Assembly (NCBI GenBank): GCA_045106875.1
Contig: JBGCFK010000343.1
Span: 1 to 42,233, forward strand
Length of the DNA: 42,233 nt
Source of the DNA: Paracoccaceae bacterium
Lineage (GTDB): Bacteria; Pseudomonadota; Alphaproteobacteria; Rhodobacterales; Rhodobacteraceae
Reading direction: 5' to 3'
Shown here: positions 1 to 42,233 of the stretch, piece after piece
Position numbering within the stretch: position 1 is the first letter of the stretch
Layout of the letters: each line of letters starts with the position of its first letter
Program-made: the position numbers and the translations under genes
Notes under the pieces: model-generated
What the model saw: the letters and a program-made list of their open reading frames with translations, nothing else
Database searches by the model: none
What the model was told of the DNA's origin: nothing

Positions 1-2363
1 CTGTCCGCGCCGTCGCCGCCAAAAAGCGAACTTGCGAGCGCGCCGACGACCAGCACGTCATCGTTTGCTCCGCCATAAAGCAGGAAATTTATGTCCACGC
101 CTGAGTCGACGATCAGCACGTCATTGCCCACGCCGAAGGCGCCCGTGATGGTGTTGACGATCTCGCCGGGCTCTTCGCCGATGATCTGGGTGATGCCGAA
201 GGATTCTACCGCATAGCCGGGCCGGGGCGGCTCGCCTTCATTGGTGGCCGGGAAGCCGATGGTGAAGACTTCGCGAATGGCGGGCGTGTTGCCGTCCGAG
301 TCGATGTCCGTCTCGGGGATGCTGGGATCCTCGTCGGTTGGTCCGGGCAGGTTTCTGGACGCGGCGTCGTCTCCGACATTGAGCCGCCATGTGCCTGTGC
401 CTGCGTCGACGAGCGTTGCAAGCTCGGCATCGTCGACTTCGACATCGGGGCTCGAGGACCCGTGCGGTCCCTCGCAAGGCGCGAAGTTGAACTGAGCAAG
501 GACCGCATCGGCGAGAACCTTGCTGATCGTGACTGAGAACGGCCCGAAGCCGACCCGCAGCGATGCCTTGACGAAGGCCTCGATGGCGCCCTCTATATCC
601 CCAAAGATGCAGGGCAGGGGCAGATCACCCAGATGGCTACGACCCTGCGCGTCCTGACCGCCCAGATTGATGCCGAGGGTACCCGTGATCCCGCCGGAGA
701 TCCCGGCCCGAACCAGAACGGCGTCCAGTGCCAGCCCGGCCTCCAAGGTTAGCTGGGTCTCGGCAATTGGGTCGAAGCCGCCTTCGCCGTCCGGGTCTGC
801 GCCGATGAAGAAGCCGTCGAGGAAGCTGGGGTTCTCGGCAAAGATACCCTTGGTCGAATAGCCGACATTGATGTCGACTCCGGCCGTGAAGCCGCCGCCT
901 ATGGTGACGACCAGCGGGCCGAAGACGCGGAATGCGATCTCCTTGCTGACCTCGAACTCCAGCCCGGGTACGCCGTACTGGATCAGCGAAATTCCTTCTT
1001 CGGCGACGGACACACCGTTCAGCAGCAATTGTGCAAGCAGTTGTGGGCCCTCGGTCAGGAACGGCAGTTCCAATCCTTCCAGATCCGCGACATCGGCAAA
1101 GCCACTGTCGATTCCCTCCAGCGCGTCGAGGATTGCGTCACCCGGGCCGGGCAGATCGGGGAACAGTTCGTCGAACCCGATATCGCCGCCATCGATCAGG
1201 TTGCTCAGCGATTCGCCATCCAGCGACAGACTGCCAAGAACCAGCCCTTCGTCCGAGCCGAGATCCGACAAGGCGTCGATGAACTCAGCGATGTTCACGA
1301 TGGTGACCAGGAAATCGAGTGCCGCATTGCCGTTCGACCAAAGCTCGACCAGATCCTGAAACGTGTTGATCTCGCTGAACTCCGAGATGACCGGGATCTT
1401 CTTGCCGAACAGTTCTCGAAGTTGCTTGAGTGGGAAGACGTCGACGATGCTCAGCAGCTCGCCCAGCACGCCGTCGAACAGGGATGCCAGCGCGTCCGAG
1501 CGGACGGATACCTGGTTGAGTGCGAAGGAGGGAGTGACGTCTGGCAGGCCGCCGCCCAGCAGGTCAGTCTCCTCGAGGTTAAGGCCGACAGCCAGCGCGG
1601 CGCGGATCTGTGGGAGCAACCCGATGCCGAACGATTCGGTCTCGACCACGATGTCCGCGTTCAGCCCGCCCGATACTGTGGCTGTTGCAGCCGCGCCTCC
1701 GCCTGTTCCGATCACGCCCGGGTCAATGTCCAGCGCAATCTGAAGGGTCAATTCATCAATGACGGCAGGGTCCGTTTCGACAGTAACGCCCAGCAGGCCC
1801 AGTTGGGCGCCACCTGAGAAATCAAAATCACCGATCAGTGCCAGCGTAAATTCCGGATCGACGCCGTCAGTGAAACTCAAGGCTGTTAGTGGATCGCTTG
1901 CAGCGTCCGAAACGTCAAACGCCAGTTCGAAGGCGAAGCCTGCTGTTGCATCGATATCGACGGAGCTTTCAATATCCAGGCCGAGGCCCGGGAATCCAAG
2001 ATCCACCGACCCGGCCAGATCGACCAAGTTGGCAGTGAGAGTGTCTCCAAGAGTTATCGCAACCTCGTCAGCCTCGGACCCGGTGGCGGCCGACAGAAAA
2101 CCGAGCCCGGCCGAGTTCAGCGCATCACGCAGCGCAGTCGCGCGGGCCTCATGATCGTTGGGGTCAATAAGGCTCAGGTCGACCGCGTTCACAGCGGCGA
2201 GGATCGCATCGCGTGTTGCTTGAAGCTGGGTGATGATGTCGCCCATCACGCCGTCCGCGCCTGAAACGGCAGGCAGCAAGTCCAATGGAACGTCATTCTG
2301 AAGTGTTGCGATCAGGTCGTCGAAAAATGACTCGATTGAAGTTGAGAGCGCGTCCTGTTCCAT
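1..2363 (-). CDS. Large acidic RTX-type calcium-binding secreted protein, partial (continues past position 1)
   Basis: Manual translation from the ATG at 2363 (MEQDALSTSIESFFDDL...) stays open for ~787 codons to the window edge. Asp/Gly/Leu-rich, no signal peptide. RTX-like nonapeptides start near the edge (FGVGNDVLI, YGGANDDVLV, FGGDGAD). Missing from the ORF track because no stop lies in the window. Confidence 0.85.
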   Translation of the reverse strand, partial: MEQDALSTSIESFFDDLIATLQNDVPLDLLPAVSGADGVMGDIITQLQATRDAILAAVNAVDLSLIDPNDHEARATALRDALNSAGLGFLSAATGSEADEVAITLGDTLTANLVDLAGSVDLGFPGLGLDIESSVDIDATAGFAFELAFDVSDAASDPLTALSFTDGVDPEFTLALIGDFDFSGGAQLGLLGVTVETDPAVIDELTLQIALDIDPGVIGTGGGAAATATVSGGLNADIVVETESFGIGLLPQIRAALAVGLNLEETDLLGGGLPDVTPSFALNQVSVRSDALASLFDGVLGELLSIVDVFPLKQLRELFGKKIPVISEFSEINTFQDLVELWSNGNAALDFLVTIVNIAEFIDALSDLGSDEGLVLGSLSLDGESLSNLIDGGDIGFDELFPDLPGPGDAILDALEGIDSGFADVADLEGLELPFLTEGPQLLAQLLLNGVSVAEEGISLIQYGVPGLEFEVSKEIAFRVFGPLVVTIGGGFTAGVDINVGYSTKGIFAENPSFLDGFFIGADPDGEGGFDPIAETQLTLEAGLALDAVLVRAGISGGITGTLGINLGGQDAQGRSHLGDLPLPCIFGDIEGAIEAFVKASLRVGFGPFSVTISKVLADAVLAQFNFAPCEGPHGSSSPDVEVDDAELATLVDAGTGTWRLNVGDDAASRNLPGPTDEDPSIPETDIDSDGNTPAIREVFTIGFPATNEGEPPRPGYAVESFGITQIIGEEPGEIVNTITGAFGVGNDVLIVDSGVDINFLLYGGANDDVLVVGALASSLFGGDGAD

Positions 2364-2637
2364 TGTCTGTTCCCCCTGCCGCAAACGCGGCGAACATAAA
2401 TACAATCCTGCCGTCCAGGCACACGGACGTTCTGTGACAAATGATACTTTTCAAAAGGCCGGTGCGCGGGCTTGGTGCGCGCTATCACCGCAGGGAGAAT
2501 CGTCCCACAGTTGCCATCCGCTGTCCAGCCAAAGCCAATCTGGACCGAACATCGCGGCGGAGCACTGGCCTTTGTGGTGCAGCAGACCTATGATTTGACA
2601 CAACAAAACAGGCCGCATCAGGAACAAGAGGCGATAG

Positions 2638-3270
2638 ATGTCAGATATTGCAGCGAAGTTGAAAGCGGCCCGTGTGGCGCCGGTCGTTAGAACTTCGACC
2701 GAATCTGCTGCGCGCCGTGGTGTGGCCTTGCTGGCAGAGGAAGGTTTCGACTTGTTCGAAATCACGCTGACGACACCGGGGGCGATGGCGATCATTGCAG
2801 ATCTGGCGCGCGATCCTGCACTGACGATCGGTGTGGGCACTGTTCTGAATGTCGATCAGGGGCGGACTGCCATAGATGCCGGTGCGTCCTTCGTGGTGTC
2901 ACCCGCGTTCATTCCGGGATTGGCCGAGGCTGGAGCTGCCGCGGGCACGCCTGTTGCGTTGGGTGCCGCCACGCCCACAGAGGCTTTGCGGGCACACGAG
3001 GCCGGGGCGGCCTTTGTCAAAGTCTTTCCGGCGGCCCAGTTGGGCGGGCCTGGCTTCGTCAAGGCGCTTAAGTCGGTTTATCCAACGATCGAGATCATGC
3101 CCACTGGCGGGATCGAATCGGGGGACCTGCACGCCTATTTTGCGGCTGGGGCAGTCTGCGTCGGCATGGGTGGAAAGCTTGTGGCTGATGCCGCGTTGCA
3201 AACCGGCGATGACGGCGCAATCCGGTCGGCTGCTCGTGCGGTGCGAGACGTATTGTCTGAGCTGGCATGA
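2638..3270 (+). CDS. eda: KDPG/KHG aldolase
   Basis: EITLTTP, IGVGTVL, FVVSP, KVFPA and MPTGGI motifs; ATGA overlap with kdgK. Confidence 0.9.
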   Translation: MSDIAAKLKAARVAPVVRTSTESAARRGVALLAEEGFDLFEITLTTPGAMAIIADLARDPALTIGVGTVLNVDQGRTAIDAGASFVVSPAFIPGLAEAGAAAGTPVALGAATPTEALRAHEAGAAFVKVFPAAQLGGPGFVKALKSVYPTIEIMPTGGIESGDLHAYFAAGAVCVGMGGKLVADAALQTGDDGAIRSAARAVRDVLSELA

Positions 3271-4169
3271 GCGATATCCTTTGCCTTGGCGAGCCATTGG
3301 TCGAGTTCGTTCGCCTCGAAAATGGTAACTACCGACGCGGGATCGGCGGCGATACGTCGAACGCTGCTATTGCCGCCGCCCGTCAAGGGGCTTCGGTGGG
3401 CTATCTGACTGCGCTGGGAGCGGACCGGTTCGGTGATGCAATCGTCGAGTTCTGGGCTCGGGAGGGCGTGGACGCAACCAATGTGGAGCGCAGTGCGGCT
3501 GCGCCTACTGGCATCTACTTTGTCGACCCGGACCCGGAGGGACGGTTTTTCACTTACTACCGCGCGGGATCTGCAGCGTCGCTAATGTCTGCGAAGAACC
3601 TGCCTTTGGATGCAATCCGGGCCGCGCGGTGTTTGCATCTGAGCGGGATCACGCTTGCAGTGTCATCGGAGCTGCGCCTCACCGGTCTGGCGGCAATGCG
3701 CGCGGCGCATGAGGCGGGGGTAGAGGTCTCGCTCGACACCAATTTGCGGTTGAAGCTGTGGGATATCGAAACCGCGCGAGCGACCACTGAAGATGCGATG
3801 GCGCTTGCGACCGTTGCGGTCACAAGTATTGACGACAGTGCGCATTTGACTGGTCTGGCTGTCCCGTCCGAGATCGCTGCGTTCTATCATGGCCTTGGAC
3901 CGAAGATCGTGTTGGTCACGATGGGAGCAGAGGGATGCCATCTCTCCGTCGAAGGTCATGCAACGCTCATCTCGCCGATCAAGGCGCAACCAATTGACTC
4001 GACCGGGGCAGGGGACAGCTTCGCTGGTTCATTCCTTGCCTGGTGGCTGGAGACGGGAGATCCTGTGCTGGCGGGACAACGGGCAGCGCGGGTCGCTGCT
4101 GGAACAGTCTCGGGATTGGGCGCTGTAGACCCAATCCCGATGCGCACCGCTGTCTTGGGCGCCGAATAG
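3267..4169 (+). CDS. kdgK: 2-dehydro-3-deoxygluconokinase (PfkB family)
   Basis: GGDTSNAAIAAARQG, DTNLRLKLW and DSTGAGDSF signatures; coupled to eda. Confidence 0.88.
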   Translation: MSDILCLGEPLVEFVRLENGNYRRGIGGDTSNAAIAAARQGASVGYLTALGADRFGDAIVEFWAREGVDATNVERSAAAPTGIYFVDPDPEGRFFTYYRAGSAASLMSAKNLPLDAIRAARCLHLSGITLAVSSELRLTGLAAMRAAHEAGVEVSLDTNLRLKLWDIETARATTEDAMALATVAVTSIDDSAHLTGLAVPSEIAAFYHGLGPKIVLVTMGAEGCHLSVEGHATLISPIKAQPIDSTGAGDSFAGSFLAWWLETGDPVLAGQRAARVAAGTVSGLGAVDPIPMRTAVLGAE

Positions 4170-4188
4170 CCTGAAGGCCTGAGGTCCG

Positions 4189-6414
4189 TCAGAGATCAAG
4201 GCTCTCCGGTGCGACGCCGTCCATGTCGATGTCAAACAACAGCGTATCGTCTGCGATCAGGTCCCCGTTTTCATCCAGCGTGACCTCCAGCAGGGCAGTC
4301 GTGGTCTGGCCAGCAAAGATCCCCAGACCCGCAACTGACGCGATGTCGAGATCATAGCCTAGCGGCGTTTCATCGAAATCTGCGGCAGTGAAGTCGAAGC
4401 TGTCGAGCTCGGTTCCGGTTTCGTCGAGAAAGCGCAGGGTCGCGTCCAGAATGGTGTCCCGCGCAAATGGCGCTCGGCCCAGTGAATTCGCCAACGCCTC
4501 CGGATCCAGCACGATCTCTGCCCCCCCGGTATTGTCCATCGGCTCGAGAAATTCCGTACTGACATCCGAGCCGACCCCGATCGCGTGCACCGACGCTTGC
4601 GCGCGCAGGTCAGCCGAAAACAGCGAGATGAAGAATGGCGGCTGGCTTCCTGGCGGAGTCGGGTCACCATCGGACAGGAAATAGACCTGATTGTTGGCAT
4701 TGCCGAACGCCGCCTCCAGATCCAGCACGGATTGGGTGGTCGCACCGATGGCAGCCAGATAATTGGTCTCGCCGCCCGGCGTCAGCGCATCCAGAACCGC
4801 ATCGATACCTGCCTGATCCAACGGCGCATTGCCCCCCCCACCAAGCGTGACTGCCTCGAATAGACCGTCTTGCGGCCCCTGCGGATCAGAGAACGGAATG
4901 ATCGAAATGGTTACGGCGTCGTCCGGAATGCCGATCTCCAGAATGTCTGCGGTCAGGGCCTTCAACGCCTCTACTTCGGCCTCCAGCACGGTCTTTCCGG
5001 TTGCAAAACTGTCCAGCGCGCCGGTGGAGCTCGACACGTCGATCACAAAGACAAAGTTGTACTGTTCGGTTGCGATATCGCCGAAATCGACCGAGATCGA
5101 GAAGTCCTGCGAGGGGCCACATAATTCCTGCGGTGTGTCGAACGAGACCGTATAAGCGTCGCCGCTTGGCAGGACGGACAGCTGGCTGGTGCGCAGGGGC
5201 GGTGGGCAGACGCCTTCGCCAATCACTGTCACTGACACTGTGGCCGTATCGAACAGCGAGCCGTCGGAGATCTGGTATTCGAACGTGACTGTCGCTGTCT
5301 GACCATCCACCAAGCCCACGAAGTCAGCGCCGGTTTCGAAGATCACCTGGCCCGCCTCGTCGATGCTTACGGAGCCATTCAGCGGCCCCGACAACAGCTC
5401 CAGTGTCAGATCATCGCCATCCGGGTCGGAATCGTTTACCAACAGATCGAGCACAGTGGTTGAAGTCTCGGCCACCGTGAACGCATCATCCTCGGCTATG
5501 GGAGGTGCGTTCTGAGCTTGTGGCTTTTCACAGAAAGTCAGCGCGTCGATCCGGGCAAACTCCCAGGCGTCGCGAGTGCCGCGCAGTTCGATCTCGTCGC
5601 CCTGCGACAGCAGGATGTCCTCGATCTTGGTGTTCGAGATCGACGACCAGTCCCCGCCATTGCCGTTGTTGTTTGCAGTGAGGTCTATCGTGTGCAGCAG
5701 ATTGCCGTTCACCCACACTTCTATGCTGCCCTCGCCGTCACATTCGTCGATATAGGCAAGGTCCAGATCGTAGAGGCCCGTTTGTCCCCCGAAGGTAACA
5801 GAGGCGGTTCCCGTATCCTGACGCAGTCGGATCACTTCGCCACCCGAGGCAGCGTGCACATCGTCGACCTTGTAGCCGCGCAGCGCCATGTCCTCGGCTT
5901 CGATGGTCAACTTGCCATCAACGTCGAATTCCCACTTCAGGCCAGCCGAAAGGTCGCGATAGTCGATCCAGTTGCTACAGACATTGCCCTTGCCGGCAAC
6001 TGTCAGCTCTGCGCCTGCGGGTGGCACATTTCCGACGAACGCATAGAAGTCGTCCAGATCTGTGTCAGCCGTACAGGCAACCTCGATTTCGACCATGTAA
6101 TAGCAATTCCCGTGCTGGTCATGCAGCACGTAGTATTCCTCGGCATAGATTTTCTGATCGTCATGCAGGAGTTCGCCGTCAACTTCGATATCCGCGATCT
6201 GCCAGGACCGGTCATCGCCAAGTTCGTTGCGGTATGCGTCGCCTGAAAGGCTGCCATCATTGTCGGTCACCGAGATGCACGCGGTCGCGCTGCCGGGCAT
6301 GGAGAAACTGTCGCCGCAGCCAAGCTCGGTATCCGAGCCGTTCAGAACGTCTGCTCCGGTCAGGGCGGTGAACTCGTAGGTCTGGACGGTGTCGGATGGC
6401 GGGCAATAGGTCAT
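4189..6414 (-). CDS. Multidomain secreted protein: CBM6/35-like, cadherin/Ig-like and vWA domains
   Basis: TIEAEDM...ASGG...ARIDALTF (CBM-like); NAPPIAEDD...NDSDPDGD...FEYQISDG (cadherin-like); FVIDVSSST, GGETNY and FLSDG (vWA MIDAS). GAGGAG RBS upstream. Confidence 0.8.
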   Translation of the reverse strand: MTYCPPSDTVQTYEFTALTGADVLNGSDTELGCGDSFSMPGSATACISVTDNDGSLSGDAYRNELGDDRSWQIADIEVDGELLHDDQKIYAEEYYVLHDQHGNCYYMVEIEVACTADTDLDDFYAFVGNVPPAGAELTVAGKGNVCSNWIDYRDLSAGLKWEFDVDGKLTIEAEDMALRGYKVDDVHAASGGEVIRLRQDTGTASVTFGGQTGLYDLDLAYIDECDGEGSIEVWVNGNLLHTIDLTANNNGNGGDWSSISNTKIEDILLSQGDEIELRGTRDAWEFARIDALTFCEKPQAQNAPPIAEDDAFTVAETSTTVLDLLVNDSDPDGDDLTLELLSGPLNGSVSIDEAGQVIFETGADFVGLVDGQTATVTFEYQISDGSLFDTATVSVTVIGEGVCPPPLRTSQLSVLPSGDAYTVSFDTPQELCGPSQDFSISVDFGDIATEQYNFVFVIDVSSSTGALDSFATGKTVLEAEVEALKALTADILEIGIPDDAVTISIIPFSDPQGPQDGLFEAVTLGGGGNAPLDQAGIDAVLDALTPGGETNYLAAIGATTQSVLDLEAAFGNANNQVYFLSDGDPTPPGSQPPFFISLFSADLRAQASVHAIGVGSDVSTEFLEPMDNTGGAEIVLDPEALANSLGRAPFARDTILDATLRFLDETGTELDSFDFTAADFDETPLGYDLDIASVAGLGIFAGQTTTALLEVTLDENGDLIADDTLLFDIDMDGVAPESLDL

Positions 6415-6469
6415 GTTAACTCCTCAAACGCGAACCGGTGCCGCATAGTCCAGAGATGTTAAATTGCTG

Positions 6470-6498
6470 AAAACGGGTCGGGCGTTGCTGCCCGGCCC
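6470..6498 (-). terminator. Possible intrinsic terminator after the tadG-like gene
   Basis: Minus strand reads GGGCCGGGC-AGCAAC-GCCCGACCC-GTTTT; one stem mismatch and a short U tract. Confidence 0.4.
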
Positions 6499-6511
6499 AC
6501 GCGCGTGCGGC

Positions 6512-7846
6512 TTACTCGACGACGCTTACCGACGAGGCCACCTGGATGGTTTGCGCCGGGGGGAACAGGCAGTGCATCATCATTGTTCCATTGCCGCTGA
6601 ACTCGATGGTGTTCGCGACGATCTGCGTGCAGTTGGTGAACCCGGTGCTGTTGTTCCCGCTGTAGTCCAGATGTGCCGAGGGCGTGTAGACGGCACCGTT
6701 GAAAGCCGTGCCGGCGGTTCCGCTGATCTGGTGACTGGCCGAAGTCGCATCACGGCTGCCGAAGAACAGGATGCCAGCATATGTGCCTGTGGTGGGTGCA
6801 GTTGCGATGACTGCTGCGGTGCCGTTGAAACGGATCTCGACATCATCGGCCATGTAGAACACGACGCCGGTTCCAGTGACGCTGGCATTGGCATTGATGC
6901 GGAAATCCCCGCCTTCGATCAGATAGATGCCCGGGTCCAGATTCACCGTGCCGCTCAGGTTCAAACCGTTGCAGAAACGCATGGAGGGCATACCGCTTGC
7001 ATGCGGTTCGACCGGCGTGACCGAGGTTGTCTGGTTGTTCTGGCCAACGTTCGAATCTTGGCACGCTCCGGTTGATGCCGGCTCTGGCACACCCGCAAAC
7101 GGGTCGGCTACCGGTGCACGGTTCTGGCGCAGCTCCGGGCAGGTCACGATCAGGCCGCCCGTGGTTGTCGCACTGCCCGTGGTCTGTACGCATCCGGCGA
7201 TCGTAGCACCTCCATGGCCGGACATATCGAAGGCCACGCCCGTTGCGTTCGAGATAAAGTCGCATTGGATCAGATTGATGTTTGACGATCCGGTGATGGT
7301 AATCGCGCCTTGCACATCAGGAGAAAGCGCCAGAATGCAACCCTGACCGCCAGACAAGGCCGTCGCCACCGCCCGCGCGGACAGGTCCAGAGGGGCCGCT
7401 TCGTAGATGGCCGAGAACATGCGCGGAACGGTCTGGGTCACAACAATCTCGATTGCATTTCCGTCCTCGACATAGGCGCCGGAGAGAGGAGGCTGGTTCA
7501 CTGTAACCGAAGTTTGGTTCATGTTCACATCGGACTCGCCGACGATGTAATCGGCCATGCCCTGAAGCGCTGCTTCCTGATCACCCTGATTGGCGCGCAA
7601 CGCGGTGCCATGCGCTGCGACATCTGCGGCGTTCTGAAGCTTGCGGGCGGTCAGGTACCAGTATCCGGTTTCGGCCCCAAGCCCCATGCCGCCAATCATG
7701 ACCGGACTGAGGATCGCGACCACGGCAGCTACCCCGCCAACAGTACTTCGGCGAAATTTGGCGGCGTTGGCGATCAACCGCGATTTACGCGCCTTCGCGC
7801 TTGATCTGAACCTACTCAACACGCTGCTCACCTCTTGGTTTGTCAA
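6512..7846 (-). CDS. Tad/Flp pilus TadG-like protein
   Basis: Basic leader, G-GVA prepilin-like site and hydrophobic helix, ETGYWY...LQNAADVAA, VTVNQPP-SG, ARAVA; C-terminal Gly/Asn/Thr-rich beta region (LDPGIYLIEGG). Start codon uncertain. Confidence 0.8.
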   Translation of the reverse strand: MTNQEVSSVLSRFRSSAKARKSRLIANAAKFRRSTVGGVAAVVAILSPVMIGGMGLGAETGYWYLTARKLQNAADVAAHGTALRANQGDQEAALQGMADYIVGESDVNMNQTSVTVNQPPLSGAYVEDGNAIEIVVTQTVPRMFSAIYEAAPLDLSARAVATALSGGQGCILALSPDVQGAITITGSSNINLIQCDFISNATGVAFDMSGHGGATIAGCVQTTGSATTTGGLIVTCPELRQNRAPVADPFAGVPEPASTGACQDSNVGQNNQTTSVTPVEPHASGMPSMRFCNGLNLSGTVNLDPGIYLIEGGDFRINANASVTGTGVVFYMADDVEIRFNGTAAVIATAPTTGTYAGILFFGSRDATSASHQISGTAGTAFNGAVYTPSAHLDYSGNNSTGFTNCTQIVANTIEFSGNGTMMMHCLFPPAQTIQVASSVSVVE

Positions 7847-7898
7847 AATGCAGCGTAAGTTTTCGCAGATACCTCCTAATTCTGGATGTAAATGTAAT

Positions 7899-7914
7899 GT
7901 AAATCGGCAGTTAA
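7899..7914 (-). promoter_or_regulatory. Near-consensus CtrA box upstream of the tadG-like gene
   Basis: Minus strand TTAA-CTGCCGA-TTTAC, one mismatch to TTAA-N7-TTAAC, in an AT-rich intergenic stretch. Confidence 0.5.
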
Positions 7915-7948
7915 ATTTTCGTAGATTTTGCGGGAATATGCTTCGAAC

Positions 7949-9955
7949 TTAGTTTGTACTCTCGGTGATTTTTCCTCTGCGCCATGCGAACGCGATTGGC
8001 AGTGCCGACACCGCGAACCCCGCGATTGTCAACCCGATCTGGTCCAGTCCCAGAACGCCTCCGATGGGGGCCGCGACCATCACGCCGCCTGCCAGCAGCA
8101 TCAGACGCATGATCGCCGACAGGCCGCCGGATCCAAGCGAGCCCACGAAACTGACAAAGCCCTGCATGGCGGCCGAGATGAACCAGACGCCGATCATGGC
8201 GCAGGCAAGAACAAGCATGACCTCGCCTGCGGGCGCCTCGCCGATCAAAGCCGGGTTGAGCACAAAGAAGAACGGTGCGACATAGATGATACCACCGAGA
8301 CGCATCGCCTCCAGCCCCGTCTGCATGGCATTTGCGCCCGCCATGGTGGCCGCCGCGAACGCGCCCAGTGCGACGGGCGGGGTGATGTAGCTGACCATGC
8401 CCCAGTAGAGAATGAACAGATGCACCGCCAACTCGTTCAGCCCCGCCTGCACCAGCGCAGGCGCAAGCACCACGGCAAGGAAGATGTAGCATGCCGGGAC
8501 TGTCATCCCCATCCCGAAGATGAACGAGGTCAGCGCACCCATGATCAGCAGCATGGCGACTGAGTCCCCCGCCAGATGGATCAGCTCGGTCGCAAGCGGC
8601 CCGGTCAGTCCCGTCGCCTGGAGGGCGCCCACGATCATGCCAATGCCCAGCGGCACTGCCACCAGTACGGCCAAGGTGCGCCCCACCAACCCGATCATAC
8701 TCAGGAAACTGTCCAGCGTGAACCGGTGCGATTTCATCACCTGATTGACCACCAGCAGGATGACGATGGCAATGAAGGGCGCTGTCGTCTCCCAGCGATA
8801 GGCGACCATCAGATAGATCAGCACGGCGAAGACCGAGATATAGATCCACCCGGATTTAAGTGTTGCAATCAGGCGGGGCAGCATCTCGGCTGGCATGCCC
8901 TTCAGGCCGCGGCGCGCCGAATACGCGTCGATCTGGGCGAACAGGCCAAAATAGTAGAGGATTGACGGCACGGCAGCTGCCAGCATGATCTCGACATATG
9001 GTCGGCTCAACCATGAGGCCATGACGAAGGCGGTTGCCCCCATGATGGGCGGCATCAGGACCCCGCCAGTGGAAGCGCACGCCTCGGTCGCGGCGGCATA
9101 GCGGGACGAGAATCCGGTCTTCTTCATGGCTGGGATCGACACCGCGCCAGTTGTCAGCACATTCGAGATCACCGACCCGGACATGGATCCCATGAAGCCG
9201 GAGGCAAAGATTGCGACCTTGGCGGCTCCGCCCCTGTACCGGCCGACAAGGGATAGCGCGAGATCGTTGAAGAACTGGCCTCCGCCGGTGAATTGCAGGA
9301 TCGCGCCGAACAGGATGAAGCCAATCACGAGGTTTCCAAAGGCCCGCATGGGGATGCCGAAGGACGCCTCGGACGAGATCATGAAGAACGGGATCACATC
9401 GCGGAAGGGTTGCTGGAACCCGGAAAGCGGGTCGGGCACATGGCTGGCAAACGTGGGATAGAGCGAGAACACCAGCACGATCCCGAACAATACCAGTCCA
9501 CCTGCGCGCCGGGTGCCCTCAAGAATCAGGGCATAGAGCGCAATGGATAGCCAGATCGCGTGTTCGGGCGCGGCGTACTCCCAGCCATTGTCGAGGCTTT
9601 CCGAGGAGGTCAGCATGAAGAACCCGGCGACACCGACTGTGATTGCTGCCAGCAGCCAGTCATACCAGGGCACGCGGGGTGCCTTGCTGCCGTCGATACG
9701 AAAACAGAGAAATGTCAGCGCCAGGAAGATGCCTGCGAGGATGTAGAGATACATGCCCTCCAGCATCGCGTACCCGCCAAGACGCAGGTTGAAGAGCTGG
9801 TTCACCGCCAGCGCGATTGCGGCCAGTGTGCCTGATATGATGGCCCACCGGGCAGGGCCGCTGAAGCGCGCGCGCTCGGCAGCCCGTTCGGCCTCGATTG
9901 CTTCGGCACCGCGATCGCGGCCGGTCTCTGCGGAGGGCGTCTCATTAGAAGACAT
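7949..9955 (-). CDS. TRAP transporter 4TM/12TM fused permease (TAXI-type)
   Basis: GGAAKVAIFASGFMGSMSGS, EACASTGGVLMPPIMGATAF, GMGMT and ITPPVAL motifs. Start moved to ATG 9955, which follows a GGAGGAGG RBS. Confidence 0.9.
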   Translation of the reverse strand: MSSNETPSAETGRDRGAEAIEAERAAERARFSGPARWAIISGTLAAIALAVNQLFNLRLGGYAMLEGMYLYILAGIFLALTFLCFRIDGSKAPRVPWYDWLLAAITVGVAGFFMLTSSESLDNGWEYAAPEHAIWLSIALYALILEGTRRAGGLVLFGIVLVFSLYPTFASHVPDPLSGFQQPFRDVIPFFMISSEASFGIPMRAFGNLVIGFILFGAILQFTGGGQFFNDLALSLVGRYRGGAAKVAIFASGFMGSMSGSVISNVLTTGAVSIPAMKKTGFSSRYAAATEACASTGGVLMPPIMGATAFVMASWLSRPYVEIMLAAAVPSILYYFGLFAQIDAYSARRGLKGMPAEMLPRLIATLKSGWIYISVFAVLIYLMVAYRWETTAPFIAIVILLVVNQVMKSHRFTLDSFLSMIGLVGRTLAVLVAVPLGIGMIVGALQATGLTGPLATELIHLAGDSVAMLLIMGALTSFIFGMGMTVPACYIFLAVVLAPALVQAGLNELAVHLFILYWGMVSYITPPVALGAFAAATMAGANAMQTGLEAMRLGGIIYVAPFFFVLNPALIGEAPAGEVMLVLACAMIGVWFISAAMQGFVSFVGSLGSGGLSAIMRLMLLAGGVMVAAPIGGVLGLDQIGLTIAGFAVSALPIAFAWRRGKITESTN

Positions 9956-10045
9956 TACGCCTCCTCCCCTGTTCTGTTTTGCCCGAGCGTGACCCATCAG
10001 GGCTCGCCGCGCAACCACAGGGGTGATGGCCTTGGGTGGTGGCTT

Positions 10046-11023
10046 CTAGAGCTTCAGCAGAATCTTTCCCGCATGACCACCTGCTTCCATGTAAGCGTGG
10101 GCCTGCGCCGCGTCCTCGAAATCGAAGATTTTGTGCGTGACAGTCTGTAGCTTGCCCTGCGGGAACAGTGGCCAGACCTGCGCGCGCAATTCGGAAGCCA
10201 CTGCCGCCTTGAATTCGGGCGGGCGCGGGCGCAGGGTCGCCCCCGTCAGTTTGAGGCGTTTCAGCATTATCGGCATCAGGTTGACCTCGGTCTTTGCCCC
10301 AAGATCAAAGGCAAGAAAGATCACGCGAGCGTCCTGATTGCAGGTCTTGAAATTTCGTTGCACATATTCGCCGCCCATGAAATCCACGACGATATCTGCG
10401 CCGCCGGCCTCGCTGACGATCTCGACGAAATCTTCCTCACGATAGTTGATGACCCGCTCGGCTCCCATCTTTGCGGCCAGGCCGCGGGAGGCGTCCGAGC
10501 CCGCCGTGGTGAACACGCGCAGTCCCATCGCGGTGCCCAGTTGCACAGCGGTCGAGCCGATCCCGCCGCCACCGCCATGCACCAGCAGGGTCTGTCCGGC
10601 AGGCACATCATGCCCGTGCCAGACATTGGACCACACGGTGAAGAACGTCTCGCAGAGACCTGCCGCGTCGATCAGATCCACACCGTCCGGGATTGGCAGA
10701 CATTGCGCGGCGGGCACGGCCACGTATTCGGCATATGAGCCACCATTGGTCAGCGCACAGAGATGGTCTCCGACAGCCCACCCGGTCACACCGTCGCCAA
10801 GGGCCACGATCTCACCAGACATTTCAAGCCCCATGTAGGGAGAGGCCCCCTTTGGCGGAGGATACCCTCCGGCGCGCTGCTTCAGGTCTGGTCCGTTCAC
10901 ACCCGCGGCGGCAACCCTGACCAGAAGCTGGCCCGGGCCGGGCTCTGGAATGGCAGTCGTGCCGACGCTCAATACGTCCGGCGCACCGCCCGCACCATGT
11001 TCGATCACCCGCATTTCGGCCAT
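10046..11023 (-). CDS. NAD(P)H-quinone oxidoreductase (MDR, PIG3 family)
   Basis: AAGVNGPDLKQRAGGYPPPKGASPYMGLEMSG, ETFFTVWSN, HGGGGGIG and GKILL motifs. Start at ATG 11023 after AGGAG; the track's longer N-terminus is antisense to sbtA. Confidence 0.9.
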   Translation of the reverse strand: MAEMRVIEHGAGGAPDVLSVGTTAIPEPGPGQLLVRVAAAGVNGPDLKQRAGGYPPPKGASPYMGLEMSGEIVALGDGVTGWAVGDHLCALTNGGSYAEYVAVPAAQCLPIPDGVDLIDAAGLCETFFTVWSNVWHGHDVPAGQTLLVHGGGGGIGSTAVQLGTAMGLRVFTTAGSDASRGLAAKMGAERVINYREEDFVEIVSEAGGADIVVDFMGGEYVQRNFKTCNQDARVIFLAFDLGAKTEVNLMPIMLKRLKLTGATLRPRPPEFKAAVASELRAQVWPLFPQGKLQTVTHKIFDFEDAAQAHAYMEAGGHAGKILLKL

Positions 11024-11146
11024 GCCTGTTCTCCTCTGCTGATGGTGTGGGTCTAAGGTGGCCGGCCGTGTCGTGCAATCCTGCTGATGTTGCATGCTTT
11101 CATACAGCGAAGGGCGTGTTATTGAACTACCAACAAGGAGTGGTTC

Positions 11147-12133
11147 ATGGACGATATGCTGGCGCTTGCACAGGCGAACTTGACCTCGCCTATGGTGCTT
11201 TTCTTCGCGCTGGGCTTCGTGGCTGCCATGGCGCGCTCGGATCTCAGCTTTCCTGAAGCTGCGGCCAAGACGCTTTCGCTTTATTTGCTGTTTGCCATCG
11301 GCTTCAAGGGCGGCGCAGGCGTTGCCGAGCACGGTATAGACCTGACGCTGGGTTTGACGCTGTTTGCAGGCACGATCCTTTCGGCCATCATCCCGTTGAT
11401 TGCGTTCTACGCGCTGCGGGTGATCTCGGGTCTGAGCCTTGTCGATGCGGCGGCCGTGGCAGCGCACTATGGGTCGATATCCATTGTAACCTTTGTCGCT
11501 GCAACATCGGCCCTGACGGACCGTGGCATCGCCTATGAAGGCTACATGGTTGCCGTCGCGGCGCTTATGGAGACCCCCGCAATTCTCGTGGCGCTCTGGC
11601 TTGCACGCTCGGCTATCGCCGAACGCCCCGGCAGCGGCCAGGACGGTGGCTTGATGCGCGAGATCATGTTGAACGGGTCGATCGTGATGCTGACCGGCGC
11701 GTTCATCATTGGCTGGATCACAGGTGCCGAGGGGTTGGACGAAGTGTCCGGCCTGATCATTGACCCGTTCAAGGGTGTCCTTTGTCTGTTCCTGCTGGAT
11801 ATGGGGCTGGTGGCAGGACGCGGCATGCGGACGGGCGCGCGCCATCTCTCTGCACCGGTGATCATGTTTGGGCTGCTGATGCCGCTGTTGGGCTCGGTGA
11901 TGGGTGGGGTGACCGGAGCCATGATCGGCCTCAGCCCAGGCGGGATCGCGCTGCTCGCAACCCTTTCTGCTTCTGCGTCCTATATTGCTGTACCTGCGGC
12001 GATGCGTGTGGCCTTGCCGGAGGCGAACCCCTCCATCTACCTGACCCTGTCGCTGGGCGTCACCTTCCCGTTCAACCTGACTGTCGGAATCCCGCTATAC
12101 ATCGCGATGGCGCAAACCCTTGGGGGAAGCTGA
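11147..12133 (+). CDS. sbtA: SbtA-family (DUF897) sodium-dependent bicarbonate transporter
   Basis: SLYLLFAIGFKGG, AAHYGSISIVTF, SASYIAVPAA and LGVTFPFNLTVGIPLY motifs; about 10 hydrophobic segments; AAGGAG RBS. Confidence 0.88.
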   Translation: MDDMLALAQANLTSPMVLFFALGFVAAMARSDLSFPEAAAKTLSLYLLFAIGFKGGAGVAEHGIDLTLGLTLFAGTILSAIIPLIAFYALRVISGLSLVDAAAVAAHYGSISIVTFVAATSALTDRGIAYEGYMVAVAALMETPAILVALWLARSAIAERPGSGQDGGLMREIMLNGSIVMLTGAFIIGWITGAEGLDEVSGLIIDPFKGVLCLFLLDMGLVAGRGMRTGARHLSAPVIMFGLLMPLLGSVMGGVTGAMIGLSPGGIALLATLSASASYIAVPAAMRVALPEANPSIYLTLSLGVTFPFNLTVGIPLYIAMAQTLGGS

Positions 12134-12137
12134 GATC

Positions 12138-12452
12138 ATGCAGACCTATGCCAAGAAACGTGTCGAGATCATTGTCGAGGCCCCGGCACTACGCCGTGTA
12201 CTGGCATTCCTGGATGACAACGATGTGTCGGGCTATACGGTTGTACCGGCGTTGGCGGGCCGCGGTGACAGTGGCCGGTCCTGGTCGCGCGAGGGTCAGA
12301 TCACTGACACGGACAGGATGGTGACTGTGGTGATGATAATCGATGCGTCCCGGCTGGAGCCGGTTTTCGATGCGCTCTATGGTTTGGTGAGCCGACAGAT
12401 CGGCGTGATTTCGGTCAGCGATTGCGAAGTCGTCCGGGATGCCCGGTTCTAA
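12138..12452 (+). CDS. sbtB: SbtB-like PII-superfamily regulator
   Basis: 104 aa; KRVEIIVE, SGYTVVPALAGRG and SDCEVVRDARF; starts 4 bp after the sbtA stop. Confidence 0.8.
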   Translation: MQTYAKKRVEIIVEAPALRRVLAFLDDNDVSGYTVVPALAGRGDSGRSWSREGQITDTDRMVTVVMIIDASRLEPVFDALYGLVSRQIGVISVSDCEVVRDARF

Positions 12453-12528
12453 GCTTGGCTTATGCGCCATCCCGGATCGACAACGCTTCCGCAGTGCGTC
12501 ATAAACCAGCGCCGATGCGGAGAAGATC

Positions 12529-13203
12529 ATGACCGACAATATCACTCTGCCCACCGAGGCGTTGCCCGGCTATCTTGTTGACCGCTACCATGGATGGACG
12601 CGTGGTCACTATGCCGAGAACAAGGCGTGGTTCGCGCGCCTGGCCGAAGCCGGGCAACATCCAAGGGCCATGGTCATTCAGTGCTGCGACAGTCGGGTGA
12701 ATGCTGTGCAGATGTTTGGCGCGCAGCCGGGTGATCTGTTCGTGGTCCGTAACGTGGCAAACCTGATCCCGCCCTACAGCCCGGATCATCAGCACCACGG
12801 GACATCAGCGGCGGTCGAATATGCAGTCAATGTGTTGAAGGTCGCACATATTGTCGTGGTTGGGCACTCGAATTGCGGAGGGGTACATGCCTGCCATGAC
12901 ATGTGCTCGGGCAAGGCGCCGGAGCTTGAGGATGTTTCCAGCTTCGTCGGACGCTGGATGGATATCCTGCGGCCAGGCTATTTGCGGGTCATTGACCGGG
13001 TCGATGGTGAGGATGCGCAGAAAACCGCGCTGGAACATGAGGGTGTGCTGACTTCGTTGCGCAATCTGACGGGATTCCCGTTCGTTCAGAACGCGGTCGC
13101 CAAGGGTACGTTGACGCTGCATGGCACATGGCTGGATATTGGAACGGGCGAATTGCATGTGCACTCCGAAGAGCACGGCTTTCGCCCCCTTGCATTGGCT
13201 TAG
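12529..13203 (+). CDS. Beta-class carbonic anhydrase
   Basis: Zinc ligand motifs CCDSRV and GHSNCGG; GDLFVVRNVANL. Confidence 0.93.
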   Translation: MTDNITLPTEALPGYLVDRYHGWTRGHYAENKAWFARLAEAGQHPRAMVIQCCDSRVNAVQMFGAQPGDLFVVRNVANLIPPYSPDHQHHGTSAAVEYAVNVLKVAHIVVVGHSNCGGVHACHDMCSGKAPELEDVSSFVGRWMDILRPGYLRVIDRVDGEDAQKTALEHEGVLTSLRNLTGFPFVQNAVAKGTLTLHGTWLDIGTGELHVHSEEHGFRPLALA

Positions 13204-13205
13204 TT

Positions 13206-13673
13206 TCAGACGACAGATGCGGGAGTTGCGCCTGTTGCCGCGACCAGTTCTGCGGGCGTGATCTCGAAGACGGCATCGGGCGCTCCGGCGGCCGCCCAGA
13301 CCGTTTCAAACTGCATCAATGTCTTGTCGATCCAGATCTTCGGGGCCGTCAGGTGCCCGATTGGCGAGACGCCGCCGATGGCAAACCCTGTCCTTGCACG
13401 CACGTCATTTGCATCGGCGCGGGCCAGCGGTTCTCCGACAGCGGCAGAGGCCTTGTCCATGTCAACACGGTTTGCACCCGAGACGAGCAGCAAAACCAGA
13501 TCCCCAGAATCCTCCCCTGTGAAGATCAGCGACTTGACGATGCGCGCGACCTCGCAGCCGCAGGCGTTGGCGGCATCTTCGGCTGTGCGGGTGCTCGCGC
13601 CCATGCGCTTGACCTCGATCGAAAGACCCAGATCAACAGCTGCCCGTTGAACGCGTTTGACGGATTTGCTCAC
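13206..13673 (-). CDS. YbaK/EbsC-family aminoacyl-tRNA deacylase
   Basis: STRTAEDAA, IVKSLIF, TGFAIGGVSPIGH and WAAAG motifs. GTG start at 13673 overlaps the upstream TGA (GTGA). Confidence 0.88.
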   Translation of the reverse strand: MSKSVKRVQRAAVDLGLSIEVKRMGASTRTAEDAANACGCEVARIVKSLIFTGEDSGDLVLLLVSGANRVDMDKASAAVGEPLARADANDVRARTGFAIGGVSPIGHLTAPKIWIDKTLMQFETVWAAAGAPDAVFEITPAELVAATGATPASVV

Positions 13674-14125
13674 GCGTTCAGAAGGAAGAGGATATAAACA
13701 GCCGCGCAGGCAATCATGGTGCCGACGAAGAAGATTGCGGCAGTGGCAAAAGTATAGCTTCCGACAGCGACCATACCCGCGACCGCGCCGACTGTCGCGA
13801 TACCGCATGTGATCAGGATTCCGCCAGCCAAGCCGCCCAGCATTCTTCCGATGCCCTCTGCGATACCGCGCTTCATGTCTTCCGGATGACTGATTGCCCA
13901 GCCGAACACGATCAGAAGTACAACGATCAGCAAGAGGATCAGTGGATCGATCCCGTCGAAGATCCCGTCGAAAATACTGCTGTCTTTCAGTGGTTCCGGT
14001 TTGGGTTCCATGCCTAGCCAGTCGCGCCAGCCGGCAGCGGCGGGGCCTGCTGTCAGGCTGGTCGAAGCCGCTATGAAACCAAACCAGCCAATGCGCGAGG
14101 GCATATGTGTCAGAAGGCTCATCAT
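13670..14125 (-). CDS. Hypothetical membrane protein
   Basis: 151 aa with a signal-like N-terminus (AxA) and about 3 hydrophobic helices; co-oriented between carA and ybaK and coupled to ybaK. Confidence 0.6.
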   Translation of the reverse strand: MMSLLTHMPSRIGWFGFIAASTSLTAGPAAAGWRDWLGMEPKPEPLKDSSIFDGIFDGIDPLILLLIVVLLIVFGWAISHPEDMKRGIAEGIGRMLGGLAGGILITCGIATVGAVAGMVAVGSYTFATAAIFFVGTMIACAAVYILFLLNA

Positions 14126-14171
14126 GCGGACAAGCTAGCAACAAATCTGTATGTTCGGAAGTAGAGTCTGT

Positions 14172-15341
14172 TCAGCTGGCCATCGCTTTCGCAAATCGGT
14201 CAAACAGGTAAAAGCTGTCCTGCGGGCCCGGCGAGGCTTCGGGGTGGTACTGCACGCTGAACGCTTGTCCGTCCTCGGTGCGCAGTCCGCAATTGGTGCC
14301 ATCGAACAGCGAAATATGGGTCTGCTTGACGCCCGCAGGCAGGCTGTCCGCGTCCACCATGAACCCGTGGTTCATCGATGTGATCTCGACTTTGCCGGTT
14401 TCCAGATCCTTCACCGGATGGTTCGCGCCGTGATGGCCCGTGGCCATCTTCGCCGTCTGCCCGCCTAGTGCCAGCGCCAGCATCTGGTGGCCAAGGCAGA
14501 TGCCAAACAAAGGCTTGCCCGCAGCCATCACGCCCTGAATCATTGGCACGGCGTATTTCCCGGTCTCTGCCGGGTCACCCGGGCCGTTGGACAGGAAAAT
14601 GCCGTCAGGCGCGTGCGCCAGAACCTCCTCAGCGGTCGCAGTCGCTGGCATGACGCGAACATCGCAGCCAGCCTCAGCCAGACAACGCAGGATCGTACGC
14701 TTGGCGCCAAAGTCGATGGCGACGACCTTGTGGCGTGCGCCCTCCTGCTTGGGGAACCCGTCTGGCCACGCCCAGCGCAATTCGTCCCATGTGTAGCTTT
14801 GCGCACAGGTAACGTCCTTGGCCATATCCGTGCCGTCAATCGACGGGAATCCTTGGGCCGCAGCGATCAGCGCATCCGTGTCGATGTTGCCATCCTGGGA
14901 GTGCCCGATCGCGCAGTGTGGCATGCCCTGATCACGGATCAGCCGGGTCAGACGGCGCGTGTCCACGCCCGAGATCCCGATGCGTCCATGCCCCGCCAAC
15001 CAGTCCGACAGATGCGCGGTAGCACGCCAGTTTGCCGGATCGGTGACATCCCATTTGACCACCATGGCGCAGGCGACGGGATCAGCGGTCTCCTCGTCCT
15101 CCGCATTGGTGCCGGTATTGCCGATGTGAGGGAAGGTGAAGGTCACGATCTGGCCTGCATACGAGGGATCGGTCATGATCTCCTGATACCCGGTCATGGA
15201 GGTATTGAAGCAGAGCTCGCCCGCAACCACACCTGTGGCGCCAAAACCATGTCCCCAGATCAAAGTGCCGTCGGCCAGTGCGATACAAGCGGTGGGACGG
15301 GGTGTCTGCAGAAGTCTTGCGCCGGTGTCAGTTGAGGTCAT
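14172..15341 (-). CDS. carA: Carbamoyl-phosphate synthase small subunit
   Basis: GELCFNTSMTGYQE, LSNGPGDP, FGICLGHQ and SVQYHPEASPGP motifs. Confidence 0.97.
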   Translation of the reverse strand: MTSTDTGARLLQTPRPTACIALADGTLIWGHGFGATGVVAGELCFNTSMTGYQEIMTDPSYAGQIVTFTFPHIGNTGTNAEDEETADPVACAMVVKWDVTDPANWRATAHLSDWLAGHGRIGISGVDTRRLTRLIRDQGMPHCAIGHSQDGNIDTDALIAAAQGFPSIDGTDMAKDVTCAQSYTWDELRWAWPDGFPKQEGARHKVVAIDFGAKRTILRCLAEAGCDVRVMPATATAEEVLAHAPDGIFLSNGPGDPAETGKYAVPMIQGVMAAGKPLFGICLGHQMLALALGGQTAKMATGHHGANHPVKDLETGKVEITSMNHGFMVDADSLPAGVKQTHISLFDGTNCGLRTEDGQAFSVQYHPEASPGPQDSFYLFDRFAKAMAS

Positions 15342-15578
15342 GTTGTGTCCCGTCTCCTGCTCGTGTCTGGCTTCCGGCCGGACCGAGCCATAGATTCGCC
15401 ATCGCCGTTGGCGCGAACGTATGCGGGCGGACCGGGATGGGTCAAGCTTGACACGAAATATAATTATACTAGCAAAATCAATTGCTTGAGAGATTTTCGA
15501 CCTGTTGCGAGACCGAGTTGGCTCGTGTTAGGTTCCGCCGCCCGGCCGCCATTGTGCGGTGCAACGAACGGACGGACC

Positions 15579-16031
15579 ATGCGTGATCGGATCACCGCCG
15601 CGTTGAAAGACGCCATGCGGGCCAAGGACCAGATGCGATTGTCGACCCTCCGGTTGATGTCGGCGGCGCTGAAGGATCAGGATATCGCCAAGCGATCGGA
15701 GGAGGGCGAGGACCAGCTTTCGGACGCCGAGATCGTCTCGCTGCTGTCCAAGATGTTGAAGCAGCGCGAAGAATCCGCCAAGGCATATGAGGAGGCCGGG
15801 CGCATGGAACTTGCCGAACAGGAACGCGCCGAGCAGCTCGTGATCCGCGAATTCCTGCCAAAACCTCTGTCAGAGCAGGAAGTCGAGGCCGCCGTGGCGG
15901 ACGCGATCAAGACCACGGGCGCCAGCTCGATCCGCGACATGGGCAAAGTCATGGGCTTGTTGAAAGCGGCTCACACGGGACGGATGGATTTCGCCGCTGC
16001 CGGGTCCATGGTCAAATCGGCGCTTTGTTGA
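15579..16031 (+). CDS. GatB/YqeY domain protein
   Basis: LKDAMRAKD...LSTLRL, KQREESAKAYEEAGR, FLPKPLS and DMGKVMG motifs; divergent from carA; start at ATG 15579. Confidence 0.92.
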   Translation: MRDRITAALKDAMRAKDQMRLSTLRLMSAALKDQDIAKRSEEGEDQLSDAEIVSLLSKMLKQREESAKAYEEAGRMELAEQERAEQLVIREFLPKPLSEQEVEAAVADAIKTTGASSIRDMGKVMGLLKAAHTGRMDFAAAGSMVKSALC

Positions 16032-16032
16032 C

Positions 16033-16842
16033 ATGAGCGACGATCAGGAAGAAGCACAGCGGAAATATGCCCGCGCCAAGGAAATGGTTGCCCGCGGCAA
16101 ACAGGCCATGGGCGAGGGCCACCGGCTGCTGCGGGAGTTATCAGGCAAGGTCCGTCACGCTCGGACGCGCGGACAGGTGAATCAGCAGATCTGGGAATGC
16201 GAGAAACTGAACGGTCGGCGCGCCGAATTCTTCAGTCAGGCAGGTCAGGATGCGTTTCTGGACGAGCGTGTTTTCGGCGGCAAACGAAACGGCGTCTTCG
16301 TCGAGATAGGCGGATATGACGGTCTGACGGGATCCAACTGCCTGTTTTTTGAATTGCTGCGCGGCTGGACTGGCCTGCTCATCGAACCTTCGCCCAAGTT
16401 TTTCGCCCGGGCGCAATCCTTTCGGCGTGCCACGTGCCTGCAACTGGCGGTGGCGGCCGAGGAGGGCGAGGCGGAGTTCCTGGAGGTTCAGGAAGGTTTC
16501 AGCCAGATGTCCGGGCTGACGGGATCCTATGACGAGAAGCTCCGCCAGCAGGTCGAATCCGATCCGCGCCACAAGGGCGAGCTGATCCGCGTCAAGACCA
16601 AGTCCTTGCCTGCGATCCTGGATCAGCACTTCTTGAAAGAGATCGACTTTGTGTCGCTGGACGTCGAAGGCGGCGAGATGGCTGTGTTGTCGAACTTTCC
16701 TTTTGACCGGTACAAGGTTCATGCCTGGACGGTCGAGAACAACACGGGCGGCACCGAGATCCCGGCTCTCATGCAGGAAAAGGGCTACGCCCGGATCGAA
16801 GCGCTGGGCGTTGACGACATTTACGTCAAGAAGTCCGACTGA
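16033..16842 (+). CDS. FkbM-family methyltransferase
   Basis: FSQAGQD, FVEIGGYDGLTGSN, WTGLLIEPS and IDFVSLDVEGGE motifs. Confidence 0.85.
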   Translation: MSDDQEEAQRKYARAKEMVARGKQAMGEGHRLLRELSGKVRHARTRGQVNQQIWECEKLNGRRAEFFSQAGQDAFLDERVFGGKRNGVFVEIGGYDGLTGSNCLFFELLRGWTGLLIEPSPKFFARAQSFRRATCLQLAVAAEEGEAEFLEVQEGFSQMSGLTGSYDEKLRQQVESDPRHKGELIRVKTKSLPAILDQHFLKEIDFVSLDVEGGEMAVLSNFPFDRYKVHAWTVENNTGGTEIPALMQEKGYARIEALGVDDIYVKKSD

Positions 16843-16877
16843 CCGGGTCAGTGACCAGACCAGACCCGATCAACAAC

Positions 16878-16906
16878 GAGGGCTCCAACCCGGTGTTGGA
16901 ACCCTC
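16878..16906. terminator. Hairpin between convergent genes
   Basis: GAGGGCTCCAAC-CCGGT-GTTGGAACCCTC, with 11 of 12 stem positions pairing; lies between the FkbM gene and the 54-aa ORF; no strong U tract. Confidence 0.4.
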
Positions 16907-16935
16907 CGGACCTTTGGCATGACAGGTTGATTAAC

Positions 16936-17100
16936 CTAGAACAGAAAGCTGTCATCCGTCAGGTCTATCGTGACGTCCGGGACATCGTGCCCGTCACTTT
17001 CGATGTAAGTGTCCACTACAGGATTGGTATCCTGGGCGGGCACCTTGCCAATCATGTTCCACGCCGACAATTGGGGGAATAGTGTATGAATATTGAACAT
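16936..17100 (-). CDS. 54-aa acidic microprotein with a type I secretion-like C-terminus (LTDDSFLF)
   Basis: CAGGAGAGCTCC-ATG; MFNIHTLFPQLSAWNMIGKVPAQDTNPVVDTYIESDGHDVPDVTIDLTDDSFLF then TAG. Fills an otherwise empty gap and is shorter than any ORF in the track. Confidence 0.65.
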   Translation of the reverse strand: MFNIHTLFPQLSAWNMIGKVPAQDTNPVVDTYIESDGHDVPDVTIDLTDDSFLF

Positions 17101-17308
17101 GGAGCTCTCCTGATTTGTATTTTCGGTTTGTGGTGATTTTGGCAGATTTCAGCGTGGCGTGTTGAATCTATTGATTTCAGATTCCGCGATTCGGATTTCT
17201 ATTCCGTCAAAGTTGTTGGTGAACTGAACTATAATTTGCTGACCCGGCACTTGTGTCCCGGTTTCGTTGTCCGTGCCGTAAGTGTTATGCTGCGGCAGGG
17301 GGAGAGAT

Positions 17309-18400
17309 ATGAATAAATTCTTAGCGCTGCTGTGTCTGGTTGTGGCTGTTCCGTTGAGTGCGCTCTCGGCGCCTTGGCCCGACTATCAGTCTGTCTATGT
17401 CAACGACTTTGCTGATGTGCTGGATGATGCGACCGAGGCGGACTTGACCGAACATCTGACTGCCATCCGAGACAACCACGGCGTCGAGATGACGGTTGTC
17501 ACTATCAGCACCATAGACGACTTCGATGCGGCTGCTTCGTGGGAGGCATTTGCCACGCGGCTCTTCAACGGGTGGGGTATCGGAGATCCCGAACGCAATG
17601 ACGGGGTGCTGTTCCTGTTTGCCATGACCGATCGGAACATGCGGCTCGAAGTCGGCTCGGGATTTCACGGCGATTGGGACAATGCGACAAAGGACATCAT
17701 CGATTCGATCATGGTGCCCAACTTCAAGAACGGCGATGTGAATGGCGGGGTGACGGCTGGCGTGCGCACCATGATTGCCCGGATCAACACGAATATTGCA
17801 GAAGGCCGTGCCGCCACCGACACTCCATATGGCCAGCAGACCGTGTCGGGCACCTCTGATGACACCGCCATCACCGACGATTTCAATGACGAGCCCAAAA
17901 GCACGTTAAGCTGGATCTGGTACACTCTGATCCTGCCGGTGCTGGCTGGTGGCGCGTTCCTGGTCCGCCGCTTCATACGGATGCGACCGCGAGACTGTCA
18001 GGCGTGTGGAACGCGCATGCAGCTGCTCGACGAGGCTAGGGATGACGCCTATCTCGACGAAGGATCGCAACTGGAGGAGAGCATCAATTCCGTGGACTAC
18101 GATGTGTGGTCCTGTCCCTCCTGCGGTCATGCTCATATCGAGCGCTGGCGCAATTGGCTCTCGCGCTATGGCGCATGCCGGGCCTGCAATTTCCGCTCGC
18201 TCGAGAGCGACACCCGCATCTTGCGTTCTGCCACGACCTCGTCCGAAGGGTTGAAGGAAATCACCTATAACTGTGTGCATTGCAACGAGACATGGATGGA
18301 GACGAAGCGCATTCCGCGTCGTTCGAACTCCTCGTCGTCTTCATCGTCTTCCTTCTCGGGAGGTTCGTCGTCCGGTGGCGGGTCGTCCGGCTCATGGTGA
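17309..18400 (+). CDS. TPM-domain (YgcG-like) membrane protein with C-terminal zinc ribbons
   Basis: Signal peptide; YVNDFADVL, LFNGWGIGDPERNDGVL and RLEVGSG; one TM helix; CQAC/CPSC/CRAC/CVHC; Ser/Gly tail ending in GSW; GGAG RBS. Confidence 0.87.
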   Translation: MNKFLALLCLVVAVPLSALSAPWPDYQSVYVNDFADVLDDATEADLTEHLTAIRDNHGVEMTVVTISTIDDFDAAASWEAFATRLFNGWGIGDPERNDGVLFLFAMTDRNMRLEVGSGFHGDWDNATKDIIDSIMVPNFKNGDVNGGVTAGVRTMIARINTNIAEGRAATDTPYGQQTVSGTSDDTAITDDFNDEPKSTLSWIWYTLILPVLAGGAFLVRRFIRMRPRDCQACGTRMQLLDEARDDAYLDEGSQLEESINSVDYDVWSCPSCGHAHIERWRNWLSRYGACRACNFRSLESDTRILRSATTSSEGLKEITYNCVHCNETWMETKRIPRRSNSSSSSSSSFSGGSSSGGGSSGSW

Positions 18401-19035
18401 GGATTGCCCTGATCCACGCGGTGCGCGTTGCCATGGACCCGGTGGCAGAGGCATTCGCCCGGCTTTGGCCCGATGCCGAGGTGGTCAATCTGCTGGATGA
18501 CAGCCTGTCCGTTGACCGTGCGCGCGATGGCGAGATCACGCCTGCCATGACGGATCGTTTCGTGGTGCTGGCGCGTCACACGCGCGTGACAGGGGCTGAT
18601 GGTATCCTGTTTACTTGCTCGGCTTTTGGTCCTTGCATCGAGACTGCGGCCCGCGTGGTGGATATTCCCGTACTGAAACCCAATGAGGCGATGTTCCGTG
18701 AGGGTATGGCTGCCGGGTCGCGCATCGGATTGCTGGCCAGTTTCGCGCCATCGCTGCCGCCCATGGAGGAGGAATTCAGGACTTTGGCAGGCGATGTGCA
18801 ACTGGTTAGCGCTTGCGCGCCCGATGCCATGACGGCTCTGGCGGCAGGCGATGGGCAGGAACATGACCGGCAGCTTGCAGATGTCGCTGTCACGCTCTCG
18901 CATTGCGATACCATCATGCTGGCCCAGTTCTCCACAGCGCGCGCGCGGGCAGCGGTGGCGGCGGTAACTGGCTTGCCCGTGCTCACGTCGCCGGATAGCG
19001 CCGTGGCTGCGATGAAGGCACGGCTGTCGGCATGA
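18397..19035 (+). CDS. Asp/Glu/hydantoin racemase-family protein
   Basis: IALIHA, NLLDDSL, ADGILFTCSAFG and IMLAQFS motifs. GTGA overlap with the TPM gene; ATG 18394 is an alternative start. Confidence 0.8.
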   Translation: MRIALIHAVRVAMDPVAEAFARLWPDAEVVNLLDDSLSVDRARDGEITPAMTDRFVVLARHTRVTGADGILFTCSAFGPCIETAARVVDIPVLKPNEAMFREGMAAGSRIGLLASFAPSLPPMEEEFRTLAGDVQLVSACAPDAMTALAAGDGQEHDRQLADVAVTLSHCDTIMLAQFSTARARAAVAAVTGLPVLTSPDSAVAAMKARLSA

Positions 19036-19167
19036 AGCGGTTCCAAATATACCTGACCCATTAGGTACTGGTTGTCGCATTCGGGCAAGGAGAGAGGCCG
19101 CGAACGGCCGATTCCGGGTTTTCCCGAAACAGTTTGCGCCGCTGAAATGCGTTGAAAAAATTCAATG

Positions 19168-19183
19168 TTAAACTTGCGTTAAC
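19168..19183 (+). promoter_or_regulatory. Perfect CtrA binding box
   Basis: TTAA-ACTTGCG-TTAAC, 49 bp upstream of ATG 19233; the palindrome TTGAA-AAAA-TTCAA (19152-19165) is adjacent. Confidence 0.7.
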
Positions 19184-19232
19184 CATAGGCGGAAATGCTT
19201 CGGATCTGTCTAATCGCTGCTGGAGGGTCTGC

Positions 19233-19742
19233 ATGCGCCTTGTCTCAGCAATCGCTGCCTTGTTGATGACGGCTTCCTGTGCTCAGGATCCAAAGTTTGA
19301 AAGCATCAGGCTTAGCGCTCCGATCACGTCCGCCCAGATGGCAACATATGCGGACGGAGGGACTGGTCGGATCGAGGGCCAGGCCTTCCTGCGCCAGGAT
19401 GGTGGAAGCGTTGTCACGTGCGCAGGATCCGAGGTGCTGCTGATGCCCGACGTTGCCTCGACGCGCGAGATCGTGAACCTTCTGAAAGAGGGCAGGGTTG
19501 CCAGCATGCGTGTGAACGGGCAACGGCCCTCCACGTTGTTCCCACGTGCCTTTCGCAAGAAATGGTGCGACAGCGACGGTGGATTTGCCTTTGATCAGCT
19601 CGCCAGTGGTTCCTGGATTCTGATGACGGATGTGCAATGGAAAGCAGGCGTGGATGTATATGGCGGTGTCATGATCGGCTATCTCAATGTGCCCGATGAT
19701 GGGGTTGAGGAGGTCATCCTCTCGCGCTCACATCTGATCTGA
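19233..19742 (+). CDS. Putative lipoprotein with a carboxypeptidase-regulatory-like beta-sandwich
   Basis: GGAGG RBS; MRLVSAIAALLMTAS-C lipobox-like; IEGQAFLRQ-GG-VVTCAG-EV-L-P and CDSDGGFAFDQLASGSW. Confidence 0.75.
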   Translation: MRLVSAIAALLMTASCAQDPKFESIRLSAPITSAQMATYADGGTGRIEGQAFLRQDGGSVVTCAGSEVLLMPDVASTREIVNLLKEGRVASMRVNGQRPSTLFPRAFRKKWCDSDGGFAFDQLASGSWILMTDVQWKAGVDVYGGVMIGYLNVPDDGVEEVILSRSHLI

Positions 19743-19822
19743 GATTAGGAACTGGAATCTGTTTCGCGGCAACAAACACAACGGCTCTCGACAATCCGGA
19801 TATTTGTCCGCACTCTGATTTC

Positions 19823-20656
19823 ATGCTGAAGTTGAGCGCGCTGATTGCTGGACTGCTGTTGCTGGCTCCCGTTGCCGGGGCCGCACAGCTGGATGGCGAA
19901 GAGGTTGTGGACATCGAGCTTATCCTTGCTGTGGATGTCTCACGTTCGATGACCCCGCGCGAGCTCGAGATCCAGAGGCGCGGATATGCAGCGGCTCTGA
20001 CCTCCGACGAAGTTGTTCGTGCGCTGACGAGTGGGCCGAACCAGCAGATTGCCCTGACCTATGTCGAATGGGCAGGGGTCCAACTGCAGCGGACAATCGT
20101 GGACTGGACCCTGATCCGCAGCCTGGATGATGCTGAGAAAGTCGCGAGGACGCTTACCATCCAACTTTCGAACAACCTGCGCCGCACGTCCATCTCCGCA
20201 GCTCTCGACCACACCGTCCGCCTGTTCGACGACAACGGCTTTCGTGGCCTGCGCAAGGTCATCGACATCTCGGGCGATGGGCCGAACAATATGGGCCGGG
20301 CCGTGACATCCGCCCGCGACGAGGCGCTGGCCCGCGGTGTAGTGATCAACGGTCTGCCGCTGATGACCCGCGAGGGCATGGGCATGATGTGGCATCTGGA
20401 CGATCTGGATCTCTACTATGCCAATTGTGTGATCGGCGGGCCTGGAGCTTTCGTGATCCCTGTGCGCAGTTGGGCCGAGTTCGCGCCCGCGATCCAGCGC
20501 AAACTGGTGCTGGAACTGGTCTGGGAGCGCCCCAGATCGCTGCCGACGACGGTGCCCGAAGTGCTGCCCGCTCGGTTTCGCGGGCAGACCGCCCAAGGGT
20601 ACGATTGCCTGATAGGCGAGAAGATCTGGGATGAGATCATGGGCAACTGGAACTGA
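19823..20656 (+). CDS. DUF1194 vWA-like exported protein
   Basis: Signal peptide; ELILAVDVSRSM, RKVIDISGDGPNN, INGLP and VIGGPGAFV motifs. Confidence 0.88.
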   Translation: MLKLSALIAGLLLLAPVAGAAQLDGEEVVDIELILAVDVSRSMTPRELEIQRRGYAAALTSDEVVRALTSGPNQQIALTYVEWAGVQLQRTIVDWTLIRSLDDAEKVARTLTIQLSNNLRRTSISAALDHTVRLFDDNGFRGLRKVIDISGDGPNNMGRAVTSARDEALARGVVINGLPLMTREGMGMMWHLDDLDLYYANCVIGGPGAFVIPVRSWAEFAPAIQRKLVLELVWERPRSLPTTVPEVLPARFRGQTAQGYDCLIGEKIWDEIMGNWN

Positions 20657-20715
20657 CGACTTGTTCATGAGGACCGGCTCGGCTAGGGAAAGCCCGCGCT
20701 CACAACGGGATACCC

Positions 20716-22215
20716 ATGGCCAAGAAACACAAGAAAGCCCCCCGGCCCAAGGCCGTTACCCCACGCGGGTTCCGCGACTATTTCGGGGCGGAGGTCATGC
20801 GCCGCGATGCGATGCTGCGCGCGATCACCGGTGTCTATAACGCCTATGGGTTTGATCCGCTGGAAAGCTCTGGCGTCGAGACGGTCGAGGCGTTGGGGAA
20901 GTTTCTGCCTGATGTCGACCGTCCCAACGAGGGCGTGTTCGCGTGGCAGGACGAGGACGATGCGTGGATGGCGCTGCGCTATGATCTGACGGCGCCGTTG
21001 GCGCGGGTGTTTGCGCAGCACCGGCTGGATCTGCCCAATCCTTACCGGCGCTATGCGGTCGGGCCGGTCTGGCGCAATGAGAAACCTGGCCCCGGACGCT
21101 TTCGCCAGTTCTATCAATGTGACGCCGACACGGTCGGCACGCCCACCGTGGCCGCTGATGCCGAGATCTGCATGATGCTGGGCGATGCGCTGGAGGCCGC
21201 AGGGATTGCGCGTGGCGACTATGTGATCCGAGTGAACAACCGGAAGGTCTTGAATGGGATCATGGAGACAATCGGCGTTCTGAACCCTGAGGACGCGTCT
21301 GCCCGTTCGGTTGAACGCGGGATCGTGCTGCGCGCCATCGACAAGCTCGACCGTCTTGGCGAAGACGGAGTGCGCGCTCTGCTGGGCGAAGGCCGCAAGG
21401 ATGAAAGTGGCGATTACACCAAGGGTGCGGGCCTGTCGGGAGAGCAGGCCGATCTTGTCATGGGCTTCGTCTCGGCGCGGCGTGACACGGCGGAAGCCAC
21501 CTGCGCGCGGCTCCGCGAGCTGGTTGGTGGCTCGCCGATGGGAATCGAGGGTGTGAATGAGCTGGAGCAGATCGGTGCGTTGACCGAAGCGCAGTCCTAC
21601 GAAGACCGCCTGCTGATCGATCCCTCGGTCGTGCGCGGTCTCGGGTATTACACCGGGCCGGTCTACGAGGCCGAGCTGACCTTCGAGATCACTGATGAAG
21701 ATGGCCAAAGACGCCAGTTCGGCTCGGTCGCGGGCGGCGGGCGCTATGACGATCTGGTCAAGCGTTTCACCGGCGAGACTGTGCCTGCGACGGGTGTCTC
21801 GATTGGCGTTGACCGCTTGTTGGCGGCGCTTGCTGTCGGCCGGGTTGAGACCGCCGGACAGGGTCCGGTGGTAATTCTCGCCATGGATCGTGCCGAGATG
21901 GCAGCCTACCAGACCATGTGCGCCGAGCTGCGCAACGCTGGCCTCCGTGCCGAGGTCTTCATGGGTGGCGGCAACATGGCCAAGCAACTGAAATATGCCG
22001 ACAAACGCGCAGCCCCTGTGGTGGTGATCGAGGGCGGCGATGAACGCGCGGCGGGCCAGGTGACGCTCAAGGATCTCGCACTCGGGTCGCGTCTGGCCGC
22101 CGAGATCGAGACAAATGAAGAATGGAAGGCCCAGCCTGCCCAGAAGACGGTGGCGCGCGATGATCTGGTCGCCGAGGTTCGGGCGATGATCGCCCGCGCG
22201 GAAAATCAGGCCTAG
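20716..22215 (+). CDS. hisS: Histidine--tRNA ligase
   Basis: [45 protein letters not shown] and GGGRYD motifs. Confidence 0.97.
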
Positions 22216-22218
22216 GTC

Positions 22219-23325
22219 ATGCTGCGCCGCCCACGATCTGGCCCTGTTCAGGCCGCGCTGGAGACTGCGCTTGCCAAGTTGTCAGAAACCTTCACCGATA
22301 GCGGGTTTGCGACGATGGACGTCCCGCACCTCTTTCTTGGTGACACGTTGCTGGATCTCTATGGCGAGGATCTGAGGGCGCGCGCATTCCTGTTTCCGGA
22401 CGCCGAGCGCGATAACGAGCTTTGTCTGCGTCCTGATTTCACAGTGCCCGTTGCCTTGGCGCACGGTGCGGCGGGATGGACCCACACGGCAGCATACAGT
22501 TATTCCGGGCCTGTGTTTCGCCGCCAGCCTCAGGGGCTGGGGCGCCCGACCGAGTACATGCAGGCAGGTGTCGAGCTGTTTGGCGAGACCGATACCATAG
22601 CCGCTGACGCGCGTGTGTTTGCGTTGCTGTACCGGGGGCTTTGTGCACTGGGAATGACCGGGATCGAGACTCATATTGGCGATCTTTCAATCCCTTTCGC
22701 GCTGCTCGATGTGCTGGACATGCCGGATCGACGCCGTGCTGCGCTGCGCCGTCATTTCTGGCGTCCGGCCCGTTTTCAGACGTTGATCGAGCGTGCCTGC
22801 AGGCCCGAGCCGCTCTCTACCACGCGTGCGCGCCTGCTGGCCGGTCCGGCTACTGCGTCATTTGGCGAAGCGCTTGGTCTTCGGGATGCTCAGGAAATCC
22901 TCGATCGGCTTTCGGATCTGGCGGACGAGGCCGTGGATGCGCCCATGCCGCGCGCAGATGCCGACCTGATCGGCGCAGTGCTGGCGCTTGAATGCCCCGC
23001 GACCGAAGCTCCGGCGCGGCTGCGTCAGCTTGTCGGACATTCCGGAATTAGCCCTGTGATCGAACGGCTGGAGGCCCGCCTTGATGCGTTTGCCGCCGAG
23101 GGGCTGGATCCGGCAGGAATGTTGTTCGATGCGAATTTCGGTCGGAACCTCGAATACTATGACGGGTTCGTTTTCGAGATGCGGGCTCTGGGAGCGGTTG
23201 AGCATCCGCCGCTGGCTGGCGGTGGACGCTATGATGCGCTGACCGCCAAGCTTGGTTCTGCAACCGAGATCCCGGCAATCGGCGGCATCATAAGGCCCGA
23301 ATCCGTGCTGGAGGTCGCCCAATGA
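22219..23325 (+). CDS. hisZ: ATP phosphoribosyltransferase regulatory subunit
   Basis: LRPDFTVPVA, YSGPVFR, QAGVE, FGRNLEYYDG and GGGRYD motifs; between hisS and hisG. Confidence 0.92.
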   Translation: MLRRPRSGPVQAALETALAKLSETFTDSGFATMDVPHLFLGDTLLDLYGEDLRARAFLFPDAERDNELCLRPDFTVPVALAHGAAGWTHTAAYSYSGPVFRRQPQGLGRPTEYMQAGVELFGETDTIAADARVFALLYRGLCALGMTGIETHIGDLSIPFALLDVLDMPDRRRAALRRHFWRPARFQTLIERACRPEPLSTTRARLLAGPATASFGEALGLRDAQEILDRLSDLADEAVDAPMPRADADLIGAVLALECPATEAPARLRQLVGHSGISPVIERLEARLDAFAAEGLDPAGMLFDANFGRNLEYYDGFVFEMRALGAVEHPPLAGGGRYDALTAKLGSATEIPAIGGIIRPESVLEVAQ

Positions 23326-24017
23326 GCCGGCTGATCTTGGGCTTGCCCTCGAAGGGGCGCTTGCAGGCCGATACGATCGCGTGGTTTGCAGCGCGCGGCA
23401 TCGACATAGCGCGCACTGGCGGGGACCGTGAATACGCCGCTGCCGCCACGGGCCTGGACGGTCTGGACGTCGTCATGCTGTCGGCAGGCGAGATCCCGCG
23501 CGAGCTGGCTGCCGGGCGCATTCATCTTGGTGTCACCGGTGAGGATCTGATCCAAGAACGCATTCCGGACCATTCGCAAACCGTTCGACTGCTTGCACAT
23601 CTTGGCTTTGGCCATGCCGATCTGATCGTTGCTGTCCCGGACTTCTGGGTCGATGTCGAAAGCATGCATGATCTGGACGAGGTTGCGCACGAGATCCGCG
23701 CCCGTCATGGCCAGCCGCTGCGCGTTGCCACCAAATACCACAATCTTGTCCGTGCGTTTTTCCGCCGGCACGGGGTGGCGGACTATCGGCTGGTCGACAG
23801 TCAGGGCGCGACCGAGGCAGCGCCCAAGAACCTTGCTGCCGAGGTGATCGCCGATATCACCTCCAGTGGCGAGACGCTACGCGCCAACCATCTCCGCCAG
23901 CTGGATGACGGCCTGATCCTGCAAAGTCAGGCCGTGCTGGTTGCCAGCGCACCGGCTCCATGGTGTGCTCAGACTCAGGGCGTGCTTGCCGAACTGGAAG
24001 TGCGTCTCGCGCCTTAG
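23322..24017 (+). CDS. hisG: ATP phosphoribosyltransferase, short form
   Basis: LPSKGRL, LGVTGED, RVATKY and GATEAAP...ADITSSGETLRANHL motifs. Confidence 0.95.
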   Translation: MSRLILGLPSKGRLQADTIAWFAARGIDIARTGGDREYAAAATGLDGLDVVMLSAGEIPRELAAGRIHLGVTGEDLIQERIPDHSQTVRLLAHLGFGHADLIVAVPDFWVDVESMHDLDEVAHEIRARHGQPLRVATKYHNLVRAFFRRHGVADYRLVDSQGATEAAPKNLAAEVIADITSSGETLRANHLRQLDDGLILQSQAVLVASAPAPWCAQTQGVLAELEVRLAP

Positions 24018-24117
24018 AGCGTTTTCCGAGTTCCTGAAATCGGGAATAGTGTGCGACACCATGGGTTCTCGGGCCACTTCCGGTGCACCTGATCCTGGTT
24101 GATCCGCAAACGCTCTA
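24015..24117. mobile_element. 103-bp MITE-like intergenic repeat (BRU-RS/CIR/RIME type)
   Basis: Perfect 10-bp terminal inverted repeats TAGAGCGTTT (24015-24024) and AAACGCTCTA (24108-24117), TA at both ends, internal hairpin TTCCTGA-AA-TCGGGAA. Confidence 0.7.
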
Positions 24118-25305
24118 GTCAGGTGTCTGTACTGCGATATCCCACGCATTTCCGCTGTTTCCCAACGCATAGCCCTTGTCATAGAGCGCGCGCATGTAGA
24201 CCGGGTCGAAGGGCTCGTCCTCAACGCCCCGGAAATCCTCCGGTACGGATGTCAGGCGCAGCCCCCAGCCGTCGCGTTCGGCCTGCGCGCGGATAACCTC
24301 GACATCAGCGACGCCTGCGGCTTTCAACAGGGTCGAGATCGACCGCCGAGCGATGGCAGCAAGTTCGGGCGCGACCTCGGCAAATTCGGGCGCCAGCTTG
24401 GAATTTCGGATCACCCATATCGTCCCCAAGCGCATGCCCGTGATGTTGTCGTCGGCCTGCTCGGACAACTTCAGGTCCGACGGGTAGAGGAACAGCTGCC
24501 TCGAGACCCCGCCATCCGCGTGCATCTCGCTATAGGCTCGTCCATTGTGCACCACCTGGAACTCCACTGGAGGAAACGCGACCGGGATGGATGCGGACGC
24601 CACAAGCACGTCACGGATCAGATTGCGCGCGTCTGGATTGCCCGACGAAGCAATGGCCCCGATATCCCATGTCACGGGACGCTGGCTGTCGAGATTGGTC
24701 GTTCCGATCCATAACCTGCGGCCCTTCGCGTGTTCGGCAGCGATCTCGGCAATGAACTTGGGCGTGAGCGCACGCTCGACGATGGCGCGCAGCTTCGCGG
24801 GGTTCGACACCCCGAGAGATTTGCCACGCAGCGCATCCAATATTGTCAGATCCAGTACATCGTCCGTTTTGATGTTGGTATAGGACAGCTCGACCTCGCG
24901 ATCGTACTGGGATCCGAGGAACGCATATGGAGCGATCAGGGCGCCGGTGGATATCCCGGTCACCAGACCGAATTCCGGTCGGCCACCCTTATCAGTCCAC
25001 GCGTTCAGGATGCCGGCGCCAAACGCACCATCCGTGCCGCCGCCTGACAGAACGAGCACGTCGAACCGCCCGCCATTTGGCAGGGCGCCCTCTTTTATGG
25101 CGCGCGCTGCGATCTGTTCGCGGATCTGACGGATTTGCAACTCGATATCTTCAGGCGATCTGTCACCCCAGATGCGGATGCCGGTGTAGCCGGGGACCTG
25201 CGCGGACTGGTAGAGATCCTCGGGCGCCGAAGGTAGAAACCTTTGTCCCGTGCAACCGGAAAGCACCCCAAGCACCGCAATGGTGGCGATAACCTGCCGT
25301 ATCAT
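24115..25305 (-). CDS. Patatin-like phospholipase, lipoprotein
   Basis: LSGC lipobox; LSGGGTDGAFGAG, GISTG nucleophile and DGG motifs; ATGA overlap with murJ. Confidence 0.9.
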   Translation of the reverse strand: MIRQVIATIAVLGVLSGCTGQRFLPSAPEDLYQSAQVPGYTGIRIWGDRSPEDIELQIRQIREQIAARAIKEGALPNGGRFDVLVLSGGGTDGAFGAGILNAWTDKGGRPEFGLVTGISTGALIAPYAFLGSQYDREVELSYTNIKTDDVLDLTILDALRGKSLGVSNPAKLRAIVERALTPKFIAEIAAEHAKGRRLWIGTTNLDSQRPVTWDIGAIASSGNPDARNLIRDVLVASASIPVAFPPVEFQVVHNGRAYSEMHADGGVSRQLFLYPSDLKLSEQADDNITGMRLGTIWVIRNSKLAPEFAEVAPELAAIARRSISTLLKAAGVADVEVIRAQAERDGWGLRLTSVPEDFRGVEDEPFDPVYMRALYDKGYALGNSGNAWDIAVQTPD

Positions 25306-26852
25306 TGTTCTGATTCCTTTCGACGCCGACGCATGGCGGCCTTGATTTCGTGCATGTGGAACGCACCGATACGACTGCCGATAACGCTGTATGATACTGC
25401 GCCAAGCGGCACGACCAAAAGCACAATCAGAGGTTCGGTGCCGGGGAAAACCTGCTTACACAGATGTGCGGTCCCCAAGACTACGGCACCCATGGCCAGG
25501 GACGCCAGCAGAATGCGCGGCAATCGGTGTGCCAGACGGGTATCCAGAGCAAGCGTCGGATCCAGCCGCTGCACGCCGCGCCACAGCAGAACCAGGTTCG
25601 CAAGCCCGGCGAGCGTAGTGCCCCACGCAGCCGCCATGAAACCGATCACAGGGGCCAACCCGATTGCGACGACCACGTTCACAACCATGGAGACGAGGGC
25701 AAAGTTCAACGGGGTCCGCGTATTTTCTCGCGCAAAGAAGGCCGGTTGCAGTACCTTTTGCAGCACAAATGTTGGAAGCCCGATGGCGTAGACTGCCAGG
25801 GCCATCGCGGTGGCTCGGCTGTCCTCTGCCGTGAAAGCGCCGCGCTCGAACAGGGCCGTCGTGATAAGCTCCGGTATGACAACCAGGGCCACGGCGCAGG
25901 GCAGGGTGAGGATCAGACTGAACTCGCCCGCGCGGTTCATGGCATCGGCTGTGCCAGCCGTGTCACCTGCCCGAAAGCGGCGCGACAACTCAGGCAAAAG
26001 GACCACGCCTATCGCGACCCCGACCACGCCGAGTGGCAATTGGTAAATGCGGTCTGCCATCCAGAGCCAGGCCACGGCTCCCTCGAAATAGCTGGCGACC
26101 TGCGTGCCCACGAGAAGGTTGATCTGCATGACCCCGCCCGCGAGCGCTGCCGGAATGCCCACGACAATCAGCCTGCGCACATCCGGGGTGAGACGTGGGC
26201 GACGGGGCAAGAGGCCCATGCCAAGCTTGCGCGCCGCCCACCAGACCAGTGCCAGTTGCGCAAGCCCTGCCGCTGCAATCGCCCAGGGTAGAACTACACC
26301 CGGATCCGATCCGGTGGCCCAGACGAGACCCAGCGCTGCGACCCAAATGATGTTCAGAAGAACCGGTGCAGCCGCAGCAGCGGCGAAGCGGTCAAATGCG
26401 TTCAGGACTCCAGAGAACAGGGCCGCCAGCGAGATGAACAGGATGTAGGGAAAGAGAATCCGCGAGAACGTCACGGCCAGGTCGAACTTCTCGCCCTCGA
26501 AGCCGCTGGCCAGAGCAAAGACGAGCCAGGGCATGGCGGCCTGAGCGACAAGCGTGAGCATGATCAACGCGGCAACCAGTGCCGAGAGCGCCTCGGTTCC
26601 GAAGATCCGCGCGACGTCCTTGCCTTCGCCTTCCAGCTTTTTTGCAAAGATCGGGATGAAGGCCATGTTGAACGCGCCCTCGGCGAAGAAACGGCGGAAC
26701 ATGTTGGGCAGGCGAAAGGCGACAAAGAACGCCTCTGCGAGCGGGCCCGTGCCGATCACTGCTGCCATGGCGATGTCGCGCACGAAGCCCATGATGCGGC
26801 TGGCCATTGTCCAGCTGCCGACGGTTGCAAAGCTGCCGAGAAGTCTGCTCAT
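25302..26852 (-). CDS. murJ: Lipid II flippase MurJ
   Basis: SRIMGFVRD, AFRLPNMFRRFFAEGAF, ADRIYQLPLG and LFERGAF motifs. Confidence 0.96.
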   Translation of the reverse strand: MSRLLGSFATVGSWTMASRIMGFVRDIAMAAVIGTGPLAEAFFVAFRLPNMFRRFFAEGAFNMAFIPIFAKKLEGEGKDVARIFGTEALSALVAALIMLTLVAQAAMPWLVFALASGFEGEKFDLAVTFSRILFPYILFISLAALFSGVLNAFDRFAAAAAAPVLLNIIWVAALGLVWATGSDPGVVLPWAIAAAGLAQLALVWWAARKLGMGLLPRRPRLTPDVRRLIVVGIPAALAGGVMQINLLVGTQVASYFEGAVAWLWMADRIYQLPLGVVGVAIGVVLLPELSRRFRAGDTAGTADAMNRAGEFSLILTLPCAVALVVIPELITTALFERGAFTAEDSRATAMALAVYAIGLPTFVLQKVLQPAFFARENTRTPLNFALVSMVVNVVVAIGLAPVIGFMAAAWGTTLAGLANLVLLWRGVQRLDPTLALDTRLAHRLPRILLASLAMGAVVLGTAHLCKQVFPGTEPLIVLLVVPLGAVSYSVIGSRIGAFHMHEIKAAMRRRRKESEQ

Positions 26853-26952
26853 GGTCCGTCATGCCAAGCGGGCTTCGCCTGCGCAAGCGCTTGCTCAGAT
26901 GACATCGCATCAGCCCCCCTGCCCCCGTTCCGGGGGGGCGCCAACGGCAGGA

Positions 26953-29769
26953 TCATTGCCCCGCCTTCACCGCGGCACGTTCCACGGCGTTGGTCAGTCG
27001 CCGGTCTATCTGGTCAAGTTTCGTCTTCGACCGGATCTTGTGGCCAAAGAGGTCCTTCACATAAAAGACATCCACCACATGCTCGCCATACGTCGCAATG
27101 ATCGCAGACACGAGATTGACGTTCAGCGCCGCCAGCGTTCGGGTCAATTCATGCAACAGCCCCAGCTGATCACGTGCATTGACCTCGATCACCGTGAACA
27201 GCTCTGACGCTTCGTTGTCAAAGACGATTCTGGTAGGTACCGTGAACTGGGTCTCACGCGGCCGCACGTGACGGCGTTCCTCGATTTCCTCCCGCGCTAT
27301 GAATTCGCCCTTGAGGGTTTTCTCGATGGTCTTGCGCAGACGGGGCAGGCGACTTTGGTCAAAGGCACGAGCGTCCTGGTCCTGCAGCCAGAAGACCGAG
27401 GTCGCCATGCCGTCATTCGTCGTATACGAGCGCGCATCCACCACGCTGGCTCCGGCAATCGCAAAGGCTCCTGCCATACGCGCAAAGATGCCCGGATGAT
27501 CGCCCATGTAAAGACAGGCCTTGGTCGCATCCCGGGTATCGTCTGGCAGGAAGCGGCTGGCCATCGGCGCATCACCGATATCTTCTGCCAGTTCCGCGAA
27601 GATCCGGTGGGTCGCTGTGTCCAGTCCAAGCCAGTAGTGGGCATAGTGGCGTGAGAGCTCGCCCTGACGGATGTCCTGCGCCCAGCCTTCCAGTTCGCCG
27701 TCCATTGCCTTGCGCGCCATATCAACGCGGTGCTGCCGTGTGGATTGATCCACGCCGCCTGTCAGGACATTGCGCGTGTCCCAGTAGAGGTTCCGCAGGA
27801 GCTGTGCCTTCCAGTTGTTCCAGACACCCGGACCAACACCGCGGATGTCGCACACAGTCAGCACCAGCAGATAACGCAGGCGTTGCGGGCTTTGCACCTG
27901 ATAGGCAAAATCCTCGATCGTGCGCGGGTCCGAGATATCCCGTTTTTGTGCTACGTCCGACATCACCAGATGATGGCGCACCAACCACACCACGGTTTCC
28001 GTTTCGGCTTCGTCAAGGCCCAGCCGAGGGCACACGGAGGCTGCGATTTCAGCACCGTATTCCGAGTGGTCGCGCTCATCGCCCTTGCCGATGTCATGGC
28101 ACAGCAGTGCTGTATAAAGGATGCGGCGGTTTATGCTGCCCTTCAGGATCTCGGTCGCAACGGGATGCCGGTCTTCGGCTTCGAGGCGTTCAATCTGGTT
28201 GAGAACGCCGATCGTGCGGATTGTGTGCTCGTCCACCGTGTAGTGGTGGTACATGTTGAACTGCATCATCGCGACAATGCGGCCGAACTCTGGCACGAAA
28301 CGGCCCAGCACTTCGGTCTCGTTCATGGTGCGCAGCAGCCACTCCGAATGGACCGGATCGCAAAGCATGTCCAGGAACAACGAGGTTGCAATCGGGTTGC
28401 TACGCATATTGTCGTCGATGAGGTCAAGATGCTGGGTCACCAATCGCAACGCTGCCGGATGCGTCAGGGCGTCCATGCGGGCCGCTTCATGGAAAAACCT
28501 GAGAATGTTGATCGGGTCATCCTTGAAGACATCATCATCGCGCGTCGTCAACCGACCGTCCCGCACCACGAAAGGCTCGTCATCCCCGGACGGCTCCGAC
28601 CGGAAGCTGAGTGCGCGCAGAAGATATGAAATCGTCGGCTGCGTCTTCGTGTGCTGAGCCTCCAGAGCGGCGGAGAAAATTCGCGTCAGGTCGCCTACCG
28701 CCTTTGCATGGCGAAAATAGGTGTGCATGAAGTGCTCGACGCCCATGCGGCCGCCCTCGTCCTCGAACCCCATACGTGCCGCTATCTCGACCTGCCGGTC
28801 AAAGGTCAGCTGTTCCTGTGCGCGCTCTGCCAGATCATGCAGATGACAGCGTACAGCCCAGATAAACTTGGCTGCATCCGCAAACCGCTGCACTTCGTCC
28901 TGATCGTAGACGCCCATTTCAACCAGGTCCCAGGCAGTGCCCGAGTGATAGAGGTATTTTGAAATCCAGTGCAGTGTCTGAAGGTCCCTCAACCCACCTT
29001 TGGATTCCTTCAGGTTGGGTTCCAGCAGATAGCGCGAGCCGCCATGGCGCTTGTGGCGTTCATCGCGTTCGGCCATCTTGGCTTCGACAAACTCGGAGCC
29101 GGTCTTGTCGAACAGGTCCCGCCAAAGCCGCGTATCCAACTGTGCAAACGGCTCCGGATCTCCGGCAATGAAGCGCTTTTCAAGCAGGGCCGTGCGAATG
29201 GTGAAGTCCTCACGCGCAAGGCGCAGGCAGTCATCGACGGACCGTGTGGACTGGCCAACTTTCAACTTCATGTCCCACAGCATGTAGAGCATGCTTTCAA
29301 TGACACTCTCGGACCATGCCGTCTGCTTGTAGGGGGTCAGGAACAACAGATCGACATCCGAGAACGGGGCCATCTCGCCGCGTCCGTACCCGCCCACGGC
29401 CACCACCGATAGCTGCTGGCCCTTGGTCCGGACAGGCTGTGGGTGCAGGTGTTCCGTCGCCAGATATGTCAGCGCCGCGATGACACAATCGGTAAGGTGA
29501 GCGTAGCCGCGCGCGGCCCGAAGGCCGGCATGTGGCTTTTCCAGCAATGCCTGCTGGACATGCGTTTGACCCATCTGAAGTGTGTCGATCAACAGCTGCA
29601 ATACGTCAGCACGCAGCTGGTCGCTATCGGATGCAACCTCGGCGAGTTGATCTATCGCAGTGATCAGGCCTGCTTCATCTGCAATCGCAGACGGCCGATC
29701 TATCAAATGCGCCAGCCCGGCAAAGGTCTTGCCGGGCTGTGCAGGCTTTACCGGTTCCGGAGCCGACAA
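26953..29769 (-). CDS. glnD: Bifunctional uridylyltransferase/uridylyl-removing enzyme
   Basis: AVGGYGRGEMAPFSDVDL, EPNLKESKGGLRD, HHYTVDEH, HDIGKG and two C-terminal ACT domains. TTG start is uncertain. Confidence 0.96.
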   Translation of the reverse strand: MSAPEPVKPAQPGKTFAGLAHLIDRPSAIADEAGLITAIDQLAEVASDSDQLRADVLQLLIDTLQMGQTHVQQALLEKPHAGLRAARGYAHLTDCVIAALTYLATEHLHPQPVRTKGQQLSVVAVGGYGRGEMAPFSDVDLLFLTPYKQTAWSESVIESMLYMLWDMKLKVGQSTRSVDDCLRLAREDFTIRTALLEKRFIAGDPEPFAQLDTRLWRDLFDKTGSEFVEAKMAERDERHKRHGGSRYLLEPNLKESKGGLRDLQTLHWISKYLYHSGTAWDLVEMGVYDQDEVQRFADAAKFIWAVRCHLHDLAERAQEQLTFDRQVEIAARMGFEDEGGRMGVEHFMHTYFRHAKAVGDLTRIFSAALEAQHTKTQPTISYLLRALSFRSEPSGDDEPFVVRDGRLTTRDDDVFKDDPINILRFFHEAARMDALTHPAALRLVTQHLDLIDDNMRSNPIATSLFLDMLCDPVHSEWLLRTMNETEVLGRFVPEFGRIVAMMQFNMYHHYTVDEHTIRTIGVLNQIERLEAEDRHPVATEILKGSINRRILYTALLCHDIGKGDERDHSEYGAEIAASVCPRLGLDEAETETVVWLVRHHLVMSDVAQKRDISDPRTIEDFAYQVQSPQRLRYLLVLTVCDIRGVGPGVWNNWKAQLLRNLYWDTRNVLTGGVDQSTRQHRVDMARKAMDGELEGWAQDIRQGELSRHYAHYWLGLDTATHRIFAELAEDIGDAPMASRFLPDDTRDATKACLYMGDHPGIFARMAGAFAIAGASVVDARSYTTNDGMATSVFWLQDQDARAFDQSRLPRLRKTIEKTLKGEFIAREEIEERRHVRPRETQFTVPTRIVFDNEASELFTVIEVNARDQLGLLHELTRTLAALNVNLVSAIIATYGEHVVDVFYVKDLFGHKIRSKTKLDQIDRRLTNAVERAAVKAGQ

Positions 29770-29774
29770 TTGCG

Positions 29775-30950
29775 TCAGGACCCCGCGCCAAGTCTGACAG
29801 GTGCGGGATCAATGGTGGTGAACCGCCCGTTGCCGACCTCCAGCACTGCCATGCCGCGCGTGCCGATCCCGTTTGGGTTGAAGCTGATCGGGCCAACTGC
29901 GCCATTGAATCCGCCGCCACGGGTCAGAGCTGCTGTCGAGAACGGATCGCGGTTGCCACCTGCCCGCGCCTCGGCCAGCAACTGCCCTGCGATCTTCACG
30001 GCGTCATAGCTGAGAACTGCGAGGGATGGCGGGACGCTGCCGTAATTGGCCTTGTACTTGTCCACAAATGCCCTCAGCGCACGCGGGTCGGGGGCAGCAA
30101 ACCAGCCGCCCTTGATCTGCTTGGCTTCCAGGGTTGCGCGTGAATTCCACTCGCCAAGGCCGAGAAACTTCACGTTCCTGCCTGACACACCGTTCTGCTG
30201 CATCAGCCCACCGACGAATTTCAGCGCCTGGCCGCTTTCGGCGATAAGAACAGCCCTTGCGCCTGCTGCCTTGGCGTCTTTGGCAAACTGAGCGGCTGCC
30301 GGAGGAATTCCCTCATTTGTGCGCGCATACTCGGAGGCAAGTACGATGGCGGCTCCACCGCTTGAGCGCGCGCCATTGATAGCTTGGCTGCCATATGCAG
30401 TCTGAGGGTAGAACACTGCAACTCGGTCGTAACCCTTGGCGCGGGCATAGCCGGTGATCCGTTGGGCCGCGATTTCTGGAATGAAACCACTGAGAAAAAC
30501 CGGGTCGCCTGCCGAAGTCGTGTCCGTCGAGAACGAGATTACCTTGATGTTGCCCTGCGCGGCAGGCTGGGCCACGGCCTTGGTGCTGGATCCGAGTAGC
30601 GGGCCGATGATAAGCTTGGCCTGCTCCTGCACTGCCCGCTGCGCAACCGCGCGTGCCTTGTTCGGATCCCCGCCGGTGTCGTAGACCGAAAGTGTCATAA
30701 GCGGATCGTTGATTTCCTTCATCGCCATTTGCGCGGCGTTTGCCAGGGCCTGACCCAGCTGGGCGGCGCTTTTCTGCTGAGAGCTGAGCGGCACCATCAG
30801 TGCAAGCTTGACCGACTGCGTCGGATCGACGTTACCTTGCTGTGCTCCCGCGCCCGGACCCGTCGTGGAGACCTGCGGCGTACACGCGCCAAGTAATAGT
30901 GTTCCCAGCAGGATCGTACCCGCTGCTGTCAATCTCGAAAGGCTATGCAT
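29775..30950 (-). CDS. LpoA/YraM-like penicillin-binding protein activator lipoprotein
   Basis: LGAC lipobox; ALMVPLS, VYDTGG, IIGPLL and GFNGAVG motifs; divergent from rsmI. Confidence 0.85.
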   Translation of the reverse strand: MHSLSRLTAAGTILLGTLLLGACTPQVSTTGPGAGAQQGNVDPTQSVKLALMVPLSSQQKSAAQLGQALANAAQMAMKEINDPLMTLSVYDTGGDPNKARAVAQRAVQEQAKLIIGPLLGSSTKAVAQPAAQGNIKVISFSTDTTSAGDPVFLSGFIPEIAAQRITGYARAKGYDRVAVFYPQTAYGSQAINGARSSGGAAIVLASEYARTNEGIPPAAAQFAKDAKAAGARAVLIAESGQALKFVGGLMQQNGVSGRNVKFLGLGEWNSRATLEAKQIKGGWFAAPDPRALRAFVDKYKANYGSVPPSLAVLSYDAVKIAGQLLAEARAGGNRDPFSTAALTRGGGFNGAVGPISFNPNGIGTRGMAVLEVGNGRFTTIDPAPVRLGAGS

Positions 30951-31033
30951 GGAGAGCTCCCATTCTCAAGCGGATCAGACCGCTGTCCGTACCTTGCCCC
31001 GGTATTCGTGCCCCAATCTTCGCGGCGGACCCT

Positions 31034-31969
31034 ATGAGTGAGACAGATGAAAGTAAACTTTCGCAAACGGCGACGGGGCAGGTGGCTGATGCGGGTGTAG
31101 CAAGCCCGCCACTCCTGCCGGGTCTCTGGCTTGTTGCCACGCCGATCGGAAACATCCGGGACATCACTTTGCGGGCGCTCGATGTCTTGGCGGGCGCCGA
31201 CGTGCTGGCCTGCGAGGATACGCGGCGCACACGGCAATTGATGGACCTGCACGGGATACCCTTGGGACACCGCCGCATGGTCAGCTATCATGATCAGAAT
31301 GGCACGGCGCGGCGTCCACAGATCATGGGATGGCTCGAAAAGGGCCTCTCCGTCGCTTATGCGACCGATGCGGGCACGCCGTTGATCGCGGACCCGGGCT
31401 ATCGCCTTGTGACCGAAGCGCGCGAGGCTGGCCATGCTGTGCATGTGTTGCCGGGGGCATCTTCGGTGCTGGCGGCGCTTTGTGTGGCTGGGTTGCCGAC
31501 TGACCGCTTTCTGTTTGCAGGCTTCCTGCCGCCCAAGTCTGCTCAGCGCCGCCGCGCGCTGGAGGAGTTGGCGGATGTGCGTGCAACTTTGGTCTTTCTG
31601 GAATCGCCCCGTCGTGTGGCCACCTGCCTGAATGACATGGCGGAGGTGCTAGGTCGCGAGCGGGAGGCCGTCATGGCGCGCGAACTGACCAAACGATTCG
31701 AGGAAGTGCGCAGTGCGTCGCTGGCCGAGCTTGTCGCGGGGCTTGATCCTGCGTTGCCGCCGAAGGGCGAGATTGTTGTCGTTGTTGGTCCTCCGGCGCC
31801 ATCGGCTGCGCCGGATGAGGCGGATCTGGATGCTGCCCTGACCGAGCTGTTGTCCGAAATGCCAACCAAGGCCGCAGCCCGCGTGGTCGCCGATCGCCTT
31901 CGGCTTCCCCGCCGGGATGTTTATCAGCGGGCGTTGGCGCTTAAGGAGGCTGACGATCCGGCTGGCTGA
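31034..31969 (+). CDS. rsmI: 16S rRNA (C1402 2'-O)-methyltransferase
   Basis: LVATPIGNIRDITLRA, ACEDTR, DAGTPLIADPG, ESPRR and RELTKRFEE motifs; start at ATG 31034. Confidence 0.95.
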   Translation: MSETDESKLSQTATGQVADAGVASPPLLPGLWLVATPIGNIRDITLRALDVLAGADVLACEDTRRTRQLMDLHGIPLGHRRMVSYHDQNGTARRPQIMGWLEKGLSVAYATDAGTPLIADPGYRLVTEAREAGHAVHVLPGASSVLAALCVAGLPTDRFLFAGFLPPKSAQRRRALEELADVRATLVFLESPRRVATCLNDMAEVLGREREAVMARELTKRFEEVRSASLAELVAGLDPALPPKGEIVVVVGPPAPSAAPDEADLDAALTELLSEMPTKAAARVVADRLRLPRRDVYQRALALKEADDPAG

Positions 31970-32027
31970 CGATCTATGATCGAATTGTACAAACTTTCAG
32001 TCGAATTGTTCCTATTAAGCCTGTTTA

Positions 32028-32075
32028 TGAACAGTTCATTAACGTGATGGGGCCAATAGTTGACAGAACGTTAAC
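32028..32075 (+). promoter_or_regulatory. Two tandem near-consensus CtrA boxes
   Basis: TGAA-CAGTTCA-TTAAC (32028-32043) and TTGA-CAGAACG-TTAAC (32060-32075), each one mismatch from consensus, 32 bp apart. Confidence 0.55.
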
Positions 32076-32094
32076 GCATGCAGAGGTCAGTCCG

Positions 32095-32235
32095 ATGTTC
32101 GATCGCAATGTTCCCGTTGCAGTGAATAATAATCCGGCAAACCCACTGCCCAAGCCTCCAGTCGCCGCCGATGCTGTCGATCGTCTGGACTTCGGCAGAG
32201 TGTTTCACAACGAAGTCACATTTCCCGAAGCTTGA
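32095..32235 (+). CDS. Putative 46-aa small protein
   Basis: GAGG upstream of ATG 32095; MFDRNVPVAVNNNPANPLPKPPVAADAVDRLDFGRVFHNEVTFPEA; lies directly behind the CtrA-like boxes. Confidence 0.45.
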   Translation: MFDRNVPVAVNNNPANPLPKPPVAADAVDRLDFGRVFHNEVTFPEA

Positions 32236-32298
32236 TTTCCCGGCGACACCTAGCGACAGTCATGCCAGTTTGGGCGGGACGTCAGGAGGATACTCGGA

Positions 32299-32790
32299 AT
32301 GGTTGGAAAAGTTGAGGCGAAGCTTGCCGAAATGGGGCTGGAGCTGCCGGCTCCGGCCGCGCCGCTGGCGGCTTATGTGCCCTTCGTGCGAACAGGAAAT
32401 CTGGTGTTTGTCTCGGGTCAGTTGCCGCTTGGCCCTGACGGGTTGGTGACGGGACATCTGACTGCCGCAGATCACGCTGATGGTGCGCCTGTCCCAGGCA
32501 GCAAGCTCGCTATTGCGAAAGACGCGGCGCAGTTGTCTGCATTGAACCTGCTGGCCCATGTGCGCAACTGCACCGGCGATCTCGACCTGGTCAGCCGCGT
32601 GGTCAAGCTGACAGGGTTCGTCAACTGCGATGCAAGCTTTGCCCAGCACCCTCAAGTTGTGAACGGCGCATCCGAGCTGATGGCGGCGGTGTTTGGCGAT
32701 GCAGGTCAGCATTCCCGCGCTGCTGTCGGGTCATCGAGTCTTCCACTGGGTGTGGTTGTAGAGGTCGAGGGCGTGTTCGAGGTCGCGTGA
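32299..32790 (+). CDS. RidA/YjgF-family protein
   Basis: LPAPAAPLAAYVP, VSGQLP, VVKLTGFVN and NGASEL...FGDAGQHSRAAVG motifs; AGGAGG RBS. Confidence 0.92.
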   Translation: MVGKVEAKLAEMGLELPAPAAPLAAYVPFVRTGNLVFVSGQLPLGPDGLVTGHLTAADHADGAPVPGSKLAIAKDAAQLSALNLLAHVRNCTGDLDLVSRVVKLTGFVNCDASFAQHPQVVNGASELMAAVFGDAGQHSRAAVGSSSLPLGVVVEVEGVFEVA

Positions 32791-32866
32791 TGCGCCCGCG
32801 CCTCCCCCGATAGGTCGTCAAGCGTAGAAATGTCCGACGCTGCCCACCCGCCTCGGCGCGGGCGCA
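32791..32866. repeat. Intergenic 12-bp perfect inverted repeat with an inner stem
   Basis: TGCGCCCGCGCC (32791-32802) and GGCGCGGGCGCA (32855-32866); inner AGCGT...ACGCT (32821-32841). Confidence 0.65.
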
Positions 32867-32877
32867 AGCCAACTCGG

Positions 32878-33297
32878 TCAGGGTTCGTATCCGCCCATCT
32901 TGCAGATAAGCGCCCACTCGGCATCGCTCACCGGGACGACTGACAGACGCGATTGCTTTACAAGTGCGAACTCGGCCAGTTCTGGTGTCGCCTTGATCTG
33001 CTCCAGTGTCACAGGCTGCGGGATCTGGGCCACGGCCTTGACGTCTACGCAGTCCCAGCGGGGGTCATCGGTTGTCGAATCGGGGTGTGCCTCAGCACAG
33101 ATCTCGACGATCCCCACGATCTGCTTCTCGTTCACCGAGTGGTAGAAGAAGCCGAGGTCACCAAGTCGCATCTCGCGCATGTTGTTTCGGGCCTGGTAGT
33201 TGCGCACACCGTCCCATTCCTCGCCCGCGTCGCCCTTTGCGACCTGGTCATCCCAGCCCCAGGTGTTGGGTTCCGATTTGAATAGCCAATATGCCAT
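32878..33297 (-). CDS. EVE domain protein
   Basis: YWLFKSEP, WDGVRNYQARN, FFYHS and SRLSVVPV motifs. Confidence 0.93.
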   Translation of the reverse strand: MAYWLFKSEPNTWGWDDQVAKGDAGEEWDGVRNYQARNNMREMRLGDLGFFYHSVNEKQIVGIVEICAEAHPDSTTDDPRWDCVDVKAVAQIPQPVTLEQIKATPELAEFALVKQSRLSVVPVSDAEWALICKMGGYEP

Positions 33298-33319
33298 GTG
33301 GCCTCCGATGCCATGCGTG

Positions 33320-34204
33320 TCATTCTCGGCGAAGAGGTCGGGAAATCAGCGCCTCCACGGCTTTTCGCACGCCGAGCCGGCCATCCACAACATCTGCGAT
33401 CGTGTTGATCAACGGAGTGTCTACATCCAGACCCGTGGCCATGTTCGCGGCGGCTCGCGCCGTTAGCCGGCCCTCGGTCGTGGCATTGGGCTGTGTCTGT
33501 CCCTCGGCACCAAGGCGCACCCCGAAGGAAAAGTTCCGGGATTTGCTCGACGTACAGGTCAATGTCAGATCGCCCAGCCCTGACAGGCCCATCATTGTAT
33601 CGCGGCTAGCCCCGGCGGCTATACCAATCCGGACAATCTCGGCAAATCCGCGGGCTATGGTGGCGGCGCGGGCGCTTTCTCCCAGCCTCGCCCCGATAGC
33701 CGCGCCTGCCGCAATCGCAATCACGTTCTTCAAAGCACCGCCAAGTTCGGCCCCGGTCAAATCATCCGTAAGGTAGGGGCGCAAGGCGGGGGTCGCCAAC
33801 GTGGACTGCAGAGTGTCGGCATGTGACCACTTGCTGGCCAATGTCACTGCGGTTGGCAGTCCTCTGTCCAGATCCGCGGCAAAGCTTGGACCCGAGAGCA
33901 CTGCAATCGGAGCGCGCGGACATATCGACCGAGCGATCTCGCTCTGGCGCAAATTGCTGCCGGTTTCCAGGCCCTTGGCCGTGAGAACCAACGGCACGTC
34001 GAGAGGCAGGGCAGGGACAAGCTCCGACAGAACCTCGCGCGTGGCTTGTGCAGGAACCGCGGCGATCACGATCTTGGCGCCATGCAAGGCGTTCGAAGGA
34101 TCGCCCCGCCGCCAGTATGTCGTCTTGTGTCCCGCATTCTCGAAGCATGTGCCCAATGCGCGCCCCCAGGCCCCTGCGCCAAGGATGGTGATCCGTGTGC
34201 TCAT
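33320..34204 (-). CDS. gpsA: NAD(P)H-dependent glycerol-3-phosphate dehydrogenase
   Basis: [29 protein letters not shown] and GLSGLGDL...SRN motifs. ATG 34204 overlaps the tsaD stop. Confidence 0.92.
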
Positions 34205-35280
34205 GCCTTGGCGCCACGTTTGCCTGAACCAAGCATCGGGTCCGCGGCGGTGTCCAGTGGCCACCGCGGGCGCGGTGTGATGGGTGTTTCCGGGATCAAT
34301 CCTGTGGCCAGACGCTCCAACCCTGCCCAGGCGATCATCGCGCCATTGTCGGTGCATAGCGGAAGCGGCGGGGCGGTGGTCGCAAACCCCTCATCCTGCG
34401 CGCGTCCTTCCAGCGTGGTGCGCAATTGCCGGTTTGCAGCGACGCCGCCTGCCACCGCGAGGACGTTGGTATCCCGGCCTGCCATCCTCATGGCGCGGCC
34501 CGCCTTGGAAGCGAGCACATCACTGACGGCGGCCTGGAACCCGGCGCAGAGGTCTGACAGGTCCTGTCGATACAGCCCACCCTGCGCCTCAACCAGCGCA
34601 TCGCGGGCCCGCAAGACAGCGGTCTTGAGCCCGGAGAATGACATATCACAACCTGGCCGGTCCATCAGTGGTCTGGGCAGGCGGAAGCGGTTGGCATCGC
34701 CTGCTGAGGCAAGACGCTCGACCTCCGGACCTCCGGGGAAGCCCAGACCCAGCATCTTGGCAACCTTATCGAAGGCCTCGCCTGGCGCATCATCGATGGT
34801 CCCGCCGAGGCGGCGATAGTCGCCTAGTCCGCTGATCTCGATGAACTGGCAGTGCCCGCCAGAGGCCAGCAGCAGCAGGTAGGGATATGCGACACCATCG
34901 GTCAGGCGGGGCGTCAGGGCGTGGCCCTCGAGATGGTTCACGCCGATCAGCGGCAGACCTGCGCCCGCTGAGATCCCGCGCGCGCACATGACCCCGGCCA
35001 TCACGCCGCCGATCAGGCCCGGCCCTGCTGTCACTGCGATGGCGTCCAGGTCACCAAGGTCCAGCCCAGCCTCGTCCATGGCGCGCATGACAACAAGGTC
35101 TGCCCGCACAGCATGGGCGCGCGCCGCGATCTCGGGCACCACGCCACCAAAGCCTGCGTGCAGGTCTTCCTGCCCGAACACGGCGTTGGACAAAACCTGA
35201 CCCGCTGTGTCCGGCATGCCTTGAACAACCGCGGCCGCGGTCTCGTCACAACTGGACTCGATGCCGAGGACTGTCAGCAT
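34201..35280 (-). CDS. tsaD: tRNA N6-threonylcarbamoyltransferase
   Basis: [40 protein letters not shown] and CTDNGAMIA motifs; start at ATG 35280. Confidence 0.96.
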
Positions 35281-35371
35281 GCATTTACACTTTCTCTCAT
35301 CCGGACATTGCGCGGGCAGGATACGGCTCTTACTACTGGGACGCGCGCCGTCACGAAAGGAAAAGAACGCC

Positions 35372-36313
35372 ATGTCCCCAGCCGTCCGTCCATTGAAGAT
35401 CGGCACCCGTGGATCACCGCTTGCCCTCGTTCAGGCGCATGAGACGCGCGCCAGACTAGCCAAGGCACATGGGCTCGCAGAGGATGTGTTCGAGGTGTTG
35501 GTGATCAAGACCTCCGGTGACGATGCTTCGCTGATCGACGCCGACAGGCCTCTCAAAGAGATCGGTAACAAGGGTCTCTTCACCAAGGAGATCGAGGAAG
35601 CGCTGCTGGACGGAAGTATAGACATCGCGGTGCATTCGATGAAGGACATGCCGACACTTCTGCCAGATGGGTTGGAGATTCCGTGCCTTTTGCCGCGCGA
35701 GGACGTGCGCGACGCTTTTATCAGCCATCGCCATGCGGGGATTGATGCATTGCCCAAGGGCGCAGTGGTCGGATCTTCCTCGCTGCGCCGCAAAGCTCAG
35801 TTGCTCCACCGCCGCCAGGACCTTCGGGTTGTCGAGTTCCGTGGAAATGTGCAGACCCGCCTGCGCAAGCTGGAGGAAGGTGTGGCAGAGGCGACATTCC
35901 TGGCCGCGGCTGGTTTGCGCCGATTGGGGCAGGAAGATCTTGCAGACAACGCCGTGTCGGTGGACGAAATGCTGCCTGCAGTGGCTCAGGGCGCCATAGG
36001 GATCGAATGCCGGTCGGGTGATCAGGTCGCGCTGGCCATGCTTGCGAGCATCCACCATGCGGACACCGGCATCCAGTTGGCGGCAGAGCGCGCATTTCTT
36101 GCCGGGCTCGACGGGTCCTGCCGCACGCCAATTGCTGGCCTGGCAGAGCTCGAGGGTGACCAGATGTGGTTCCGCGGCGAGATTGTGCGCCCAGATGGCT
36201 CGGAGCGGCATGCAACCGAACGCAGGGGCCTTGCCTCGGACGGAGCGGCCATGGGCGCGGATGCAGCGGCCGAACTGCGCGCGCTCGCTGCCCCGGATTT
36301 CTTCGTGGCCTAG
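35372..36313 (+). CDS. hemC: Hydroxymethylbilane synthase
   Basis: [38 protein letters not shown] and GSCRTP motifs; start at ATG 35372. Confidence 0.96.
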
Positions 36314-36315
36314 CC

Positions 36316-37023
36316 GTGACGGTGCTATTGACCCGAACCGTCGAGGACAACGCCCGGATGGCGCCGATTCTGGACGAAGCCGGGATTGCACACATGAACT
36401 GGCCCCTTAGCCGGATCGAAACGCTCGATAATAGGATCAAGGTACCTGGAGACAGCCAGGCTTTGTTGTTCACATCAGCCAACGGGGTCCGTGCGTTTGC
36501 CGGGCATTCGCCGATGCGCGACTTGCCGGTGTTGTGTGTCGGTCGCCGGACGGAGGACGTCGCGCGGCAAGCCGGATTCAAGGCTGTCACATGCGCAGGT
36601 GGCACAGTCGCCGAGTTGCAGGCTGCGCTGCCGACGTTACCTCACCGGCGACTATACTACGCCCGAGGGGAGGATGTGTCAGCGGATCTTGCGCACGGTC
36701 TGCCAAAAGACTTCGCGGTGCACGAGCAGGTGGTTTACGCAGCGAAGGTCGGCGATCCGCCCGAATCGTTCGTGGCAGACGCACTCGCATCGGGGCGAAT
36801 CGCAGCTATCAGCATCTGGTCCAGGCGCAATGGACGCTTTCTCGCAGATTATTTGGAAACTTCTTCAAAAGTGAAGGTCACGGCCATCAACCTGGTCGCG
36901 ATATCGAAAAATGCGGCGGAACCACTTGGCAATTCGGGTTTTAGGCGCATTTTCGTCGCCAAGGTGCCGGATGCGGGCGGGATGGTTGCTGCCTTTTTCG
37001 CTGCGCTGCGGCAAGAATTCTGA
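36316..37023 (+). CDS. hemD: Uroporphyrinogen-III synthase
   Basis: VLLTR, LFTSANGV and CVGRRT motifs; GTG start 2 bp after the hemC stop. Confidence 0.88.
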   Translation: MTVLLTRTVEDNARMAPILDEAGIAHMNWPLSRIETLDNRIKVPGDSQALLFTSANGVRAFAGHSPMRDLPVLCVGRRTEDVARQAGFKAVTCAGGTVAELQAALPTLPHRRLYYARGEDVSADLAHGLPKDFAVHEQVVYAAKVGDPPESFVADALASGRIAAISIWSRRNGRFLADYLETSSKVKVTAINLVAISKNAAEPLGNSGFRRIFVAKVPDAGGMVAAFFAALRQEF

Positions 37024-37105
37024 CCGTTGTGATTGTGCTTGGTCGCAAGCCCTCATACGCTAGGTCGTGTGGGCGCTATGTCGGTCATAAGAACAGGAGC
37101 GTTGA

Positions 37106-38731
37106 ATGTCCCAGTCCTCGAACAATGACCCTCAGGGCACTCAAAACGAAGACACCGTAGAGGCATCTGCCCAAGACAGCGCTTCTGATGCTGTCGATCA
37201 AGCCGGGTCTGATGCGAGCGAACAGGCGGAAGCCGAGTATTCCGATACTGCTTCCGATGCCGACGATAGCCCGGCCCAGCGGTCCAGCCTGGCTGGGATG
37301 GCGCTTCGATTTCTGATTCTCGTACTGGTTGTCTTTGGTCTTGCGATCTGGGCGCTGCCGCATATCGCGCCGCGGTTGCCTGACAGTATGGCCAAGCACT
37401 TGTTCCCGACGCAGCAGATTGTCGACCAGCGGTTTGCGGCGATCGAGTCGCAACTAGGCGATGCCACTGGGGCCCAGGCCGAGGAGGTCGCTGCACTCTC
37501 AGGTCAGGTTGCGTCACTGCAAGCCGAGATTGCCGAATTGAAGTCCAGCCTCGAGGCTGCCGAGACCGAAGCGCAGGCCGCTCGCGCTGCGGCTGAAGAG
37601 GCGGCATCTGCTGCGGGAACGGCCACTGTCTCCGAGGAGGTTCTTTCTGATGCCGGCACTGCGGCGTCGCGTGCCGCCGAGGCAGCTGACACGGCGACCA
37701 GCGCTGCAACGGAAGCAGGCACGGTTGCATCGTCTGCGATGCGCAACACGGCAGCCTTGTCTCGCCGTGTGACAGGGTTTGAAGCCCAGATGACAGCTCT
37801 TTCCGAGGAGATCAGCGCGATCAGTGACGGGCTGGCGAATGCAGGTGCCTCGGCGTCCGGCGGAAGCACCGGAGGCGGCGGATCCCCTGAATTGGCCGCA
37901 GCTTACAACGCGCTGAAGGCGCGGCTGGACGGATTGGCGGCACAGGTTGGTGGCTCCGGCTACTTGACCGAGAGCGAAGCTGCGAAGTTTGCCACGCAGG
38001 ATGATCTGAGATCGACCCGCACGGCTCTTGCTGCGGATCTTGCCAGTGCGATGGACAAGCTTCCCGCCCCTGAAGAAGTCGCTACGACCGGCTTGGTGGA
38101 TGACCTCAAGACTGGTCTGTCCGAACAGTTGAGCGACTTGACAGGGCGCGTTGACAGCGTGGAGCAGGCGGCGACATCTGCTGCAGAATCTGCAAGCGCT
38201 GCTCAGGCAGAGGTTGGCGGCGCGATCCGGGATGCCTCGCTGCGGTCGGCGATCGCGGCATTAGAGGCACAAATGTCGACGGGTCGCTCCTATGCCGCGC
38301 CGTTGAACGAGGTCGCTCGCCTTTCGGAACAGGCCCCACCGGAGGCCCTGAGCCAGTCTGCAGATACGGGGCTTGCCACGCCTGACGGGCTGCTCGCACA
38401 GTTTGGTAATACAGCGCGCGAGGCTATCGCGGCTGATCTTCGTGCCTCGGCTGATGGGAATGTGTTGGGACAAGCTACAGCGCGCCTGCGGGCCCTGGCG
38501 GCAGGCCGCCCGACAGATGCGCAGGAGGGCGATGATGTCTCAGCAGTGCTTTCCCGTGTGGAAGTTGCCGTATCAAGCGGTGATCTGAAGGGTGCACTTG
38601 GCGAGGCGGGCACACTGCCCGACAGCGCTTCGGGCGCTATGGCGGGCTGGCTCGACCAACTGAAAGCACGCGTTGCAGCGGATGCTGCTCTATCGGAATA
38701 TGTCGCCGGGCTCGGCGGCACTAACGGCTAA
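37106..38731 (+). CDS. COG4223 / mitofilin (Mic60)-like membrane-anchored coiled-coil protein
   Basis: Acidic N-terminus, one TM helix, long Ala-rich coiled coil, C-terminal GRSY...SAVLSRVE...GDL...W...RVAA; sits between hemD and hemY. Confidence 0.78.
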   Translation: MSQSSNNDPQGTQNEDTVEASAQDSASDAVDQAGSDASEQAEAEYSDTASDADDSPAQRSSLAGMALRFLILVLVVFGLAIWALPHIAPRLPDSMAKHLFPTQQIVDQRFAAIESQLGDATGAQAEEVAALSGQVASLQAEIAELKSSLEAAETEAQAARAAAEEAASAAGTATVSEEVLSDAGTAASRAAEAADTATSAATEAGTVASSAMRNTAALSRRVTGFEAQMTALSEEISAISDGLANAGASASGGSTGGGGSPELAAAYNALKARLDGLAAQVGGSGYLTESEAAKFATQDDLRSTRTALAADLASAMDKLPAPEEVATTGLVDDLKTGLSEQLSDLTGRVDSVEQAATSAAESASAAQAEVGGAIRDASLRSAIAALEAQMSTGRSYAAPLNEVARLSEQAPPEALSQSADTGLATPDGLLAQFGNTAREAIAADLRASADGNVLGQATARLRALAAGRPTDAQEGDDVSAVLSRVEVAVSSGDLKGALGEAGTLPDSASGAMAGWLDQLKARVAADAALSEYVAGLGGTNG

Positions 38732-38743
38732 GGAGAGATTTCG

Positions 38744-40165
38744 ATGCTGAGCCGGTTTGCCTATGTGCTCATAATTCTCGGGGTCATCCTTGCGGGTGCC
38801 TTCGGATTGGATTTCCTGTTGAAACAGGAAGGATCACTTGTACTGACGATCGGCGGGACCACCTGGCCGTTGACGTTGTTCGAAGCTGCTATCGGGCTCA
38901 CGATCGGGGTGCTTGGCATTTTGCTGGCCATTCTTGCGGTCAAGCTGCTTCTTGCCTTGTTCCTTTTCATAGTCGGCCGAAAGGACGCGTTTGGAACGTT
39001 CTTCACCCGCCGCCGCGAGCGGTCGGGGCTGGACGCCCTGTCCAAGAGCATGGTCGCGCTGGCGTCCGGGAATGCGCCTTTGGCCAAGAAGAAAGCCGCA
39101 TTGGCTGAACGCAAACTGATGCGCCCGGAGTTGACGCGGCTGATTAACGCTCAGGCTGCGGAATTGTCCGGAGACGATGCCAAAGCCGAAACATACTATA
39201 AAGCCCTGATGGCGGACGATTCGACAGCCTATGTCGGTGCACATGGACTTATCGGCAAGGCGATGGACGCCGGCGACACTGATCGGGCGCTGAAACTTGC
39301 CGAGTTTGCGCGCGAGATTGCACCCAAGGACGAGACGACTTTGGAGACGCTGTATACCCTGCAGAGCCAAAAGTTCGACTGGGAAGCCGCGCGTAAAACG
39401 CTGACGGATCAGCGCCGTGCCAAGCATGTGCCCAAGCTGGAGGCGTCACGCCGCGAAGCTGCTTTGATACTCGCACAGGCCGAGGATGCCGAGCGTGTCG
39501 GTGAAGACGAACATGCCCGTGCCTTGGCGGTCGAAGCTGCGAAGATGGATCTGACAAATGTGAACGCAGTGTCTGCGGCCGTGCGTCATCTGGTGGCTTC
39601 CGGCTCGAAGCGGGCTGCAAGCAAACTTGTCACGGATTCGTGGCGGTCGGGACCACACCCGGTTCTGGCAGCGGCATTTGCCTCGATCGAGCCGGACGAG
39701 TCTCCGGCTCAGCGCCAGCGTCGTTTCCAAGCCCTGTTCAATCTGCACCCTGAGGATGATGAGACACGGTTTGTGCGGGCGGAACTTGCCCTGGTCGCGG
39801 AAGACTTCAAGGGTGCGCGCGCTGCGATTCAGGATTTGCGCGAGACCGACCCCTCGGTGCGCAGTTGTGCGATCATGGCTGCGGTCTCTCGCGGTGAGGG
39901 AGAACCAGATTACGTAGTGCGCGGCTGGCTTGCACGGGCGTTGGGTGCTCCGAAGGGCAATGCGACTGAAGGCATCATTGACCACGCGGCAATGCTGCCT
40001 TTGTTGATTGGCGCGCCGGACGAAATCGCAGACGAACAAAGCCGCGACCTGCCGGGCGGGTTGGCTGAGAATGGACCTAAAGGTGATGGTCCGATCGACG
40101 CTGAAGATGCTGAACCCGTGACGGGCGACACCGAGGCAAAGCCTCGCTCCGAGGCGGCAGCGTAA
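38744..40165 (+). CDS. hemY: HemY-like membrane TPR protein
   Basis: Two N-terminal TM helices, GLDALSKSMVALASG, TPR-like helices, PHPVLA and VRGWLARALGAP; AAGGAG RBS. Confidence 0.85.
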   Translation: MLSRFAYVLIILGVILAGAFGLDFLLKQEGSLVLTIGGTTWPLTLFEAAIGLTIGVLGILLAILAVKLLLALFLFIVGRKDAFGTFFTRRRERSGLDALSKSMVALASGNAPLAKKKAALAERKLMRPELTRLINAQAAELSGDDAKAETYYKALMADDSTAYVGAHGLIGKAMDAGDTDRALKLAEFAREIAPKDETTLETLYTLQSQKFDWEAARKTLTDQRRAKHVPKLEASRREAALILAQAEDAERVGEDEHARALAVEAAKMDLTNVNAVSAAVRHLVASGSKRAASKLVTDSWRSGPHPVLAAAFASIEPDESPAQRQRRFQALFNLHPEDDETRFVRAELALVAEDFKGARAAIQDLRETDPSVRSCAIMAAVSRGEGEPDYVVRGWLARALGAPKGNATEGIIDHAAMLPLLIGAPDEIADEQSRDLPGGLAENGPKGDGPIDAEDAEPVTGDTEAKPRSEAAA

Positions 40166-40212
40166 GAAGTTCAAGTTTCACCGGAACTGACGCAATTTGC
40201 CGCTTTTTCCGT

Positions 40213-40241
40213 TTGAAGCGAGAGACCTATCGGTGTAGAGA
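40213..40241 (+). promoter_or_regulatory. Putative sigma70 promoter of tRNA-Thr
   Basis: TTGAAG-N17-TAGAGA, about 60 bp upstream of the tRNA. Confidence 0.4.
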
Positions 40242-40253
40242 CCGACTGCCTTG

Positions 40254-40282
40254 GGAAAGAAGACGCCCAGGTGGTTCTGGGC
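40254..40282 (-). terminator. Possible intrinsic terminator after the recombinase stop
   Basis: Minus strand GCCCAG-AACCAC-CTGGGC-GTCTTCTTTCC, starting 4 bp after the TGA at 40287-40289. Confidence 0.4.
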
Positions 40283-40286
40283 ATGA

Positions 40287-41924
40287 TCATGCATGGGGCA
40301 GGCCGCTGTAGCTCAGCTGGTAGAGCACGTCATTCGTAATGATGGGGTCGGAGGTTCGAGTCCTCTCAGCGGCACCACTTCTCACATCCTGCCCTGAGAG
40401 TTCCCCTAAAGCCTTGAAGGGTAACGCTATTTTGGCGGTTCTAGCACCCTCAATTCGGTGGTAGTGGAGACGGTCTGCGAAGGCCAGTTTTAGGACCAGT
40501 CGGCGGAGGGTGATATGACCACTTTCCCAGAGTTTCCAAGGGTTTGCGAGGAAAGTGAGGACTGGTTCTAGTTTTTCCTCGAAAGAGCCCTTGGGTTCGG
40601 CATGTTTGGTAAGTTGTTCGGCTGCGAGCGCCTTGCCGCGCTCAAGTTCGCCGATCTTGGTCTCGTAGGTTGCGATGATCGAGGCATTTGTTGTGCCGAG
40701 GATTCGGGCTAGCAGCGTGTCTATCTGCTTCTCGATATCCTTGATCTGATGCTTGCCCGCTTGGATAGCTTCAAGCGCCTGACCGCGGCGGGCATCCCAG
40801 GCAAAACGGAACATGGCTGTTGCCAGATCAAAGAGACCCTGGGTCGGCTGCAGCTGCTTGATGATCTCGCCGACCTCACCCTCGATCTTATCGCGCGGGA
40901 TAGATTTCCCGTAGCTCTCGCAGGTCTTGGTCTGGCAGAGATAGTAGGCATAGTGCCTGTCGCGTCCCTTCGCCCAGGAGGAACGAAACGGCACGCCGCA
41001 ATCAGCGCAGCAGGCAAAACCGCGCAGCGCGAAATCATTGCCGATGTTCTTGCGCGTCGGGGCTTTGGTCGTGCCCTTGCGGCGCTGTTGGACTTTCTCA
41101 AATGTCTCAAGTGTGATCAGCGGCTCGTGCTGGCCTTTCAACCAGTGCAGCCGATAGTTTTCTGAGCAGATGTATCCGGCGTAAAGCGGTTGGGTCAGAA
41201 TGTCAGTGACCCGCTGCTGGGTGATGACGCCCTTCCTGTTACGCGGGAACTCTGGAAAGCTCTCAAAGTAGCGCTTGATTTCAGCCTGACTTTGGAACCG
41301 TCCGAGGGCGTATCCCTCGAACGCCTCAATGACAATCCGATCAAGGGGCGGGTTCGGAACCAACACCTTCCCCCGGCCTTTGATGGTGATGTATTTGAGG
41401 CCCACGGGCGCGTCGTGGATCCAGTACCCGTTCTGCATCCTGGCCCGCATCTTCTGAGCCACCTGGCGTCCATTCTGTTTGCGTTCCAGCGCACCTTGGG
41501 CCGCCATGATCGTCTCTATAAATTCATCTTCAGGCGTCTCGCCGAGTTTGAAGTTCAGGCATTCCACCTGGACATTCCGATCCCGGAACGCATCGCGCAG
41601 ATCCAGGAAGGCCCGCGTGTCACGGCTCGCGCGCTTGAGGTCATCGAAGATCACAACGAAGCGTTCGCCGGGTTGCGCGTCGATAAAGCTGAGCAAAGCC
41701 AGCATGCCCGGACGTTGCATGAAGTCACCGCCCCCGGTGATGATATCCGGAAAGACGGATGCGACTTCGTAGCCCCGTGCCGTCGCATGCTCTCGGCACC
41801 GGGTTTCTTGCGAGGCGAGGCCATGGCCTTCCTCATCTTGGGATCTCGATGAGATCCGGCAATAGATGAGCGCTTTGATTGCCGTCTCACCTCTAATGCG
41901 TTCCGTATTGGTTCGAATGACCAT
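40287..41924 (-). CDS. Large serine recombinase (integrase)
   Basis: IYCRISS catalytic Ser motif, RPGM and DDLKRASR; recombinase domain (APVGLKY, ILTQPLYAG, HEPLITLETF); zinc ribbon (CADC...CQTKTC) and coiled coil; AAAGGA RBS. Confidence 0.93.
   Translation of the reverse strand: MVIRTNTERIRGETAIKALIYCRISSRSQDEEGHGLASQETRCREHATARGYEVASVFPDIITGGGDFMQRPGMLALLSFIDAQPGERFVVIFDDLKRASRDTRAFLDLRDAFRDRNVQVECLNFKLGETPEDEFIETIMAAQGALERKQNGRQVAQKMRARMQNGYWIHDAPVGLKYITIKGRGKVLVPNPPLDRIVIEAFEGYALGRFQSQAEIKRYFESFPEFPRNRKGVITQQRVTDILTQPLYAGYICSENYRLHWLKGQHEPLITLETFEKVQQRRKGTTKAPTRKNIGNDFALRGFACCADCGVPFRSSWAKGRDRHYAYYLCQTKTCESYGKSIPRDKIEGEVGEIIKQLQPTQGLFDLATAMFRFAWDARRGQALEAIQAGKHQIKDIEKQIDTLLARILGTTNASIIATYETKIGELERGKALAAEQLTKHAEPKGSFEEKLEPVLTFLANPWKLWESGHITLRRLVLKLAFADRLHYHRIEGARTAKIALPFKALGELSGQDVRSGAAERTRTSDPIITNDVLYQLSYSGLPHA
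40302..40377 (+). tRNA. tRNA-Thr(CGT)
   Basis: 76-nt cloverleaf: acceptor GCCGCTG/CAGCGGC, D arm GCTC/GAGC, anticodon loop TT-CGT-AA (CGT at 40335-40337), T loop TTCGAGT, encoded CCA. Confidence 0.97.
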
Positions 41925-42233
41925 TTCAAATTCCTTTCGTTTCTAAGAATTTCATTACTCAGGCTGCATCCTCGGTTCCGTCATCGTGCGGGACTTGGCG
42001 GCGGCTGTCCTGGCTGGAGCTTATCTGCGAGTTTAGCACAGCGGCGCGCAGCGCTGCCGTCAGGTCGATATTCTGTCCACAGCTTTCTTTGTCGCCGCCG
42101 ATAGCACTGCCCTCGCTCACCTCACAGCCGAGATCAACAAAACTCATGACGATGGTCCAGAGGGTCTCGATCAATTCGCGCTTCTCCGCCTCAGAGGCAC
42201 CGGAGGCGGCGACGTAAGGCAACCAATCCCGCC
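40378..42233. mobile_element. Left end of an integrative element inserted at tRNA-Thr(CGT), partial
   Basis: The serine integrase abuts and overlaps the tRNA, and core gene order stops there. The second att site is not in the window. Confidence 0.75.
41959..42233 (-). CDS. Small hypothetical protein upstream of the integrase, 5' partial
   Basis: Frame is open to the window edge (...RDWLPYVAASGASEAEKRELIETLWTIVMSFVDLG...); ends 34 bp before the integrase ATG, same strand. Confidence 0.7.
   Translation of the reverse strand, partial: RDWLPYVAASGASEAEKRELIETLWTIVMSFVDLGCEVSEGSAIGGDKESCGQNIDLTAALRAAVLNSQISSSQDSRRQVPHDDGTEDAA

Follow-up and report, generated by a model that had tools for sequence, protein, structure and literature searches.

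We consider it probable that the 42,233-nucleotide stretch of Paracoccaceae DNA analyzed here (the window, which is the complete contig C272 of the 574-contig source assembly, G000) carries the left end of an island, likely mobilizable, that entered a tRNA-Thr gene and has a large serine integrase at this end, that the reading frame of this integrase crosses the insertion point, and that excision of the island would rejoin the frame to a conserved helical tail of 35-70 residues and link it to mobC and relaxase genes. The evidence comes from the window locus itself, from homologous loci in which the far end of the element could be located, and from natural fusions in which integrase and tail are already joined.

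The integrase gene and its tRNA-Thr junction

In its integrated form the integrase occupies 40287..41924 on the minus strand and has 545 residues, with S25 as the serine of the RxS motif. Pfam assigns a Resolvase domain to residues 18-167 (PF00239, E 2e-21), a Recombinase domain to residues 198-284 and a zinc ribbon to residues 300-351, followed by a coiled coil. The catalytic R and S are invariant across the 80 rows of alignment A4, so that the protein carries the RxS signature of large serine recombinases, and the combination of Recombinase domain, zinc ribbon and coiled coil, which is supported by Pfam, the structural model and fold matches, is likewise that of large serine recombinases.

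The sole tRNA gene found by ARAGORN in the window, an intact tRNA-Thr(CGT) at 40302..40377 (+), forms the attB-derived arm of the integration junction. As an earlier note on this sequence had observed, no stop codon precedes the tRNA and the integrase frame runs on through it. Codons 516-541 are the antisense of the tRNA and four further codons come from the host leader; the last 29 residues (G517-A545; 40290..40376 on the minus strand, by ORF reading) make up the antisense-derived tail of the integrated state, as the note had read it. The stop codon (TGA, 40289-40287) indeed lies within a 12-bp palindrome (40281-40292). The terminator-like hairpin reported to follow it is also present, at 40284-40263 on the minus strand, but neither hairpin nor palindrome rises above chance, since the hairpin scan gives four such sites in the window versus 2.1 +/- 1.5 in shuffles and the fold z-score is -1.85. 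The whole palindrome and hairpin region around the stop codon (40263..40292, minus strand) belongs to the host leader, is not conserved in genome G019, and is likely incidental. Further into the host flank, a hemY-like gene (38744..40165, +; Pfam) lies upstream of the tRNA, and hemY precedes tRNA-Thr(CGT) within 1.5 kb in 8 of 16 same-genus loci.

On the element side the contig stops 309 bp beyond the integrase start codon and cuts a small conserved ORF (41959..42231, minus strand), which by its position is a candidate directionality factor. It has a homolog in 23 of 79 loci (window included) and matches no Pfam or NCBIfam family and no named family in the ESM Atlas. Pfam detects no resolvase domain in it, so the window contains no adjacent small serine recombinase of the DsiA kind discussed below. 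At another tRNA-Thr locus (L099, G019:C1) the usual small ORF upstream is replaced by a 138-aa resolvase-like ORF, reminiscent by eye of the companions DsiA and CcrA, which is followed by an IS21-like pair, also assigned by eye.

The homolog set comprised 78 loci with integrases 41-78% identical to the window integrase in the best segment. At 61 of these the integrase gene extends into a complete, oppositely oriented tRNA gene, so the overlap of integrase gene and tRNA end is not due to chance, and the earlier suspicion that tRNA-derived tails are common in this integrase family is borne out. Five of the 78 loci have no C-terminal match; in the remaining 12 the integrase is bounded by the edge of a contig, an incomplete tRNA or a junction of another kind. 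Plasmid and phage collections yielded no close full-length relative of the integrase; 14 homologs were found on viral contigs.

The earlier note had also proposed that the convergent arrangement might act on the integrated integrase. We regard it as barely credible that the antisense-tRNA peptide, the palindrome or hairpin, or the antisense RNA is a selected control of the integrated enzyme, for instance as a degron or by silencing. The convergent layout is real, and in 42 of 62 loci (the window and the 61 homologs) the frame crosses the whole tRNA, but the integrated tails range from 3 to 213 residues and share no common end, the commonest terminal dipeptide occurring in only 3 of 62. Even at tRNA-Thr(CGT) some homologs stop after six residues (L013) while others read through, and the hairpin is at chance level. 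The scatter in length and terminal residues argues that the antisense-tRNA tail is filler; judged from the sequences, reading through an entire tRNA is incidental, and the special role suggested for peptide, palindrome or hairpin finds no support.

In genome G019 this tRNA-Thr is likewise occupied by an integrase, 75% identical, whose stop codon is another one and belongs to an unlike leader. Its element DNA matches the window from immediately after the CCA, which places the crossover at or inside the tRNA end. At two loci in same-genus genomes (L085 and L093, tRNA-Thr(CGT)), short integrase remnants end directly after the CCA, which suggests repeated past occupation of this site. Two other loci (L036 and L040) show an integrase, then about 20-23 nt of tRNA 3' end, then non-tRNA DNA, as would be expected if a later element had inserted at the T-loop and displaced the first.

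Target recognition and the att arms

The targets of the 62 loci span 17 isoacceptors for seven amino acids. In all 62 tRNA arms the hexamer TNGAAC, which belongs to the T-loop, starts 18 nt from the CCA end, and the same hexamer stands at index 23 in 21 of 23 element arms, three loci having given no tail call. The LI integrase binds its motif at positions 11-19 in attB and 16-24 in attP, according to an excerpt of PMC3783163. A short core together with a motif that is offset by 5 bp between attB and attP is found in relatives; the window holds the attB arm only. The recurrence of the T-loop hexamer in the element arm with a 5-bp shift is the attB/attP signature of serine integrases and probably accounts for the many tRNA targets; by this T-loop rule 60-75%-identical enzymes can reach many tRNAs, as in genome G041, which carries five integrase copies at five different tRNAs. 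In the window the hexamer is GTTCGA (40354..40359, +), which is the predicted zinc-domain binding motif of attB on the basis of its index position in the arms and the 5-bp rule.

The distance between integrase and tRNA is nearly constant. Counted from the first base of the PF codons, the tRNA CCA follows at 43 or 44 nt in 60 of 62 loci, and over the three reading frames the registers of the 62 loci are distributed 42:20:0. The 44-nt register, which includes the window, corresponds to one clade in a quick 49-row tree (98% SH-aLRT). The hexanucleotide GCACCA with which the tRNA ends (40372..40377, +) represents the putative att core and crossover site, as indicated by the G019 comparison and the distal cores of relatives. 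When the LI geometry is applied, the crossover dinucleotide would correspond to tRNA positions 71-72. In line with such a crossover, A73 is found in both tRNA-Arg genes with 44-register elements and G73 in five tRNA-Arg genes with 43-register elements as well as in the native G000 gene, the numbers being small for both groups.

The element-side att arm in the window has the fixed length of 44 nt (40378..40421, minus strand, by family comparison) and also codes for residues 502-516. It contains a TTCAA-N4-TTA motif (40418-40407, minus strand) that is fixed at 43/44 nt from the tRNA end and that codon usage across homologs marks as constrained as DNA. The leucine of PFKxL is encoded by TTA in 53 of 57 cases at the motif versus 70 of 2130 elsewhere, and the integrase-side arm is therefore constrained as DNA further out. 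Judged by its consensus, this motif (window 40407-40418) may be IHF-like. In the logo of the integrase-side arm there is no mirror motif and the host-side arm is unconserved; textbook att sites are symmetric. Serine integrases are said to need no host proteins (PMC12286644, excerpt).

Far ends of the element and the rejoined reading frame

In genome G041, three of the five elements (37, 43 and 44 kb) end in the shared arm plus the terminal six bases of their tRNA; the search gave no distal end for elements b and c of this genome, nor for the G019 element, which at tRNA-Thr is interrupted by an IS. Inward from the distal core, 60-69 codons stay open up to the mobC start, where the frame stops, and a relaxase-helicase gene comes next, with tail frame, mobC and relaxase on the same strand. 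Integrase and mobC/relaxase lie together within att-bounded DNA in G041 element d and at L047, a complete example of 8.7 kb; the window contig ends before such genes could be reached. A 20-bp tRNA-Leu repeat in element d was considered as its far end and rejected, as it lies 505 bp beyond the true end. This tRNA-Leu 3' fragment (18-20 bp, L120, G041:C1 ~1672000-1672950) is bracketed by a 147-bp inverted repeat of 80% identity and is probably a remnant of another element. The cargo of element d (L119) includes a 2930-aa ORF with 564-aa and 137-aa neighbours, presumably a locus resembling two-partner secretion or contact-dependent inhibition.

A profile built from five tails found matches in 20 of 401 family genomes. 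A motif filter had served to choose the first three tails and a profile to find those that came later, and tails found by profile are open by construction; since the earlier tails had been picked in these ways, mobC alone served as an independent test. It matched in 60 of the 401 genomes, and of the best 30 loci 20 were new. Seventeen of these 20 have the core and the shifted motif within 450 nt upstream, for which the chance expectation in G000 is 0.0016 per 450 nt, and 15 have a tail.

When the two ends of same-contig pairs were rejoined, the conserved tail came in frame in 24 of 26. Among the first 12 pairs, 10 were in frame and two (L133/L173 and L038) were not, and the comparison of register with tail frame gave a Fisher p of 0.067 for loci that, as kin, are not independent. 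A further 16 pairs were selected prospectively by position; 14 of them gave a tail, two of the pairs sharing one integrase, and in all 14 the tail was in frame and the 6-mer was that of the element's own tRNA (variants TGC in seven, CGC in four and TGG in three, with identity ending at 6 nt in 13). As all 14 have the more frequent register, agreement in frame is weak evidence by itself. In the 44-nt register, seven of eight pairs use the matching shifted tail frame; as read from the sequences, a single frame shift at one end of the element is compensated at its other end.

Both forms of the protein exist in nature. P0123 (574 aa, 65% identical to the window protein) is a natural fusion in which the integrase continues into the tail, and P0125, from the same 90%-identity cluster, ends in antisense tRNA-Leu. 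At L289 a small ORF, the integrase with its tail, mobC and a broken relaxase follow each other in one run, and at L034 the junction joins mismatched registers. A scan of metagenomes for junctions returned 59 + 5 matches, 18 with an integrase upstream, 15 with a tail and 13 in the matching frame, numbers that include duplicates and one internal stop. Two of the 15 junctions join mismatched registers, and because one register dominates, the metagenome junctions show existence and not frame selection. Natural integrase-tail junctions may represent tandem insertions rather than circles. More distant junctions on metagenome contigs (L258-L262 and L308) have a different tail type (SN..W.R) with the same core and motif and are likely a further subfamily.

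The earlier proposal that the 3' end of the integrase gene contains attP, giving two C-termini, therefore holds at the family level in relatives, but for the window element itself the far end is absent from the assembly. In the 574 contigs of G000, blastn of the tRNA region returned no second copy of the tRNA end, tail profiles found no tail (best E 1), the core and motif pattern gave 32 hits, none of them with a tail, and neither mobC nor a relaxase N-terminus was detected. Logan contigs from four runs of low depth contained no attP joint and no extension past the contig end. The direct repeat of the tRNA-Thr 3' end for which the note had proposed a search was not found in the assembly, and a long repeat of this kind does not exist in the family; the core that is shared is 6 bp, and the best long direct repeat upstream among the 62 loci measures 14 bp. 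Neither an empty attB nor an excised circle was observed in the data examined, and an empty-site synteny comparison proved uninformative, as none of 24 relatives had the expected tRNA itself within 1.5 kb upstream of the flanking gene.

The far end of the window element may be unbinned or lost, and with no tail, mobC or relaxase N-terminus in G000 its tail is assigned by kinship only. That the element in this genome is a stranded remnant without a far end, having no switch here even though the family has one, is possible but somewhat unlikely. This would fit the missing genes as well as the G019 element at the same tRNA, IS-interrupted and lacking a far end, but the window ORF is intact, the contig ends shortly past its start, the assembly consists of 574 contigs, and mobile DNA is often unbinned. 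A second, broken element of the same integrase family lies on G000 contig C213 (about 9660-12420), with a coupling-protein gene, a 218-aa-type ORF, a small ORF and, close to where the contig ends, the start of an integrase gene with a frameshift.

The rejoined tail and comparison with known systems

The L, E and W columns of an L-E-x-W amphipathic helix are kept in the tail across both registers and beyond the att arm, and the distal half of the tail is variable. For 12 tails pN/pS is 0.59 in frame, compared with 0.97 and 1.34 in the other frames; a close tail pair gives pN 0.031 / pS 0.356, and two other pairs are less clear (0.084/0.129 and 0.203/0.345). The AlphaFold model of P0123 has a mean pLDDT of 83 and its fold matches solved serine integrases. 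In this model the tail helices (515-545, pLDDT about 62-78) stand behind a low-confidence linker that spans the crossover, the alignment at the tail being shallow, so that the model there rests on three near-identical rows, with 13 separate tail rows misplaced (alignment A2). The tail matches no named family in the ESM Atlas.

The complex predicted for integrase residues 1-500 with their own tail lends weak support to an interaction with a score of 0.52, the best of three controls scoring 0.00. The runs agree in at least 75% of contacts, with a partner pLDDT of 61-62. Among 157 solved pairs 116 attain the pass mark, as do 2 among 215 mismatched ones, and passes at or below 0.60 comprise only 18 of the 157 solved pairs and both of the passing mismatches; furthermore, integrase and tail belong to a single protein in nature, and this may make a pass easier. 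Every known domain of the integrase lies before the crossover, and residues 1-500 stay intact on integration.

These features bear on what the rejoined frame is for. It could be a translational bridge that overlaps the att arm and leads ribosomes to mobC after excision, the peptide being inert, which we judge unlikely. A bridge would account for the stop/start overlap of 4 nt (RTGA) between tail and mobC in 13 of 13 cases in the window's clade, and it agrees with the variable distal half, the location of all known domains before the crossover and the weak complex. However, among the 15 new tails in the other register just 2 have the 4-nt overlap, many tails without it still keep the L-E-x-W helix, this helix is retained in both registers beyond the att arm, and pN/pS in frame is below 1. 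A second alternative, that the tail is a built-in directionality factor which, after circle formation, prevents the element from integrating again and favours excision, appears distinctly improbable. The tail resembles in size and position engineered C-terminal integrase-RDF fusions, which inhibit attP x attB (PMC12286644, excerpt), and the model predicts a flexible linker, but an incoming circle that makes only tailed enzyme could then presumably not integrate, and a separate small conserved ORF lies upstream, where the directionality factor would be expected.

Since the tailed form is the sole one that an incoming circle can produce, we prefer a tail that supports re-integration, which is likely its role. 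The cycle would then proceed as follows. The enzyme targets the CCA end and T-loop common to many tRNAs through a 6-bp core, as family-wide comparison indicates, and at the far end, in relatives and by kinship presumably in the window element too, the tail frame leads into mobC and relaxase genes of the same strand. With the crossover dinucleotide at tRNA 71-72, the element would supply the discriminator base and the CCA. The tail-less integrated enzyme, with all catalytic and DNA-binding domains in place, would excise rarely, and the small upstream ORF would probably provide the directionality factor for excision. On the circle, as the most speculative steps, the tail may fold back on the integrase and favour integration, and read-through into mobC may turn on transfer only after excision.

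It is tempting to extend this scheme, tentatively, to a widespread group of alphaproteobacterial mobilizable islands in which a serine integrase reads the universal CCA end and T-loop and its own regulatory domain is stored at the opposite end, so that one recombination would build an integration-competent enzyme and switch on the transfer operon, and integration would dismantle both. If true, database copies of window-family integrases would be truncated forms. By eye, none of the 120 best database homologs ends in the conserved tail, and mining these integrases as tools would thus clone the integrated form. As the core is just 6 bp, finders of tRNA fragments such as Islander miss these islands.

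Several published systems, described here from excerpts of the cited papers, share parts of this arrangement. Dehalococcoides DsiB (McMurdie et al. 2011, PMC3146451) is a serine recombinase of about 540 aa; the 3' end of its gene invariably overlaps attL at tmRNA and the stop lies only outside the island, and the authors proposed that a fully functional form is perhaps made on the circle only. Compared by description, DsiB and the window integrase are both reverse-strand serine recombinases whose frame overlaps attL and has no stop of its own, and DsiB islands are read as mobilizable elements (PMC3146451), which the islands of the window family are likely to be as well. DsiB differs in its tmRNA target, 20-bp repeat, T-loop insertion point and companion DsiA (PMC3146451), whereas the window family has at least 17 tRNA isoacceptors, a 6-bp core and a defined tail; the excerpted DsiB account describes neither a conserved tail of the excised form nor a mobC link (PMC3146451). 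In the Mx8 integrase, attP lies inside the int coding sequence, and integration creates a new 3' end with altered activity but without inactivation (PMC6070905). This enzyme is listed among the tyrosine integrases (PMC4383910); in contrast to the window integrase, which is of the serine family, it is a phage tyrosine recombinase for which the host supplies the new end, and it has no mobilization operon. The archaeal integrases of SSV1, pTN3 and pT26-2 have the recombination site in the gene and are tyrosine enzymes that are split into inactive halves, and gene-disrupting integrases have been called exclusively archaeal in the same review (PMC8371274). Unlike these suicidal integrases, the window family loses the terminal tail only and its catalytic part is not separated.

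LI/A118, phiC31, Bxb1 and SPbeta show the same domain order, fold, short core and 5-bp motif shift between attB and attP (PMC3783163, together with our fold matches). The best curated-family matches are SCCmec CcrB/CcrC and XisF (E 3e-18 to 4e-21); membership in CcrB/CcrC was rejected at 46-76 bits versus cut-offs of 375-900. In the excerpted Islander paper, targeting of tRNA genes is said not to be known for serine integrases (PMC4383910), the term 'tRNA' is absent from the main text of PMC10083194, and the excerpt of the tycheposon preprint reports large serine recombinases in 27 of 937 elements and gives no att detail. No description of the window integrase family was found in the literature covered, partly as excerpts; the 2020 TIGER paper, outside the scope of this search, may bear on novelty. 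Altogether, four points are new relative to these precedents: a tail that is defined, registers whose frames are compensated, a 5-bp rule for the T-loop motif, and the connection with mobC and relaxase. Control of integrase C-termini by recombination, so far a matter of a tyrosine enzyme from a phage and of archaeal viruses, would thereby reach a large serine family, and the proposal made for DsiB in 2011 would gain sequence substance.
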